Shown piece by piece: positions 1-61,860 of a stretch of 61,860 nucleotides of DNA; within the stretch, counting starts at the first letter, position 1; each line of letters opens with the position of its first letter. Made by a program: the position numbers and the translations under genes. A model generated the notes under the pieces. That model saw only the letters and a list, made by a program, of their open reading frames with translations, did not search any database and was not told the DNA's origin. The stretch is from Coriobacteriaceae bacterium (GTDB lineage Bacteria > Actinomycetota > Coriobacteriia > Coriobacteriales > UMGS124), in NCBI GenBank assembly GCA_019420325.1, contig JAHZHK010000001.1, forward strand, positions 1-61,860. The letters run 5' to 3'.

Positions 1-496
1 GGGCGCCGTAGCGGGTGTGGGAGTCGGAGCCCAGGATCATCTTGCCGCACCCGGCCATCGTCTCGCGCATGTACTGGTGGATGACGGCGATGTGGGCGGG
101 CACGTAGATGCCGCCGTACTTCTTGGCGGCGGACAGGCCGAAGGCGTGGTCGTCCTCGTTGATGGTGCCGCCCACGGCGCACAGCGAGTTGTGGCAGTTC
201 GTGAGCACATAGGGGATGGGGAACTCGGTGAGGCCCGAGGCGCGCGCCGTCTGGATGATGCCCACGAAGGTGATGTCGTGGCTGGCCATGGCGTCGAAGC
301 GCAGCTTAAGGTGCTCCATGTCGGGTGCGGTGTTGTGCGCCGCCATGATGGAGTACGCCATCGTCTGCGTGCGCGCCTCCTGGGCGTCGAGCACGCGCCC
401 TGTCTGCTCGCTGAAGGCCTGCGCCTCGTCTGCTGCTACAAGCGTGCGTCCGTCGACAAGAAACGCGCCGCCCTCGAAAAGCTCAACTGCCGCCAT
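1..496 (-). CDS. Aconitase-family hydro-lyase, N-terminal part (gene continues beyond window start)
   Basis: My reverse-strand translation from the ATG at 496-494 gives [10 protein letters not shown]...[10 protein letters not shown]...[21 protein letters not shown] is the aconitase-family Fe-S ligand region. GGAAGGA RBS upstream. Not in the ORF track because it is truncated by the window edge. Confidence 0.6.
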
Positions 497-638
497 CGGC
501 TATCCTTCCCATACCTTGTGCGGGCCTGCCCCGCACCGTTTGACGCAAGTCATTATCATGTGCCTTTTGAACAGGCATGTTTCGGACCCGCAAATCGCTC
601 AGATGCGGCACGGGTTGCGTGCAGTCCGTGCCGCTCGG

Positions 639-1823
639 CTAGCGAGAAAGCCCGTTCGCGGCCGCCTCGAGCCGCTCGAGCGCCTCTTTCACCACACTGC
701 GCGGACATGCCACGTTCAGGCGGATGAAGCCCTCGCCCTCCTTGCCGAAGATGGAGCCCATGTCGAGCCACAGGCGCGCGTCGTGCTGGATGAAGCGCGT
801 GAGCTCCTCGTCGGTCAGGCCCAGGCCGCGGCAGTCCACCCACAGCAGGTAGGTGCTCTCGGGCTCGGTGAACTTGAGGGTGGGAATGCGCTGGGCGATG
901 AAGTCGCGCACGAGGGCGATATTGCCCTCGAGGTAGTCTTTGAGCTGGTCAAGCCACTCGTCACCTTGGGTGAAGCACGCCTGTGCCGCTGCCAGGCCAA
1001 AGCAGCTCGGCTCGTCGTAGCCTGTGGCGCACACCTCGTCGGCGAAGCGCCGGCGCAGCTCGGGGTTGGGGATGAGGATGTTGGAGAGCTGCAGGCCCGC
1101 CAGGTTGAACGTCTTGGAGGGCGCGGTGCACACCACGCAGTTCTGCGCGAACTCCTCGCCCAGGCTCGCGTAGCACGCGTGCGGGTGGCCTGGCCGGTCG
1201 AAGTCGGCATGGATCTCGTCGGCCACTACGAGCACGCCTGCCTTCTGGCAGATCTGGCCCATGCGGCGCAGCTCGTCTTCGGTCCAGGCGCGGCCCACGG
1301 GGTTGTGCGGGTTGCTCATGATGAAGAGCGTCGGGCGCTCCTCGCGCACCACACGCTCGAACACGTCGAAGTCGATGCTGTAGGAGCCGTCGTCGTTGCA
1401 GGTAAGGGGGGCGTTTGCGACGCGGCGGCCGTTTTGGTCGATGGTGTTGGCGAAGGGGTAGTACACGGGCGGCTGGATGAGCACGGTGTCGCCCTCGTGT
1501 GTGAAGCAGCGCACGGCCATGGAGAGGGCGAAGCACACGCCGGGCGTGATGACGACCCACTCCTCGCGGGGGCGGAAGCCGTGACGGCGACCGAACCAGT
1601 CGCACATGGCGGTGTAGTAGCTCTCAGGCGTCTGCGTGTAGCCGAAGATACCCTCCTGCGCGCGTGCCACCAGGGCGTCGATGGCAGGCTGGGGGCAGCG
1701 GAAGTCCATGTCGGCCACCCACATCGAGATCTCGTCGGGGGAGTGCCCAGACTTTTCGGCACCGTCCCACTTGCAGCAGTTCGTGCCACGCCTGTCAATG
1801 ACCTCGTCGAAGTTGTACTGCAT
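639..1823 (-). CDS. PLP-dependent C-S lyase / cystathionine beta-lyase, PatB/MalY family aminotransferase
   Basis: ORF 639..1847. Sequence MQYNFDEVIDRRGTNCCKWD...SNPHNPVGR...SKTFNLAGL is typical of MalY/PatB class I/II aminotransferases. Start moved to the internal ATG at 1823 (MQYNF). Confidence 0.8.
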   Translation of the reverse strand: MQYNFDEVIDRRGTNCCKWDGAEKSGHSPDEISMWVADMDFRCPQPAIDALVARAQEGIFGYTQTPESYYTAMCDWFGRRHGFRPREEWVVITPGVCFALSMAVRCFTHEGDTVLIQPPVYYPFANTIDQNGRRVANAPLTCNDDGSYSIDFDVFERVVREERPTLFIMSNPHNPVGRAWTEDELRRMGQICQKAGVLVVADEIHADFDRPGHPHACYASLGEEFAQNCVVCTAPSKTFNLAGLQLSNILIPNPELRRRFADEVCATGYDEPSCFGLAAAQACFTQGDEWLDQLKDYLEGNIALVRDFIAQRIPTLKFTEPESTYLLWVDCRGLGLTDEELTRFIQHDARLWLDMGSIFGKEGEGFIRLNVACPRSVVKEALERLEAAANGLSR

Positions 1824-1944
1824 GATTTTGCACTCTCTTTCAACCAAAGGCGACAGGGATGCGCTGTGGCAAGGCGCTCAGGGCCGATGTGTACTGGAGT
1901 ACATGAGGCCCTGAGGAACGCAGCCACAGCGCATCCCGGGACTT

Positions 1945-2679
1945 CTAGTTCTTGACGCTCAGCACGTTGCCGGCCATGGCCTTGACCTTCTTGGCGCGCA
2001 CCATGCGCAGGATGCCCGAGGGGTCGATGTGCCACACGGCAAATGAGGGCAGGCCGTCGGCCGAGTCGCGCATGTAGTCAATGAGTTGGGCGAGCATCTG
2101 CAGGCCGGGCAGGTCGGTGTCGGCCGCTGCCTCCTCGTCGCCTTCGCCCTCCTCGTTTTCGTGGGCCATGAGGTAGCTCAGGGCTGCCTGGCGCGTGGTG
2201 GTGCCCACATGGATGCGCAGGCCTTCAGGTGCAGGGACGGGCTCGTAGTCGAAGGGGTTCTCGTCGCCCTTCTGCTCGTCTTGCTCGTCTTCGGACTCCT
2301 CGCGGGCACTCTCGCCCTCGCCGTTTGCCGGTGTGCGCTCCGCGTCAGCGGCTTCCTCGTTGCCTTCCTGCTCGTCGGCCTGGGCCTCGGCTTCCATCTT
2401 CGCGCGCTCGATGGCGGCCTGCGTGGCCTCCATCACCTCGCCTCGCGCGGCTTCCAGGTCGAAGTCCTCGGGGATGAGAGTCTTGGCCTGCGCCCATACC
2501 TCCACCGGTGAGCTGGCCTTTTTAGCGTTTTCGAGCGACTCGGGATCAACCACGAGGCGCGCGGAGTCCCAGCGGCCCTCCACAATCTGGCGGCCCCACT
2601 CGTCGAGCTCGGCACGGTCGGTGTAGAAAAGCCACGCGGCGCGGCGCGGGTCGTCTCCCTTGTTCATGAGAACGGGCAT
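1945..2679 (-). CDS. Hypothetical, strongly acidic protein (central E/D-rich low-complexity region)
   Basis: ORF 1945..2727. Start placed at MPVLMNKGD (ATG 2679, GGGAG RBS). No recognisable catalytic motif. Long EAEAQADEQEGNEE...ESEDEQDEQ segment. Confidence 0.5.
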   Translation of the reverse strand: MPVLMNKGDDPRRAAWLFYTDRAELDEWGRQIVEGRWDSARLVVDPESLENAKKASSPVEVWAQAKTLIPEDFDLEAARGEVMEATQAAIERAKMEAEAQADEQEGNEEAADAERTPANGEGESAREESEDEQDEQKGDENPFDYEPVPAPEGLRIHVGTTTRQAALSYLMAHENEEGEGDEEAAADTDLPGLQMLAQLIDYMRDSADGLPSFAVWHIDPSGILRMVRAKKVKAMAGNVLSVKN

Positions 2680-2900
2680 GGTTGCTCCCATCGTCGAAGT
2701 GTCGTCTGGGCAGGAATTATAGGCCATACGAGGTCCATGCCGCTATCAGTCGCGCCGATGGCTGGCAATCAAAACATATCGCGCCCGCGCATTGTTCTTC
2801 GCCGCACTTGGCCGCCGGAGAGGGTATCTTTATCCCTTGGAAATTTGAGCCATTCAAAACGACCCTGCACGAGCCATGTGCCTTCTCCCAAGGAGCCCCC

Positions 2901-3890
2901 ATGCCTATCAACATCCCCACCGGACTTCCTGCTAAGGAGATTCTTGACGACGAGCGCATTTTCGCGCTTGAGGAGAACGTCGCTTCCAAGCAGCATATGC
3001 GCCCGCTGAGGGTCGTGCTGCTCAACCTCATGCCCAAGAAGATCGAGACGGAGACGCAGATTCTGCGCCTCATCTCAAAGTCGCCGCTGCAGGTGGATAT
3101 GGACTTCATGTGCATGGCGAGCCACGAGAGCAAGAACACCCCTCACGACCACCTCGTCAAGTTCTATGACACGTTCGAGGCGTTTCGGGAGCGTCGCTAC
3201 GATGCGCTCGTCATTACCGGCGCCCCCGTGGAGGAGATGGACTTCGAGGACGTCGACTATTGGGACGAGCTCGTCGAGGTCATGAAGTGGAGCCGCACCA
3301 ACGTCTACTCCACGCTGCACATCTGCTGGGGTGCTTTGGCGGGCCTGTACTTCCATCACGGCGTGAACAAGGTGGCACTGCCCAGCAAGCTTTTCGGCGT
3401 GTTCGCCACCAGGCTCACCGACGAGTACAACTTCCTCACCAACGGCTTCGACGAGCGCTTCTTCATGCCGCACTCCCGCCATGCCGGTATCGACCTCGCC
3501 CAGCTCGACGAGCATATCGGACGCGACCTGTACGCGCTGGGCACGAGTCCGGTGACGGGCCCCTCCATCCTGGCGACCTCCGACATGCGTCAGGTGTTCA
3601 TCACCGGCCACCTCGAGTACGCCAAGGGCACGCTCGACGCGGAATACCGCCGCGACCTGGGGCAAGGCAGGCCTATCGACATGCCGCGCAACTACTATCC
3701 CGACGACGACCCGGCCAACGAGCCCTGCCTCACCTGGCGCAGCCATGCCAACCTCTTCTGGCGCAACTGGCTCAACTACATCTACCAGATGACGCCCTTC
3801 GACCTCACCGAGCTCAGCGAAGACTACAAGGGCTACCGCATCTCCGAGCGCGTGTGGCAGCCCGGCACTCGCGGCGGCGACATCCGCTAG
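2901..3890 (+). CDS. metA: Homoserine O-acyltransferase (MetA family)
   Basis: MPINIPTGLPAKEILDDERIF...LRVVLLNLMPKK.ETE.Q..RL...HICWGA...TGHLEY is the canonical MetA pattern. AGGAG RBS at 2891-2895, ATG at 2901. Confidence 0.9.
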   Translation: MPINIPTGLPAKEILDDERIFALEENVASKQHMRPLRVVLLNLMPKKIETETQILRLISKSPLQVDMDFMCMASHESKNTPHDHLVKFYDTFEAFRERRYDALVITGAPVEEMDFEDVDYWDELVEVMKWSRTNVYSTLHICWGALAGLYFHHGVNKVALPSKLFGVFATRLTDEYNFLTNGFDERFFMPHSRHAGIDLAQLDEHIGRDLYALGTSPVTGPSILATSDMRQVFITGHLEYAKGTLDAEYRRDLGQGRPIDMPRNYYPDDDPANEPCLTWRSHANLFWRNWLNYIYQMTPFDLTELSEDYKGYRISERVWQPGTRGGDIR

Positions 3891-3984
3891 TCTCGGGCTA
3901 TCAAGCTGCAAGTGCGGGTATCATGTGCCGAGTCAAAAAACGATGTCGCGGCGCGGGTCGTGTGGTCGAGGAGGCATGTGAGAC

Positions 3985-6450
3985 ATGGCTATGCAGATGG
4001 TGAGGCTCGGGGACGTGTGCCGGGCGGCAAAGGAAGGCGAGCAGGACCTTACGGTGGCCGAGCGCTCGGCGCGCAAGGGGCCGTACGCCTACTTTGCCGA
4101 CAACTGTCAGTCGTTTGGTGTCGATGATTGGCTTGTGGATGCGGGCGGTGCAATCATCGTCCCTGCGTACGGCCAGATTGTGGCAAACACCGGGTATGTC
4201 ATGGCGCGCAAGGAGCAGGGGCGCTTCTCCTTTGGCAAGCAGGTGTATGCCCTCGTGCCCCACGACCGCACCGACACCGACTACCTCTACAACGTCATCA
4301 CGCACTCCCCGCAGGTGGCCCGCCAGGTCACCGGAACTCCTCAGCTGCGCCAGATTTCCCTGACCGCGCTGCTTGCCTCGCGCATTCCCTGGCCCTGCCG
4401 CGCTGTGCGCGACGCGTTTGTCGAGATGATTGAGGCTGACGAGGCCGAGTTCAAGCGCCTGCGCGCCCTGCCTGCCCAGCTCATGGCCGAGGGTGACGAG
4501 GCGTTTGCGAGCATTGTGGCCGCCGACGGTTCCGAGACCCTCGCCATGGCGGATGCCGTGGCATGGCGTACGGGCACCTCGGTGGCGGCCGAGCTGCGCG
4601 GCCCCGACAAGGCGGTGCGCGTGGAAGGCAGCCGCTGCACGCTGGGCCGCTGCGATGAGGTTCTGGCCGAGGGACCCTGTGTCGTGGCCGCCCCCCAGGG
4701 TCGCGCCATGGTCGCGCGCTACGTTCCCGAGGCATGCCACCCCTTGCAGGATGTGCTCTATGCCTGTGCGGCCGACTCCAAAGTCGAGCTGGGTGTCCTG
4801 CTGTTTGCCCTGCGTGCCGCCCGTGTGCGCGAGGGTCTGCCCAGGCAGGACTGGGTGAGCGAGCAAGACTTCGGTGCCCTGTGCCTGCACGTGGGCACCA
4901 TCGAGCAGCAGGAACGCTTCGCTTCTGTCGCAAGCGACATCTTCGACCGCCTTGCCAAGGCCGAGGCCGACCTTGTCCAGCTCGAGCGCGACCACGCGGC
5001 GCGCCTGGCGGAGTTCTTCACGCATGGCCGCGTGGGGGTCGATGGGTCGAGCGCGGTCGACGACGAGCCGCTCGGCGAAATCCCCGCGGCGCCCGAGGCG
5101 ATTGCCGCGTGTGGAAAGGACGCCGGCCAGGAGCGGGAAGATAGCGCTGATGCCGACTCCATGCCGGCCGACCTGCGTGGGCGCGTTGCGCAGATGGGCG
5201 TGCTTGCTCCTCTTGCCGCTCAGGGGCTGGAGATTCTGAGCGATCCTGCCGATGTTGCCTGGGAGCTTGCGCCCCTAGCCGTTGTGCGCGCGTGCGCCTC
5301 GAGCTCGCAGTGGGCGTTCGTCGCCGCCGCTGCCGGCCCCTATGCCGCGCCTGCCTATGCCAATCTCGTGCGCGCGCTCGACACGGTCATGACCGAGCTC
5401 TCCGAGTCCAACGACCTGCTGTCGTTCTTGCCCAACCTCTCGTACGGTTCGTCTCTGCTGACGCTTGAGCAGCTTGCTGGGTGGGTCGGTATGCTCGACG
5501 CCATCGAGCCGGGCACCATTACGGGTGCTGCCGTGCGCGCCGTGCTGCGCCTCGACTCCTCGTTTGCCGTGCTGCCTGACTCAGTCAACGGCCTGCTAGA
5601 GGGCGCGGTGCGCTCCTGCGCCCGTGGCCTGGGTCACGAGCCGCAAAGCGCCTATGTGCCCTGCTCGTCGGGCGAGGGTCTCATCGACCTGCTCGCACAT
5701 GATTTTCCCGAGGCCACGCTGCGCTCCCAAACGCAGGAGTTCTCCCATATCCTGGCCGACATGCTCGTGAGGGCCGCCGAGCTCGAGGGTATGGGCGAGC
5801 AGCGTGGTGGCCTGGGTGCCGCCGTGGGCAGTGCGCTTGCGCATGACGAGTTCAGCGACTGGCGGGCCGACCTTGTGTGCGCTGCACTTCCTTGTGAAGA
5901 GGGCGCCTGGCATGAGGGCGCCGTCTCGCCCGACGATCCCCGTTGGGCCGCGCTGGGCGTGCCTCCGCGCAACAAGGCGACGTTCGCTTGGATTCAGCAG
6001 GCGATGTTCCACCAGGCGACGGGGGGAGCCGTCGTGCTTCTCGCGCCGAACTGCGCCTTGCATTCATGCGTGGGCAGCGAGACTGAGCTGCGCCGCAAGC
6101 TTGCTACCTCGGGTCGCGTACGCGCCGTCGTGTCGCTGCCCTCGCGCATCTTTGCCGACGGCCGCCCTGCCTCGAGCCTGATCGTGCTGGGTGACCCGCG
6201 CGACGCCGCCTGCGCGCAGACGCTCATGGTTGACATGCTTGGCTGCGGCGTGCCTTCGAGTGGCACGTGCGCGGGTGCCGCTGCGACCCGCGAGCTTCCC
6301 GCCGAGGTTGCCGCCCATGCCGCGCGCGTGCTCGCGGCTTGGGTCGAGCGTGGTGAAGCGTCGTGCGAGCAGGGCTTCTGCCGCGTCGTCGGCGCCGAGG
6401 AGATTGCCGCAAACGTCGACGTCCTTACCCCTTGGACGTACGTGGGGTAG
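3985..6450 (+). CDS. Type I R-M-like HsdS (two target-recognition domains) fused to an HsdM-like C-terminal domain with degenerate catalytic motifs
   Basis: N-terminal about 350 aa have the S-subunit layout: VRLGDV..., ISLTALLASRIPWPCRAVRDAFVEMIE, and a second TRD ending LHVGTIEQQERFASVASDIFDRL. The C-terminal part aligns by eye to HsdM: YVPCSSGEGLIDLL in place of DPxCGSGgFL, DLVCAALPCEE in place of D.v.aNPPF, then NKATFAWIQQAMFH, ETELRRKL..GRVRAVVSLPSRIF and a C-terminal EEIAANVDVLTPWTYV. Confidence 0.6.
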   Translation: MAMQMVRLGDVCRAAKEGEQDLTVAERSARKGPYAYFADNCQSFGVDDWLVDAGGAIIVPAYGQIVANTGYVMARKEQGRFSFGKQVYALVPHDRTDTDYLYNVITHSPQVARQVTGTPQLRQISLTALLASRIPWPCRAVRDAFVEMIEADEAEFKRLRALPAQLMAEGDEAFASIVAADGSETLAMADAVAWRTGTSVAAELRGPDKAVRVEGSRCTLGRCDEVLAEGPCVVAAPQGRAMVARYVPEACHPLQDVLYACAADSKVELGVLLFALRAARVREGLPRQDWVSEQDFGALCLHVGTIEQQERFASVASDIFDRLAKAEADLVQLERDHAARLAEFFTHGRVGVDGSSAVDDEPLGEIPAAPEAIAACGKDAGQEREDSADADSMPADLRGRVAQMGVLAPLAAQGLEILSDPADVAWELAPLAVVRACASSSQWAFVAAAAGPYAAPAYANLVRALDTVMTELSESNDLLSFLPNLSYGSSLLTLEQLAGWVGMLDAIEPGTITGAAVRAVLRLDSSFAVLPDSVNGLLEGAVRSCARGLGHEPQSAYVPCSSGEGLIDLLAHDFPEATLRSQTQEFSHILADMLVRAAELEGMGEQRGGLGAAVGSALAHDEFSDWRADLVCAALPCEEGAWHEGAVSPDDPRWAALGVPPRNKATFAWIQQAMFHQATGGAVVLLAPNCALHSCVGSETELRRKLATSGRVRAVVSLPSRIFADGRPASSLIVLGDPRDAACAQTLMVDMLGCGVPSSGTCAGAAATRELPAEVAAHAARVLAAWVERGEASCEQGFCRVVGAEEIAANVDVLTPWTYVG

Positions 6451-6639
6451 GCCCTGAGCCTCGATGCCCGCACCTTGCCTCGCAGCTCTGCGTTCGGCGT
6501 GAGCCGCTGGGGTGAAGCCGTGCGGCGCATGCCGCGTCTTGTTTGGGTTTTACCGCGCTTTGCAGGTTTGACGTGCTGGGAGCGCGGTTCTCATCGTCAG
6601 TCAATGCGGCTGTGAGCCGCCCGTGAAAGGAGCTCTTCC

Positions 6640-7050
6640 ATGAGTGGAATCGATACCGTCCTGCAGTACCTCCAGGCCGTTCCTGCCTGGTATCTCGCCA
6701 CGAGCGTCGACGACCAGCCCCATGTGCGCCCCTTCAGCTATGCCGCTGAGTGCGACGGCCGCGTGTGGTTCGTGACCGCCACGACCAAGGACGTCTGGCA
6801 GGAGCTGCTTGCCAACCAGAAGTTCGAGGCCACGAGCTGGTGGCCCGGCCACGGCTGGCTCATCCTTCGTGGCCTGGCCGGCCTCAAGGACGAGGTCACG
6901 CCCGAGATTCGTAAGGCCGGCTACGAGCACCTCACGGCCCTCGGCGAGTCCTATGATGGTCCCGACGACCCCACCCTCGTTTTCTTCTCTGTCGAGCAGC
7001 CCCAAGCCTGGATCTGCAACCACGACGAATGGGTGCCCGTAGAAATCTAG
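6640..7050 (+). CDS. Pyridoxamine 5'-phosphate oxidase-like FMN-binding split-barrel family protein
   Basis: 136 aa. The pattern WYLATSVDDQPHVRPFSY....DGRVWFVTATTKDVWQEL..N is typical of small PNPOx-like proteins. GAAAGGAG RBS. Confidence 0.65.
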   Translation: MSGIDTVLQYLQAVPAWYLATSVDDQPHVRPFSYAAECDGRVWFVTATTKDVWQELLANQKFEATSWWPGHGWLILRGLAGLKDEVTPEIRKAGYEHLTALGESYDGPDDPTLVFFSVEQPQAWICNHDEWVPVEI

Positions 7051-7067
7051 GATGAGTCGAAACCCAA

Positions 7068-7182
7068 CGGAAAGCTACCAGTAAGAATGTCGGAAAATCA
7101 CCGGTGAAACTGCCGGAAAAGTACCAGCGTAACTGTCGGAAAATTACCAGTGAACCTCACGGAAAATCATCAATGCGATATA
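7068..7182. repeat. Five tandem direct repeats with an exact 23-bp period (consensus about CGGAAAAnTACCAGTGAAaCTGt)
   Basis: Units start at 7068, 7091, 7114, 7137 and 7160: cggaaagctaccagtaagaatgt / cggaaaatcaccggtgaaactgc / cggaaaagtaccagcgtaactgt / cggaaaattaccagtgaacctca / cggaaaatcatcaatgcgatata. The array lies in the intergenic region immediately upstream of the ATPase gene. Confidence 0.9.
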
Positions 7183-7184
7183 AT
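7179..7184 (+). promoter_or_regulatory. Possible -10 box (TATAAT) overlapping the last 23-bp repeat
   Basis: Perfect TATAAT 39 nt upstream of the ATG at 7223. No convincing -35 was identified. Confidence 0.3.
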
Positions 7185-7222
7185 GACCTGGTAGATGAGC
7201 ATTGTGAGGGGAGGGTTTTGCG

Positions 7223-8536
7223 ATGGCATCCGTGGCACACAAGGCGGTCAGGCCGCAAGGCTACATACCGCGCATTGCCGACGAAAGGGTCGAGCGCTAC
7301 CTGCGGGTGTTTGGGGCCGTCGAGCTTGCAGGGACCAAGTGGTGCGGCAAGACCTGGACGGCTCTCGAGCATGCCGGGAGCGTGAGCTATGTTGACCGGG
7401 CGTTGGCCCTGGCGCGTGAAGACCCGACGTCCATGCTGGTGGGTGACAAGCCGCACGTCATCGACGAGTGGCAGCTTGCCCCGGCGATTTGGGACGCTGT
7501 CCGCCATGAAATTGACTTGACCCGCGGTTTGCGCGGTGGATGGATCCTTACGGGTTCCTCAACCCCCTTGCCCCGCGACGTGGGCGAGGGGGGTTTGCCG
7601 TGCCACAGCGGGGCCGGCCGCATCGGAAGGGTACGCATGCGGCCCATGACGCTGTCCGAGAGCGGCGACTCTGAGCGCACGGTCTCGCTGGCGGGCCTGT
7701 TCCGGGGCGAGTTCGAGCCGTCTTTGGTCCATACCGACGCCGAGACGCTCGTCGGGCTTGCCTGTCGCGGTGGCTGGCCGGCTGCCGTCGACCTGGCTCC
7801 CGAGGATGCACAGTTAGTCGCCCGCGATTACCTGCGCCTGCTGAGACGCGAAAGCGTGCCGCGCCAGGGAAAGGACGGCGACATCGCGGGGCGCCTGCTG
7901 TTCTCGCTGGCCCGAAACCTCGGGCAGGCGGCGACGTACAAGACGCTGCTCGTCGACATGTGCGACGCCGACGGCGAGGGCGGCGTCTCCCAGACGACCC
8001 TCGTCTCCTACCTGGCGCTGCTGCGGAACATGTACGTTATCGACGAGGTCCCGGGTTGGGCACCTCAAGCCCGCTCGCCCAAGCGAGTCTCCACCAAACC
8101 CAAGCGCTACCTCGCCGACCCGTCCTTGGCCGTGGCGGCGCTCGGCATGTCGCCCGATGCTTTCATGCAGGATTGGCAGACGTTCGGCCTCGTGTTCGAG
8201 GCCATGTGCATCCGCGACCTCGAGGTGTATGCCGAGGCGCTCGAGCCGGCGGCGGATATCCCCGTGAGGTATTACCGCGACGAGACGGGTCTTGAGGTCG
8301 ACGCCATCGTCGAGCTGGCAGACGGCAGATGGGCGGCGTTCGAGGTGAAGACAAGCGAGGTCAAGGCTGCCTCGGGGATTGAGAACCTCAAGCGCTTGCG
8401 TGACAAGCTCTGCTCGAACCCAGCCTCCCGCACCAGGCCACCCGAGTTCATGGCGGTGCTGACGGGGGTGTCGGATTACGCGAGGAAGGTCGAGGACGGC
8501 CTGTACGTCATCCCGATTCGCAGCCTGACGGCTTAA
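7223..8536 (+). CDS. AAA-type ATP-binding protein, DUF4143-containing family
   Basis: 437 aa. Walker A GTKWCGKT. Overall pattern (ERYL..FGAV.L.G...CGKT...IDEWQ..P.IWDAV..EID) matches the widespread ATPase/DUF4143 family. Confidence 0.7.
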   Translation: MASVAHKAVRPQGYIPRIADERVERYLRVFGAVELAGTKWCGKTWTALEHAGSVSYVDRALALAREDPTSMLVGDKPHVIDEWQLAPAIWDAVRHEIDLTRGLRGGWILTGSSTPLPRDVGEGGLPCHSGAGRIGRVRMRPMTLSESGDSERTVSLAGLFRGEFEPSLVHTDAETLVGLACRGGWPAAVDLAPEDAQLVARDYLRLLRRESVPRQGKDGDIAGRLLFSLARNLGQAATYKTLLVDMCDADGEGGVSQTTLVSYLALLRNMYVIDEVPGWAPQARSPKRVSTKPKRYLADPSLAVAALGMSPDAFMQDWQTFGLVFEAMCIRDLEVYAEALEPAADIPVRYYRDETGLEVDAIVELADGRWAAFEVKTSEVKAASGIENLKRLRDKLCSNPASRTRPPEFMAVLTGVSDYARKVEDGLYVIPIRSLTA

Positions 8537-8590
8537 GGGGCGGGTAGGGCCGTCTTCCGGCCCGCGCCGTTGTGCATGGCCTGCCGACGC

Positions 8591-8596
8591 TATAAT
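8591..8596 (+). promoter_or_regulatory. Possible -10 box (TATAAT) upstream of the methyltransferase operon
   Basis: Perfect TATAAT about 100 nt upstream of the start at 8693, in the 156-nt gap after the ATPase gene. Confidence 0.3.
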
Positions 8597-8692
8597 GACG
8601 AGCGGTGTAGCTCAAGAAAGGTCGCGGGGCGGGTGTTCTGCCTTGGCTTGAGTCCCCATGATTAAAACCTCGCGAGGAAAGGCCAGTGGTAC

Positions 8693-10859
<2,167 letters not shown>

Positions 10860-10861
10860 CC

Positions 10862-13800
10862 ATGGCAAGCATCGACATCTCCCAGATCATTGAGACTGCT
10901 GTGCCTGCCATCCCGCAGGTCTATGCCTACACGACGCCCGAGATTGCGCGGCATGACGGGTGGACCAAAATTGGCTACACGGAGCAGAACGTCTGCGAAC
11001 GCATCAAGCAGCAGACGCACACCGCCGATGTGAAGTGGAACCTCGAGTGGAGCGGCAACGCCACCTGGGAGCATGGAGCCGGGACGTTTCGTGACACCGA
11101 CTTTCATGCGTATCTCGAGAAGCAGGGCGTGAGGCGCGAACCCAAGACCGAGTGGTTTGAAATCGGCGGGGAAGAGTCGCACCAGCAGTTCTATCGCTTC
11201 CGCGACACGGGCGGCACCCTTGCAACGCCCGAAGCCTCACCCTACGAGCTGCGCGCAGAGCAGGCACGTGCCGTTGAACAGACGCTCGCCTACGCTCGGG
11301 CACATTGGAGCGAGACAGGCGAGGGCGGTGGCGAATTCTTGTGGAACGCCAAGCCGCGCTTTGGCAAGACGCTCACGACCTACGACCTCTGCAAGCGCCT
11401 CGGCGCCAAGAAGGTCCTCATCGTGACCAACCGCCCCGCCATTGCCAACTCCTGGTACGACGACTACGTGAAGTTCCTGGGCAAAGAGTCGGGCTTCTGC
11501 TTCATCAGCAACGTGAGCGCACTGCAGGGAAGGCCTTTCTGCATGTCGCGCGAGGAGTATCTGCATCAGGGTCGCGGGGGCTTCATCGAGTTCGTGAGCC
11601 TGCAGGACCTGAAGGGTTCTATCCACTTCGGAGGCCCCTATCGCAAGCTCGAGGAGGTTGCCGAGCTCACCTGGGACGTCCTGGTCATCGACGAGGCGCA
11701 CGAGGGTGTGGACACCTTCAAGACCGACGTGGCGTTCGACCGTATCAAGCGCCGCTTCACGCTACATCTCTCCGGCACCCCGTTCAAGGCCATCGCCAAC
11801 GAGAAGTTCGCTGCCGACGCCATCTACAACTGGACCTATGCCGACGAGCAGCAGGCCAAGCGCGCCTGGCCCGCCGACTCCGAGCTGCCCAACCCCTACG
11901 CCAACCTGCCTCGTCTGAGCCTGCTCACTTATCAGATGAGCGACATCGTCGCCGACGAGGCGCGCCATGGTATGGAAATCGACGGCGAGCAGACGGAGTT
12001 CGCGTTCGACCTCAACGAGTTCTTCTCCACCACGCAGGGCGGGGCCTTCGTGCATGACGCCGACGTGGACAAGTTCCTCGACGCCCTCACGACTCGGGGC
12101 AAGTTCCCGTTCTCCACGCCCGAGCTCAGAGGCGAGTTGAAGCATACGTTCTGGATGCTGAACCGTGTGGATTCGGCAAAGGCCCTCGCCAAGAAGCTGA
12201 GGAACCACCCAGTGTTCAAAGACTACGAGGTGGTCCTTGCCGCAGGCGACGGCAAGATTGACGATGACGACGAGAACGAGAAGTCGTTCGACAAGGTGCG
12301 CGAGGCCATTGAAAAGCACGACAAGACCATCACTCTCTCCGTCGGCCAGCTGACAACGGGTGTCACCATACCCGAGTGGACAGCCGTGCTCATGCTCTCC
12401 AACATGCAGAGCCCGGCGCTCTACATGCAGGCGGCTTTTCGTGCGCAGAACCCGTGCCTCTTCGACTTGGGCGGCGGCAGGTTTGCCCGCAAGGAGAATG
12501 CCTACGTCTTCGACTTCGACCCGGCGCGCACGCTCACCATCTTCGAGGAATTCGCCAACGACCTATACAGCGAGACTGCCAAAGGCGCTGGCGACGTTGA
12601 GACGCGTGAGAGCCATATCCGTCAGCTGCTGAACTTCTTCCCTGTGTACGGCGAGGACGATGGCGGCGAGATGATCGAGCTTGACGCCGAGCGCGTGCTG
12701 AGCGTGCCTCGACACATCCATGCCCGCGAGGTCGTGAAGCGCGGGTTCATGAGCAACTTCCTCTTTCAGAACATCTCGAGTGTGTTTCGCGCGCCGGCCG
12801 AGGTGGTCCAGATCATCCAACGCTTCGACCCCTACGAGCAGGGCAAGGCAAAGGACAGGGACAAGAACAAGGTCGATGTCGACAAAGACACGGCAGATGA
12901 GCTCTCACTCAACGACGACGGTGAGGTCGAGATTCCCGAGGAACAGGTCATCGGTATGGCCCAGGACATCTTCGGGCCCAAAGTCTACGGCAATGTGGCT
13001 GCTGACCTGGCGCGCCAGGTTGAGGCCGTGGTCGCCGCGCGCGATGGCGGCGCGGACGTCCTGCTCGACAACCTCAAAGAGGCCTTCAAGAGCCATGTCA
13101 CTGAACCCTTGGTGATTGCGGTTTCGCAAAGCTATGGCAGCGAGCTCAAGCCCCGTCAGAAGAAGCAGCTTGAGCGCAAGGTCCAGGCCGAGGCCGTCAT
13201 CCAGCTGAACCGTGAGGTCGGCGGCTATCAAATCGAGGTGAAGCAGATCGAGTGGTCGCGTAAAGACCGACTGGCTGAAGCGTCAAACGAGGCTGAGCGC
13301 GAGCAGGTCAACCGCGAGCACGACGAGCAGAAGGCGCAGGCCTTCCAGGCGCTCACCCAAAAACTCGAGGAGTCCCGCGAGGAGCTTGTGCGCAGTGCCG
13401 GTGAGACCGTTGTGCGCGAGGTTGAGACGGCCAAGAAGGAGGAGCAGAAGCAAGGCGTCGAGGATAAGGTCCGGGCGCACTTGCGCGGTTTCAGCCGTAC
13501 CATTCCCTCGTTTCTCATGGCGTACGGAGAGCACGGCACCACGCTCTCCAGTTTCGACGCGGTGATTCCGCCGGATGTGTTTGAGGAAGTCACGAGCATC
13601 ACGGTGGACGAGTTCCGGTTCTTGCGCGACGGCGGCGACTATGTCGATGAGCAGACCGGCGAGACAAGGAACTTCGTAGGCCACCTGTTCGACGAAGTGG
13701 TGTTTAACGACTCCGTCGAGGAGTTCATCAAGCTTAGGGAGCGCCTTGCCGATTACTTCGACGAGACACAGGTCGAGGATATCTTCGATTACGTGCCGCC

Positions 13801-14221
13801 GCAGAAGACCAACCAGATCTTCACGCCGAAGAACGTCGTGCGCGACATGGTGGACATGTTCGAGCGCGAGAACCCCGGCTGCTTCGACGACCCGAGCCAC
13901 ACCTTTGCCGACCTCTACATGAAGAGTGGCCTGTACATCACCGAGATTATCAAGCGCTTGTACCGCAGTGAGGGGATGAAGGCCTCCTTCCCCGACGATC
14001 GCGAGCGACTCGATCACATCCTCGAACATCAGGTGTTCGGCATCGCCCCGACGAAGATCATCTATGAGATTGCGACGAACTACATCCTCGGCTTCAACGA
14101 CGAGGTTGGCCAAGGATGCGACACCAACTTCGTAATGGCCGACTCTTCCGAGCTGGCCAAAGAGGGCAAGCTCGAGGCTTTCGTCGAGCGTGTGTTTGGC
14201 CCGAAGCTCTACGAGGAGTGA
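10862..14221 (+). CDS. GIY-YIG (T5orf172-like) nuclease domain fused to a DEAH/SF2 Res-like helicase, with coiled-coil and a truncated methyltransferase-like C-terminus
   Basis: The N-terminus VYAYTTPEIARHDGWTKIGYTEQNVCERIKQ...EWFEI is GIY-YIG/T5orf172-like. Helicase motifs: KPRFGKT (I), VLVIDEAHEG (II), LHLSGTPF (III), QAAFRAQN (VI-like). C-terminal QIFTPKNVVRDMV...FADLYMKSGLYI resembles MTase motifs X and I, but no NPPY follows. The ATG lies 2 nt after the MTase stop. Confidence 0.75.
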   Translation: MASIDISQIIETAVPAIPQVYAYTTPEIARHDGWTKIGYTEQNVCERIKQQTHTADVKWNLEWSGNATWEHGAGTFRDTDFHAYLEKQGVRREPKTEWFEIGGEESHQQFYRFRDTGGTLATPEASPYELRAEQARAVEQTLAYARAHWSETGEGGGEFLWNAKPRFGKTLTTYDLCKRLGAKKVLIVTNRPAIANSWYDDYVKFLGKESGFCFISNVSALQGRPFCMSREEYLHQGRGGFIEFVSLQDLKGSIHFGGPYRKLEEVAELTWDVLVIDEAHEGVDTFKTDVAFDRIKRRFTLHLSGTPFKAIANEKFAADAIYNWTYADEQQAKRAWPADSELPNPYANLPRLSLLTYQMSDIVADEARHGMEIDGEQTEFAFDLNEFFSTTQGGAFVHDADVDKFLDALTTRGKFPFSTPELRGELKHTFWMLNRVDSAKALAKKLRNHPVFKDYEVVLAAGDGKIDDDDENEKSFDKVREAIEKHDKTITLSVGQLTTGVTIPEWTAVLMLSNMQSPALYMQAAFRAQNPCLFDLGGGRFARKENAYVFDFDPARTLTIFEEFANDLYSETAKGAGDVETRESHIRQLLNFFPVYGEDDGGEMIELDAERVLSVPRHIHAREVVKRGFMSNFLFQNISSVFRAPAEVVQIIQRFDPYEQGKAKDRDKNKVDVDKDTADELSLNDDGEVEIPEEQVIGMAQDIFGPKVYGNVAADLARQVEAVVAARDGGADVLLDNLKEAFKSHVTEPLVIAVSQSYGSELKPRQKKQLERKVQAEAVIQLNREVGGYQIEVKQIEWSRKDRLAEASNEAEREQVNREHDEQKAQAFQALTQKLEESREELVRSAGETVVREVETAKKEEQKQGVEDKVRAHLRGFSRTIPSFLMAYGEHGTTLSSFDAVIPPDVFEEVTSITVDEFRFLRDGGDYVDEQTGETRNFVGHLFDEVVFNDSVEEFIKLRERLADYFDETQVEDIFDYVPPQKTNQIFTPKNVVRDMVDMFERENPGCFDDPSHTFADLYMKSGLYITEIIKRLYRSEGMKASFPDDRERLDHILEHQVFGIAPTKIIYEIATNYILGFNDEVGQGCDTNFVMADSSELAKEGKLEAFVERVFGPKLYEE

Positions 14222-14225
14222 ACAC

Positions 14226-15560
14226 GTGGTCGGTTCGAATTGCGGCTTACAAGACGGGCGCGCGGATGCGGCGCGCGAGGCGGTCGCGTCGGTGCGGCGC
14301 GAGGACACTGAGATATGTGCCCGCCTCGTCTTTCGCACCTCCCGCAGCGAGTTGAGGAGCTCCGGGATAACCACGCCCGTCGCGCTCTACGATGAGTTGA
14401 AACAGGTCTTCTGGAACGTCGAGGAAGGGGTCGTTCTGGGTGACCACCTTTCCGTGGGATTCGGCAAGGTGGACCGCCGTCGGCAGGTCCGGTCTTTCGC
14501 CTCGCGTCATGCAGACGAACCGAGAGATATCGTTGCGAAGGCCTACGAGCGCGAATACGGCTTCAGCGCCGGCATCGCGGCGATATGGCTCGATCTGTTC
14601 GCCGAGCTCTCGGGCGTAAGCATCGCGGAATGGCTCGGCACCGAGGCGGCGCAGGACGCAGATACTGCTTCGCGCTCCGCCAATGCCGCCGATGTCCCAA
14701 CGGGCACATCGGCGATGGAGGCCGACAGTGGGAGCAACGCAATCACCCTTAGCGGCTTCCTTGCCAGAGAGCTTAACGGCGACATCTGCGATGCGGAGCT
14801 CGTGCGTCGGCGTTTCGCCTTCGAATTCCCTGGCGAACGTGTGGAGGCGCTTGAGTGCGGAATCGAGGGCCTCGGCTACTATGAAGACCATGGCCTGCTA
14901 TTCCATGAGGGAGATACGCCAAACGGCCACTTCACACGGCTTTTGGGAAGCTGTGCCTCCTTCGCGAAAGGCGACGTTGGGTTCGAGGACGCCGTGTGGC
15001 AGCACCCTACCTTCCGCTACGTGCTACGCCAGGCGCTTTCGGACCACCGCGTGCTTGTATACGAGGGCGACAGCTTCATCTCGTTCGCGCGGTTGCATAA
15101 CGTATTAGGCACGCTCATGGCGGATATCGAATCGTTCGCGCCCGCAGTAAGCATGGGGGTATCGGAGGACGAGCCCTTCACGGTGGCGAGCCTGCGCGCG
15201 GGCGGCGCGTCCCCTCATCCTCTGTACGAGCTTGACATGCCCGACGACTTCTACGAAGGGCTGATCGACGTGAGCGAGCTCTTTCGCAATTGCACGCTTG
15301 CCGGGACCAAAGTGTTTGTAGCCGGCGGTGAGGGACGGTTCTCTGCCGCCAACCTCATCGAGTGGCTTGTTGCTCGTCATGAGGGAATCGAACGAGACGA
15401 TTTGCCGCGCCTGCTCGCTGGCGACTTGGGGATAGCATGCCCACAGCCGCTCCTGACCACGACCATACACAATTCCGATGTCTACTACGACGACATCGGG
15501 GACGCATATTACTCATCCATGGAGACATGGAAGAAGGAGGCACGCAATGGGCTTGCTTAA
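14226..15560 (+). CDS. Hypothetical protein of about 445 aa, no recognisable domain
   Basis: ORF 14190..15560. I prefer the GTG at 14226, which sits 7 nt after a GAGGAG and 4 nt after the helicase stop. Coding-like and co-directional within the operon. The start is uncertain. Confidence 0.5.
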   Translation: MVGSNCGLQDGRADAAREAVASVRREDTEICARLVFRTSRSELRSSGITTPVALYDELKQVFWNVEEGVVLGDHLSVGFGKVDRRRQVRSFASRHADEPRDIVAKAYEREYGFSAGIAAIWLDLFAELSGVSIAEWLGTEAAQDADTASRSANAADVPTGTSAMEADSGSNAITLSGFLARELNGDICDAELVRRRFAFEFPGERVEALECGIEGLGYYEDHGLLFHEGDTPNGHFTRLLGSCASFAKGDVGFEDAVWQHPTFRYVLRQALSDHRVLVYEGDSFISFARLHNVLGTLMADIESFAPAVSMGVSEDEPFTVASLRAGGASPHPLYELDMPDDFYEGLIDVSELFRNCTLAGTKVFVAGGEGRFSAANLIEWLVARHEGIERDDLPRLLAGDLGIACPQPLLTTTIHNSDVYYDDIGDAYYSSMETWKKEARNGLA

Positions 15561-16758
15561 TGAGGGAATTGCTACCGGCAACGTTCTGCCGACGGGGCGC
15601 AAAGAGAAGCACTCCATCGATAACGTGACGCGGGACTTCGACATCTACCGCATCAAATGCGACCTGCTGTTCTACAACGACCAGAACGACCGCATCGCTA
15701 CGTGGGTGAGCGAGTACGACTCGACGCAGGGCGCGAACCTGCTCGCTCTCGGCCGTGACGAGTACAACGGCGTCATCGAGAACTTCATCGTCGACAGCAA
15801 TCCCGCAGCGCTTCGAAAGACCGAGAAGAGCATCGCCCTTCAAGGCCAGCTGAGGCCGGGCATAGTGCTCAACGACGGACGCGTCATCGACGGCAACCGT
15901 CGCCTGACCTGCCTGCGTCGTCTCGCGCGGGAAAACAACGAGGTCGGCTGGTTCGAGGCGGCCATTCTTGACGACGCCACCGGCAGCGACCCGAAGCGCA
16001 TCAAGCTGCTCGAGCTCGCGATTCAGATCGGCGAGGAAGAGAAAGTGGCATACGACCCGGTCGACCGCCTCGTTGGCGTGTACCGCGACGTGGTGAAAAA
16101 CCACCTCATCACACCTGCCGAGTACGGCAGTGCGACGGGCATGACCGAGGCTGAGGTCAGGAAGCTCGTCGACCGCGCACAATACATGGAAGAGTTCCTC
16201 GAGTTTTGCCAGGCTCCCGAACAATACCACCTCGCCCGCGCCCTCAAGGTTGACGGCCCCTTGGGCGAGTTCAGCCGTGTGCTGAAGAAGTACGGTAGCA
16301 AGCGGGATAAGGAGCTTGTCAAACGGCTTATGTTTGCCAATATGGTGGTGCAGCCCGAAGGAGATATCACCCGTTACGTCAGGGATTTCGGCAGCGTGGC
16401 GGGCACGGACGCCGAGGCCGACTTCAAAGCTGCGGAGCTGCAGTCGATGTCCGAGCTTCTCGACAAGATGGGCCCTGATGCCCTCACTCGCGAAAAGGTC
16501 AGCGAGCTGCGCTCGGATGCCAACCTCGTCGATGGCTTCAGGCGCGCCGGGGACCGCGCCAGGGAAACCGTTCGTCGCGGCAAACTCATGGACACACCGG
16601 CAAAGAAATCCGCCGACTGCCTCGCAGAATTAGAAAAGATCCTCCCCGAGATGCTCGACGTCCTGGGGCCGGACGAGCTTGAGAAGGTGCGCCGCAACCT
16701 CTTGGATGTCGCCGAAAAAGTGGAAGAGCTGATTGGAGAGATCGATGAGCGTGCCTAG
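15547..16758 (+). CDS. ParB/Srx-fold (ParB N-terminal domain-like) protein
   Basis: ORF 15478..16758. ATG at 15547 with a GGAGG RBS, overlapping the previous gene by 14 nt. GIVLNDGRVIDGNRRLTCLRRLA is a ParB-type DGxRR box (15889-15903). The remainder is helical with no other motif. Confidence 0.6.
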   Translation: MGLLNEGIATGNVLPTGRKEKHSIDNVTRDFDIYRIKCDLLFYNDQNDRIATWVSEYDSTQGANLLALGRDEYNGVIENFIVDSNPAALRKTEKSIALQGQLRPGIVLNDGRVIDGNRRLTCLRRLARENNEVGWFEAAILDDATGSDPKRIKLLELAIQIGEEEKVAYDPVDRLVGVYRDVVKNHLITPAEYGSATGMTEAEVRKLVDRAQYMEEFLEFCQAPEQYHLARALKVDGPLGEFSRVLKKYGSKRDKELVKRLMFANMVVQPEGDITRYVRDFGSVAGTDAEADFKAAELQSMSELLDKMGPDALTREKVSELRSDANLVDGFRRAGDRARETVRRGKLMDTPAKKSADCLAELEKILPEMLDVLGPDELEKVRRNLLDVAEKVEELIGEIDERA

Positions 16759-18688
16759 GGTCGTCGTCTGCTACGACAACGCCCGACCCGGCATGCATCT
16801 GAGTATCGAGGGACAAGACGCTGCCACATTCATGGCGTCAGCGGCGTGGCGCGCTTGGCTGTATTACCCAGCCAGTGCGGTGGAAGGCGTCGAAGACAAC
16901 CGCATCCTGCTCGATGGGGACATGGGTCTGCGCGAATGCCATGAGATGTGCGATGCGGTGCTTGAGGCCGACGGCCATGGTGTCGAGGTCCAGGTAAGCC
17001 GAAGTTTCGACGAGTACGTGAACGCGGGTGAGACGTACATACGGGAGAGGTCGAAGATGGGACTTGCGATCAAGTCCCAGACTGCCGACGGTATCGCCGA
17101 CGACCCCCAACTAGGACCGCTGTTCCAAGAGTTCCGCGATGTAGTGAACTCCGCCATGGTGCGCCCGCTTCGTAACCGTCAGATGCTTGACGCCTTCTTC
17201 ATGGCAACCGTGGGCCGTTCGGCGGATTTCTCGGTGCCCGGCGCAGGTAAGACCGCAACCGTGCTCGGTGTGTTCGCCCACCTGAGGCATCTTGGGCTAG
17301 CTCGCCGAGTGGTTGTCGTCTGCCCCAAGAACGGTTTCGAGTCGTGGGAGAAGGAGTGGGTTGCGACGTTCGGGGACAAACTCCCGCTCGACTGCTTCTC
17401 TCTAGGCGACTCGCGTGTGGCTGCTTTGACCATGGACAGTCGAAAGCGTGCCCTTTCGCTTGATAGCGGGAGATGCAACCTCTTTACGTTCAACTACGAG
17501 TCGCTTCAAAACTATGTAGGCGAGCTGCATCCTATAGTCGCCGACGGAACTCTTCTCGTGTTCGACGAGGTGCATCGGGCGAAGGCAATCGGCGGCAAAC
17601 GTGCGAGGGCGGCGTTGGAGGCATCCAAGGGGGCCGAGTTCGTCGTCGCCCTGACGGGAACGCCCATCCCTAACACGTATCAGGACATCTACAACTTCCT
17701 GCACATCCTCTATCCTGAAGACTACGACACGTTCTTTGGATACGAGCCCGGCGAGCTCAAGGCGCCCGGTCCCAGAGTCGTGGAGGACATCAACCGGAGC
17801 CTCGCCCCGTTCTTCTGCCGCACGAACAAGGATGAGCTCGGCGTGCCACGACCCGAGCCCGACACCATGGTGGAGGTTGAGGCGTCGGCGGACGAGAACA
17901 CGCTGATGCGCGTGCTCGATGGGGTATGTCCCAACGTGCTTGCCTTTACCGTGCGAATGCTGCAGCTGGAAAGCGACCCGGAACTGCTTGGCTCGGCCGT
18001 CGACCCCGGCGACCTCGAGTATGTTCTCGACCAGGTCGGCGACGCGTATGACGACATCGACTACGTGGACTTCTCCCAGACCTTTTACGACGCCATTGAG
18101 CGGAGTCGACCGAGCTCGAAGCTGCTGGCGTGCGAGAGGCTGGTGGCCGATATCGTGGCGCAAGGCAGGCCTGTCGTTGTGTGGTGCATCTTCGTGCGCA
18201 GCATCAGCAACATGCGCAAGCGCCTCTCGGCATTGGGCATATCCGTCGAGACGATCTACGGGGCGACGCCGCAGGACGAGCGTCGCCAGATTCTGGACGA
18301 TTTCAGGGCGGGCAAGTTCAAGGTCCTTGTGACCAATCCCCAAACACTTGCAGAATCCGTCTCTCTGCACATGGTGTGCCATGATGCCGTCTATTTCGAG
18401 TACGGCTACAACCTCGTCCATCTGTTGCAGTCCAAGGACCGCATCCATCGACTTGGGCTGCCGGACGGGCAAAAGACCCGGTACTACTTCATGCGTCAGG
18501 TCTTTACATACCAGGGAAAGCCCTTTTCGCTTGACGAGGCGATATACGGTCGCCTGAAGGCGAAGGAGCAGACGATGCTCGATGCCATCGAGGGCGGCTA
18601 CCTTGAGGGCGGTTATACCGACGAGGAGGACCTGAAGGCGATCTGGGAGCAGCTCCTCGGCGATGCGGCGAAGAGGTTGAGGTACTAG
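16745..18688 (+). CDS. SNF2-family helicase
   Basis: Motifs: SVPGAGKTAT (I), LLVFDEVHRAK (II), VALTGTPIPN (III), VLVTNPQTLAESVSL (V), LLQSKDRIHRLG (VI). ATG at 16745 overlaps the ParB-like gene by 14 nt. The N-terminal about 140 aa are unassigned. Confidence 0.8.
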   Translation: MSVPRVVVCYDNARPGMHLSIEGQDAATFMASAAWRAWLYYPASAVEGVEDNRILLDGDMGLRECHEMCDAVLEADGHGVEVQVSRSFDEYVNAGETYIRERSKMGLAIKSQTADGIADDPQLGPLFQEFRDVVNSAMVRPLRNRQMLDAFFMATVGRSADFSVPGAGKTATVLGVFAHLRHLGLARRVVVVCPKNGFESWEKEWVATFGDKLPLDCFSLGDSRVAALTMDSRKRALSLDSGRCNLFTFNYESLQNYVGELHPIVADGTLLVFDEVHRAKAIGGKRARAALEASKGAEFVVALTGTPIPNTYQDIYNFLHILYPEDYDTFFGYEPGELKAPGPRVVEDINRSLAPFFCRTNKDELGVPRPEPDTMVEVEASADENTLMRVLDGVCPNVLAFTVRMLQLESDPELLGSAVDPGDLEYVLDQVGDAYDDIDYVDFSQTFYDAIERSRPSSKLLACERLVADIVAQGRPVVVWCIFVRSISNMRKRLSALGISVETIYGATPQDERRQILDDFRAGKFKVLVTNPQTLAESVSLHMVCHDAVYFEYGYNLVHLLQSKDRIHRLGLPDGQKTRYYFMRQVFTYQGKPFSLDEAIYGRLKAKEQTMLDAIEGGYLEGGYTDEEDLKAIWEQLLGDAAKRLRY

Positions 18689-18741
18689 ACAGACGAGGTT
18701 CTCCGGCGTGCGGGGGCAGACCCGCCGCGTTGGCAAGAAAA

Positions 18742-18772
18742 GGGGCACAGGCGCGCGGCACGCCCGTGCCCC
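18742..18772. terminator. GC-rich hairpin between convergent genes (SNF2 helicase / pepF), likely a bidirectional terminator
   Basis: GGGGCACAGGCG-cgcggca-CGCCCGTGCCCC (12-bp stem, one mismatch), flanked by AAAA 5' and GGGTTTT 3'. Confidence 0.5.
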
Positions 18773-18805
18773 CGGGTTTTGCAGGGCTTGCTGCCCTCGC
18801 GTTCC

Positions 18806-20599
18806 CTACCTCGTCAGCTCCGCCAGCTCGTCGATGAGCTCGCCGAAATACGCGAGCGCCTCGTCCACCGGTGCCGGCGTCGCCATGTCCACGCCCGCCC
18901 CGCGCAGAAGCTCGATGGGGGGCTTGGAGCAGCCGCCCGACAGGAATCCCAGGTAATCGGCCACGGCAGGGGCACCTTCGTTGAGGATGCGCTGCGACAG
19001 GGCGATGGCGGCCGCGTAGCCCGTGGCGTACTGGTAGACGTAGTAGTCGTAGTAGAAGTGCGGGATGCGCGCCCACTCCAGGGCAATTTGGTTGTCCACG
19101 ACCATCTCGGGCCCAAAGTAGTCCTCGTTGAGCTTGCGGTACAGCGCGCTCAGTGCTTCGGCGGTGAGGCCCTCGCCACGTGCGTTCATGCGGCCTGCCT
19201 CCAGCTCGAACTCGGCAAACATGCACTGGCGGTAGATGGTGCCCTTGAACTGCTCGAGGTGATGGTCGAGCAGGTAAGCGCGCTCGGCGTCGCTTTGCGT
19301 GTGCTCGAGCATGTAGCGCATGAGGAGCGCCTCGTTGCAGGTGGAAGCCACCTCGGCCACGAAGATGGGGTAGTCCGAGTAGCGTGCGGGCTGGTGCGAG
19401 CAGCTCAGGTAGGTATGCACCGAGTGACCCATCTCATGCACGAGCGTGAACACGTCGTCGAGCGTGCCCTGGAAGTTCAGAAGGATGACGGGCTGCATGC
19501 CGTATCCGCCGGCCGAGTAGGCGCCGCTGCGCTTACCGGGGTTTTCGTACACGTCGACCCAGCGGCTTTCCAGACCGTGGCGCACGATGGCGAGGTAGTC
19601 CTCGCCCATGGGCTCAAGCGCGCGCAGGATGAGGTCGCAGGCCTCCTCGTAGGTGAACTTCATCTCGAAGTTGCTCACCATGGGCACATAGACGTCCCAG
19701 AAGTGCAGCTCGTCTACGCCGAGCAGACGTTTGCGCAGGCCAACGTAGCTGTGCATGGCGCCCAGGTTGCGCCGTACCGCGTTGATGAGGTTGGTGCAGA
19801 CCTCTTCGGGCACCTCGTTGGCGTCGAGTGCCGCCTGCATGCTCGAGTCGTAGTGCCGTGCGTCGCTGAAGAACTTGAGCTGCTTGACCTGGGAAGCGAG
19901 CATGGCGGCAGCAGTGTTCTTGAACTGGTCGTACACCCCGTAGAGGCTCTCATAGGCGCCCTGGCGAAGGGTGCGGTCGCCGCTTCGCTCGAGCGGCACG
20001 AACGTGCCGTGCGTCACCTGATGGCGCGCGCCCGTGCTGTCGAGCGCCTCGGGGAACGTCAGGTCGGCGTCGCTGAACATGCTGAAGACATTTTCCGGCT
20101 GGCGTGCGATTTCTCCGGCGCTGGCAAGCAGGGCTTCCTCGGCGCTCGAGAGCGTGTGGGAGCGGCGGGCGAGCACGCGCTCGATGGCGCGCCTCCAGCC
20201 CTCGAGCGCGGGCTTGTCGGCATAGAAGCCCTCCACGCGGGCCTCCTCGCAGGCGAGCAGTTCTGCCTCAAACCAAGAGGTCGCCGAGGAGACCTGCACG
20301 CAAAGCGTTGTCACGCGCGCACAGAAGTCCTGGTAGAGGGCGACACGCGTATCCTCGTCGCACTTACGCTCGGCATAGTTGGCAAGCCGTGCAAGCTCGG
20401 TGTTGCATGCGTCCTGCTCTTCCAGGAAGGCAAGAAGGGCCTTGGCGCTTTCGCATGCGAGTCCGCGGAAGCGCACCAGCCGCTGAGGCATGTCTTGGGC
20501 GAGCTGCAAGGCGTTGAGGAAGTCCTCGTCGCTTGCGTACATGCTCGACAGGTCCCAAGTGTAGTGTTCGGGCACTTGTGAACGTTCTTTGACTTCCAT
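18806..20599 (-). CDS. pepF: Oligoendopeptidase F (M3B metallopeptidase)
   Basis: HEMGHSVH zinc motif and overall PepF pattern (YTWDLSSMY..., FYYDYYVYQYATG). Start placed at MEVKERS (20599). Confidence 0.85.
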   Translation of the reverse strand: MEVKERSQVPEHYTWDLSSMYASDEDFLNALQLAQDMPQRLVRFRGLACESAKALLAFLEEQDACNTELARLANYAERKCDEDTRVALYQDFCARVTTLCVQVSSATSWFEAELLACEEARVEGFYADKPALEGWRRAIERVLARRSHTLSSAEEALLASAGEIARQPENVFSMFSDADLTFPEALDSTGARHQVTHGTFVPLERSGDRTLRQGAYESLYGVYDQFKNTAAAMLASQVKQLKFFSDARHYDSSMQAALDANEVPEEVCTNLINAVRRNLGAMHSYVGLRKRLLGVDELHFWDVYVPMVSNFEMKFTYEEACDLILRALEPMGEDYLAIVRHGLESRWVDVYENPGKRSGAYSAGGYGMQPVILLNFQGTLDDVFTLVHEMGHSVHTYLSCSHQPARYSDYPIFVAEVASTCNEALLMRYMLEHTQSDAERAYLLDHHLEQFKGTIYRQCMFAEFELEAGRMNARGEGLTAEALSALYRKLNEDYFGPEMVVDNQIALEWARIPHFYYDYYVYQYATGYAAAIALSQRILNEGAPAVADYLGFLSGGCSKPPIELLRGAGVDMATPAPVDEALAYFGELIDELAELTR

Positions 20600-20744
20600 G
20601 CGCGGTAACCATCCTTTTAAAAATCGATGCCAAACTCTATGCCTTATACGTGGCTCAGAGTATGGCACAGTCATCTATGGTTCTTACGAGTACACCTTAT
20701 AAAACTTTTCTGTTCAGCGTTTAAGTTAGAACCATGTTACTAAA

Positions 20745-21491
20745 ATGAGCAACGCATTGTTTCCGCAGGCGAGTTGGGAAGAGGGCGAGATGGACGCTTG
20801 TCTGAACCTGTGTGCATCGGCTGAGCTGCTGCACGACCTTGTGCAGGGCATCGTCTCGGCGCTCGAGGCGCGCGACCCACATACGGCCGAGCACTCGCTG
20901 CGCGTGGGCGACATGGTGGAGCAGACCTGTCTGGCCATGGGCCTGCCTGCCGAGCAGGTGATGTCCATCCACATGGCGGCTCACGTCCACGACATCGGCA
21001 AGATTGCCATTCCCGATTCCATCTTGCTCAAGAAGGGGCGCAGAACTCCCGAGGAGCATGCCGTGATGCGCGACCACGCGCGTATGGGCGCCGAGATTCT
21101 GGGGCGCTGCGCGAGCCTGGAGCCCATCGCCCTTATCGTGCGCCATCACCACGAGCGCTGGGATGGCCAAGGCTATCCCGATGGTCTGGCCGGCACCGAC
21201 ATTCCCTTGGGCTCGCGCATTATCGCCGTGTGCGACTCTATTGACTCCATGCTGGGCAAGCGTCTTTCTTCCAAGCGAAAGACGCAGGAAGAATGTCGCG
21301 AGCAGATTGAGCAGGGGGCGGGTGCCGCCTACGACCCCGACATCGCGCTGTTCGTGGTTGCCCATTGGGACCAGATCGTGGGCGGCATCGATTTTCATGA
21401 CTCGGCCGATTTCGACACGCTCGAGGTGTGTCCGGGACGGGCGCTTCGCTGCTCTGTGCCCGCTGGACGCACCCTTGAGCTCACGGCTTAG
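20745..21491 (+). CDS. HD-GYP domain protein (probable c-di-GMP phosphodiesterase)
   Basis: HSLRVGDM...HDIGKIAIPDSILLKKG...HHERWDGQGYPDGL is the HD-GYP signature. Confidence 0.8.
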   Translation: MSNALFPQASWEEGEMDACLNLCASAELLHDLVQGIVSALEARDPHTAEHSLRVGDMVEQTCLAMGLPAEQVMSIHMAAHVHDIGKIAIPDSILLKKGRRTPEEHAVMRDHARMGAEILGRCASLEPIALIVRHHHERWDGQGYPDGLAGTDIPLGSRIIAVCDSIDSMLGKRLSSKRKTQEECREQIEQGAGAAYDPDIALFVVAHWDQIVGGIDFHDSADFDTLEVCPGRALRCSVPAGRTLELTA

Positions 21492-21574
21492 GGCGTCGCG
21501 CGCCCCAGGGCCTTAAACCAGTTGTCCAGCGTCCATAAGGGGCGTTGCATATCAAGAGAGGAAGGTTTTGCATC

Positions 21575-21838
21575 ATGGCATTCGAGAAGATCAAGAAGTG
21601 GGGCTCGAAGCATCACAACGGCCTGCTCGTTGCAGGTGGTTTCGTCCTGGGTACCGCCGGCGTGAAGGCCGTCACCTCCCAGACCGCCAAGAAGGGCTAC
21701 GTCAAGGTCGTTGCCTCCGGCATGCGTGCCAAGAACGCCTATCTCGACATCTGCGAGCAGGCAAAGGCCGAGGTGGACGACATTGTGGCTGAGGCCAGCT
21801 ACATCACCACGGAAGACGCCGCCAAGGCCAACGCCTAG
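21575..21838 (+). CDS. Small hypothetical protein (one predicted TM/amphipathic segment) upstream of the P-type ATPase
   Basis: MAFEKIKKWGSKHHNGLLVAGGFVLGTAGVKAV... GAGAGGAAGG RBS. The stop lies 17 nt before the ATPase start. Confidence 0.5.
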   Translation: MAFEKIKKWGSKHHNGLLVAGGFVLGTAGVKAVTSQTAKKGYVKVVASGMRAKNAYLDICEQAKAEVDDIVAEASYITTEDAAKANA

Positions 21839-21855
21839 CGCACAAAGGAAGACTC

Positions 21856-23985
21856 ATGGACTTCGCACCTGTCAAAGAACTTCCGGGACGCGTGCGCGTC
21901 AAGCTGCGCGGCCCGGTTCCCGAGGGTGACGTTTCCGCCCTCGAGCAGGTGGTTCGGGCTTGTCCGGACGTCACGAAGGCGACGGTCTACCCGCGCAACG
22001 GTGAGGTGGCGATAAGCTACGCCGCCGGCGAGGGGGCCAAGGAGCGCGTGTTCTGCCACCTCGTGGGCATCAAGGCCGCCGATGTCGAGGCGGCCCGTGA
22101 GCTTGCGGCCTACGACCCTTCGACCCAGACGCGCGCCCTCGTGCGGGACATCCTGTGGCTGGTGGGCTCCCACTATGCCCGCAGGTGGTTCCTGCCTGCC
22201 CCCTTGCGCACTGCCTGGACCGTTTGGAGCTATCGGCACTTCCTCGCCGCCGCGCTTGACTCGCTTGCGCACGGCAGGCTCGACGTGCCCGTGCTCGACG
22301 CCGCCGCCATCGGCATGGCCTTCATCTGCAAGGATCCCAAAACCGCCTCGTCCACGATGTTCTTGCTCAACCTTGGCGAGACGCTCGAGGAATACACCCG
22401 CGCCCGTTCGCAGGGCGAGCTCATTCGCTCGCTTCTCGACGCGCCTGAGACGGCCCAGCTCATCGACGGCGAGCGCGAGGTCGGCGTTCCCACCACGTCA
22501 CTTGTCGAGGGCGACCTCGTCGTCATCCGCACGGGCATGCCCGTCAGCGTCGACGGCACGGTCGAGGCGGGCTGCGCGATGGTCAACCAGGCGGCGCTTA
22601 CCGGCGAGCCCCTCGCCGTGGAGCGCACGGTGGGCGACGATGTGTTTGCAGGCACCGCAGTTGAGTCGGGCGAGATCTTTGTGCGGGTGCACTCCGGCAC
22701 CGGCGAGACGCGCCTGCGTTCCATCGTGAGCCTCGTCGAGCAGTCCGAAGCCCTCAAGGCGGGCGTGCAGACACGCCGCGAGACGCTTGCCAACAAGATC
22801 GTCCCGTGGAACTTCCTGCTTGCCGGCATTGTCGCCATCACCACAAAGAGCCTGGTGAAGACGGCTGCATCCATGATGGTGGACTACTCGTGCGCCCTCA
22901 AGCTCACGGGTTCCATCGCCGTGCTTTCGGCCATGAACCAAAGTGTGCGCGAGGGCTTCATGGTCAAGGGCTCCAAGTACTTCGAGGCCATGGCCAATGC
23001 CGACACCATCGTCTTCGACAAGACGGGCACCCTCACCAACGCCGAACCCCAGGTCGCCGGCGTGCTTGCCTTCGACGGCTGGGACGAGACGGAGGTGCTG
23101 CGCTTCTCGGCCTGCCTGGAGGAGCATTTCCCGCATCCCGTTGCTCGCGCTGTGGTGAACGCCGCCGCCGCACGCAACCTGCAGCATCGCGAGCGCCATG
23201 CCGAGGTCGAGTACATCGTGGCCCACGGTATTGCCAGCTCGCTCGACGGCAAGCGCTGCGTCATTGGCAGCGAGCACTTTGTCGTCGAGGACGAGGGAGT
23301 CGTCATCGATGAGGCGGCCCATGCCCGCATCATCGAGGCGTTCGGCGCAATATCCTCGCTTTACCTGGCGGTGGACGGCAAGCTCGTGGGCGTCATCGGC
23401 ATCCATGACCCCATCAAGCTGGGCGTTCCTGAGGCTGTGGCGCAGCTGCGCCGTCTGGGCTTCAGGCACATCGTCATGCTCACCGGCGACAACGAGCGCG
23501 CAGCTGCGCCTGTGGCCGCTCAGGCGGGCATCACCGAGTTCTGCGCAAACATGCTTCCCGAACAGAAGCACTCATATATAGAGAAGCTTAAAAACGAGGG
23601 CAGGCGTGTGGTGATGGTGGGCGACGGCGTGAACGACTCGCCGGCGCTCTCCTTGGCCGACGTGGGCATCGCCATGGCTATGGGTACCGCCATTGCCAAG
23701 GAGGTCGCCGACATCACGCTCACCGAGGCGGACCTGGCGAGCATTGTGCGCCTGCGTCAGTTGTCGCGCGACCTCATGGATCGCATGGACCTGCAATTCC
23801 GCGAGGTCATGACGTTCAACACGGGGCTTTTGGCGCTTGGTATCGCCGGCATCATTGCCCCTGCGACCTCGGGACTTTTGCACAATGGCTCGACCATTCT
23901 GTTCGCAGCCCAGAGTGCCCGCACGTACCGGCTCGACGCCGCCGAGGTCGTCGAGGCCCAGGACGTGGAGGTTGTCGAGGGTTAA
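21856..23985 (+). CDS. P1B-type (heavy-metal-like) P-type ATPase with non-canonical SCA transmembrane motif
   Basis: FDKTGTLT phosphorylation motif, MLTGDN, GDGVNDSPAL hinge. The N-terminal ferredoxin-like domain has no CxxC. The membrane motif is DYSCALK (22888-22896) where CPC/CPx is expected. Confidence 0.85.
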   Translation: MDFAPVKELPGRVRVKLRGPVPEGDVSALEQVVRACPDVTKATVYPRNGEVAISYAAGEGAKERVFCHLVGIKAADVEAARELAAYDPSTQTRALVRDILWLVGSHYARRWFLPAPLRTAWTVWSYRHFLAAALDSLAHGRLDVPVLDAAAIGMAFICKDPKTASSTMFLLNLGETLEEYTRARSQGELIRSLLDAPETAQLIDGEREVGVPTTSLVEGDLVVIRTGMPVSVDGTVEAGCAMVNQAALTGEPLAVERTVGDDVFAGTAVESGEIFVRVHSGTGETRLRSIVSLVEQSEALKAGVQTRRETLANKIVPWNFLLAGIVAITTKSLVKTAASMMVDYSCALKLTGSIAVLSAMNQSVREGFMVKGSKYFEAMANADTIVFDKTGTLTNAEPQVAGVLAFDGWDETEVLRFSACLEEHFPHPVARAVVNAAAARNLQHRERHAEVEYIVAHGIASSLDGKRCVIGSEHFVVEDEGVVIDEAAHARIIEAFGAISSLYLAVDGKLVGVIGIHDPIKLGVPEAVAQLRRLGFRHIVMLTGDNERAAAPVAAQAGITEFCANMLPEQKHSYIEKLKNEGRRVVMVGDGVNDSPALSLADVGIAMAMGTAIAKEVADITLTEADLASIVRLRQLSRDLMDRMDLQFREVMTFNTGLLALGIAGIIAPATSGLLHNGSTILFAAQSARTYRLDAAEVVEAQDVEVVEG

Positions 23986-24177
23986 GTACGTACCTGCGGT
24001 TGAAGCTAACCGCTGATGTTTCAAGGCGCTCTCATCTTTGTGTCAAAGGCGTTGCATGCCGCTGAAAGCCGTTCATGGTCATAGTCAGCGGGTGCAGCGC
24101 CTTTTTTGTCATTGTGCGCCGGGCGACTCGGGGGTATAAAAGGATGCCAGGGCAGAACGCGAAAGGGGATGTGGCAA

Positions 24178-24840
24178 ATGATGGGTCGTAAGGCGTTTAC
24201 GGTGGTCGCTTCGCTTGCATTGGCGGGGTGCCTGGTGGCAATCCCGCTGCTTGGCTGCCAAGACGCTTCAAACGCCACATCAAGTTCCTCCTCAAGCTCC
24301 TCCCAAGGGAAGGCCGTTGCGCAATCCGCGCCTTCTACCGGCGACGCTGCTCCCGCGCAGGAGAGCGCTCCCACGTTGCAGACAACCACGAGTGCCGTCA
24401 CCGTCCCCGTCGACTTTTTTGACATCCTCGGCATCTCTGAGCGCGGTCGTGAGAAGTTCCTCGAGCGCTTGGGCGCCACCGACATTGCGGCCCAGGATGA
24501 CGGCTCATATGTCGTGAGCCTTTCGAGCGAGGATTTTGCGGCGTTCGCCTCCCATGCCTACCAGGCAATTCAAGACAAAATCAAGTCGAGCACGACTGAC
24601 GGTACCTACACTGGTGTGACTTCGGTCGATTACGACGAGACGTTCGCCACCGTCGTGGTCGTGCTTGATTCCAAGACGATTCCCGACAGCGACGCCGGTC
24701 TTGCCACCAACCTGGGGCACGCCGCGAACCTCTACCAGCAGATTGCGGGCCTGCCTGTGAGCTGCGACGTCATCGTGATGAACTCCGAGGGCGAGACGCT
24801 TTCTGAGTCGATGTTCCCCGAGACGCCGGCAAAGGAGTAA
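24178..24840 (+). CDS. Putative lipoprotein (Ser-rich linker)
   Basis: MMGRKAFTVVASLALAGC / LLGC lipobox-like signal peptide, then SSSSSSSS. Start ambiguous (24169, 24178 or 24181). Confidence 0.55.
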   Translation: MMGRKAFTVVASLALAGCLVAIPLLGCQDASNATSSSSSSSSQGKAVAQSAPSTGDAAPAQESAPTLQTTTSAVTVPVDFFDILGISERGREKFLERLGATDIAAQDDGSYVVSLSSEDFAAFASHAYQAIQDKIKSSTTDGTYTGVTSVDYDETFATVVVVLDSKTIPDSDAGLATNLGHAANLYQQIAGLPVSCDVIVMNSEGETLSESMFPETPAKE

Positions 24841-24870
24841 CGCCTGCCTTGTCAGAAGCGCCTGCAAGCA

Positions 24871-24909
24871 AGAGGCCCCTGCGACACAATGCGCGTCGCG
24901 GGGGCCTCT
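24871..24909. terminator. Hairpin between convergent lipoprotein gene and metG
   Basis: AGAGGCCCCTGCGAC-acaatgcgc-GTCGCGGGGGCCTCT (15-bp stem, one G.U). Confidence 0.5.
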
Positions 24910-24934
24910 GTCGTCTTGCCTTGCTGTGCAGGAA

Positions 24935-26944
24935 CTAGTACTGGGACTCGTGCTTGGAGAAGAAGTCGGTCCTGGAGGGCAGCTCACGCACCACATGCTC
25001 GCCAGGGGTCTCGCCGGCGGCAACGGTGAGCTCGTCGAGGCTCATGAAGGCGTAGTCCCAGCTGAAGAAGAGCTCCTCGTCAAACTGGAAGTAGTCGCGG
25101 ATCATCTCGCAGCCGGTGGGCACGCAGGGGTGCATGAGCAGGGCGGCCACACGCAGGGCCGCGAACGCGTCGCGCAGCGCCGCCTGCATGGCACTCGCCG
25201 TGGCAGCCTCGTCGTCCATGTTCTTGGCAGCCTTGCTCGCGTCGCTCCAGCGCTTGTTGGCGTCGCGGATGAAGTCGTCGGCCACGCGCAGGGCACCGGG
25301 GAAGTCGAGCACGTGCATCTTGCGCTCGAAGGCAAGCAGCGCCTTCTCGCAGGCGGCGCTGACCTCGGGGGCGCAGGCGCCGGCGGGCAGCTTGCCTGCG
25401 CAGTGCGAGGTCGCGCCGTAGAAGCACGAGCGCGCAAGGCGGTTGAAGACGTTCGTGAGCAGCGCGGACTCCTTGAGAGCAGGGTCGGCCATGCGGGGGT
25501 CTTCGCGCTTCTTGGGGTCGGGCTCATAGGGCTTGGGGGAGAAGCTCACGGGCTTGTCGCCCAAGCCAAGCGACAGCCAATGGGCGCGCAGCTGCTCGGG
25601 CGTGTAGTAATCGAGCAGGTCGAGCGCCATGGGGGGCTTCACGGCGCCGGAGCTGGAGGCCTTGGCGCCCATGAAGAGGATGTGGTAGTTGGCCACGGGC
25701 ACGCTCTGCTTGAGGCCCCAGCCCAGGGCGTCCCACAGGGCGGGCTGTGCCACGCAGTAGAAGTAGATGTTGTCCTGGCCGATGAACTGGAACTGGTCGC
25801 AGTCCTCGCTGCACCACCAGTCGTGCCAGTCATCGCTGGAGTAGCGACCGCCGCCGTTCTCGGCGTCGAGGTCGAGAACGGTCTGAGTGAATGAGATGGG
25901 CGCCCACAGGCTCTCGGGCCAGCACCAGGTGGTGAGGCCTTCCACGTCGTCCATGACGGGGGTGGGCACGCCCCACTCGATGTTGCCCGTGATGCGGAAG
26001 GGCAGCAGGGTCTTGCCCGTGCGGAAGCGCACGCCGGCGGCCACGAGGGCGTCGCGGGCCTCGTCGCGGGCCTGCCAGTCGGCAAACGTCAGGCTGCAGG
26101 CGCCCTTGCCGTCGGTCTCGGTCAGCTCGTGGGCGGGCAGCGTCGGCAGTGCGGCGTCGAGCGCCTCGCGCATGGGGGCGGTCACGTGGATGACGGGGGG
26201 CAGCAGCCACTCGGCGACCGTGGAGGTCACCACGGGGCGTACGCGCTCGTCGTCCTTCTGGCGCGTGACCTCGCTTGCGATGAAGTCATGCTTGGAGGGC
26301 AGGTCGAAGTACCAGTTGTCCACCGGGCGCAGTTCGGGGGTGGTGCCGGTGAGCTGCGAGACGGGGTTGATGAGCTCCTCGGGCTCGAACTGGTGGCCCA
26401 GGTCGCATTCGTCGGCGTAGGCCTTCTCGGACTTGCAGCCCTTCACGGGGCAGAAGCCCTTCACCTGGCGGCCGTTGAGGAATTGTCCCGCCTGCACGTC
26501 GTAGAACTGCTTGGTGGAGCGAAGCGACAGGGTGCCCGTCTCATGCAGGCGCTCCTCGATCTGGGCGGTGAGGGCGGCGTGGTGGCTCGCGGCGGGCTCA
26601 AGGGCGCTGCCGGCGAAGATGTCCAGTGAGATGTTGTAGGCCTCGAGCGCCTGCTTCTGGTGCTCGTGGTTCGTCTTCACGTAGTCGACGATCGTGCCCT
26701 CGTAGCCCTCCTCGGCGACCTTCTTGCGGTAGCCCTCCATGATGGGCGAGCCGTAGCAGTCGGTGCCCGACACGAACACGACGTTGGAGGCGCCGATGCG
26801 GTCGCGCAGGAAGCGCGCGTAGAAGTCGGCGGGCACGAAGACGCCCGAGATGTGGCCGAAGTGCAGGTCCTTGTTGCCATAGGGCATGCCGCTGGTCACG
26901 ACGGCGCGTTTAGGGAAATGGGGGCGCTCACAAGCGTTGGACAT
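24935..26944 (-). CDS. metG: Methionine--tRNA ligase
   Basis: MPYGNKDLHFGHISG (HIGH-type motif), Zn knuckle-like CPVKGCKSEKAYADEC, overall MetRS pattern. Start placed at MSNACERP (26944). Confidence 0.9.
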   Translation of the reverse strand: MSNACERPHFPKRAVVTSGMPYGNKDLHFGHISGVFVPADFYARFLRDRIGASNVVFVSGTDCYGSPIMEGYRKKVAEEGYEGTIVDYVKTNHEHQKQALEAYNISLDIFAGSALEPAASHHAALTAQIEERLHETGTLSLRSTKQFYDVQAGQFLNGRQVKGFCPVKGCKSEKAYADECDLGHQFEPEELINPVSQLTGTTPELRPVDNWYFDLPSKHDFIASEVTRQKDDERVRPVVTSTVAEWLLPPVIHVTAPMREALDAALPTLPAHELTETDGKGACSLTFADWQARDEARDALVAAGVRFRTGKTLLPFRITGNIEWGVPTPVMDDVEGLTTWCWPESLWAPISFTQTVLDLDAENGGGRYSSDDWHDWWCSEDCDQFQFIGQDNIYFYCVAQPALWDALGWGLKQSVPVANYHILFMGAKASSSGAVKPPMALDLLDYYTPEQLRAHWLSLGLGDKPVSFSPKPYEPDPKKREDPRMADPALKESALLTNVFNRLARSCFYGATSHCAGKLPAGACAPEVSAACEKALLAFERKMHVLDFPGALRVADDFIRDANKRWSDASKAAKNMDDEAATASAMQAALRDAFAALRVAALLMHPCVPTGCEMIRDYFQFDEELFFSWDYAFMSLDELTVAAGETPGEHVVRELPSRTDFFSKHESQY

Positions 26945-27046
26945 GAGGATGTTCCTGCCTTTTTGTCGTACGTCGGTCTTTTTCAAGTGAGGCAAGTATA
27001 GAGCCGCGAGGCGTCAATGGGGCGGCTCAAGGTGGCCTGCCCGCGC

Positions 27047-27364
27047 TTACTCCACGGTGCCGTAGGTGAGGCCCCAGCCGTGGGCGGTGACGATCGAGTT
27101 CATCTGGTCGCACAGGCGTGCCCTCGTGTAGGTGCCGGACGGCATGAGCGTGCAGACCTCCATGATGTCGTCGCACACGTCGCAGGCCTCGGCCAAAAGG
27201 ACAAGGTCCAGGCGGCTTGCCTGCTCTTTGCGGGCAAAGAGGGTGTTTACCAGGTCCTGCAACACGCCGTAGTCCTCGCTGCGCACGTTGATGGGGCCGC
27301 TGGGCGCCTTGGTCTCGTCGTGGCTGGGCAAAGTGGCGGCAAATGGGTTGAAGTCGTAGGACAA
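27047..27364 (-). CDS. Small hypothetical protein (C-terminal half resembles DUF2795)
   Basis: 105 aa. ...DDIMEVCTLMPSGTYTRARLCDQMNSIV resembles the DUF2795 pattern. Weak assignment. Confidence 0.4.
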   Translation of the reverse strand: MSYDFNPFAATLPSHDETKAPSGPINVRSEDYGVLQDLVNTLFARKEQASRLDLVLLAEACDVCDDIMEVCTLMPSGTYTRARLCDQMNSIVTAHGWGLTYGTVE

Positions 27365-27634
27365 AGGGGCCTCCGGGGGTGTGCGGCTGGTTTTGTGAAT
27401 CGCGCAGGCACACTATAGCGCATGCCGCGCCGGCCGCAGGGCCCGCCGTCTTGCACCACATGTCCTGCCCGTTGCGTAGATATCGGGCATTTCACGAGCG
27501 TGAAACGTGCGGCAGGCTATCATTTATGGTTGCAGCGAAACCGTCGGATTGTCGCGACAGGGGAGAAGCGGGGGCCTTGGGTCCCCGGTTCTGCGTCGCG
27601 CGCTCCGAACATGTCACAAACGAAGGGTGCCGCC

Positions 27635-28933
27635 ATGTCCGCGTCATACTATGAGTCTCTCTCCGACTCCGAGCTTGCAAGCCAGACTGCCGAACTCGAG
27701 GAGCGCATCGCCCAAATCAAGGCGCGCGGCCTGAAGCTCAACATGGCGCGCGGCAAGCCGTCTTCCGAGCAGCTCGACCTGTCTCGCCCCATGCTTGACG
27801 TCTTGAAGTCCGACGCCGTTCTCGCCGACGGCGGCGTCGACTGCGCCAACTACGGCTGCCTGGAGGGCATCCCGTCGTGCCGCAAGTTCTTCGGCGACAT
27901 CCTGGGTGTGCCCGCCGACAACGTCCTCATCGGCGGCGAGAGCTCGCTCACCCTCATGTACGACGCTGTCAGCCACGCCATGGTCAAGGGTGTCTGCGGC
28001 GCTGACCCGATGCTTTTGCAGATGCAGGCCCGCAAGCTCAAGTGGATCTGCCTCGTTCCCGGCTACGACCGCCACTTCGGCATCGTCTCGCAGTTCGGCT
28101 TCGAGTGCGTCTGCGTGCCGCTGGGCGAGGACGGACCGGACATGGACGCCGTCGAGGCCCTCGTGGCCGACCCCGACGTCAAGGGCATGTGGTGCGTCCC
28201 CAAGTACTCCAACCCCTCGGGCTGCGTCTATTCCGACGAGGTCATCGAGCGCATCGCGCGCCTGAAGCCTGCCGCACCCGACTTCCGCGTGTACTGGGAC
28301 AACGCCTACTGCGAGCACTTCCTCTACCCCGAGGGCGCCGCTCCCATCGCCAATGTCTTCGAGCTGTCCTGCACCGCCGGCAACCCCGACCTGGTGTACC
28401 AGTTCTGCTCTACCTCCAAGATCACCTTCCCCGGCGCGGGCGTGTCTGCCATGGCGGCGAGCAAGGCCAACCTCGACGACCTCAAGAGCGAGTACAAGCA
28501 CCGCATGATCGGTCACGACAAGCTCAACCAGCTGCGTCACGTGCTCTACCTGCGCGACCTCGACGGCCTGCGCGTCCATATGGCCAAGCAGGCCGAGATT
28601 ATGCGCCCGCGCTTCGAACTCGTTGAGAAGCGCTTCACCGAGGGCCTGGGCGACCTCAACGTCGCCAGCTGGACGCATCCGCGCGGCGGCTACTTCGTGT
28701 CGTTCGACGGCCCCGAGGGCTCGGCCAAGGCGGTGTTCGAGCTGTGCGCCGAGTGCGGCGTGACGCTCACGGGTGCCGGCGCCACCTATCCGGGCGGGGT
28801 CGACCCCAAGGACTCCAACATCCGCATCGCGCCCACTTATCCCACGCTCGCCGAGCTCGACGAGGCGCTGGGTGTGTTCGTGACCTGCGTCAAGCTTGTG
28901 AGCGCACGTCTGGCGCGCGCCGCAAGGGCCTAG
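27635..28933 (+). CDS. Class I/II-fold PLP-dependent aminotransferase
   Basis: MSASYYESLS...LNMARGKPSSEQLDL...VPKYSNPSG...STSKITFPGAG (PLP lysine context). Start placed at the ATG at 27635, after an AAGGG RBS. Confidence 0.7.
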   Translation: MSASYYESLSDSELASQTAELEERIAQIKARGLKLNMARGKPSSEQLDLSRPMLDVLKSDAVLADGGVDCANYGCLEGIPSCRKFFGDILGVPADNVLIGGESSLTLMYDAVSHAMVKGVCGADPMLLQMQARKLKWICLVPGYDRHFGIVSQFGFECVCVPLGEDGPDMDAVEALVADPDVKGMWCVPKYSNPSGCVYSDEVIERIARLKPAAPDFRVYWDNAYCEHFLYPEGAAPIANVFELSCTAGNPDLVYQFCSTSKITFPGAGVSAMAASKANLDDLKSEYKHRMIGHDKLNQLRHVLYLRDLDGLRVHMAKQAEIMRPRFELVEKRFTEGLGDLNVASWTHPRGGYFVSFDGPEGSAKAVFELCAECGVTLTGAGATYPGGVDPKDSNIRIAPTYPTLAELDEALGVFVTCVKLVSARLARAARA

Positions 28934-28936
28934 GGG

Positions 28937-29701
28937 ATGGGCATGGAGACTCCCGAGCTCAACCTCGATCAAAAGGGCGAGATGGTGCAGGGCATCTTCT
29001 CCAAAATAGCCCGCAAGTACGACACGTTCAACGCGCTGTCGAGCATGGGTATCTACAAGGCTTGGCTCAAGCGCGTGGCGCTCACCGCCGCTTGCACGCC
29101 CCAGGAGCGCGTCCTCGACGTGGCGGGTGGCACGGGCGACGTGTCGTTCGAGCTGTGCCGCCGTTGCCCGCCGGCCAGCGTGGAGGTCTCCGACTTCACG
29201 CCCGAGATGCTCGAGGTGGCGCGAAGCCGCGCCGAGGCCGGCGCCTCGTGCGGGGTGCCCTGCGCCTTCAAGGTTGCCGACGCCATGAACCTGCCTTACG
29301 ACGACGAGTCGTTCGACGTGCTCACGATGGCCTACGGCCTGCGCAACTTCTCCGACCGCAAGCGTGCCATGCGCGAGGCGGCTCGCGTGCTCAAGCCGGG
29401 CGGCCGCGCCGTCATCCTGGAGTTCGGCACGCCTTCCAATGCCGTGTGGCGAGCCATCTACCACGTGTATCTCATGCACGTCGTGCCTGCCGTGGGCGGG
29501 GCGGTGTGCGGGGACTCGTCGGGCTTCAAGTACCTGGCGAGTTCCATCCGCGAGTTCCCCCCGCAGGGCACCGTCGTGCGGGAACTGCTTGAGTCGGGCT
29601 TTGAAAGGGCCGATTACCACGACTGCACGGGAGGCATCGCCGCCGTGTACGAGGCGCACAAGGCGCCTCGCGCCACCACACCCGCCGAGGAGCTCGGCTA
29701 A
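28937..29701 (+). CDS. menG: Demethylmenaquinone / ubiquinone-menaquinone methyltransferase
   Basis: FSKIARKYDTFN...VLDVAGGTGD...MAYGLRNF.D......E..RVLKPGGR..ILEF is the UbiE/MenG signature. Confidence 0.85.
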   Translation: MGMETPELNLDQKGEMVQGIFSKIARKYDTFNALSSMGIYKAWLKRVALTAACTPQERVLDVAGGTGDVSFELCRRCPPASVEVSDFTPEMLEVARSRAEAGASCGVPCAFKVADAMNLPYDDESFDVLTMAYGLRNFSDRKRAMREAARVLKPGGRAVILEFGTPSNAVWRAIYHVYLMHVVPAVGGAVCGDSSGFKYLASSIREFPPQGTVVRELLESGFERADYHDCTGGIAAVYEAHKAPRATTPAEELG

Positions 29702-29721
29702 ACGACAGGAGGACCGGTCCT

Positions 29722-31119
29722 ATGCTGCTCACATCCCGCTATGTGATTCCCGTGTCCAGCGCGTTTGACACCTACATCGAGTACGGCGCCGTGCTCGTTG
29801 AGGGCGACCGCATCGTCGAGGTTGGCCCCGCCGCCGACCTTATGGCGCGCCACCCCGGCGAGGAGGTTCGCGACTTCGGCATGGCTGCCATCATGCCTGG
29901 CTTCGTGGACTGCCACTCGCACCTGGAGTTCTCGCTCATGCGCGGCATTCTCAACGACACGCCCTATGCGAGCTGGAAGGCCTTCATCAACGAGAAGATG
30001 GCCCTGCTTAGCATCAAGGACTGGTTCGACTCCGCCTACATCGGCGCCTATGAGGCCCTCACCGCCGGCATTACCTGCGTGGCCGACGTCACCTTCACGG
30101 GTGCGTGTCTGCCCGCCATCGCTGAGCTGGGCCTGCGCGGCATCGTGTACCGCAGCGTCGGTGCGCCGGCCCGCAAGCAGGTCGAGGAGGAGATGGGGCG
30201 TGCCGTCGAGCAGATCGGGCAGTGGCGCGGCCAGGTTGCCGACACCGACCGCATCCAGATCGGCATCGCCCCCGAGAACCTCTTCAGCTGCCACCCCCAG
30301 ATCCTCAAGGAGGTCGCGGACTTCGCAAACGCCACCGGCACGCCCGTGGCCATGCACCTGGCCGGCTCACAGGAGGAGTGCGACTTCATTCGCTACGGCT
30401 CGTCGGTGTTCTCCATCGCCAACGACTCCTCCGACCACCAGGCGTTTGCCCCGCGCCAGTCGGTGGAGCTGCTGCCCGCTGGCTGCACGCCGGTGCAGTA
30501 TGCGCTCAACTGGGACATCCTCGACGTGCCGCAGCTTCTCGCCGTCCACTGCGTCAAGCTTGAGGACCATGACATCGAGCTTCTGCGCGACCATGGCGTG
30601 AGCGTTGCCGTGACGCCGCGCGCCTGCGCCAAGCTCGGCCAGGGTCTGGCACGCATCCCCGAGATGCGCCGCGCGGGCATCGCCGTGGGCCTGGGCTCCG
30701 ACTCGCCGGCGGCTTCCGACAGCATGGACCCGATTGCCGAGATGCGCTTCGCCATGCTCGCTCTGCGCGCCACGCACGGCAAGGACGGCTTCATCGAGGG
30801 CCCCGACATGATTCGTATGGCCACGCTCGACTCTGCCCGTGCCCTGGGTCTCGACGACCTCGTGGGTTCGCTCGATCCGGGCAAGAAGGCCGACATCATC
30901 GCCGTCGACCTGTCCGACTCGCGTCAGGCCCCCACGCACTTCCCCACCTCCGCCGTTGTGCATACCTCCAGTAGGGATGATGTCATGATGACGATGGTCG
31001 ACGGCAATATCGTCTATGATGCCGCTGACAAGTTCTGCCAGGTACCTAACGCCGACACGCACGAGATGAGAAGGATTACCCAGAGCCTTGAGACCGTGCG
31101 TCGTCGCCTGAGGTCGTAA
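29722..31119 (+). CDS. Amidohydrolase-family deaminase/chlorohydrolase-like protein (possibly futalosine-pathway associated)
   Basis: MPGFVDCHSHLE metal-binding HxH, later HLAGSQEE and GLGSDSPA. It is adjacent to menG. Pathway assignment is inference. Confidence 0.65.
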   Translation: MLLTSRYVIPVSSAFDTYIEYGAVLVEGDRIVEVGPAADLMARHPGEEVRDFGMAAIMPGFVDCHSHLEFSLMRGILNDTPYASWKAFINEKMALLSIKDWFDSAYIGAYEALTAGITCVADVTFTGACLPAIAELGLRGIVYRSVGAPARKQVEEEMGRAVEQIGQWRGQVADTDRIQIGIAPENLFSCHPQILKEVADFANATGTPVAMHLAGSQEECDFIRYGSSVFSIANDSSDHQAFAPRQSVELLPAGCTPVQYALNWDILDVPQLLAVHCVKLEDHDIELLRDHGVSVAVTPRACAKLGQGLARIPEMRRAGIAVGLGSDSPAASDSMDPIAEMRFAMLALRATHGKDGFIEGPDMIRMATLDSARALGLDDLVGSLDPGKKADIIAVDLSDSRQAPTHFPTSAVVHTSSRDDVMMTMVDGNIVYDAADKFCQVPNADTHEMRRITQSLETVRRRLRS

Positions 31120-31143
31120 CTCCAGCTAGAAAGGTCGTTTTCC

Positions 31144-31407
31144 ATGTCAGATTCTGCCGATCAGTTCTTCCCCGAGGAGGGCGGAGCCCAGGGGGACGTC
31201 GCCCCCACGGCCAACCCTTCGTCTCAGCGCGAGAAGGGTGCCATCAAGCCGCCGACCTTCGGCATGGCTGTCGCCATCGCCATCGTCGCGTTGCTGCTTG
31301 GTTTGGGCGTGGGGTATTTTGCGGGTATGTACGTCGCTTCGAACTCGCAAATCGCAGCCGACGGTCTCACCAATGGAGCAGCCGCAACAGCGGCGAAAAC
31401 TGAGTAG
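31144..31407 (+). CDS. Small membrane protein (single TM)
   Basis: 87 aa. TM segment FGMAVAIAIVALLLGLGVGYFAGMYV. Confidence 0.45.
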   Translation: MSDSADQFFPEEGGAQGDVAPTANPSSQREKGAIKPPTFGMAVAIAIVALLLGLGVGYFAGMYVASNSQIAADGLTNGAAATAAKTE

Positions 31408-31416
31408 GAGAATCTC

Positions 31417-32313
31417 GTGGCTTTTGATAAGAACAACACCCCGGGTTGGATGAAGGCCGTCATCGTTGCCTTTGCTGTCATCCTGGTGATCTCGATGTGC
31501 CTGCCGTTCTTCAGCAGCTGCTCGTTCAACTCCGGCAATGCCTCCCAGCAGGCCGATGAGTCTGACCAGCAGGCCGATTCCGCGACGACCACCACCACGG
31601 TCGCCACGGTCAAGCAGAAGTACTCCGGCGTCATCTCCAACCTCGAGAAGAAGCTTGCCGACAACCCCGACAACACCACGGCTATGGCGAGCTTGGGCAA
31701 CAACTACATGGACATGGCCAACGCCATGCGTGCGGCTTCTGACTACTCCGGCAACGAAGACCAGGTCGAGGAGGCCTTCGCCACGGCGGCCGATTACTAC
31801 GGTCAGTACCTGGCCAAGGAGACTTCCCAGGCCGTGAGCGTCGATCATGCCGTGTGCCTCTTCTACGGCGGCAAGGCCGACGAGGGCCTCGCCGAGCTGA
31901 CCGCTTACGTTGAGGGCGACGGCGCCGACTACGCCATGGCGTGGTTCAACCTGGGCGTCATGCATTACACCGGTGAGACTCCCGACTACGCCGCCGCGGT
32001 CGAGGCGTTCAACAAGGCCGCCGAGCTTGATTCCGACGGTTCGGCCGGCGTGTCCATGACGGCTCAGATTTACGCCCAGCTGGCGCAGAACGCGCTCGAC
32101 GGGCAGAGCTCCGACAGCGAGGACGCTGCAGACGCCGATTCCTCGAGCGCTGAGCGCGCGGCCGACGCTGGCTCTGCGGACGCTGAGACTTCTGCCGACG
32201 CTGACTCTGCCGACGCTCAGAAGGACGACGAGAAGGCGGCGGGTGACGCTTCCGGCGACAAGGCAGATGACTCTGCCAAGACGGAGAAGGAAGCCGATTC
32301 GGCCACGAAGTAA
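31417..32313 (+). CDS. Membrane-anchored TPR-like protein with acidic low-complexity tail
   Basis: GTG start after an AGGAG RBS. N-terminal TM (AVIVAFAVILVISMCLPFF), TPR-like helices (MASLGNNYMDMANA..., AWFNLGVMHY), and a D/A/S-rich C-terminus. Confidence 0.5.
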   Translation: MAFDKNNTPGWMKAVIVAFAVILVISMCLPFFSSCSFNSGNASQQADESDQQADSATTTTTVATVKQKYSGVISNLEKKLADNPDNTTAMASLGNNYMDMANAMRAASDYSGNEDQVEEAFATAADYYGQYLAKETSQAVSVDHAVCLFYGGKADEGLAELTAYVEGDGADYAMAWFNLGVMHYTGETPDYAAAVEAFNKAAELDSDGSAGVSMTAQIYAQLAQNALDGQSSDSEDAADADSSSAERAADAGSADAETSADADSADAQKDDEKAAGDASGDKADDSAKTEKEADSATK

Positions 32314-32421
32314 CCGCTTGCACGGCCTTTATGGACAAGTTTGGCAATCTTGGTGTTTGGAAGGTGTGCCAATCGGGTATTCAAGGGCAGTCGCGACGAC
32401 AGTCCCAAGGAGGATTTGCTT

Positions 32422-32739
32422 ATGAACCTACAGGTAGAGAGCATGGCGCAGGGAAGGAGGCTGCGCGTCGTCGTGAGCGGCGAGGTCGACGTGAGCAACG
32501 CCGAGGACCTGCGCGCCCAGATCGACGCCGGCCTGTCTGACGAGACCGTGCAGGAAGTCGAGGTCGACATGGCCGAGGTTTCCTACATCGACTCGACGGG
32601 CATCGGCGTGCTTGTGGGTTCGGCCCACAAGGCCCAGGACTCCGGTCGTGTCTTCCAGGTGCTCAATCCCCAGGCCAACGTCCTAAGGATTTTGGGCCTG
32701 CTTGGCGTTGACGAGGTGCTCGGACTCAAAGAGTCCTAA
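32422..32739 (+). CDS. STAS-domain protein (anti-sigma-factor antagonist family)
   Basis: VSGEVDVSNAEDLR....EVDMAEVSYIDSTGIGVLV....G..F.VLNP...V.RIL.L.G. AAGGAGG RBS, ATG at 32422. Confidence 0.7.
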   Translation: MNLQVESMAQGRRLRVVVSGEVDVSNAEDLRAQIDAGLSDETVQEVEVDMAEVSYIDSTGIGVLVGSAHKAQDSGRVFQVLNPQANVLRILGLLGVDEVLGLKES

Positions 32740-32897
32740 TCCTTGGAACGACAAAAACCGTCCTGGTTTTGCCGACTTGGCAAACTGGTGCGATTTTTGT
32801 GGGCGTCTCGGCGCATGTCTTGCCCTATACTGTCAAGACTTGCGCGCACCACAGGGGCGCAAACCGTAATGCCCGCATGCAACAGAAAGGTCCCACG

Positions 32898-33494
32898 GTG
32901 TTAGGAATCGGTGGTACCGAGCTCGCGATCATCCTCATATTCGGCTTCCTCATCTTCGGTCCGGACCGGCTTCCCGCTATGGGTCGCACCATTGGCCGCG
33001 CTTTGAGGCAGTTCCGTCAGGCCCAGGACCAGATGAACAAGATGGTCCAGACCGAGATCGTGAACCCGCTCAATGAGTCCATGAAAGAGCCTGCCAAGAA
33101 GCAGGGTCCCAAGAAGAAGGTCACCGGCGCCGCCGCTTCGGCCAAGCCTGAGACGTTTGCCGAGAAGAAGGCGCGCCTGGCCGCTGAGGCCGATGCCGTT
33201 GCCAAGCGCAAGGCTGCTGGCGAGATGGCTCCCGCCGCCGAGACGCCGGCCGCTCCCGTCAAGAAGGCCGGCGCCTCCGAGACGTTCGCCGAGCGCAAGG
33301 CGCGCCTTGAGGCCGAGAAGGCCGCCGCCGCCGAGAAGAAGCCCACTGCCGCGGCCGCCAAGCCGGCGACCACGGCTAAGAAGAGCACATCCTCGGCTGC
33401 CAAGCTCTATGGTATCGACAAGGATCGCATCGCAGCCGCCCGTGCAGCTGCTGCTGCCCAGAAGGCTGAGAAGGAGGAACAGGCCGACGCCTAA
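32898..33494 (+). CDS. Twin-arginine translocase TatA/TatB-family protein with long A/K/E-rich tail
   Basis: VLGIGGTELAIILIFGFLIFGPDRLPAMGRTIGRALRQFR is the TatA/B N-terminal signature. GTG at 32898 after GAAAGG. Confidence 0.75.
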   Translation: MLGIGGTELAIILIFGFLIFGPDRLPAMGRTIGRALRQFRQAQDQMNKMVQTEIVNPLNESMKEPAKKQGPKKKVTGAAASAKPETFAEKKARLAAEADAVAKRKAAGEMAPAAETPAAPVKKAGASETFAERKARLEAEKAAAAEKKPTAAAAKPATTAKKSTSSAAKLYGIDKDRIAAARAAAAAQKAEKEEQADA

Positions 33495-33514
33495 GGGCGG
33501 CCTGGAGACATACC

Positions 33515-34345
33515 ATGCCTATCGGACCCGCACGCATGCCCTTGATGGATCACCTCGGCGAACTCCGTCGCCGTCTGACCATCATCGTCACGTCGCTTTT
33601 TGTCACGGCCATCATTCTGTACTTCGCGACTCCTTCGCTCATCAACTTCCTGATGGCCCCCGTGCAGGAATTCATCCCTCCGTCGCTGGCCGGCGACGTT
33701 GCCTCGGGACTCTACGTCAGCTCTCCTCTGGGCGGCTTCTCCATCAGGTTCCGCGTGGCTATCTTCGCGGCCGTGTGCGTTTGCTCGCCCATCGTGCTGT
33801 GGGAGATTCTCGCGTTCTTCCTTCCGGCACTTAAGCCCAACGAGCGTCGCTGGGTCGTGCCCACCCTGGCGGTCGGCGTGTTCCTGTTCATCTTCGGTAT
33901 CGTCTTCTGCTACTGCGTCATCCTGGGTGCTGCCTTTGGCTGGATGACCGGCGAATCCGATGCCATCGGTACAGTGCTTCCCGACGCCGAGACCTACATC
34001 AAGGCCATCCTGGGTCTTGAGATTGCCTTCGGCATCGCATTCGAGCTGCCGCTCATCGTGTTCTACCTCATTGTGTTCAACCTTGTGCCGTACAAGACGT
34101 TCCGCAAGAACTGGCGTACCATTTACTGCGTGCTGCTTGTCCTGTGCGCCATGGTCACGCCTGACGCAAGCCCGGTCACGATGCTCTTCATGTTCGCGGC
34201 TCTGCTGTCCATGTACGAAATCTCGATGCTCGTTGCCCGCTTCGTCCTGTCCAAGCGCATCGCCAAGCAGAAGGCCGACGGCACCTGGGTCGACCCCGAC
34301 GAGGACGAGGACGACGACGATGATGAAGACGAGGACAAGGAATAA
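33515..34345 (+). CDS. tatC: Twin-arginine translocase subunit TatC
   Basis: MPLMDHLGELRRRL...six-TM pattern...LPALKPNERR...TPDASPVT. Acidic D/E tail. Confidence 0.9.
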   Translation: MPIGPARMPLMDHLGELRRRLTIIVTSLFVTAIILYFATPSLINFLMAPVQEFIPPSLAGDVASGLYVSSPLGGFSIRFRVAIFAAVCVCSPIVLWEILAFFLPALKPNERRWVVPTLAVGVFLFIFGIVFCYCVILGAAFGWMTGESDAIGTVLPDAETYIKAILGLEIAFGIAFELPLIVFYLIVFNLVPYKTFRKNWRTIYCVLLVLCAMVTPDASPVTMLFMFAALLSMYEISMLVARFVLSKRIAKQKADGTWVDPDEDEDDDDDEDEDKE

Positions 34346-34348
34346 CCT

Positions 34349-34738
34349 GTGCACGAGTACTCCATCGTAGAGGGCGTCCTCGACTCGGTGATTCCTGCCG
34401 CTGAAAAGGCGGGTGCCGACAGGATTGTGTGCGTGCGCCTTCGTGTGGGCGACATGACCGAGGTTGTGCAGGAGTCACTCGACTTCATGTGGGGCATCTG
34501 CTGCGAGCAGCGCGGCCCCATGGTCGAGGGATGTAGGCTCGAGGTCGAGTACGTCTACCCGCGCTCGGCATGCTTGAAGTGCGGGCACGAGTTCGAGCAC
34601 GACCGTTTTCATCTCAAATGTCCGGAATGCGGCAGCGCCTCGACAATGCTGCTTTCGGGCCGCGAGCTCGAGATAGCCTCGATGGACGTGGACATCCCCG
34701 ATGACGCGCCCGCCGAGCAGGCTGAGAAGGCTCAATAA
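34349..34738 (+). CDS. hypA: Hydrogenase/urease nickel insertion protein HypA
   Basis: MHEYSIVEGVL (MHE nickel site) and CLKCGHEF...CPECGS zinc site. Confidence 0.85.
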   Translation: MHEYSIVEGVLDSVIPAAEKAGADRIVCVRLRVGDMTEVVQESLDFMWGICCEQRGPMVEGCRLEVEYVYPRSACLKCGHEFEHDRFHLKCPECGSASTMLLSGRELEIASMDVDIPDDAPAEQAEKAQ

Positions 34739-34804
34739 AACCCTAGGCCCGTCCCGCCTGTGCCGCGAGACGGGCTTTTTGGCTCAAAAGGAAAGGTGAG
34801 CACT

Positions 34805-35482
34805 ATGGCAGAGAAGACCATCGAGGTTTCCAAGGGCATCCTCGACCGCAACGACCGCATCGCCGCAGAGCTGCGCGACGTCTATGCGAAGCACGGGATC
34901 TGCTGCGTCAACCTGCTCTCCGGCCCGGGTGCCGGCAAGACGACCACGATCATCGCCACCATCGAGGCCCTCAAGGACCGCTACAACGTGGCCGTCATCG
35001 AGGGCGACATCGCCAGCGACGTCGATGCCCTCAAGGTCAAGGAGCATGGCGCCGCTGCCGTCCAGATTAACACGGGCGGCCTGTGCCACCTTGAGGGCGA
35101 CATGGTCAAGCGCGCCCTGGGCGCCATCGACCTGGACTGGGCCGACCTCATCATCATCGAGAATGTCGGCAACCTCGTGTGCACCGTTGACTTCGACCTG
35201 GGTGCCGACCTCACGGCGATGATTCTGTCTGTGCCCGAGGGACACGACAAGCCCCTCAAGTACCCAGGTATCTTCCAGGCCAGCGACGCTGTCATCCTGA
35301 GCAAGGTCGACACGCTGCCGGTGTTTGACTTCGACGAGGCGGCTTTTGACGCCGAGATTTCCGACCTCAACCCCAATGCCGAGGTGTTCCGCATTTCCTC
35401 CAAGACGGGCCAGGGCATCGACGTCTGGGCTGATTTCCTCGCTGGGCGCATTGAAGCAGCTCGCAGCAAGAAGGCCGAGTAG
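34805..35482 (+). CDS. hypB: Nickel-incorporation GTPase HypB
   Basis: LLSGPGAGKTT P-loop, IEGDI, CHLEGDM, ENVGNLVC, SKVD. Confidence 0.9.
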   Translation: MAEKTIEVSKGILDRNDRIAAELRDVYAKHGICCVNLLSGPGAGKTTTIIATIEALKDRYNVAVIEGDIASDVDALKVKEHGAAAVQINTGGLCHLEGDMVKRALGAIDLDWADLIIIENVGNLVCTVDFDLGADLTAMILSVPEGHDKPLKYPGIFQASDAVILSKVDTLPVFDFDEAAFDAEISDLNPNAEVFRISSKTGQGIDVWADFLAGRIEAARSKKAE

Positions 35483-35486
35483 CGCC

Positions 35487-38120
35487 ATGAAGCTTGTAGT
35501 TGCCGAGAAGACCAACGCCGCCGAGAACATCGCCAAAGAGCTCGGTGTTGGCACCAAGAAGGACAAGGTCTACAACACTCCCGTGTGCCGCTTCACCCGT
35601 GAGGGGGAGGAGTGGGTCGCCATGGGTCTGCGCGGCCATATCCTGGCGGTCGATTTTCCCCGGGAGCTGCAGTGGCGCGAAGACCAGGGCTGGTTTGGCG
35701 TTGACGAGGAAGGCGAGGTCTTTCCCGCCAGCTTGCCTTCGACGCTCGCACACCCGCCCTTCGAGAAGGTCCGCAAGCCTTTCACCAAGGAGGGCGTGGA
35801 CATCAAGGGTTGGAAGGTGCCGAGCCTTCCGTACCTTGTGTGGGCGCCCGTTGTGAAGGAGCCTGCGGAGAAGGAAATCATCCGCACCCTCAAGAACCTC
35901 GCGAAGAAGGCCGACGAGGTCATCATCGCAACCGACTTCGACCGTGAGGGCGAGCTTATCGGCTCAGACGCCGTGTCCATGGTGCGCCAGGTCAACGAGG
36001 ACGTGCCCGTGGTGCGTGCCCGCTACTCGTCGTTCACCAAGCCTGAGCTCGAGCACGCCTTTGCCCGCGAGAACCTCGTAGCCGTGGACGACGACCTGGC
36101 GGCTGCCGGCGAGTCGCGCCAGTTCATCGACCTCATCTGGGGTGCCGTGCTCACGCGCTACCTCACGATGGCCAAGTTTGGCGGCCTGGGCAACGTACGC
36201 AGTGCCGGTCGCGTGCAGACCCCCACGCTCGCTCTTGTCGCCCGCCGCGAGAAGGAGCGCCAGGCCTTCGTTCCCGAGGACTATTGGGTTGTGCGCGGCA
36301 CCGCCGCCACGCAGGGAGGCGAGGAATTCAAGGTCGCCCATGCCACGGCCCGCTTCAAGGACGAGGCGACTGCCACGTGCGCCTACCAGGACGCGAAGGC
36401 CGCAGGCAAGGCCCGTGTGACCGACGTGGTGAAGAAGACGCGCAAGGGCACCATCCAGACGCCGTTCAACACCACGAGCCTGCAGACGGCCGCCGCCGCA
36501 GAGGGCCTTACGCCGGCGCGTACCATGCGCATCGCCGAGTCGCTCTACATGAGCGGCCTCATCTCCTATCCGCGTGTTGACAACACGGTGTACCCCGAGA
36601 CGCTCGACCTTTCCGAGGTTGTGACGATGCTCAAGGGTGTGCCCCAGTACGCCAACTACTGCGACGAGCTCCTGGCCGCGCAGCCCCTCAAGGCCACCCG
36701 CGGCAAGCAGGAGACGACCGACCACCCGCCCATCTACCCCACGGGCGTCGGCGACCCGGACAAGCTGCGTCCCGAGGAGTGGAAGCTCTACAACCTCATC
36801 GCCCGTAGGTTCCTCGCGACCCTGTCTGAGCAGCCTGTCATCGAGGGCACCAAGGTCACGCTCGACGCGGGCGGTCAGACGTTTGCCGCCAGCGGCGATG
36901 TGCTCGTGAAGCCCGGCTATCGTGCCATCTACCCGTATGGCTCCAAGAAGGACGAGCAGCTGCCTGCTCTTTCTGTGGGCCAGGAAGTCGACCTCACCTC
37001 GCTTGACCTCGAGGCCAAGCAGACCGAGCCGCCGGCGCGCTACAGCCAGGGCAAGCTCGTGCAGGAGATGGAGCGCCTGGGTCTGGGCACCAAGTCCACC
37101 CGCGCCTCCATCATCGAGCGCCTCTACGAGGTGAAGTACCTCAAGAACGATCCCATCGAACCCAGCCAGCTCGGCATGGCCATCATCGACGCCCTTGAGT
37201 GTTACGCTGCCCACATCACCACGCCCGAGATGACAAGCGAGCTCGAAGGCGACATGACGAAGGTGGCCGAGGGTCAGGCAAGCCAGGACGCCGTTGTCGA
37301 CCACTCCCGCGAGCTGCTTGCCTCGCTGCTCGAGGGCCTCATCGAGCACAAGGAGGACCTCGGCGAGGCCATCAGCGACGCAGTGCAGGCCGACGCCAAG
37401 ATCGGCGTGTGCCCCAAGTGCGGCCATGACCTGCTTGTGAAGCAGTCGGCCAAGACGCGCTCGAGCTTCATCGGGTGCTCTGCCTGGCCTGAGTGCGAGG
37501 TTACCTATCCCTTGCCCCAGGGCAAGATCCAGACGGTGGAGGAGCTGTGCCCCGTGTGCGGATGCCCGCAGATCAAGGTGCAGCCGTTCCGCTCGAAGCC
37601 CTACGTTGTGTGCGTGGACCCGGCTTGTCCCACCAACAAGGAACCTGACGTTACCGTGGGCGTGTGCCCCACCTGCGCCGCCGCCGGACGCGAGGGACTG
37701 CTCATCGCCCATCGCAGCGAGCGCACCCTCAAGCGTTTCATCCGCTGCACCAACTACGACGAGTGCTCCACGAGCTACCCGCTTCCGCAGCGAGGCGAGC
37801 TCAAGGCGACGGGCGAAGTGTGTCCCGACTGTGGCGCCCCCATCGTCGAGGTCACGACCACTCGCGGTCCCTGGCGCATTTGCGTGAACATGGACTGCCC
37901 CGGCAAGGCGCGCGCCGAGGAGGAGAAGGCCGCCAAGGCCGCGGCCCGCGCCGCAAAGGCGGAGGCAGAGGCGCAAGGCGAGGGCGACGAGCCCAAGAAG
38001 GCCTCCTCGAAGAAGGCTTCGACCAAGAAGGCACCGGCGAAGAAGGCCCCTGCAAAGAAGGCTTCGTCGAAGAAGAAGGCAGAGCCTGGAGCTGCCGAAG
38101 AGGACGCTTCGCAGGAGTAG
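35487..38120 (+). CDS. Type IA DNA topoisomerase with four C-terminal Cys4 zinc ribbons and a K/A-rich tail
   Basis: MKLVVAEKTNAAENIA, TOPRIM IIATDFDREGELIG, active-site context LISYPRVDN (type IA catalytic tyrosine region). Zinc ribbons: CPKCG...CSAWPEC, CPVCG...CVDPAC, CPTC...CTNYDEC, CPDCG...CVNMDC. Tail KKASSKKASTKKAPAKKAPAKK. Confidence 0.85.
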   Translation: MKLVVAEKTNAAENIAKELGVGTKKDKVYNTPVCRFTREGEEWVAMGLRGHILAVDFPRELQWREDQGWFGVDEEGEVFPASLPSTLAHPPFEKVRKPFTKEGVDIKGWKVPSLPYLVWAPVVKEPAEKEIIRTLKNLAKKADEVIIATDFDREGELIGSDAVSMVRQVNEDVPVVRARYSSFTKPELEHAFARENLVAVDDDLAAAGESRQFIDLIWGAVLTRYLTMAKFGGLGNVRSAGRVQTPTLALVARREKERQAFVPEDYWVVRGTAATQGGEEFKVAHATARFKDEATATCAYQDAKAAGKARVTDVVKKTRKGTIQTPFNTTSLQTAAAAEGLTPARTMRIAESLYMSGLISYPRVDNTVYPETLDLSEVVTMLKGVPQYANYCDELLAAQPLKATRGKQETTDHPPIYPTGVGDPDKLRPEEWKLYNLIARRFLATLSEQPVIEGTKVTLDAGGQTFAASGDVLVKPGYRAIYPYGSKKDEQLPALSVGQEVDLTSLDLEAKQTEPPARYSQGKLVQEMERLGLGTKSTRASIIERLYEVKYLKNDPIEPSQLGMAIIDALECYAAHITTPEMTSELEGDMTKVAEGQASQDAVVDHSRELLASLLEGLIEHKEDLGEAISDAVQADAKIGVCPKCGHDLLVKQSAKTRSSFIGCSAWPECEVTYPLPQGKIQTVEELCPVCGCPQIKVQPFRSKPYVVCVDPACPTNKEPDVTVGVCPTCAAAGREGLLIAHRSERTLKRFIRCTNYDECSTSYPLPQRGELKATGEVCPDCGAPIVEVTTTRGPWRICVNMDCPGKARAEEEKAAKAAARAAKAEAEAQGEGDEPKKASSKKASTKKAPAKKAPAKKASSKKKAEPGAAEEDASQE

Positions 38121-38155
38121 GCTTCGCAAGGCCTTTGCGCATATGACACGCTGAC

Positions 38156-38207
38156 CCTTTGGCGGCACGCACGACGGGTAAGACAACCGTTTGCGTGCCG
38201 CCAAAGG
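38156..38207. terminator. Perfect 16-bp inverted repeat after the topoisomerase gene
   Basis: CCTTTGGCGGCACGCA (38156-38171) / TGCGTGCCGCCAAAGG (38192-38207), 20-nt loop. No T-tract follows, so terminator function is uncertain. Confidence 0.4.
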
Positions 38208-38321
38208 TCTATCAAAGCGGTGATTAGGTGCGGTGAGGGCGGTTTTGCGAAGACTTGACCGAGCAGAGGGCGTTTGTGGATAAGCTAATGCCCCCGCCTC
38301 ATTCTTTAGAAAGGTGTTGTG

Positions 38322-39923
38322 ATGTCCCGAGCTTCTGAATCTGCGCGTACGCCCCTGTCTCGACGCGCGTTTGCGTGTGCCAGCCTGTTTGCGGGCGCCG
38401 GTCTGCTCGCGCTTTCCGGGTGCGGCTCGCAAGACGCGAACACGACTGAGGCGGGCAGTGCGAATGAGACGCAGGATACGTCTGCCCCCTCGCAGGATAC
38501 GCCTGCTCAGGCAGACAAGCTCATCATGGGCATCACGGTCGACCCTGACGGCCTCGATCCCCAGCGCACTGCAGCGGCGGCGACCTTCCAGGTCACGAAC
38601 AACGTGTACGACCCGCTGCTCAAGGTGACGACGTCCGGCGAGCTTGTGCCCGGCCTTGCCGAGTCGTGGGAAACTTCCGAGGACGGCATGGTCGCCACCT
38701 TCAAGCTGCGCGAAGGCCTCGTGTTCTCCAATGGCAACGCCTGCGACGCCCGGGCCGTCGTGGCGTCTTTCCAGCGCCTGCGGGACGACGCCGCGCCGCG
38801 CAAGAGCGAGTATGCCGGCTACAGCTTTGAGGCCGTCGACGAGCGCACCGTGCAGGTGAGCTCCGCTGAGCTCAATGTGGCCATGCTCACCGACTTTGCC
38901 TACGCCTGGAGCGCCGTGGTCGACACGACGGTGGCAGACACGCTGGCCAACCAGCCTGTGGGCACGGGCCCTTACAAGGTGGTCTCGTGGACCCCGCAGC
39001 AGTCCGTGGTGCTTGAGGCAAACCCCAGCTACTGGGGGGAGGCACCCCACATCGCAAACGTCGAGCTGCGCGTGCTGCCCGAGGCAACGACGCAGGCCAG
39101 CTCGCTGCGCGCCCATGACGTCGACCTTATCCTTGCGGCAAACGAGCAGGTCGCTGCCTTTGAGGGCGACACGGCTTTCCAGATTATGCAGTATCCCATG
39201 AACGGTGTGCAGCTCATGGCCATGAACTGCGCAAACGAGGTCCTCGCCGACGTGCGCGTGCGTCAGGCCATCAACATGGCCGTGGACAAGGACGCCCTCA
39301 TCGAGGCCGTGTGGTGGGGCTACGGCAAGAAGATCGGTTCGCACTTCCCGCCGAGCTTCACGGGATACGTGGACTGCAACGACACGTATGCCTACGATCC
39401 CGATGCGGCGAAGGCCCTGCTCGATGAGTGCGGCTATTCCTCCGACGAGCTGACGTTCTCCATGCGTCTGCCCAAGAGCTACAAGGAGTACGTCAACGCC
39501 GGCCAGATTATCGCCGACGCCCTGGGCAAGGTTGGCATCACCTGCAACGTCGAGATCGTCGAGTGGGCCACGTGGCTCGACGAGGTGTACACGGGCCGGG
39601 TGTACGACCTCACCGTTGTGGGTCACACCGGGCGTCTCGACCCCATCACGCTGCTGGCCCGCTATGGTTCGGAGAGCTCGGAGAACTACTTCAATTACTC
39701 CAGCGACGTGGTTGACGGCCTCATTGCCGACTATCGCGGCCAGCTCGACGAGGACAAGCGCACCGAGGACGTGCGCCAGATTCAGGAGCAGCTTGCCCAA
39801 GACGTGCCGGCACTGTACATCCAGTCTCCCGTGATGGTGTATCTGGCTGACGCCGGGCTCGAGGGCTTTGTGCAGTATCCTATTGACATCTACGAGTTCA
39901 AAGACGTGAAGCTGCAGGCCTAA
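38322..39923 (+). CDS. ABC transporter substrate-binding lipoprotein, family 5 (peptide/nickel), with a Tat-type signal
   Basis: SRRAFACASLFAGAGLLALSGC combines a twin-arginine motif with a lipobox. The body matches the NikA/DppA/OppA family (GTGPYK...W...V.L.AN..YWG). Confidence 0.8.
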   Translation: MSRASESARTPLSRRAFACASLFAGAGLLALSGCGSQDANTTEAGSANETQDTSAPSQDTPAQADKLIMGITVDPDGLDPQRTAAAATFQVTNNVYDPLLKVTTSGELVPGLAESWETSEDGMVATFKLREGLVFSNGNACDARAVVASFQRLRDDAAPRKSEYAGYSFEAVDERTVQVSSAELNVAMLTDFAYAWSAVVDTTVADTLANQPVGTGPYKVVSWTPQQSVVLEANPSYWGEAPHIANVELRVLPEATTQASSLRAHDVDLILAANEQVAAFEGDTAFQIMQYPMNGVQLMAMNCANEVLADVRVRQAINMAVDKDALIEAVWWGYGKKIGSHFPPSFTGYVDCNDTYAYDPDAAKALLDECGYSSDELTFSMRLPKSYKEYVNAGQIIADALGKVGITCNVEIVEWATWLDEVYTGRVYDLTVVGHTGRLDPITLLARYGSESSENYFNYSSDVVDGLIADYRGQLDEDKRTEDVRQIQEQLAQDVPALYIQSPVMVYLADAGLEGFVQYPIDIYEFKDVKLQA

Positions 39924-40020
39924 CAGCTGTCGCGTTGTAGTGCGAGGGCTTGCGTGCGCCAGGCGCACCGGGCTCTCGCGCGCAATCGTGCGGAGCTGAG
40001 AGACTCTATGGGAGGCGAGC

Positions 40021-41796
40021 ATGGCCAAGACGCTGGCAGGAAGGTGCGGAGCGGCACTGGCCGTGCTCTTTGTCGTGTCGCTGCTCGCGTTTGCGGCGCT
40101 GCATGTGGTGCCTGGCGACACCGCGACGCTTGTGCTGGGTACTGACGCCACGCCGCAAGCCTTGCAGCAGCTCCGCGAGTCAATGGGTCTTGACCGCTCC
40201 CTTCCCGAGCAATATGTCTCCTGGATATGCGGGGTGCTCACGGGCGACTGGGGTATTTCGCGCACGTACGGCGCACCCGTGTGGCAGGTCATTGCGCAGA
40301 CGCTGCCCGTGACGCTGCTGCTTGCGGTGTATGCCACCGCGGTTGCGCTTGCGGTGTCGTGCGTGCTCGGCGTTGCCAGCGCCATGCGCCCCGGAGGCGT
40401 GGTGGACGTCGTGTCGCGTACACTCATGCAGCTGGCAAGCGCCGTGCCGGGGTTCTGGCTTGCCGTTGTGTGCATGCTGTTCTTCGCCGCCAACCTGGGG
40501 TGGTTCCCTGTGAGCGGCTATGTCCCACTCACTCAAGATCCAGCGGGCTGCGTCCGCAGCCTCACACTGCCCGCCCTTGTGCTCGCCTGCGGGGAGCTCG
40601 GCGTGCTCATCCGCACGGTGCGCTCTTCCGTCATGGACGCGCTGCAGCAGGAATACATGCTTGCGACGCAGGTGAAGGGCCTTACGCGTGCGCGTGCGAT
40701 CGTGACGTACGTGCTGCGTGCTTCGCTGTCGGCGCCCATCACGGTCGCGGGCATTCAGATGGCGAAGCTCGTGGGCGGCACGGCTGCCATCGAGCGCGTG
40801 TTTGCCCTGCCTGGTTTGGGCAACTTGCTCCTCGGGGCGGTCGAGCAGCGCGACGTCATGCTCGTGCAGGGTATCGTCGTGTTTGTGACGGTGGCCGTTG
40901 TCGTGGTGAACCTGCTTGTCGACCTCCTTACTGTGCGTGCCGCAGGCAGGGGGATGTCTGCCACCTCGGGGGCGGGCAAGTCTGTGGGGAGCCCCCGAGG
41001 CCGTCGCGGCCTCATCTCGCTTGTCGTGGGTCTGGTGCTTGTGAGCGCTGTCGCCGCGATGGGCCTCATAAGTCTCGTGTGGACCCCCTACGACATCTCT
41101 GCCATGGACCTGACCGCCCGCTTTGCGCTTCCCAGCCTTGAGCATCCCTTTGGGTGCGACCAGTTCGGGCGCGACGTCTTGTCGCGGTGCATGGCGGCAG
41201 CGGTGCCTGCGCTGGCGGTGGGCGTGGGGTCGGTCGTGCTCGGGGCTTTCGTGGGCGCGGGCTTGGGCGCCTTGGCCGCCATGGGCTCATCGAGGGTGCG
41301 CACCGTCATCATGCGCCTAACCGATGCGCTCATGTCTTTCCCGGGCATCCTGCTTGCCATGGTGCTCGTGCTTGTGTTGGGGCGCGGCCTCACGAGCGTG
41401 CTCGTGGCCGTCGCCGTGTTCATGGTGCCGGTCTTTGCCCGCCTTACCTGCCAGGTCACCCTCGAGGTCGCCTCAGGGCTCTACGTCAAGGCCGCGCGTG
41501 TGGCGGGGCTCGGCACGCCTGCCGTGCTTGTGCGTCACATCCTGCCCAATGTGGCTCCCATCCTGCTCACCCAGCTTACGGCGCGCATCGGTTCGGCCAT
41601 GCTGCTCGAAGCGTCCCTGTCCTTTTTGGGTCTGGGCGTGCAGCCTCCTATGGCGAGCTGGGGTTACATGCTCTCCGAGATGCTGCACCCTGCGCTCGCG
41701 GTGGCGCCCGGCGCGCTGCTCATGGCGGCCGCCCTTGGCTGGAACCTTGTGGGCGACGCTCTGAACGACCGCATGCTCGGGAGGGGGTCGCTGTGA
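40021..41796 (+). CDS. Fused ABC permease (NikB/DppB-like plus NikC/DppC-like domains in one polypeptide)
   Basis: The first half has a DppB-type start (LAGRCGAALAVLFVVSLLAFAALHVVPGD) and an EAA-like region. The second half has a DppC-type N-terminus (HPFGCDQFGRDVLSR) and its own EAA loop (YVKAARVAGLGTPAVLVRHILPN). Confidence 0.75.
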   Translation: MAKTLAGRCGAALAVLFVVSLLAFAALHVVPGDTATLVLGTDATPQALQQLRESMGLDRSLPEQYVSWICGVLTGDWGISRTYGAPVWQVIAQTLPVTLLLAVYATAVALAVSCVLGVASAMRPGGVVDVVSRTLMQLASAVPGFWLAVVCMLFFAANLGWFPVSGYVPLTQDPAGCVRSLTLPALVLACGELGVLIRTVRSSVMDALQQEYMLATQVKGLTRARAIVTYVLRASLSAPITVAGIQMAKLVGGTAAIERVFALPGLGNLLLGAVEQRDVMLVQGIVVFVTVAVVVVNLLVDLLTVRAAGRGMSATSGAGKSVGSPRGRRGLISLVVGLVLVSAVAAMGLISLVWTPYDISAMDLTARFALPSLEHPFGCDQFGRDVLSRCMAAAVPALAVGVGSVVLGAFVGAGLGALAAMGSSRVRTVIMRLTDALMSFPGILLAMVLVLVLGRGLTSVLVAVAVFMVPVFARLTCQVTLEVASGLYVKAARVAGLGTPAVLVRHILPNVAPILLTQLTARIGSAMLLEASLSFLGLGVQPPMASWGYMLSEMLHPALAVAPGALLMAAALGWNLVGDALNDRMLGRGSL

Positions 41797-42647
41797 GTGA
41801 CGACGTTGTAAGGGCCGAGGGCGTACGCATCCTCGACAGGGACGGCCGCGTGCTCGTCGATGGCGTGGACGTGTGTGTGCCGGCTGGCGCACGTGTGGGC
41901 GTCGTGGGTGAGTCGGGTGCCGGCAAGACGCTTTTTGCCCGTGCCTGCCTGGGCCTTTTGCCCGAAGGCGTGCATATGGCCGCAGGCAAGGTGTCCCTTC
42001 TTGGTCAAGATCCCATGACATGCGGGCCGGCGCAGCTGCGCGGTCTTCTCGGGTGCCATGTGGGCTACGTGCCTCAGAATTCGGTGAGCTACCTGCATCC
42101 CGGCCTCAAAGTGTTGGCGCAGATAACCGATGGGTACCGTACCTGGCACAAGGTGAGCCGCGCCGAGGCAAAAGAGCGCGCCGTCGAGCTGCTGGGCGCC
42201 GTGGGTATCGCCGATGCCGCTCGGGTGCTCGAAAGCTACCCGGGGCAGCTTTCCGGCGGCATGCGCCAACGCGTCAACATCGCCATGGCGCTCATGAGCT
42301 CCCCTGAGCTTGTGGTGGCCGATGAGCCCACCGCCGCGCTTGATGCCGTGACGCGCATTCAGGTCGCCTCCTTGCTGCAGCGCGTGTGTGCCGAGAGGGG
42401 CGCCGCCCTGCTCATGGTGAGTCACGACCTTCCGCTTGTGCGTCGTACCTGCAACTCTGCAATCGTCATGCGCAAGGGCCGTGTGGTTGAGCGCGGGCAG
42501 GCAGCCGAGGTGCTCGCGCATCCCAGCCATCCCTACACGCAGGCGCTTTTGTCGGCCGTGCCGCATGTGGGCATGCCTCGAGACGTGCGTCTGCCTGAAT
42601 ATGACGAGGCGGGCACGCCTTCAGAGTCAAGAGGGGAGGGGCGATGA
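41793..42647 (+). CDS. ABC transporter ATP-binding protein (NikD/DppD-like)
   Basis: GTG at 41793 overlaps the permease stop (GTGA). GESGAGKT Walker A, LSGGMRQR signature, VVADEPT Walker B. The longer track ORF from 41154 overlaps the permease and was rejected. Confidence 0.8.
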   Translation: MSDDVVRAEGVRILDRDGRVLVDGVDVCVPAGARVGVVGESGAGKTLFARACLGLLPEGVHMAAGKVSLLGQDPMTCGPAQLRGLLGCHVGYVPQNSVSYLHPGLKVLAQITDGYRTWHKVSRAEAKERAVELLGAVGIADAARVLESYPGQLSGGMRQRVNIAMALMSSPELVVADEPTAALDAVTRIQVASLLQRVCAERGAALLMVSHDLPLVRRTCNSAIVMRKGRVVERGQAAEVLAHPSHPYTQALLSAVPHVGMPRDVRLPEYDEAGTPSESRGEGR

Positions 42648-43411
42648 ACGATCCGATCGTGCAGGGAGTCGGCCTCGGGCATGTTTTCGGCCACGGCGCC
42701 CGCAGCGTGCGTGCGCTCGACGGCGTGAGCGTGGCGCTGCATCCCGGCAAGACCCTGGGCGTCATAGGCGAGTCGGGTTCGGGCAAGTCGACGTTGGGTG
42801 ACATCCTGGGCGGCATGCTCGTGCCTGGTGAGGGCGAGGTCTTCTACAAGGGTCGCGCCCTTCCGCGCCTCGATCGCAGACAGTTCAAGGAATTTCGCCG
42901 CGATGTGCAGTTTATCTTTCAGGACTGCGCCGCCTCGCTCGACCCCCGCTATACCGTTGCGCGCGCCGTTGCCGAGCCGCTTGACGCCCTGCCAGCCGGT
43001 CTCGATGCGAAGGCGCGTGAACAGGCGGTTTTTGAGATGCTTGAGCGCGTGGGCCTGACAGTTGACATCGCCGACCGCAAGACCGGCGAGCTGTCGGGCG
43101 GGCAGTGCCAGCGTGTCGCGATTGCACGCGCCCTGGTGGGAAGGCCTGCCGTGGTGGTGTGCGACGAACCCACGAGTGCCCTGGACGTCTCCGTGCAAGC
43201 CCAGGTGCTCAACCTTTTGCGCGAACTTCAGGACGACCTGGGGTGCTCATATCTCTTTATCAGCCATGATATGGGTGTTGTGGCATATATGGCCGACGAT
43301 GTGGCGGTGCTGCACGAAGGCAGGCTGGTGGAGCAGGGCCCGGCGTCTCAGGTGCTTTCCGCGCCGACTGACGCCTATACGCAGGAGTTGCTGGCGGCGT
43401 CGCGCGGATAA
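42644..43411 (+). CDS. ABC transporter ATP-binding protein (NikE/DppF-like)
   Basis: GESGSGKST, LSGGQCQRVAIARAL, VVCDEPTSALD. ATGA overlap with the previous gene. Confidence 0.85.
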   Translation: MNDPIVQGVGLGHVFGHGARSVRALDGVSVALHPGKTLGVIGESGSGKSTLGDILGGMLVPGEGEVFYKGRALPRLDRRQFKEFRRDVQFIFQDCAASLDPRYTVARAVAEPLDALPAGLDAKAREQAVFEMLERVGLTVDIADRKTGELSGGQCQRVAIARALVGRPAVVVCDEPTSALDVSVQAQVLNLLRELQDDLGCSYLFISHDMGVVAYMADDVAVLHEGRLVEQGPASQVLSAPTDAYTQELLAASRG

Positions 43412-43620
43412 GGCATGTTGCCTGCAATTTTGTTTGTATGGATGCACGCGGCGGGTGGTGACGCGCATCGCAAGGGTTTCTGCGGTTCTGTATGCGCATG
43501 AGTTTGTGTGGGCCTGGCGGCGTTGCGCGTGTCGCGCGGGTGGTCGCAGTCTCGCATGTGCAGGCGCCTGGGTGCGCCTGGCGATACTTGCAATTCATGG
43601 GGTAAAGAGGAGGAATTCGC

Positions 43621-44481
43621 ATGGAACTGACGATCATCGGTCGAGCCGGGGGTGTGGGCCGTGTGGGCGAGGCTTGCTCGGGATATCTCGTGCAGGAGGG
43701 TCAGACGCGCGTTCTTCTTGACTGCGGGGCCGGGGTCGCCTCGTCGTTGCAGCGTGTCTGTGCGCTTGAAGAGCTTGACCATGTGGTCATCTCTCACTGG
43801 CATCCCGATCATGCAAGTGACGCCGGCGTGCTCGTGCACGGCCGCATTATCCAGCGGATTCTCGGTACCGCAACGAACACGTTGCACTTTTATGCGCCGG
43901 CAAGCACGCCTGATCTGGAACGCGTTGGCAAGGCGGACAACGGCTGTGCCAGCCATGCCATCGAGGCGGGAGGGCACCTTGTGATTGGCGACATCGACAT
44001 CGACTTCATGCGTACGCGCCACCCTGTCGAGTGCCTTGCCATGCGCCTTGTGGGCAGGCGCACGGGCGACGTACTCGTGTACACGGCCGATGGCGCGTTG
44101 ACGGAAGACCTTGTTGAATTCAGCCAGGGCGCTGACCTGCTGCTTGCCGAGTGCAGCCTCTATCCGCCCACCTCGGGCGAGGCTCCGGGCCACATGAACG
44201 CCGACGACGTGGCCGAGCTGGCACGCAGGGTCAATCCTGGCACGCTCGTGCTCACCCACCTGCCGTTTTACGGGCGCCGGGAGGACTTGCTCGAGTGTGT
44301 GCGCGCACGTTGGGGCGGTTGCGCTTACCTAGCCGGCGAGCTCGATTGCTACGGCGTCGGTGCGGCTGGCGAGGACGCCTGTGGTGAGGGTGCTTGCCAT
44401 GGGGCCCTCGCGGCTAGCAAGGATGCTTGTGCGGGGGACGCTGGCAACGAGGTGTCCGCACACGCAGGGGAGAGAGGCTAG
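43621..44481 (+). CDS. MBL-fold metallo-hydrolase
   Basis: LLDCGAG...VVISHWHPDHASD (HxHxDH motif). AAGAGGAGG RBS. Confidence 0.7.
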   Translation: MELTIIGRAGGVGRVGEACSGYLVQEGQTRVLLDCGAGVASSLQRVCALEELDHVVISHWHPDHASDAGVLVHGRIIQRILGTATNTLHFYAPASTPDLERVGKADNGCASHAIEAGGHLVIGDIDIDFMRTRHPVECLAMRLVGRRTGDVLVYTADGALTEDLVEFSQGADLLLAECSLYPPTSGEAPGHMNADDVAELARRVNPGTLVLTHLPFYGRREDLLECVRARWGGCAYLAGELDCYGVGAAGEDACGEGACHGALAASKDACAGDAGNEVSAHAGERG

Positions 44482-44484
44482 GCG

Positions 44485-45030
44485 ATGCTGCACGCGTACT
44501 GGGGTGACGGCAAGGGCAAGACGTGCGCGGCGATGGGCCTTGCGATGCGTGCTGCGGCAGCCGGCTGGCGCGTTGTTGTCGTGCAGTTCTTAAAGGACGG
44601 CTCCTCTTCAGAGATTTCCCTGCTCAAAGGGCTGCCGGGCGTTGAGGCGGTGCTGAGTGACGGGGCGCTTGCCAAGTTCACGTTTCGGATGAGTGATGGG
44701 GAGAAGGCGGCTTCGCGCGCCCTGCACGACGACAATCTAAGGCATGCATTCGAGCTTGTGAGTACGCCCGCCGAGGGGACGGCAGCCTGTGAGGGTGGCT
44801 TGCTCGTGCTCGACGAGGCACTCGATGCCCTGCGTGCAGGCCTGCTCGACGAGAGCCTCGTGCGCTCCGTCATGGCTTGGGCGGCAGGCACCGATTACTG
44901 CGAGGTGGTTGTCACAGGGCATAGTCTGCCTGATTTTATGGCTGAGGCGGCCGATTACCTCACGCGCTTCTCTTGTGAACGCCACCCCTATCAGTGCGGC
45001 GTCGCGGCTCGTGAGGGCATCGAGTATTGA
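44485..45030 (+). CDS. Cob(I)yrinic acid a,c-diamide adenosyltransferase (CobO/BtuR family)
   Basis: YWGDGKGKTCAAMGLAMRAAAAGWRVVVVQFLK...LDE...G is the CobA/CobO P-loop pattern. Confidence 0.7.
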   Translation: MLHAYWGDGKGKTCAAMGLAMRAAAAGWRVVVVQFLKDGSSSEISLLKGLPGVEAVLSDGALAKFTFRMSDGEKAASRALHDDNLRHAFELVSTPAEGTAACEGGLLVLDEALDALRAGLLDESLVRSVMAWAAGTDYCEVVVTGHSLPDFMAEAADYLTRFSCERHPYQCGVAAREGIEY

Positions 45031-45180
45031 TGCTGAGTCGCTGTGTGTGGCCAGGCGTACATGCATATCTTGCATGATGCGCGGCAGTTTTATGGGTAAA
45101 ACGCGCTTCTGCGTACCAGGATGCGCCAGGCGGGCTATGCTGATGACGTATGTGTCGAAACCATGGTGTGAGGAGCTACC

Positions 45181-46215
45181 GTGTCGCAGCAAACGAATGT
45201 CGCCGATCTTCTGAAGAACATCGACATGGATGCGCTTGTGCGCATCATGAAGCCGAGCGCGACCCCGGATGGCGCGCGTCAGCTCATATTGCCCGTGTAC
45301 AACACGCAGGTGAGCCTCAAGGCGTTCCCCGGCTCAAAGCACCTCACCGACACCCAGCTCGACGAGGCGCTCATCGCCGCCCGTGACTTGGCCATTGAGT
45401 TTGAGATGAATCTTTCCCGCACCCGCGCCGATTCGGAAGTGACGCGTCTCAATAACGCGCACGGCGAGTGGGTGGAGCTTTCCGAGCGCACCTACGACCT
45501 TATCGAGAAGTCGCGTTCCTATTGCGAGGAGTCGGGCGGCGTCTTTGACGTCACCATGGGTTCCGTCACGCCCCTGTGGGATTTCCACAACGCCGTCGTG
45601 CCGAGCCGCGAGGCGCTCGACGAGGCCCTCAAGCATGTGGGCTGGAAGATGATTGAGTGCGACCCGCAGCGCCGCGCCGTGCGTCTGGCCGACCCCGCCG
45701 CGCGCATCGATCTGGGCGGCATCGCCAAGGGCTACATCGCCGACGCCCTCGCCGGCGAGCTGGTGGCCCACGGCTGCGACTGCGCCTTCGTGAACCTGGG
45801 CGGAAACGTGCTCACCGTGGGCTCGCGTCCCGACGGCACGCCTTGGCGCATCGGCGTGCGCGACCCCAAGGCCCCCTCGAAGATGCGCGCCGTGCTGCCC
45901 GTAGTGGGAAAGTCCATCGTGACGAGCGGCCTGTACGAGCGCAACTTCACCAAGGACGGCGTGTTCTACCACCATATCTTGAACCCCGAGGACGGCATGC
46001 CCGTCAAGACCGACGTGGGAGGCGCCACCATCGTGAGCGACCTGTCGCTCGACGGTGACGGCTTCTCCACGACGCTCTTTGCCCTGGGCGTGGAGGGTGC
46101 GCTCGCATTCTTGGAAGAGCACCCCAACCTCGAGGGCATCATCATCGACAAGGACGACGCTGTGCATGTGACGAGCGGCCTTGCCAAGTCCATCCAGCTT
46201 GTGGACAACAAGTAG
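45181..46215 (+). CDS. apbE: FAD:protein FMN transferase (ApbE family)
   Basis: S.V.RLN......VFDVTMG.V..LW.F and IDLGGIAKGYIADAL, TSG.YER.F...G..YHHIL.P..G.P. GTG start after an AGGAG RBS. Confidence 0.8.
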   Translation: MSQQTNVADLLKNIDMDALVRIMKPSATPDGARQLILPVYNTQVSLKAFPGSKHLTDTQLDEALIAARDLAIEFEMNLSRTRADSEVTRLNNAHGEWVELSERTYDLIEKSRSYCEESGGVFDVTMGSVTPLWDFHNAVVPSREALDEALKHVGWKMIECDPQRRAVRLADPAARIDLGGIAKGYIADALAGELVAHGCDCAFVNLGGNVLTVGSRPDGTPWRIGVRDPKAPSKMRAVLPVVGKSIVTSGLYERNFTKDGVFYHHILNPEDGMPVKTDVGGATIVSDLSLDGDGFSTTLFALGVEGALAFLEEHPNLEGIIIDKDDAVHVTSGLAKSIQLVDNK

Positions 46216-46232
46216 GGTTTAAGGCGGCTGTG

Positions 46233-46964
46233 CTAGACCTCGGGCAGGGTCTCGACGTAGGCGGCGAAATCTTCCATCGTGCCATGGGGCAGCGTGTCGA
46301 GCGGCACGCTGCCTTTTTCATGTTCGACGAGGCAGTCGGTCACGATATAGACGTCCATGCCCACGGCGCTGGCCATGCCGTCGTCGCGCGTGTCGTTGCC
46401 CACCATGAGGACCTCGTTGGCACGAAGACCGCAGACCTCAAGATTCTCCTGGTAGTAGCGGGGGTCAGGCTTGGCGAAACGGCTGTTCTCGTAAGAAGTC
46501 ACGCGCTCGAAGAAGGAGGGGTCCACGCCCGTCCAGGCAAGGCGCTGCGCGGTGCACATCGCGGGGAAGACGGGGTTCGTCGCCAGTATGAGGCGGTAAC
46601 CCTTCTCATGCAGGCGCGTCACAACCTTCGCCGCGAGGGGTGCCGACTGCGTTTTTTCCTCAAGCTTGCCGAACCAAGTCGTGTAGAACTCCTCGAACAG
46701 CTTTTCCCACGGGGCCGTCTGTCCGTAGGTTTTGCTCATGTAGTCGGGAAAACCCGCCCAAAAGCGCTCTTCGTTGGTGGTGTGGCCTTCGCTTCCGGCG
46801 AGCATGACTTCCAGGTTCTTCATGATGCCGTCGCATACTTGCTTGCCGTCGTAGCCCTTGGTCTGGAAGAACGCGCCCACCAGGTGCAGGTAGTGCTCGA
46901 GGAACTCCTTGAGGTCCATGGGAAGAAGCGTCCCGTCCAGGTCGAAGAAAATCGCCTTATACAT
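46233..46964 (-). CDS. HAD-superfamily hydrolase
   Basis: MYKAIFFDLDGTLL (DxDGT motif I), later LATNP and VGNDTRDD. Confidence 0.75.
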   Translation of the reverse strand: MYKAIFFDLDGTLLPMDLKEFLEHYLHLVGAFFQTKGYDGKQVCDGIMKNLEVMLAGSEGHTTNEERFWAGFPDYMSKTYGQTAPWEKLFEEFYTTWFGKLEEKTQSAPLAAKVVTRLHEKGYRLILATNPVFPAMCTAQRLAWTGVDPSFFERVTSYENSRFAKPDPRYYQENLEVCGLRANEVLMVGNDTRDDGMASAVGMDVYIVTDCLVEHEKGSVPLDTLPHGTMEDFAAYVETLPEV

Positions 46965-47062
46965 GAATCCAGCCCTTTCAATGGCGTTTGAGTGATTGAG
47001 TCATCGCAGGTATCTTACAATGAAGGTTCGTATCTTCGTCGTCTTTGGGGTGTTCGGCACAC

Positions 47063-48670
47063 ATGTGGCTCAGACTTCGCATAAATGATGTGTGCGCCAT
47101 CGTGAATACGTTGGGCACCCTGGTGAGCGGCATCGGCGCGGCCATGCTTGTGCCGCTTGTCGTGGCACTTGCTGCGGGGGAGTACCGGCCCGCCGCGAGC
47201 TTCTTGCTTTCCTTCGGGGCGACGTTTGCCCTCGGTAGCGCCATGCGCCTTGTGCGTCCCAAGACCCGCGGGCTGTCGCGCACGCAGGCGCTCGTCGTCA
47301 CGGGTCTGGCGTGGGTTGCCGCGTCGCTTGTCAGTGCTCTGCCGTTTGTGGTGCAAGGCCTGTACGCCTCGCCCTTCGACGCCTTCTTCGACGCGGTGTC
47401 GTGCTATACGGGCACGGGCATGTCGCTCATCCAGCGTCTGTCGCACCTGCCGTACTCGTTTGGCGTGTGGCGCATGATCATGCTTGCCATTGGCGCCCAG
47501 GGTATCGTCATTATGGCCCTGGCGCTTGGAACCATCTCCAAGTTCTCCGGCGCTAGCATGCTGTTCGAGGCCGAGGGTCATCAGGACAAGCTCATGCCCG
47601 GCATGGCCGACACGTCCCGCTTCATTATCCTGTTCATGGGGTCGTTCATCGCCCTGGGAACGCTCGTTTGCAGCCTGATGTGCCTGGTTCTGTGCGGGAT
47701 GCAGCCTTTGCGCGCCATCTACCATGGGTTTAGCCTGGCTGTTGCCGCCGCTGCTACGGGCGGCATCACCGTCATGGACGTGGGGGCCATCTACTACCAC
47801 CAGCCCGCCATCTATGCCATGCTCATCTGCCTCATGCTTGCCGGCACGTTCAGCTTCGCCGTGTACCTGCGCATGTCGACCAAGGGCCCCCGCGAGCTTC
47901 TTCGCGATGTTGAGACGCGCATGATCCTGGCCTGGAGCTTCGTGGTGCTCACACTCCTTGCCGTGTCGTTTGCCCAAGACGACGCCTTTGGCGATTTGGG
48001 CACCTTCTTAGACAAGGGCGTCTTTAACGCGGTGTCGGCCCTGACGAGCACGGGCTTCTGCACCTTGTCGAGCGCCCAGCTCACCGGCGTGGCGAGCCGC
48101 GCGGTGCTCTTCTGCTTCATCTTGGGCATGGCCATGGGCGGTGCCACGTCCTCCACCGCCGGCGGCGTCAAGGCCATTCGCGTGGTCGTTGCCATCAAGA
48201 CGTTCGTCAGCGAGGTCCGCCGCGTGCTCATGCCCTCGAGCGCCCGCGAAGTCATCCGGTACTATCACCTCGGCCAGCGCACGCTCACGAGCGAGCTGTC
48301 ACGCAACGCCATGATCGTCTTCTTGCTGTTTATGCTTACCTACCTGGTGGGCGGCATGGCGGGTGTGCTTTTTGGAATCGACCCGCTTTCGGCGATGTTC
48401 GAGAGCGTCTCGTGCACCAACAACTGCGGCATCTCGGCTGGTGTGGTATCGCCCGACCTGCCGGCCGCGCTCAAGACGGTCTACCTGGTGCAGATGCTTG
48501 CCGGGCGTCTCGAGTTCGTGACGTTTCTGGCAACGCTCGCCAGCGTCGCCGTGTCGTGCGTGCGCGGCTTCCAAGACAGCCCCGTCGGAAGTGGCCTGCG
48601 CTCCCTTGTGCCCGAAAACGCCCGCCGTGCCTGGCGCGGCCTGCCCGCACGTCGAGGACCGAGGAGGTAG
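47063..48670 (+). CDS. TrkH/KtrB-family potassium uptake permease
   Basis: Multi-TM protein with repeated selectivity-filter-like segments (CYTGTGMS, AATGGIT, LTSTGF, CTNNCGIS). ATG at 47063 preferred over the TTG at 47045. Confidence 0.8.
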   Translation: MWLRLRINDVCAIVNTLGTLVSGIGAAMLVPLVVALAAGEYRPAASFLLSFGATFALGSAMRLVRPKTRGLSRTQALVVTGLAWVAASLVSALPFVVQGLYASPFDAFFDAVSCYTGTGMSLIQRLSHLPYSFGVWRMIMLAIGAQGIVIMALALGTISKFSGASMLFEAEGHQDKLMPGMADTSRFIILFMGSFIALGTLVCSLMCLVLCGMQPLRAIYHGFSLAVAAAATGGITVMDVGAIYYHQPAIYAMLICLMLAGTFSFAVYLRMSTKGPRELLRDVETRMILAWSFVVLTLLAVSFAQDDAFGDLGTFLDKGVFNAVSALTSTGFCTLSSAQLTGVASRAVLFCFILGMAMGGATSSTAGGVKAIRVVVAIKTFVSEVRRVLMPSSAREVIRYYHLGQRTLTSELSRNAMIVFLLFMLTYLVGGMAGVLFGIDPLSAMFESVSCTNNCGISAGVVSPDLPAALKTVYLVQMLAGRLEFVTFLATLASVAVSCVRGFQDSPVGSGLRSLVPENARRAWRGLPARRGPRR

Positions 48671-48675
48671 GCGCC

Positions 48676-49413
48676 GTGGCCCCCATTGACAACCCCCAAA
48701 TCAAGAAGAGGCTCGACAAGCGTCAGCGCGCCTGGCGGGGCTTCTGCGACACCCTGAAGGTGTTTGCACGCGTGACGGTGTACGCCGTGGGGCTGACCGT
48801 CGCCTTCTACCTGGTGGCCCTCGCCCTGTTCCTGCTTGCGCCCTCGGTGGGCAAGGCCGACGAGGCGACCGGCTCGAAGGCTTCGCAGCCCGCGCAAATG
48901 CCCGTGTACGACGCGGCTCTGGGAGGCGGTAGCGGCATCTTGCCCACGGGCCTTTCCGAGGACGACGCGAGTTACGTGTCGATCTCGCGCCTGGAGTCGG
49001 GCGACGCTTCCTGCGACGACTCGCTCGTGTCGTTTCGCGGCGAAGTCGTCGGTGAGCCGGTGAACTCTTCGAGCAGCTCACACAAGTGGGTTCTCGTGCA
49101 GTCCAGCGGCGCCCGCACGAGTTCCATTGAGGTCCTCATGACCAACGAGCAGGTGGCACAGATCAAAAACTGGGGTAGCTACCAGGTAAAAGGCGCCACC
49201 GTTCGCGTGACGGGAATCTACCGTGTCGCTGATGCCAACAACACGGGCACACTCGATGTCACCGCATATGTCGTGCGCGTGGTCGACGAGGGCGGCCCGC
49301 TTGAGCCTGAGCCCGTCAACACCCACGTTGTGGTGGCTGGTGCCTCTCTGGTGGTGTTAGGGGGCATCCTCACTGGTGTCAACGTTTATCAAAGGAGAAG
49401 GTCCCGCTCATGA
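48676..49413 (+). CDS. Hypothetical membrane protein (N- and C-terminal TM segments, central beta-rich domain)
   Basis: GTG at 48676, 8 nt after a GAGGAGG RBS. The longer track ORF from 48412 overlaps trkH. The stop overlaps the rsgA start (ATGA). Confidence 0.45.
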   Translation: MAPIDNPQIKKRLDKRQRAWRGFCDTLKVFARVTVYAVGLTVAFYLVALALFLLAPSVGKADEATGSKASQPAQMPVYDAALGGGSGILPTGLSEDDASYVSISRLESGDASCDDSLVSFRGEVVGEPVNSSSSSHKWVLVQSSGARTSSIEVLMTNEQVAQIKNWGSYQVKGATVRVTGIYRVADANNTGTLDVTAYVVRVVDEGGPLEPEPVNTHVVVAGASLVVLGGILTGVNVYQRRRSRS

Positions 49414-50600
49414 GCGCTAAGCCAAGCCGCAGCTCGCGCCGTCCTGCTAAGAAGGGTTGCCGCACGGGGGAGGTCCGTGCGGGCCGCATGGATGACGCCG
49501 CCTGCCCTGAGGGGCCCGATGAGGGCGGGATGCTCGACTTCGAGCCTTCCTTTGGGGACTTCACGGTCGAGGAGCGCGTAGAGAAGCAGTTCAGGGTGTT
49601 CGTTGAAGAGCGCGAGCAAGCGGGCGAGGAGCTTGCCGGGCCGCGTCTGGGCCGTGTCATCCGCCTTGACAGGGGCTACCCCCTTGTGGAGACGGCCGAG
49701 GGGCCCTGCCGTGCCGAGCATGCGATATCGCTCGTAAAGGATCGTTTTCGCGACTTTCGCGCTGCTGTGGGTGACTGGGTTGTGCTCGACACGCCGGAGG
49801 GGCACGACAAGGCGGTCATCGAGACGGTTCTTGCCCGCGCTACCGAGCTCTCCCGCTGGGATGGCGGCACCTGGGGCGCCCGTCAGGTGCTTGCCGCAAA
49901 CGTCGATACCATGCTCGTGGCTCAGCCGCTTTCCAAGCGCGACCTGGTGTGCGACCGCCTCGTGCGTTCGGTGGTGCTTGCGCGTCAGGGAGGCATTGCA
50001 CCGTGCGTGCTGCTGACAAAGGCCGACCGCTGCGGCGGGGAGGAGCGCCTCGGTGCCATCATGGCGCAGGTGCGCGCCGCCGTGGGACAGGGCGTGCCCG
50101 TTGTGGCGCTCAGCGTGCCGGAAGGGCGCGGCGTCGAAGAGGTGCGCCGGCTCATCGAGCCCGGACATTGCGCCATCTTGCTCGGTGAGAGCGGTGCCGG
50201 CAAGTCGACGCTCGTCAACGCCCTGGTAGGAGCCGAGGTTCTTGGTGTGGGCGAGGTACGTGGCCGCGACGACCAGGGCAGGCATACCACTGTGGCCCGC
50301 CGTATGGTGAAGGTGCCCGACGCCGGTGTGCTTGTGGACGCCCCGGGCTTGCGGTCGCTTCCGCTGCTCGACGAGGAGGTCGGTCTTGCGCGTACGTTCC
50401 CCGAGATCGACGAGCTGGTGGGAGGCTGCCGTTTCCGTGACTGCACGCACGGCAGCGAGCCTGGGTGCGCCGTGCAGGAAGGTGTGCGAGAGGGCGCGGT
50501 GGACCCCGAAAGGCTCGAGGAGTACCGCATGCTCGTCTCCGAGATGCTCAACAACCGCCGCGGCCTTGACCCGGCTGCCAAGGCGTCGCTCACCAAGTAG
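49410..50600 (+). CDS. rsgA: Ribosome small-subunit-dependent GTPase A
   Basis: Circularly permuted GTPase order LLTKAD (G4) ... GESGAGKSTLVNAL (G1) ... GRHTT ... DAPG, and zinc motif CRFRDCTHGSEPGC. Long N-terminal extension. Confidence 0.85.
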   Translation: MSAKPSRSSRRPAKKGCRTGEVRAGRMDDAACPEGPDEGGMLDFEPSFGDFTVEERVEKQFRVFVEEREQAGEELAGPRLGRVIRLDRGYPLVETAEGPCRAEHAISLVKDRFRDFRAAVGDWVVLDTPEGHDKAVIETVLARATELSRWDGGTWGARQVLAANVDTMLVAQPLSKRDLVCDRLVRSVVLARQGGIAPCVLLTKADRCGGEERLGAIMAQVRAAVGQGVPVVALSVPEGRGVEEVRRLIEPGHCAILLGESGAGKSTLVNALVGAEVLGVGEVRGRDDQGRHTTVARRMVKVPDAGVLVDAPGLRSLPLLDEEVGLARTFPEIDELVGGCRFRDCTHGSEPGCAVQEGVREGAVDPERLEEYRMLVSEMLNNRRGLDPAAKASLTK

Positions 50601-50836
50601 AGAAGGACGCATGGAGCGGTCTGGCGATATATGAGTGAGTTATTTATCACACTGGTGTGACAAATAGGCTTAATAACGCCATGTAGCAGGCACGTTATGT
50701 CTGTGTGACATACAGGTGCAAATCCATAGACCTCACATGCGGCTTTGGCCACGGGTCTTTCATACTGTGAGGCACCCCCTCAATCCACGTCAATCGACCC
50801 CGGTTTCGCGTCGGGGCCTAGGGGAGAGGGGTGCCT

Positions 50837-51682
50837 ATGTCTGCCAAAGTGCGCACGATTGCAGCCGTTGTTCTCGCCGTTTTGGCGGCGGTGTGCATGC
50901 TCGCGTACGCGGCGGGCGTGCGTGGCCAGGCGTCGGGCGAGCGTGAGAAGGCACTTGAGCGCTATGGAGGGGAGACCGCCCTGGTCTGCGTCGCATCGCG
51001 ACCCATTGCCGCAGGTGAGACGTTCAGCGAGCGCAACGTGGAGGTCCTTGAGTGGCTTGTCGACCTTCTGCCCGAGGGGGCTTTGGCAGATCCCGACGAA
51101 GTCATCGGTAAGACCGCCGCATGCGCTATCGCGCAGAACACGCCTTTGTCCCGTGTGCTTGTGGAATCGGCAACGGAGCCGATCAACGTGCCAGAGGGCC
51201 TCGTGGCGCTCTCGGTGCCCTGCACGGCTGACGCGGCGGTGGGAGGCACGCTTGCGGCGGGGTCGATCGTCGACGTCTATGTGGTGGGTGACGGTTCGGC
51301 TCGCCCTGTGGCGCAGGAGGTGCAGGTCCTCAAGACAAACGTTGCTTCGGGCCTGGGCAGCCTGGCGTGGGCTGTGCTGGCCGTTGCGCCCGATCAGGTT
51401 GAGTCGCTCGTTGCGGCATGCGCGGTACAGAAGGTCTACCTCACGCTTCCTTCCGAAGAAGAGTTGACGCAGCGCGGTGAGGGACGGGTGAGCCGAGCGG
51501 AGCAGGCCGTGGCCGACGGGCTCGTGCAAGCCTATGGCACCCCTGAGGATGCCGTGCAGACGGCGTCTGCGAGCGACGCGGTACCTGCGAGTTCGGCTGC
51601 GGCCGACGATGGAGTGCAAGCGGGTGCGGGGATGGCCGGCGATGCGGCGGATGCGCCTGTGGCCACGGTCGAGGGGGAGTGA
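50837..51682 (+). CDS. cpaB: Flp pilus assembly protein CpaB/RcpC-like
   Basis: N-terminal TM (IAAVVLAVLAAVCMLAY), SAF-like segment (VCVASRPIAAGETFSERNVEV..W), later GSIVDVYV. First gene of the tad locus. Start is 50831 (GTG) or 50837 (ATG). Confidence 0.7.
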   Translation: MSAKVRTIAAVVLAVLAAVCMLAYAAGVRGQASGEREKALERYGGETALVCVASRPIAAGETFSERNVEVLEWLVDLLPEGALADPDEVIGKTAACAIAQNTPLSRVLVESATEPINVPEGLVALSVPCTADAAVGGTLAAGSIVDVYVVGDGSARPVAQEVQVLKTNVASGLGSLAWAVLAVAPDQVESLVAACAVQKVYLTLPSEEELTQRGEGRVSRAEQAVADGLVQAYGTPEDAVQTASASDAVPASSAAADDGVQAGAGMAGDAADAPVATVEGE

Positions 51683-51686
51683 CCCC

Positions 51687-53171
51687 ATGGCAGGGCAGGC
51701 GTGCGCGCGCTGGCTCGTGTGTTCGGGCGCGCTTGAGTTTGCGGGGCTTGCATCGGCGCTTGTGCTTGGGGCATGCGCAACATCTATCCAGTGGGCGCCG
51801 ACATCCCATGATATACGCGATATCCTGCAGTTTTCCTCACACGACCAGAATCTGGGCGTGCTTGTGGCCGCTGGCATGGTAGGGGAGGATCCCTGCGAGG
51901 CGGCATGCGCCTTGGCTGGGCTGCATGAGGGTCGCACGGTGCTGTGTGTCGGCGGGGCAGCAGGGTATGCACAAGCGTGTGCTGCGCGTGGGGTGACTGC
52001 GACGGTTGAGCCGCAAGGGCTCGTGCGGCTGCTTGTTGCCCTGCATGCCGAGGACTTGCGTGCTTGTGCGGAGCAGCGCGGGACCGATCAGGTTGCGACG
52101 TCCGAGCCTCAGGCGAGGGCGCAGAACACCCTGGATCACGCTGCCCCGCGACAGGTGCGCAGCCAGGGCGGCGTGCCGTCGCATGATTGCGAGGGGCGGC
52201 TCCATACGCCAAGCGACACCGACATTATCAACGCCATCAGGGAACCCATCGTGCTTGCCCCGGTCGTGCATCTCTCACAGGACATCGAGTGTCTCGTTGC
52301 GGGTATGGACGACCCTGTGCCTACGGTGTGTGTCGCTTCGGCGCGCGGCGGCGTCGGCAAGAGCGCGATTGCCGTGATGGCGGCCCTTGCGCTTGCGCAC
52401 AGAGGCCTCAATGTCTCGCTCATCGACCTTGATTTTCAATTCGGCACCTGCCTGGGGTATCTCGGCAGCGGCGAGACCGACGGCCTCATCGATTCAGGAT
52501 GCACAGATAAGACCGTGTCGGTCGACGCCCGCACGCTTGCCCGGTGTCGCTGTACGCCGTGTCGGGGTCTTGCGGCATATGAGTTCTGCCGCATGCCCGA
52601 ACAGGCGGAGCTTCTGTTCGGGGTCTCAGCGCAGCTGGTGCGGGCGGCGCGGACGGGCAGCGACGTGGCTGTGGTGGATTTGCCCGCGGGTGTCAACGAG
52701 ACGGTGGCTCAGGCGATCGAGCTTTCAGACCGATGCCTGTTCGTGGCGGATCAAGGGGCTCTGTCGCTGGAGTCGGTCAGTGCCCAGCAGGCGCTCTGCG
52801 CCCGTTTGGGGATTCCGCGCACCAAGCTCATCACTGTGATGAACCGTTGTGACCCACGCCACCGTGACGAGGGGTTTCTCCAACGGGCAACCTTTGAGAC
52901 GCAGGCCCCGCAGGTGGTGCGCGTGCTCGACGGCGGTGCCGATGTGACGCAGATGCTCTCCATCGGCCATGCTGCCGACCTCATCAGGATACAGAACAAG
53001 TTTGCTCTGTCGGTGGACGCGCTCATGGCACAGGTCTGCTCCGGCCTTGGGATTCAAGGTTTCGAGGGAGCCCAAGAGGGGTGGGCCCCACCTGAGACGG
53101 GTGCGGTGCCGGGCAAGGCGCGCAGGCGCAAGGGTAAGGTCGCCGAACAGGAGGCGCCATGTCCGTTCTAG
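51687..53171 (+). CDS. tadZ: TadZ/CpaE-like ParA/MinD-family ATPase
   Basis: VCVASARGGVGKSAIAVMAALALAHRGLNVSLIDLDFQFG (deviant Walker A). ATG at 51687, just after the cpaB stop. Confidence 0.7.
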   Translation: MAGQACARWLVCSGALEFAGLASALVLGACATSIQWAPTSHDIRDILQFSSHDQNLGVLVAAGMVGEDPCEAACALAGLHEGRTVLCVGGAAGYAQACAARGVTATVEPQGLVRLLVALHAEDLRACAEQRGTDQVATSEPQARAQNTLDHAAPRQVRSQGGVPSHDCEGRLHTPSDTDIINAIREPIVLAPVVHLSQDIECLVAGMDDPVPTVCVASARGGVGKSAIAVMAALALAHRGLNVSLIDLDFQFGTCLGYLGSGETDGLIDSGCTDKTVSVDARTLARCRCTPCRGLAAYEFCRMPEQAELLFGVSAQLVRAARTGSDVAVVDLPAGVNETVAQAIELSDRCLFVADQGALSLESVSAQQALCARLGIPRTKLITVMNRCDPRHRDEGFLQRATFETQAPQVVRVLDGGADVTQMLSIGHAADLIRIQNKFALSVDALMAQVCSGLGIQGFEGAQEGWAPPETGAVPGKARRRKGKVAEQEAPCPF

Positions 53172-54466
53172 AACGCGTGAGACAAAACGAAGGTGTGGCC
53201 GGCCCCACGTCTCAACACATGCGTCGACTTCGCGCCCAGCTCAAAGAGGGCCTTGTCGATCACTTGGGCTATCGCGAGCTTGCTCGCATAGCGGAGGGTC
53301 CCGACGTTCAAAAGGCACGTGCCGAGCTCGCCATTGCGCTTACGGCCGTTATGAACGAAGGCGGCTTTGAGTCGCTGGGGGCTTCGGAGCGCGACGTTCT
53401 TGCGCGAGAGACCTGCGACGACATTGTCGGCCTGGGTCCGCTTGAGGCATATATGGGCGACGAGACCGTGAGCGAGGTTATCGTGAACGGGACGGAGTCG
53501 CTGTACTTTGAGCGCGCGGGCACCCTGCACAGGGCGCAGCGTGTCTTCGACACCGATGAGCAGATTCGCGCCGCCATCGATCGTATCATCGCCCCCTTAG
53601 GTCGCAGACTTGACGAGCAGAGTCCCATCGTGAACGCGCGCCTCAAAAACGGATATCGCGTCAATGCCGTGATTCCCCCCGTGGCGGTGGACGGCCCCTT
53701 GCTTACCATCCGCAAGTTCATGAGCGGCATCACCACATTGGACGAAATGGTGGGCCTGAAGTCGCTTCCTGCCTGGTATGCGGGCCTTTTGGGAGCGGCG
53801 GTGCGCACTCGGCAGGACATCGCTGTGGTGGGGGGAACCGGATCGGGCAAGACGACGTTGCTCAACGCTCTGTCGCGCCAAATCGATCCGGGCGAGCGCA
53901 TCGTGACCATCGAGGACTCTGCTGAGCTCAAGTTTGCTTCCGAGGCGCACGTCGCCCGCCTTGAGGCCCGTGACGCCTCCATCGAGGGCACAGGTGAGGT
54001 CACCATTCGCATGCTCGTCATCAATGCGTTGCGTATGCGGCCCGATCGCATCGTGGTGGGAGAGGTACGCGGCGGTGAGGCGGTTGACATGCTGCAGGCC
54101 ATGAACACAGGGCACGACGGATCGCTCACCACGTTGCATGCAGGTTCGGCGCGCGAGGCGGTCCTGCGCCTGGTCATGATGGCGCGCTTCGGCATCGATC
54201 TGCCCGCCGACATCTTGGAAGGCCAGGTGGCGACGGCGCTCGACCTCATTGTTATGACTCACCGCCTGCCGGGCGGTGAGCGCAGGGTCGGGGGTCTCAC
54301 GTGCGTAAATCTCTCTGACGATGGGCGGGTTGGCCTGCGCGAATGCGTGCGTTACGATGACGTGTCCGATACCTGGGAGATGGTGGAGGAGCCGCCATTC
54401 GTGTCCGAAGGCGTGCGCACGGGCGTGATATCGAGACGGGAGGCCGACGCATGGCTGCCGTCTTAG
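53159..54466 (+). CDS. tadA: Tad secretion ATPase CpaF/TadA
   Basis: VSEVIVNG, VVGGTGSGKTTLLNAL, TIEDSAEL, RMRPDRIVVGEVRGGEA, MNTGHDGSLTTLHA. Confidence 0.9.
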   Translation: MSVLERVRQNEGVAGPTSQHMRRLRAQLKEGLVDHLGYRELARIAEGPDVQKARAELAIALTAVMNEGGFESLGASERDVLARETCDDIVGLGPLEAYMGDETVSEVIVNGTESLYFERAGTLHRAQRVFDTDEQIRAAIDRIIAPLGRRLDEQSPIVNARLKNGYRVNAVIPPVAVDGPLLTIRKFMSGITTLDEMVGLKSLPAWYAGLLGAAVRTRQDIAVVGGTGSGKTTLLNALSRQIDPGERIVTIEDSAELKFASEAHVARLEARDASIEGTGEVTIRMLVINALRMRPDRIVVGEVRGGEAVDMLQAMNTGHDGSLTTLHAGSAREAVLRLVMMARFGIDLPADILEGQVATALDLIVMTHRLPGGERRVGGLTCVNLSDDGRVGLRECVRYDDVSDTWEMVEEPPFVSEGVRTGVISRREADAWLPS

Positions 54467-55398
54467 CGGCGTGTTCCGCTGTGTGCGCCGCATTTGCGAC
54501 GGGTCTGCTTGTGGACGCGGTAGGCCGCCTGCGCCCTGGGAGGGTCTCGGTCAAGCGTGACCTGCGGGTGGCCCAGCGACTTCTTGCTGTGGCCGAGCTG
54601 CTGGGTCATGGAAGGGCGGGCCGTGCCGTTTTTGGGTTGCCGGGTGCCGCGACCCTGGCCGAAAAACTGCGAGGGCTGCTTGCGGCGCATGGCATTGCAG
54701 CCACGCCACAGGGGACACTTGCGGTGCTGTGCATGGCCTCTCTTGCTGCTTGCCTGACGGGTGTGCTCGTGAGCACCTCGCTTCTGGGCGGGGCAGTGGG
54801 CCTGGCGGCGATTGGCGCACTTGTGAGTGCCGCGCTGGGGTCGCAGACGCGCAAGGATCGAAACGAGCTTGCCGCCCAGATGCCTGATGCTTTGAGGTCG
54901 CTTTCAGGGGCACTTGGAGCGGGCAAGTCGCTTTCCCAGGCGATAGAGCACGTGGGTCGCACCCTAGGCGAGCCCATGGGGCCGCAGTTCCTTCAGGCGT
55001 CGTTTGAGATTGCCTCCGGTCGTAGCGTCGAAGAGGCGGTCGAGGGGTTGTGCCAGCGCATCGATGCACCGGGCATCGCGCTGCTCGGCACGGCCCTGCA
55101 GATATCCCAGCGCACGGGCTCTTCGCTCAACGACCTCTTCGCCCAAACGGCCCAGATGGCCTCGGACAGCGTGGCGCTGCGCCGCGAGCTCGAGGTCAAG
55201 ACCTCTCAGGTGCGCCTGTCGGCGAAGGTCGTCGCAGCCATGCCCGTCGTGCTCTGCGGGGCCCTCACGTTGCTGTCGAGTGACTATCGGGCGGGACTGA
55301 GTCTGCAGGCAGGAAAGACATGCCTGGTAGTGGCTGCGCTTCTCGATTTGTCTGCGTTGCTTTTGGTGAGGCGCGTCATGTCGAGGAGTCTCAAGTGA
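54451..55398 (+). CDS. tadB: TadB (type II secretion system F family) membrane protein
   Basis: MPDALRSLSGALGAGKSLSQAIE...L..T.QIS...G..L.. pattern and TM topology. Overlaps tadA by 16 nt. Confidence 0.75.
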   Translation: MAAVLAACSAVCAAFATGLLVDAVGRLRPGRVSVKRDLRVAQRLLAVAELLGHGRAGRAVFGLPGAATLAEKLRGLLAAHGIAATPQGTLAVLCMASLAACLTGVLVSTSLLGGAVGLAAIGALVSAALGSQTRKDRNELAAQMPDALRSLSGALGAGKSLSQAIEHVGRTLGEPMGPQFLQASFEIASGRSVEEAVEGLCQRIDAPGIALLGTALQISQRTGSSLNDLFAQTAQMASDSVALRRELEVKTSQVRLSAKVVAAMPVVLCGALTLLSSDYRAGLSLQAGKTCLVVAALLDLSALLLVRRVMSRSLK

Positions 55399-56117
55399 GC
55401 GCGCTCATGTGGCTGGGCGCGGCGCTTGCCTGTTTGTCGGCGGCCCTTGCGGTGTGGACGGTGACCTCGTCTGCGGGTCTTTCGCTGGTGCGCGGCCTGT
55501 TCGGACGGCTTCGCGTGCGTATAGAGGGCCTTGGGCGTGGCGGGGTTGCGTCCAAAGGGCCTCCAGGGGTGACAGGCCCGCTGGGAAAACTCCTCTCTGG
55601 CTTGGGCAAGGCAATCCGCTTTGACATGAGACGGGGAGGGGAGGCGCGTGCAAGGGCGGGCGACAGAAGCCGCTGTCTCGATGAGCTGCCCGAACTTATC
55701 GACGTCGTAGCCTTGGGCATGTCGGCCGGCATTTCGTTCGACGCCGCCTTGGGCATCTATTGCGACAAGTACGACACGATGTTGGCAGACGAGCTGTCTG
55801 ATGCGATGCGGTCATGGGAGCTGAGCCTCACGACGCGCTCTGAGGCGCTTCGCGTATTGGCGAGTCGCCTGGACGTCCCTGCCTTCACAACCTTTGTGGA
55901 CACGGCGACCGAGTCGCTGGCATTCGGCGCGCCTCTCACGAAGGCTTTGGGAGAACAAGCCCAGGCAGTGCGCCGTGCCCGGCGCGCCGATGTGCAGGAA
56001 CGCATCGAGAAGGCGCCCATCAAGATGCTCGTCCCCACGGGGACGCTCATCCTCCCGGCGATGCTGCTGGCGGTTTTGGGGCCGCTTCTCGCATCGCTTT
56101 CCGAGCTTACGGGATGA
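55395..56117 (+). CDS. tadC: TadC (type II secretion system F family) membrane protein
   Basis: LPELIDVVALGMSAGISFDAAL..., ERIEKAPIKMLVPTGTLILPAMLL. GTG at 55395 overlaps the tadB stop (GTGA), GAGGAG RBS. Confidence 0.7.
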   Translation: MSALMWLGAALACLSAALAVWTVTSSAGLSLVRGLFGRLRVRIEGLGRGGVASKGPPGVTGPLGKLLSGLGKAIRFDMRRGGEARARAGDRSRCLDELPELIDVVALGMSAGISFDAALGIYCDKYDTMLADELSDAMRSWELSLTTRSEALRVLASRLDVPAFTTFVDTATESLAFGAPLTKALGEQAQAVRRARRADVQERIEKAPIKMLVPTGTLILPAMLLAVLGPLLASLSELTG

Positions 56118-56173
56118 GGCCTCGGTATTGATAAACCAAGCGGCGCTGTGTGCGCCGGAAAGGAGCGTGCGTC

Positions 56174-56452
56174 ATGTTGAAGAAGAATGAGCGGATGGGT
56201 GCGATGTGCCAGGCTCCGACGCAGGGCGGGGCGGCCGTTTTGGCACGGGTGCACGTCACAGCCCTGCGGGCTGGGGCTGCTGCGCGGCGGGGTATGCGCA
56301 CGTTGCGCGATGAGGAGCGTGGTCAGGGAACCACGGAGTACGCCATCCTCGTGGGAGTGCTTGTCGTTATCGCGATTGTGGCCATCGTCGCGTTCAGGGG
56401 TCGTATCCAGAGCCTGTGGGACTCCATCGCAAGCGCCATCAACGGCTTGTAA
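56174..56452 (+). CDS. flp: Flp-family pilin precursor (unusually long leader if 56174 is the start)
   Basis: Processing/hydrophobic motif ERG-QGTTEYAILVGVLVVIAIVAIVAF. A strong GGAAAGGAG RBS precedes the ATG at 56174. An alternative ATG at 56294 would give a typical 52-aa prepilin. Confidence 0.75.
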   Translation: MLKKNERMGAMCQAPTQGGAAVLARVHVTALRAGAAARRGMRTLRDEERGQGTTEYAILVGVLVVIAIVAIVAFRGRIQSLWDSIASAINGL

Positions 56453-57051
56453 TGCCCGTGTTTGCCCATCGGGAGCAGGGAAAAGGACCTTCTTCGGGTG
56501 GGGGCCAGTTGCATAAGGCGGCTGTAGTCGGCGTCGTTCTTGTCGTCGGTGCGGTGATTCTTGCTGCTGTCGGCGTGCTCTTTCCTCGACCCGTCGGTGA
56601 TTCGACGGCGCTCCCCGCTCAGGGTATCGAGGGACAGGCAGTGGGGCAGGTGGATGAGTGGCCGATTGCTGTGATTCCTGCAGGGCCCCTCCCCACGGTG
56701 TTCTCTTTTTGCGCTGACGTCGAGGTCGGACCTGCTTCCTATGCCAGGAGCCCCCTGGGCGTACGGGCGAGCTGGGAGGTGGCGCTCGGGTTGCCCGATG
56801 TGGCTTCCCAAGTGCTCCAGACATATGAGGGGCAAAGCAACGTCGATCTCCACTACGGTGGCTACCTGGACTTTCTTGGAAACGTTTGGGCTTGTGCCGC
56901 GTCTTGCCCGTCATGGGTCGAAGTTGTCGTCGTGCAGGACCAAGGCGGGGAGGAGGCCTATGTTGGGTCGCATTCGCAAAATGGGCCGTGCCTTGTCAGT
57001 GTCATGCGGCTGGGTCAGGAAGCGATTGAAGACGCCGAGGGCCAGGCTTGA
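56452..57051 (+). CDS. Hypothetical membrane-anchored protein within the tad locus
   Basis: TAATG overlap with the flp stop. TM segment AAVVGVVLVVGAVILAAVGVLF, no known motif. Its 3' end overlaps the next pilin-like ORF, so one of the two models may be wrong. Confidence 0.4.
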   Translation: MPVFAHREQGKGPSSGGGQLHKAAVVGVVLVVGAVILAAVGVLFPRPVGDSTALPAQGIEGQAVGQVDEWPIAVIPAGPLPTVFSFCADVEVGPASYARSPLGVRASWEVALGLPDVASQVLQTYEGQSNVDLHYGGYLDFLGNVWACAASCPSWVEVVVVQDQGGEEAYVGSHSQNGPCLVSVMRLGQEAIEDAEGQA

Positions 57052-57256
57052 AAGGAGGGCGCGCGATGAGACGGGCCAGTCGACGGTGGAGTATCTGGCG
57101 GTCCTTGTCGGCATCGCCGCCGTGGTCGTGGGGCTTGCGAGCCTTCTTGCGGCTGCCAAGCGGGGCGTGTTCGGCAGGCTTGCTTCGCAGGCTCTCTCCC
57201 ATGTCACGGGCGGCTCCGACCCCATCGCCGCACTCAGCGAGATCTTTCTGTTCTGA
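56960..57256 (+). CDS. Second Flp-like pilin precursor (start uncertain)
   Basis: DETG-QSTVEYLAVLVGIAAVVVGLASLL motif. Candidate starts are the ATG at 56960 (GGAGGAGG RBS) or the TTG at 57026. Read from track ORF 56741..57256. Confidence 0.5.
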   Translation: MLGRIRKMGRALSVSCGWVRKRLKTPRARLERRARDETGQSTVEYLAVLVGIAAVVVGLASLLAAAKRGVFGRLASQALSHVTGGSDPIAALSEIFLF

Positions 57257-57719
57257 GGACTCGGGTCAGGCCAGCGTGGAGGCGGCTCTTCTCCTTCCCG
57301 TGCTCATGGTATGCCTGGCGCTTCTCGTGCAGCCGATGTGCCTTCTATACACGCGATGTGTCATGCAGTCGGCCGCCGCTGAGGGGTGCCGTCTTCTTGC
57401 CACGGCGACGGGCGACACCGATGACGCTGCCTGCGAGCAGTATGTCCGCCGGCGTTTGTCGGCTGTGCCGCAGACGGACGTCTTTCTTGCAGGAGATTGG
57501 CAGGTGGAGCTTCAAGGCAACGCTGAGAGCGACGAGGTGGGCGTGCAGATTGTGGGACATGCCCGGCCCCTGCCGCTCGTAGGGGTCGCGGCTGCCCTGT
57601 TGGGGCCTGTCGACCAAGCGGGAAACGTCGAGCTCAAAGTCAGTGTCACTCGTTGTGCTCGACCCGGCTGGGTGGAAGGGGGATACAGTGATTGGACGTC
57701 GATATGGGGTAGCGCATAG
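57201..57719 (+). CDS. TadE-like pseudopilin
   Basis: EDSG-QASVEAALLLPVLMVCLALLV is the TadE/TadF N-terminal motif. First in-frame ATG at 57201. The N-terminal part of track ORF 57048..57719 was rejected. Confidence 0.6.
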   Translation: MSRAAPTPSPHSARSFCSEDSGQASVEAALLLPVLMVCLALLVQPMCLLYTRCVMQSAAAEGCRLLATATGDTDDAACEQYVRRRLSAVPQTDVFLAGDWQVELQGNAESDEVGVQIVGHARPLPLVGVAAALLGPVDQAGNVELKVSVTRCARPGWVEGGYSDWTSIWGSA

Positions 57720-59769
57720 GGCGGCCAGGCGACCCCGTGAGGCAGGCATCGGCTTTTTCTGCGACGAGCAGGGGTCCACGACGGTTGCTTCCGCCGTTGC
57801 AATTCTTGTGTCGCTCGCGCTCGTCTTTTCCCTGGCAAACGTCCAGTGGGCCTCATCGCGTGCGGCCGACGTCCAAGTGGTTGCCGATGCCGGGGCGCTT
57901 GCCGGGGCCAACGTCGTCGCGGCGTACGTCACCATCGCCCAGATACTCGACGCGCTTGTGCTGAGCATGGGCCTTATCGGGCTGCTCACCATGGCGGTCG
58001 GTCTCGTGTTGTCCGCCATTCCCGTGGTCGATGCGGCGGGGCCGCCCGTGCTCAGTGCCGCCTCAAACGTCTTTTCTGCCCGCAGTAAGCTCTCTCGGTC
58101 CTGTGCGGCCGGCCTGCAGAAGCTTGAAAGCGTCGTCCCCTATGCGGTGTTTGCCAATTCTGCAGCTGTTATCAGGACAAATGCGTCTTCCGAGGGTTCC
58201 TATGTCGGCTTTGCGCTGCCCTATCCTGTGCAGGGTTCAAGCGATTTCGGCAATCTTGAGTCCGACGATGCCCAGGCAAGCGCCGAGGAGCTCGAGAAGT
58301 CCGGCGAGCGGGTCGACGAGCTTTCCAAGCAAGCGGCGCAAGACGAGCAAGATGCCGCCGACGCGCTCGAGCGTGCGTGGATGGCGGACTGCGGGGGAGC
58401 AGTGAGCATGCGGGAGCGCGCCTCGACTCTGGCGGGCCTTGCCGGCTCGCAGAACCCCACTTATCCTTCCGCCGCCGGCTGGGACTTCGGCGTTGCCATA
58501 CGCCGCGCCAGCGCCTACTACGCCCAGCGCGCGGCCATTGAGGCCCCCGAGTCCGCAAGCGTCGAGGAACGCGCCCGCTCCCAGGCCCGTCGCGTTTTCT
58601 ATGCGTATGCTTACGAGCAGGTTTCTTCGTCCACTTTTGTGCACAATGCCGACGGCAGCGTCGTGTGTGACCTGCATGCCCTGCCCCGCAACACGGCAGA
58701 GATGCGCGCCACAAGCCTGTACACCCAAGCCGTATGGCCGCTGAGCCGCGAGGGCTCGACGACCCGCATACATGCGTTTGCGGGATGTCCCGGGGCTTCG
58801 GGATCTTCGAGCGGCACAGGTAGCCTGGCCCAGCTCGAAGCGGGCTCTTTCGTCGTGTGCCCCGTCTGCTCCTTCAGTGCCTCGACGCTCGGTCGGGTTC
58901 CTGCCGCTTCGACTTCCATCGACAACGGATTCGAGTATTACTGGAAGATTGTTGTCGATGAATCGCAAGCCTATCAGGCTGCGAAGGAGGCGGCCAACGA
59001 GAAGTTCGAGCTTGCCCGCCAAGAAGGGGAGAGGTCCTCCGAGCTTTTTCGGGATGCGCTTACACAGGTCGCGGCCACGCGCGTCACGCTCAATCCGCCC
59101 GGCGCCAAAGGGTGCGTGTGCGTCTGCGTCGATCCCACTTCCCATGCAAGCCCAGCATCTCTGCTTGCCCTTTTCGACGAAGGCGTCGAGATTCCTTCCC
59201 GCGCCGCCTTGTCGGCAGCAGTTCTTGTCCCCGACAAGGCCCAGAGTGGCAACAACATCCTAGCGAATTTCTTCGACGCGCTCGTAGCTGAGGGCGGCGC
59301 TGGCTCGGGGGTCTCGGGAGTGCTCGACTCGGTGCTCACGGTGTGGGGCAATGTGCTTGTGGCATACGGCAACGGCTATGACGCCTTGTCTGGTGCGATG
59401 AAGACGTCGTTCCAGACGCTCTCGTCATGGGGGATGGGCGGCATCTCGTCGTGGCTCAAGGACGCCCTCACCGACGCCGTCGACCTTTTGGCGATAAAGC
59501 CTGCGGACATGTCGGCCAAGAAGCCGGTGCTTACCAACAGCTCCAACATTCTGAGCGAGGCGGGCGGTGCCTGGTACAGCGCAATTCGCTCGATCGTATC
59601 GTCCATGAGCGGCCAGTCGGGTCCGGTGGGGTTGCTTTCGGAGCTTACCGGCGGCGCCATCTCATATGACGGCCAGGGCAGCATCACGCTCGGACAGCTT
59701 GAGATTCCAGGAACGGGCAACGTGCGCGACCTCACTATCGACTTGTCATGGTTGGCGGGTGCCGCATGA
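57688..59769 (+). CDS. TadG-like large pseudopilin/pilus-associated protein
   Basis: DEQG-STTVASAVAILVSLALVF...AADVQVVADAGALAGA matches the TadG N-terminal (Tad domain) pattern. GTG at 57688 after GGAAGGGGG. Confidence 0.65.
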   Translation: MIGRRYGVAHRAARRPREAGIGFFCDEQGSTTVASAVAILVSLALVFSLANVQWASSRAADVQVVADAGALAGANVVAAYVTIAQILDALVLSMGLIGLLTMAVGLVLSAIPVVDAAGPPVLSAASNVFSARSKLSRSCAAGLQKLESVVPYAVFANSAAVIRTNASSEGSYVGFALPYPVQGSSDFGNLESDDAQASAEELEKSGERVDELSKQAAQDEQDAADALERAWMADCGGAVSMRERASTLAGLAGSQNPTYPSAAGWDFGVAIRRASAYYAQRAAIEAPESASVEERARSQARRVFYAYAYEQVSSSTFVHNADGSVVCDLHALPRNTAEMRATSLYTQAVWPLSREGSTTRIHAFAGCPGASGSSSGTGSLAQLEAGSFVVCPVCSFSASTLGRVPAASTSIDNGFEYYWKIVVDESQAYQAAKEAANEKFELARQEGERSSELFRDALTQVAATRVTLNPPGAKGCVCVCVDPTSHASPASLLALFDEGVEIPSRAALSAAVLVPDKAQSGNNILANFFDALVAEGGAGSGVSGVLDSVLTVWGNVLVAYGNGYDALSGAMKTSFQTLSSWGMGGISSWLKDALTDAVDLLAIKPADMSAKKPVLTNSSNILSEAGGAWYSAIRSIVSSMSGQSGPVGLLSELTGGAISYDGQGSITLGQLEIPGTGNVRDLTIDLSWLAGAA

Positions 59770-60239
59770 GAGCCGCGAGGGTCTTCTCAGATGAGAGCGG
59801 GCAGATGGTGGTGGAGATGGCTGTCGTTGCGCCCGTTATGATCGTCGTGGCCATCATTGCGGTGAACCTCATGTGGTTCATGGAGGCATGTGCACGGTTT
59901 GACCGCTTGGCCCCTGACATTGTGGTGGCGCTTGCGGTATCGCCGGCAGGAGGGGAGGGCGGCACTCAAGAGCATGCCGTGACGCAGGCGCTGCAAGAGG
60001 CGATGTCTGACCTGCGAGGTGTGAGCGTTACGGTCGTCTCCCGTAGCCTGTGGGACGATGTGTCCAGTGGGGCGGGGTTCACCATGGCGCCCCACCTCAC
60101 GCGTTACGAGTGCACGATGCGTTATGAACCCTGGCCTTCGGCCTTCACCGTTGCCGGCGTCGAGGCTGGCATTCCCACCCAGCTTACGCACACAAAGTCA
60201 CTGACTGTCGACCGCTACCGCTCGGGCGTCTTGTTTTGA
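59766..60239 (+). CDS. TadE-like pseudopilin (second copy)
   Basis: DESG-QMVVEMAVVAPVMIVVAIIAV. The ATG at 59766 overlaps the TadG-like stop (ATGA). Confidence 0.6.
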   Translation: MRAARVFSDESGQMVVEMAVVAPVMIVVAIIAVNLMWFMEACARFDRLAPDIVVALAVSPAGGEGGTQEHAVTQALQEAMSDLRGVSVTVVSRSLWDDVSSGAGFTMAPHLTRYECTMRYEPWPSAFTVAGVEAGIPTQLTHTKSLTVDRYRSGVLF

Positions 60240-60646
60240 CGCAGCGCGTGGAGCCGTCGCAACGATTTGCGAGGATGACGATGTTCCCATTTGCCCAGAC
60301 GTCCGCAACCGATCTTGTTGTAGTCGACCTTCCCGACGGTCGCGCTGTGCCGTGCCTGTATGCTCGCTCGTTTTGGGCGCGACTCAAAGGCCTGCTCGGC
60401 AGCGGTCGCGACTGCCTTGGGGGCGGCGTGATCTGTCTTGACCCATGTACCTCGATACACACCTTCGGCATGGCCTACCCCATAGATGTTGCCTTCCTGG
60501 ACGAATGCGGCATCGTTGTTGCGTCGCTCCGAAGGTTGGCGCCGTGCCGCGTGCTTCGTAGCCCCCAAGCGGCGTGCGTGCTGGAGCGCCCCAGTGACGG
60601 TTCCCCATGGCTTGCCGTGGGCGAGACGGTGCGACTGCGCATCTGA
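60236..60646 (+). CDS. DUF192-family protein
   Basis: LDPCTSIHTFGMAYPIDVAFLDECGIVV matches the DUF192 (COG1430) core. Start is 60236 (TTG) or 60275 (ATG). Confidence 0.6.
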   Translation: MTQRVEPSQRFARMTMFPFAQTSATDLVVVDLPDGRAVPCLYARSFWARLKGLLGSGRDCLGGGVICLDPCTSIHTFGMAYPIDVAFLDECGIVVASLRRLAPCRVLRSPQAACVLERPSDGSPWLAVGETVRLRI

Positions 60647-60702
60647 GCCTTTCGGTCATGTACACAAGTTGAACACAACTTGAAATCTTTTCAAAATTGT
60701 TC

Positions 60703-60732
60703 TTGACGCCACCCTATAAACGGACGTATAGT
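60703..60732 (+). promoter_or_regulatory. Sigma-70-like promoter for tRNA-Phe
   Basis: TTGACG (60703-60708), 18-nt spacer, TATAGT (60727-60732), 15 nt before the tRNA 5' end. Confidence 0.45.
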
Positions 60733-60747
60733 TATCCCTGCACTTGC

Positions 60748-60823
<76 letters not shown>

Positions 60824-60835
60824 TGCAAACAACGA

Positions 60836-60866
60836 GGTCGGACGGGTAAAGCCGTTCGGCCTTTTT
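60836..60866 (+). terminator. Rho-independent terminator after tRNA-Phe
   Basis: GGTCGGACGG-gtaaag-CCGTTCGGCC (two G.U pairs) followed by TTTTT. Confidence 0.55.
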
Positions 60867-60995
60867 GCGTTTATGGCTTCATTGAGTTGACCGTCGTGTC
60901 GAAAGTGGCCCTGGGGCAAATCGGAGATTTCCAGCGGGTCTTTGCTGCATGCTTTGGGCAGGGATGTTGCGCTTGCGCATTCATGGCTACGCGCC

Positions 60996-61041
60996 AAAAC
61001 GAAAGCAGGCCGGCCACCTCTTCTTTGGGCGACCGGCCTGC
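60996..61041 (-). terminator. Hairpin plus T-rich tail downstream of tRNA-Leu on the minus strand
   Basis: GCAGGCCGGCC (61005-61015) / GACCGGCCTGC (61031-61041), followed on the minus strand by TTTCGTTTT. Confidence 0.45.
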
Positions 61042-61055
61042 AATCAATCTTGGAA

Positions 61056-61139
61056 TGGTGCCCGAGGTGAGACTCGAACTCACACGTCTTGCGACAAAGG
61101 TTTTTGAGACCTCCGCGTCTGCCATTCCGCCACTCGGGC
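61056..61139 (-). tRNA. tRNA-Leu (anticodon CAA), long variable arm, CCA encoded
   Basis: Reverse complement GCCCGAGTGGCGGAATGGCAGACGCGGAGGTCTCAAAAACCTTTGTCGCAAGACGTGTGAGTTCGAGTCTCACCTCGGGCACCA. Acceptor GCCCGAG/CTCGGGC, anticodon loop CTCAAAA, T arm GTGAG-TTCGAGT-CTCAC. Confidence 0.85.
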
Positions 61140-61270
61140 TTGGTGGCAAAGGATACCACAACGCTGGCCTCGTTGATGAAGCCAAGATGAAGAAATTTAG
61201 GCTCTCAACACGAACGAAACGCATGTACCGTAGTCTTTTGTCGTCAGTCTCACGTCATGAAAGGCATCCC

Positions 61271-61860
61271 ATGGAAAAGAAGCCCTTTGCGACCCTTGCA
61301 CAGGTCAAGGAGATCGCCGCAGACATCCCCACGCCGTTCCACCTTTACGACGAAGCCGGCATTCGCGAGCGCGCCCGTGCCGTCAACGCCGCCTTTGCCT
61401 GGAATCCCGGGTTCAAGGAGCACTTTGCGGTAAAGGCAACGCCCAACCCCACGCTGCTGCGCATCCTGCACGAGGAGGGCTGCGGTGTGGACTGTTCCAG
61501 CTACACCGAGCTTCTGCTTTCCCAAGCCTGCGGCTTTGAGGGCCACGAGATCATGTTCTCCTCCAACGAGACTCCCGCACTCGACATGTACGAGGCGGCA
61601 AAGCTCGGTGCCCTCATCAACCTCGACGACGTCACTATGGTGGACTTCCTCGAGCAGGTGGCCGAAGTGCCCGAGACCGTCTTCTGCCGTTACAACCCCG
61701 GTGGTGTCTACGAGCTGGGCAACGACATCATGGACAACCCGGGTGACTCCAAGTACGGCATGGGCGAGGCCGATATGATCGAGGCCTTCCGTCGCCTGAA
61801 GGCCATGGGTGCCAAGAACTTCGGCATTCACGCGTTCCTCGCCTCCAACACCGTGACCAA
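61271..61860 (+). CDS. Type III PLP-dependent decarboxylase, diaminopimelate decarboxylase-like (5' part, runs off the window)
   Basis: My translation from the ATG at 61271: MEKKPFATLAQVKEIAADIPTPFHLYDEAGIRERA...HFAVKATPNP (PLP lysine context)...CGVDCSS. Not in the track because there is no stop in the window. The antisense ORF 61250..61831 was rejected. Confidence 0.7.
   Translation, partial: MEKKPFATLAQVKEIAADIPTPFHLYDEAGIRERARAVNAAFAWNPGFKEHFAVKATPNPTLLRILHEEGCGVDCSSYTELLLSQACGFEGHEIMFSSNETPALDMYEAAKLGALINLDDVTMVDFLEQVAEVPETVFCRYNPGGVYELGNDIMDNPGDSKYGMGEADMIEAFRRLKAMGAKNFGIHAFLASNTVT

Follow-up and report, generated by a model that had tools for sequence, protein, structure and literature searches.

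A single-chain HsdS-HsdM-like protein of Coriobacteriia with degenerate methyltransferase motifs: a putative domesticated DNA-binding factor

Components of restriction-modification systems are normally mobile, fast-evolving, and enzymatic. The locus studied here, from Coriobacteriia, a bacterial class well represented in the guts of humans and animals, departs from all three properties. In a 61.9-kb stretch of DNA (61,860 nucleotides, analysed as a whole and called the window below), one gene appears to carry a Type I core that is fused in one chain, stripped of catalysis, frozen in its specificity, and kept under selection. A preliminary description, made from the sequence, had read the product as HsdS, the specificity subunit, joined to an HsdM-like domain with degenerate motifs, and had suggested either a methylation-dead regulator or decoy or an unorthodox methyltransferase.

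Domain structure and methyltransferase motifs

The open reading frame begins with ATG and encodes 821 amino acid residues, as first described, and every peptide quoted then was found in the translation, including FAWIQQ (residues 667-672), ELRRKL (700-705), VVSLPSRIF (714-722), and the C-terminus, which reads ...EEIAANVDVLTPWTYVG. The GC content of the gene (0.68) is the same as that of the backbone, in agreement with the native usage proposed. A promoter scan at the gene found no site, and a consensus scan for terminators gave 2 sites versus 2.0 expected in shuffled sequences, that is, the chance level. The features of the locus, all on the forward strand, are as follows.

3969..3973, +: GGAGG, ribosome-binding-site-like, 11 nt before the ATG (read directly from the sequence)
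3985..6450, +: whole gene of the 821-aa single-chain HsdS-HsdM-like pseudo-methyltransferase (open reading frame listing)
3985..4398, +: target-recognition domain 1 (TRD1), residues 1-138, canonical fold with an I-P-W-P motif at its end (AlphaFold2 strands and helices, PADLOC Specificity_I, profile matches)
4399..4515, +: central conserved-region helix, residues 139-177 (AlphaFold2 helix, Foldseek matches to HsdS)
4537..4890, +: TRD2, residues 185-302 (AlphaFold2, profile match to the TRD of 7eew_A)
4900..5025, +: distal conserved-region helix, residues 306-347 (AlphaFold2 helix)
5032..5163, +: acidic disordered linker from S to M, residues 350-393 (pLDDT 30-58, family identity 15%, net charge -9, dN/dS 0.3-0.9)
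5167..5628, +: equivalent of the HsdM N-terminal helical domain, residues 395-548 (all-helical in AlphaFold2, Foldseek)
5647..6447, +: Rossmann-type N6-adenine methyltransferase-like domain, residues 555-821, ending in TYVG (Pfam N6_Mtase, family profile, BLASTP)
5653..5679, +: motif I remnant Y-V-P-C-S-S-G-E-G in place of Y-D-P-C-C-G-S-G-G (pairwise alignment with a genuine HsdM)
5884..5895, +: motif IV remnant A-L-P-C, residues 634-637, in place of N-P-P-F (phmmer, profile, and BLASTP alignments)
6520..6537, +: terminator-like hairpin, 70 nt past the stop codon, weak evidence (read from the sequence)
6640..7050, +: gene of 136 aa with a PNPOx-like FMN-binding fold (Pfam PNPOx_N, Pyrid_ox_like), a recurrent neighbour of the family with a putative functional link

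In the AlphaFold2 model of the protein (pLDDT 84.6, pTM 0.56), the N-terminal half has the topology TRD-helix-TRD-helix, in which two TRDs alternate with two long helices as in HsdS; in this topology, the first TRD spans residues 1-135. Foldseek matched this half to HsdS 1ydx (E 9.5e-13, TM 0.57) and also to 3okg, 1yf2, and the PacII S subunit (7vru_C). A family profile of the same half matched PDB chains with E values from 3.8e-11 to 5e-3, with 7eew_A the best (3.8e-11, residues 181-326), followed by 5ybb_D and 3okg (~6e-5) and 1ydx (1.8e-4); the TRD1 region was matched to HsdS chains at residues 79-167. PADLOC Specificity_I matches were weak (E 1e-3 to 7e-2). As BLASTP against one genuine HsdS gave no match and hhalign against one genuine HsdS gave a weak one (E 3e-3, probability 10%), the assignment to HsdS rests on the fold and on the matches of the profile to PDB chains. 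The complete two-TRD specificity subunit of the preliminary description thus agrees with the topology, the Foldseek results, and the profile matches, but Pfam Methylase_S (PF01420) gave no match in the protein at E values up to 10. The S-then-M order was borne out by AlphaFold, Foldseek, and the profile matches, in which a two-TRD HsdS is followed by a disordered linker and a full HsdM-like module.

In the M half, Foldseek alignments to HsdM chains covered 480-520 columns, although Pfam HsdM_N did not match the helical domain. Pfam N6_Mtase (PF02384), the alignment to which had been proposed as a check, matched residues 612-820 only (profile positions 109-303 of 311; E 7.5e-20; 71.9 bits versus a cut-off of 20.4). 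In the Pfam, NCBIfam, and PADLOC scans, only the C-terminal methyltransferase part, from about residue 610, was named, and no curated family spans the protein. With the HsdM chain 3khk, the family profile gave an E value of 1.8e-27 and Foldseek gave 1.8e-16. The Rossmann fold is kept, with high model confidence.

The two motif replacements had been read by eye, and both were reproduced by alignment. As the genuine reference for BLASTP, we used HsdM of Paenarthrobacter pADNL1, which is from an hsdMSR operon; YVPCSSGEGLI was paired with YDPCCGSGGMF, and ALPC with NPPF. The range 5653-5679 given for the V-P-C-S-S-G-E-G that replaces D-P-x-C-G-S-G includes the codon of the preceding Tyr, so that Y-VPCSSGEG corresponds to residues 557-565. 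The phmmer and profile alignments to 3khk placed NPPF at the same site as BLASTP did. The alignment to 3lkd is shifted by one residue (LPPN versus NPPY), and in both registers position 1 lacks N or D and position 4 lacks an aromatic residue. The flanking landmarks of HsdM are retained, as had been noticed, and DPRW...PP..(K)AN(F/Y)AWIQ is kept past motif IV. At the motif II position, the acidic residue E585 is kept and is E or D across the family. The C-terminal helix by which HsdM docks on HsdS is absent: the TYVG end is paired with RYVG, which stands at residue 530 in 3khk (544 residues) and at residue 498 in the HsdM of Paenarthrobacter (542 residues); the latter runs 44 aa further.

The net charge of the protein is -41. 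Such acidity might seem to argue against DNA binding, but it is matched in a genuine actinobacterial HsdS/HsdM pair and in the housekeeping proteins encoded nearby, and we therefore discarded the argument; the S half has a charge of -10 and a pI of 5.2, and the genuine actinobacterial HsdS has -7 and 5.4.

Conservation of the family and context of its loci

We found 89 full-length homologues with identities down to 39%, and conservation over the full length extends to still more distant relatives. Among cultured strains, Enteroscipio rubneri has a homologue of 828 aa (WP_346687035) and Raoultibacter massiliensis a 499-aa form. The open reading frame is intact and full-length in relatives spanning 39% to 99% identity, and the 90%-identity cluster that contains the window protein has 370 member sequences. 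The family comprises about 55 representative clusters, so far only from Coriobacteriales/Coriobacteriia records. A tblastn search of plasmids gave no full-length relative, as the matches were those of canonical HsdM to the C-terminal third only. When metagenomes were scanned with the 480-aa class of relatives, 5 of the 80 loci were true relatives and the others were ordinary hsdM. Fragments from metatranscriptomes cover the gene patchily; they are from assembled contigs only, and carry-over of DNA is possible.

The pattern (N/D/S)PP(F/Y/W) occurs nowhere in the 55 representatives (P0090-P0144), compared with NPPF in 10 of the 15 next canonical HsdM proteins; the family consensus at motif IV is A-L-P-P(N). 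In the motif I region, only Y557, P559, and D568 are invariant and no GxG is conserved: the residues in its place vary among members and are frequently charged, and some deep-branching relatives (P0106, P0110, and P0135) keep DPxxGxG. In the 480-aa class, the whole AdoMet-binding half has been lost and only the C-terminal half of the methyltransferase fold is left, with the remainder conserved. One relative (L022) is split, with the M-like and S-like parts encoded by separate genes, and its M-like protein (P0138) also lacks NPPF. The loss of the catalytic and AdoMet-binding motifs thus makes it well supported, at the level of sequence, that the protein is methylation-dead, as first proposed; the loss of NPPF throughout the family, the unconserved Gly-rich loop, and the 480-aa subfamily without the AdoMet-binding half all agree with that proposal. 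The label "N-6 DNA methylase" that the family carries in public records is probably wrong and will mislead surveys of methylomes and of defence systems.

The dN/dS ratio is about 0.15 in the structured domains of both halves. Against four relatives of 91-97% identity it is 0.08-0.21, except that the helical domain gives 0.38 against the closest of them; against two relatives of ~62% identity, where dS is near saturation, it is 0.23-0.38. The TRDs of Type I HsdS proteins are hypervariable between relatives, whereas the conserved regions are constant. Here, identity to distant members is 46% in TRD1, 40% in TRD2, 50-52% in the methyltransferase domain, and 26% in the second conserved region (CR2). 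As judged from these comparisons, the TRDs are conserved to the same degree as the methyltransferase domain rather than hypervariable, unlike those of real Type I systems. The gene is no one-off decay product.

The gene was described as an orphan, and this holds well beyond the locus itself: the window contains no hsdR, no hsdS, and no second hsdM, and the flanks of 28 related loci contain neither hsdR nor an active hsdM. Methyltransferase and helicase genes downstream (7.2-18.7 kb) were examined as missing partners and rejected, since they belong to a strain-specific insertion that is absent in 93-96%-identical relatives that keep the gene. This defence island of 11.7 kb adjoins the gene and is unrelated to it; the gene is kept with or without the island. 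The conserved backbone order is metA, the 3985-6450 gene, and the PNPOx-like gene. The latter lies beside or close to the family gene in 10 of 18 loci, the window among them. In other loci, NrdD-NrdG is upstream, and a conserved membrane protein of ~200 aa, often with Lgt, is downstream. The ~200-aa downstream gene of the deep-branching loci was also rejected as a partner, as it encodes a multi-pass membrane protein and is missing from the window. The context is core-like and chromosomal, not that of a mobile element, and the gene is inherited vertically within Coriobacteriia.

The divergent relatives are embedded in cassettes of LuxR regulators and Tat-exported flavoprotein reductases. In six loci of the 480-aa class (L019 and L025-L029), a conserved triad consists of FAD_binding_2, GerE, and then the family gene, whose start is overlapped by the LuxR stop by 4 nt. 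A Tat-signal flavoprotein is adjacent in L020, L021, L022, and L023/24 and lies within ~1.5 kb in L008, L011, L013, and L016. In the window clade and several others, no LuxR or reductase gene lies within 7-8 kb, and none was found in the 61.9-kb window. The flavoproteins next to the family genes are mostly similar only at the level of paralogues (22-44%). E. lenta has 50 LuxR/flavoprotein pairs, and such pairs are very abundant in Eggerthellaceae (PMC9734109); part of the neighbourhood signal could thus be due to chance. The Coriobacteriia family, the missing HsdM tail, and these cassettes were overlooked in the earlier reading.

Possible functions of the protein

The catalytic and cofactor-binding motifs have been lost, yet gut Coriobacteria keep the gene on the chromosome like any other and under selection. 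A component of a defence system thus seems to have been given a new, non-enzymatic function, most likely the reading of a fixed DNA sequence. Our tentative reading, held at somewhat below even chance, is that a Type I DNA methyltransferase has been domesticated into a catalytically dead protein that would act as a sequence-specific DNA-binding factor. A complete HsdS is joined by the flexible acidic linker to a single HsdM-like module, and the covalent fusion stands in for the contact made by the lost docking helix. The two TRDs would read one fixed bipartite sequence and the dead M domain would clamp one half-site, with an effect by occupancy, not by chemistry. The role would be regulatory or chromosome-organising, and not part of a defence system. 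The conserved TRDs, the purifying selection, and the vertical inheritance fit a role in binding a fixed target; that the protein is a DNA-binding regulator is what we infer from them. If it does bind DNA, it would be a natural programmable bipartite DNA reader turned cellular factor, and possibly a missing component in the control of the large drug- and diet-metabolising reductase repertoires of Coriobacteriia.

The number of M domains, one for two TRDs compared with M2S1 in the canonical complex, counts against such a reader, as does the weak sequence similarity of the N-terminal half to HsdS. As the docking helix is absent, the geometry on DNA is uncertain in the model, whose pTM is only 0.56.

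What else might the conserved protein do? An active DNA methyltransferase with an unorthodox cofactor pocket and catalytic loop, the alternative offered in the preliminary description, could draw on the kept fold, on E585, and on DPxxGxG in the three deep-branching relatives; it is nonetheless very improbable, because NPPF is lost family-wide with no N, D, or S at position 1 and no aromatic residue at position 4 in any member, because the Gly-rich AdoMet loop is unconserved and its GxG replacements are variable and often charged, and because the 480-aa subfamily is conserved though its AdoMet-binding half is gone. An inactive scaffold for an active HsdM encoded in trans, in the manner of METTL14 with METTL3, is less improbable, albeit still unlikely. 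The dead M would sit on one TRD and the active HsdM on the other, which would lead to methylation of one strand or one half-site. The two TRDs with a single M domain per chain, the split relative, and an engineered EcoKI M-S fusion, which was fully active only with free M added (PMC6158711), agree with this scaffold, whereas the lack of an active hsdM in the window or the 28 related loci, the lack of NPPF also in the M-like partner of the split relative, and the conserved, not diversifying, TRDs argue against it. The decoy or anti-restriction factor suggested previously would sequester HsdR or compete for the target sites of a Type I enzyme. In canonical enzymes, such as in the EcoR124I structures, HsdR is bound by the surfaces of the HsdM N-terminal helical and catalytic domains; such surfaces are retained here, and the EcoR124I structures are among the Foldseek matches of the model. 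As no Type I partner is linked at any of the 28 loci, the decoy has no support; moreover, the context is core-like and vertically inherited, and TRDs that stay the same would be of no use against real systems, whose specificities are diverse; this function is highly unlikely. The degenerate motifs and the orphan status might also suggest that a Type I system has decayed and left a relic without function; however, the full-length open reading frames at 39%-99% identity, dN/dS of ~0.15 in the structured domains versus up to 0.9 in the linker, the 370-member cluster, and the metatranscriptome fragments speak for function, and the analysis of selection effectively refutes the relic.

The association with LuxR and reductase genes, which could point to a role other than DNA binding, counts against the DNA reader. 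In that case, the protein would be an accessory of LuxR/flavoprotein reductase modules that binds LuxR, the precursor of a Tat reductase, or a ligand containing adenine (FAD, for example) and serves in signalling or cofactor loading. The triad with its 4-nt overlap, the Tat-signal flavoproteins adjacent or within ~1.5 kb in several loci, and the PNPOx-like FMN-fold neighbour in 10 of 18 loci favour this accessory, but no LuxR or reductase gene lies within 7-8 kb in the clade of the window or in several further clades, the adjacent flavoproteins mostly resemble one another only at the paralogue level, and the cassettes are very frequent in the host genomes (PMC9734109). We regard this accessory role as doubtful, albeit deserving some weight. 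TRDs are also not known to bind a ligand other than DNA. Returning to the DNA reader, a more speculative extension is that its ancestral role may have been the control of respiratory or xenobiotic reductase cassettes, since the divergent relatives are translationally coupled to LuxR regulators of the 12-TM type beside Tat-exported flavoprotein reductases. The Type I core would then have been exapted in Coriobacteriia as a methylation-independent DNA reader that, with a membrane-spanning LuxR, controls the genes of Tat-exported flavoprotein reductases, and would have become an autonomous chromosomal factor in the window lineage. We consider this rather unlikely; if true, a defence enzyme would have given rise to a transcription co-factor of a new class in bacteria.

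Comparison with known systems

Our literature search brought up no account of a naturally occurring dead fusion of S and M. The canonical Type I core, M2S1 (EcoKI, EcoR124I, and PacII; PF02384 and PF01420), shares with the present protein the two-TRD HsdS with two long helices, the HsdM helical domain, the Rossmann domain of a gamma-class N6-adenine methyltransferase, and the landmarks DPRW...PP..(K)AN(F/Y)AWIQ past motif IV. It differs in that here a single chain has the order S-then-M with one M per S, motifs I and IV have been destroyed, the HsdM tail is missing from the C-terminus, the TRDs are conserved and not hypervariable, no hsdR was found in the window or the 28 loci, and the gene is chromosomal and vertically inherited in one bacterial class.

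Covalent linkage of M and S is known from the methyltransferase of Vibrio vulnificus YJ016 (PDB 7EEW), which has M plus a half-S in one chain and whose TRD gave the window TRD2 its best match by sequence (E 3.8e-11), and from the engineered EcoKI and CC398-1 M-S fusions (PMC3510504, PMC6158711). These three are M-then-S, are active, and work with HsdR, whereas the protein studied here is S-then-M and its catalytic motifs are gone. The Type IIG/IIL and Type ISP enzymes (BpuSI, MmeI, and LlaGI) also combine a methyltransferase and a TRD in one polypeptide, and BpuSI (3s1s) is among the structural matches by Foldseek. However, they have a nuclease (plus a helicase in ISP), the order methyltransferase-then-single-TRD, and an intact NPPY/F, none of which is present here: no nuclease or helicase domain was found in the 821-aa protein by Pfam, PADLOC, or AlphaFold2, and the order is TRD-TRD-methyltransferase.

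METTL14 keeps the fold of a methyltransferase, but its catalytic tetrapeptide is degenerate and it lacks a productive site for AdoMet; it is retained as a nucleic-acid-binding scaffold. The likeness to the present protein lies in the degenerate methyltransferase fold kept under selection. METTL14, however, is a eukaryotic protein that works on RNA and is the obligate partner of the active METTL3, whereas no active partner is evident here. In solitary or phase-variable Type I systems with a part in epigenetic regulation, such as the hsdS invertons of S. pneumoniae (PMC4948785, PMC7672463), recognition modules of a Type I system serve gene regulation and not purely defence. They regulate through methylation and the shuffling of TRDs, whereas in the Coriobacteriia protein methylation appears to be lost and the TRDs are fixed.

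Domain architecture of the S-M protein

The family gene encodes a single-chain S-M (HsdS-HsdM-like) protein of Type I ancestry. AlphaFold2, with 22 family members as input, gave a confident model (mean pLDDT 84.6), from which the following protein domains are taken.

3985-6450, + strand: family gene ORF, 821 aa, ATG start (ORF listing)
11 nt upstream of the ATG, + strand: GGAGG (read from the sequence)
Residues 1-135: target-recognition domain 1 (TRD1)
Residues 139-177: first long helix
Residues 185-302: TRD2
Residues 306-347: second long helix
Residues 350-393: acidic disordered linker
Residues 395-548: all-helical domain
Residues 555-821: Rossmann domain

The sole Pfam match was N6_Mtase (residues 612-820, profile positions 109-303 of 311, E 7.5e-20). 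The NCBIfam hsdM match was sub-threshold, and PADLOC gave Type I MTase matches (best 1.9e-14) as well as weak Specificity_I matches at residues 4-161 and 213-348. Foldseek searches of the PDB retrieved 3khk (E 1.8e-16), PacII M, 3lkd, and EcoR124I M on the HsdM side, with about 480-520 columns aligned, and 1ydx (E 9.5e-13, TM 0.57), 3okg, 1yf2, and PacII S on the HsdS side. The preliminary description had proposed the S-then-M order, and the model, Foldseek, and the profile matches bear it out (TRD-helix-TRD-helix, linker, helical and Rossmann domains). Some of the Methylase_S similarity on which that reading depended was recovered: although the Pfam model is silent, a profile of the N-terminal half matched the TRD of 7eew_A (E 3.8e-11) and further TRDs in 5ybb_D and 3okg (about 6e-5), 1ydx (1.8e-4), and 1yf2 (5e-3). 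The ORF and all of the quoted peptides lie where they had been placed; the interval 5653-5679 merely starts at the Tyr codon before V-P-C-S-S-G-E-G.

Degenerate motifs and conservation across the family

A genuine HsdM from the hsdM-hsdS-hsdR operon of the Paenarthrobacter plasmid pADNL1 was used for comparison. BLASTP placed YVPCSSGEGLI opposite YDPCCGSGGMF (motif I) and ALPC opposite NPPF (motif IV), and phmmer and profile alignments to 3khk gave the same placement. The alignment to 3lkd was shifted by one residue at motif IV; in no register was there N, D, or S at position 1 or an aromatic residue at position 4. Motif II still has its acidic residue. In the alignments to 3khk and the Paenarthrobacter protein, the C-terminal end ...TPWTYVG corresponds to ...TPGRYVG of HsdM, past which genuine HsdMs extend into a helical tail, packed in a bundle with the HsdS coiled coil. 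The family protein lacks this tail; the covalent S-M link apparently stands in for it.

Word-indexed searching gave 89 clusters, nearly all full-length (about 770-875 aa), with identities between 99% and 39%; 370 sequences fall into the 90% cluster of the window gene. When 1.84 billion representatives were searched with a profile, 77 clusters came out below 1e-30. In the family alignment, motif IV reads A-L-P-P(N) throughout, and only Y557, P559, and D568 are invariant in the motif I region, where GxG is not conserved. None of the 55 cluster representatives P0090-P0144 contained (N/D/S)PP(F/Y/W) anywhere; among the 15 that follow, 10 were ordinary HsdMs with NPPF and DPCCGSG. The catalytic and cofactor motifs are destroyed across the whole family; the earlier proposal of substituted motifs I and IV holds, and that of a methylation-dead protein is well supported. 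Domain-wise HMM scanning distinguished four architectures in this dead clade.

Two TRDs, helical domain, and methyltransferase-like (MT) domain: about 800 aa
One TRD, helical domain, and MT domain: about 670 aa
One TRD and the C-terminal half of the MT domain only: about 480 aa, motif "CFPPPNQGxW"
Split M-like (467 aa) and S-like (363 aa) genes: locus L022

The deep branches P0106, P0110, and P0135 keep DPxxGxG and lack NPPF; thus, as read from these sequences, catalysis was likely lost first, the cofactor site decayed next, and the site was then deleted. In the AlphaFold2 model of a 480-aa member (pLDDT 80.8), about 200 residues superposed on HsdM at about 3 Å, with just one helix and one short strand ahead of the beta-4 equivalent. 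Judged from this model, a complete AdoMet site cannot exist in the 480-aa class, yet the remainder of the protein is conserved, which is the strongest argument that the function of the family is not methyl transfer.

By the Nei-Gojobori method, dN/dS between the window gene and four relatives (91-97% protein identity) was 0.14-0.16 overall, 0.08-0.16 in the S half, 0.11-0.13 in the MT domain, and 0.3-0.9 in the linker. For the helical domain, three of the four gave 0.14-0.21; the closest gave 0.38, on very small dN and dS values. Against two relatives of about 62% identity, the overall value was about 0.33, with dS near saturation. Purifying selection therefore acts on both halves of the protein. 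Against 15 distant members, TRD1 (46% identity) and TRD2 (40%) come close to the MT domain (50-52%) in conservation and exceed the distal helix (26%). In genuine Type I systems, it is the TRDs that are hypervariable; the specificity of this family appears, from these identities, to be frozen.

Genomic context and possible function

All confirmed genome matches were Coriobacteriales or Coriobacteriaceae MAGs, and the gene is inherited vertically. Two loci labelled otherwise, L008 (Acutalibacteraceae) and L009 (Alistipes onderdonkii), carry the gene at 61-63% identity, and at the nucleotide level their PNPOx-like and metA genes match the window at 85-89%. Since they share the Coriobacteriales-type synteny, these bins are probably contaminated and the contigs mis-binned. 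Among named cultured carriers, Enteroscipio rubneri has an 828-aa form and Raoultibacter massiliensis a 499-aa form; both proteins are annotated as "N-6 DNA methylase". Assembled contigs from four metatranscriptome runs on pig and other gut samples cover stretches of the gene at 95-100% identity, which is consistent with transcription but not proof of it.

The gene order in the window clade is aminotransferase, hypothetical, metA, family gene, PNPOx-like; in deeper branches it is NrdD, NrdG, family gene, and a 200-aa membrane protein, followed in several by Lgt. The PNPOx/FMN-binding-fold gene (136 aa, window 6640-7050) is an immediate neighbour in 10 of 18 related loci, on either side depending on the lineage. 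Outside this neighbourhood and the 11.7-kb island described below, the window carries housekeeping genes (PepF, P-type ATPase, MetRS, topoisomerase I, Opp transporter, TrkH, RsgA, and Tad pilus genes).

In divergent subfamilies, the family gene lies within LuxR/flavoprotein cassettes. The 480-aa class is always downstream of FAD_binding_2 (Tat signal) and GerE genes (L019, L025-L029), and in L019 and L028 the LuxR stop shares 4 nt with the start of the 480-aa gene. The cassette is conserved in Raoultibacter-like Eggerthellaceae and runs from the Tat-flavoprotein reductase through LuxR (GerE) to the one-TRD/half-MTase relative.

L019, 3384-8269: three-gene cassette
L028, 3496-8386: three-gene cassette (example of L025-L029)

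The reductase precedes the family gene in L020 and L021 and follows it in L023/24, and a LuxR/flavoprotein pair lies within about 1.5 kb in L008, L011, L013, and L016. In L022 (333-6301) the order is GerE, FAD_binding_2 reductase, M-like (no NPPF), S-like; M precedes S here as in canonical hsdMS, the reverse of the fused form. On our rough estimate, adjacency is seen in some 7 of 14 independent lineages, with a background near 10%. Such pairs are very common in Eggerthellaceae (in E. lenta, 50 of 83 transmembrane LuxRs are near flavin enzymes; PMC9734109), and the adjoining reductases mostly share only 22-44% identity; the association is thus a significant lead, not proof. No reductase is present within the 61.9 kb of the window, whose own clade has lost the association.

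The protein has its ancestry in the Type I M2S1 core and would work in a similar way; it differs from a functional HsdM in motif I, motif IV, and the C-terminal tail. No HsdR-like gene adjoins the family gene in the 28 loci examined or occurs in the window, and the TRDs are non-variable, unlike in a Type I system. Type IIG and ISP enzymes carry a nuclease, whereas this protein has none. Natural and engineered M-S fusions (7EEW; PMC3510504; PMC6158711) have the other domain order and are active, whereas the S-M form is predicted to be inactive. We found no description of such an S-M family in the searchable literature; it is a real, conserved, and uncharacterised pseudoenzyme family.

Our tentative reading, to which we give somewhat less than an even chance, is that the protein would bind a fixed bipartite DNA sequence, leave the DNA unmodified, and exert its effect through occupancy, either as a regulator or as a chromosome-associated factor, possibly at first in concert with the LuxR regulators of the reductase cassettes. 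The same cassettes could instead hold it as an accessory that does not act on DNA, which we consider unlikely. The closest conceptual analogue is METTL14, a pseudo-methyltransferase; that the protein is a comparable scaffold for an active M encoded in trans seems rather improbable. An active MTase of an unorthodox kind is very improbable, given the 480-aa class and its conservation. We give just as little weight to a decoy, an option raised in the preliminary description, and a relic is hardly credible beside the dN/dS values.

The adjacent 11.7-kb island

Between the PNPOx-like gene and pepF lies a strain-specific insertion of lower GC (0.54-0.60).

About 7044-18800: strain-specific insertion (11.7 kb)

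L004 and L007, which match the window at 93-96% nucleotide identity on both flanks, lack this insertion, and for this reason it was rejected as the missing partner of the family gene. Its genes code for a PDC-S01/DUF4143 ATPase, a frameshifted MTase, a 1119-aa T5orf172+ResIII protein, an SNF2 helicase, and two proteins without a family match, and the block is a candidate unrelated composite defence island. A perfect (CAAG)x13.8 repeat (9737-9791) divides an MTase_II-like ORF (8693-9844) from an Eco57I/Type IIG C-terminal ORF (9825-10859), with an NPPY motif directly past it in the other frame. Simulated removal of one CAAG unit, or addition of two, fuses the ORFs into a 720-724-aa protein; from sequence, the pair resembles a phase-variable adenine methyltransferase now in the OFF state. 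At the left edge, just upstream of the DUF4143 ATPase gene, a 23-bp direct repeat occurs four times (7059-7169, consensus ACCAGTGAAACTGACGGAAAATC, 74% matches), which may be what is left of an integration site or may form a regulatory array.
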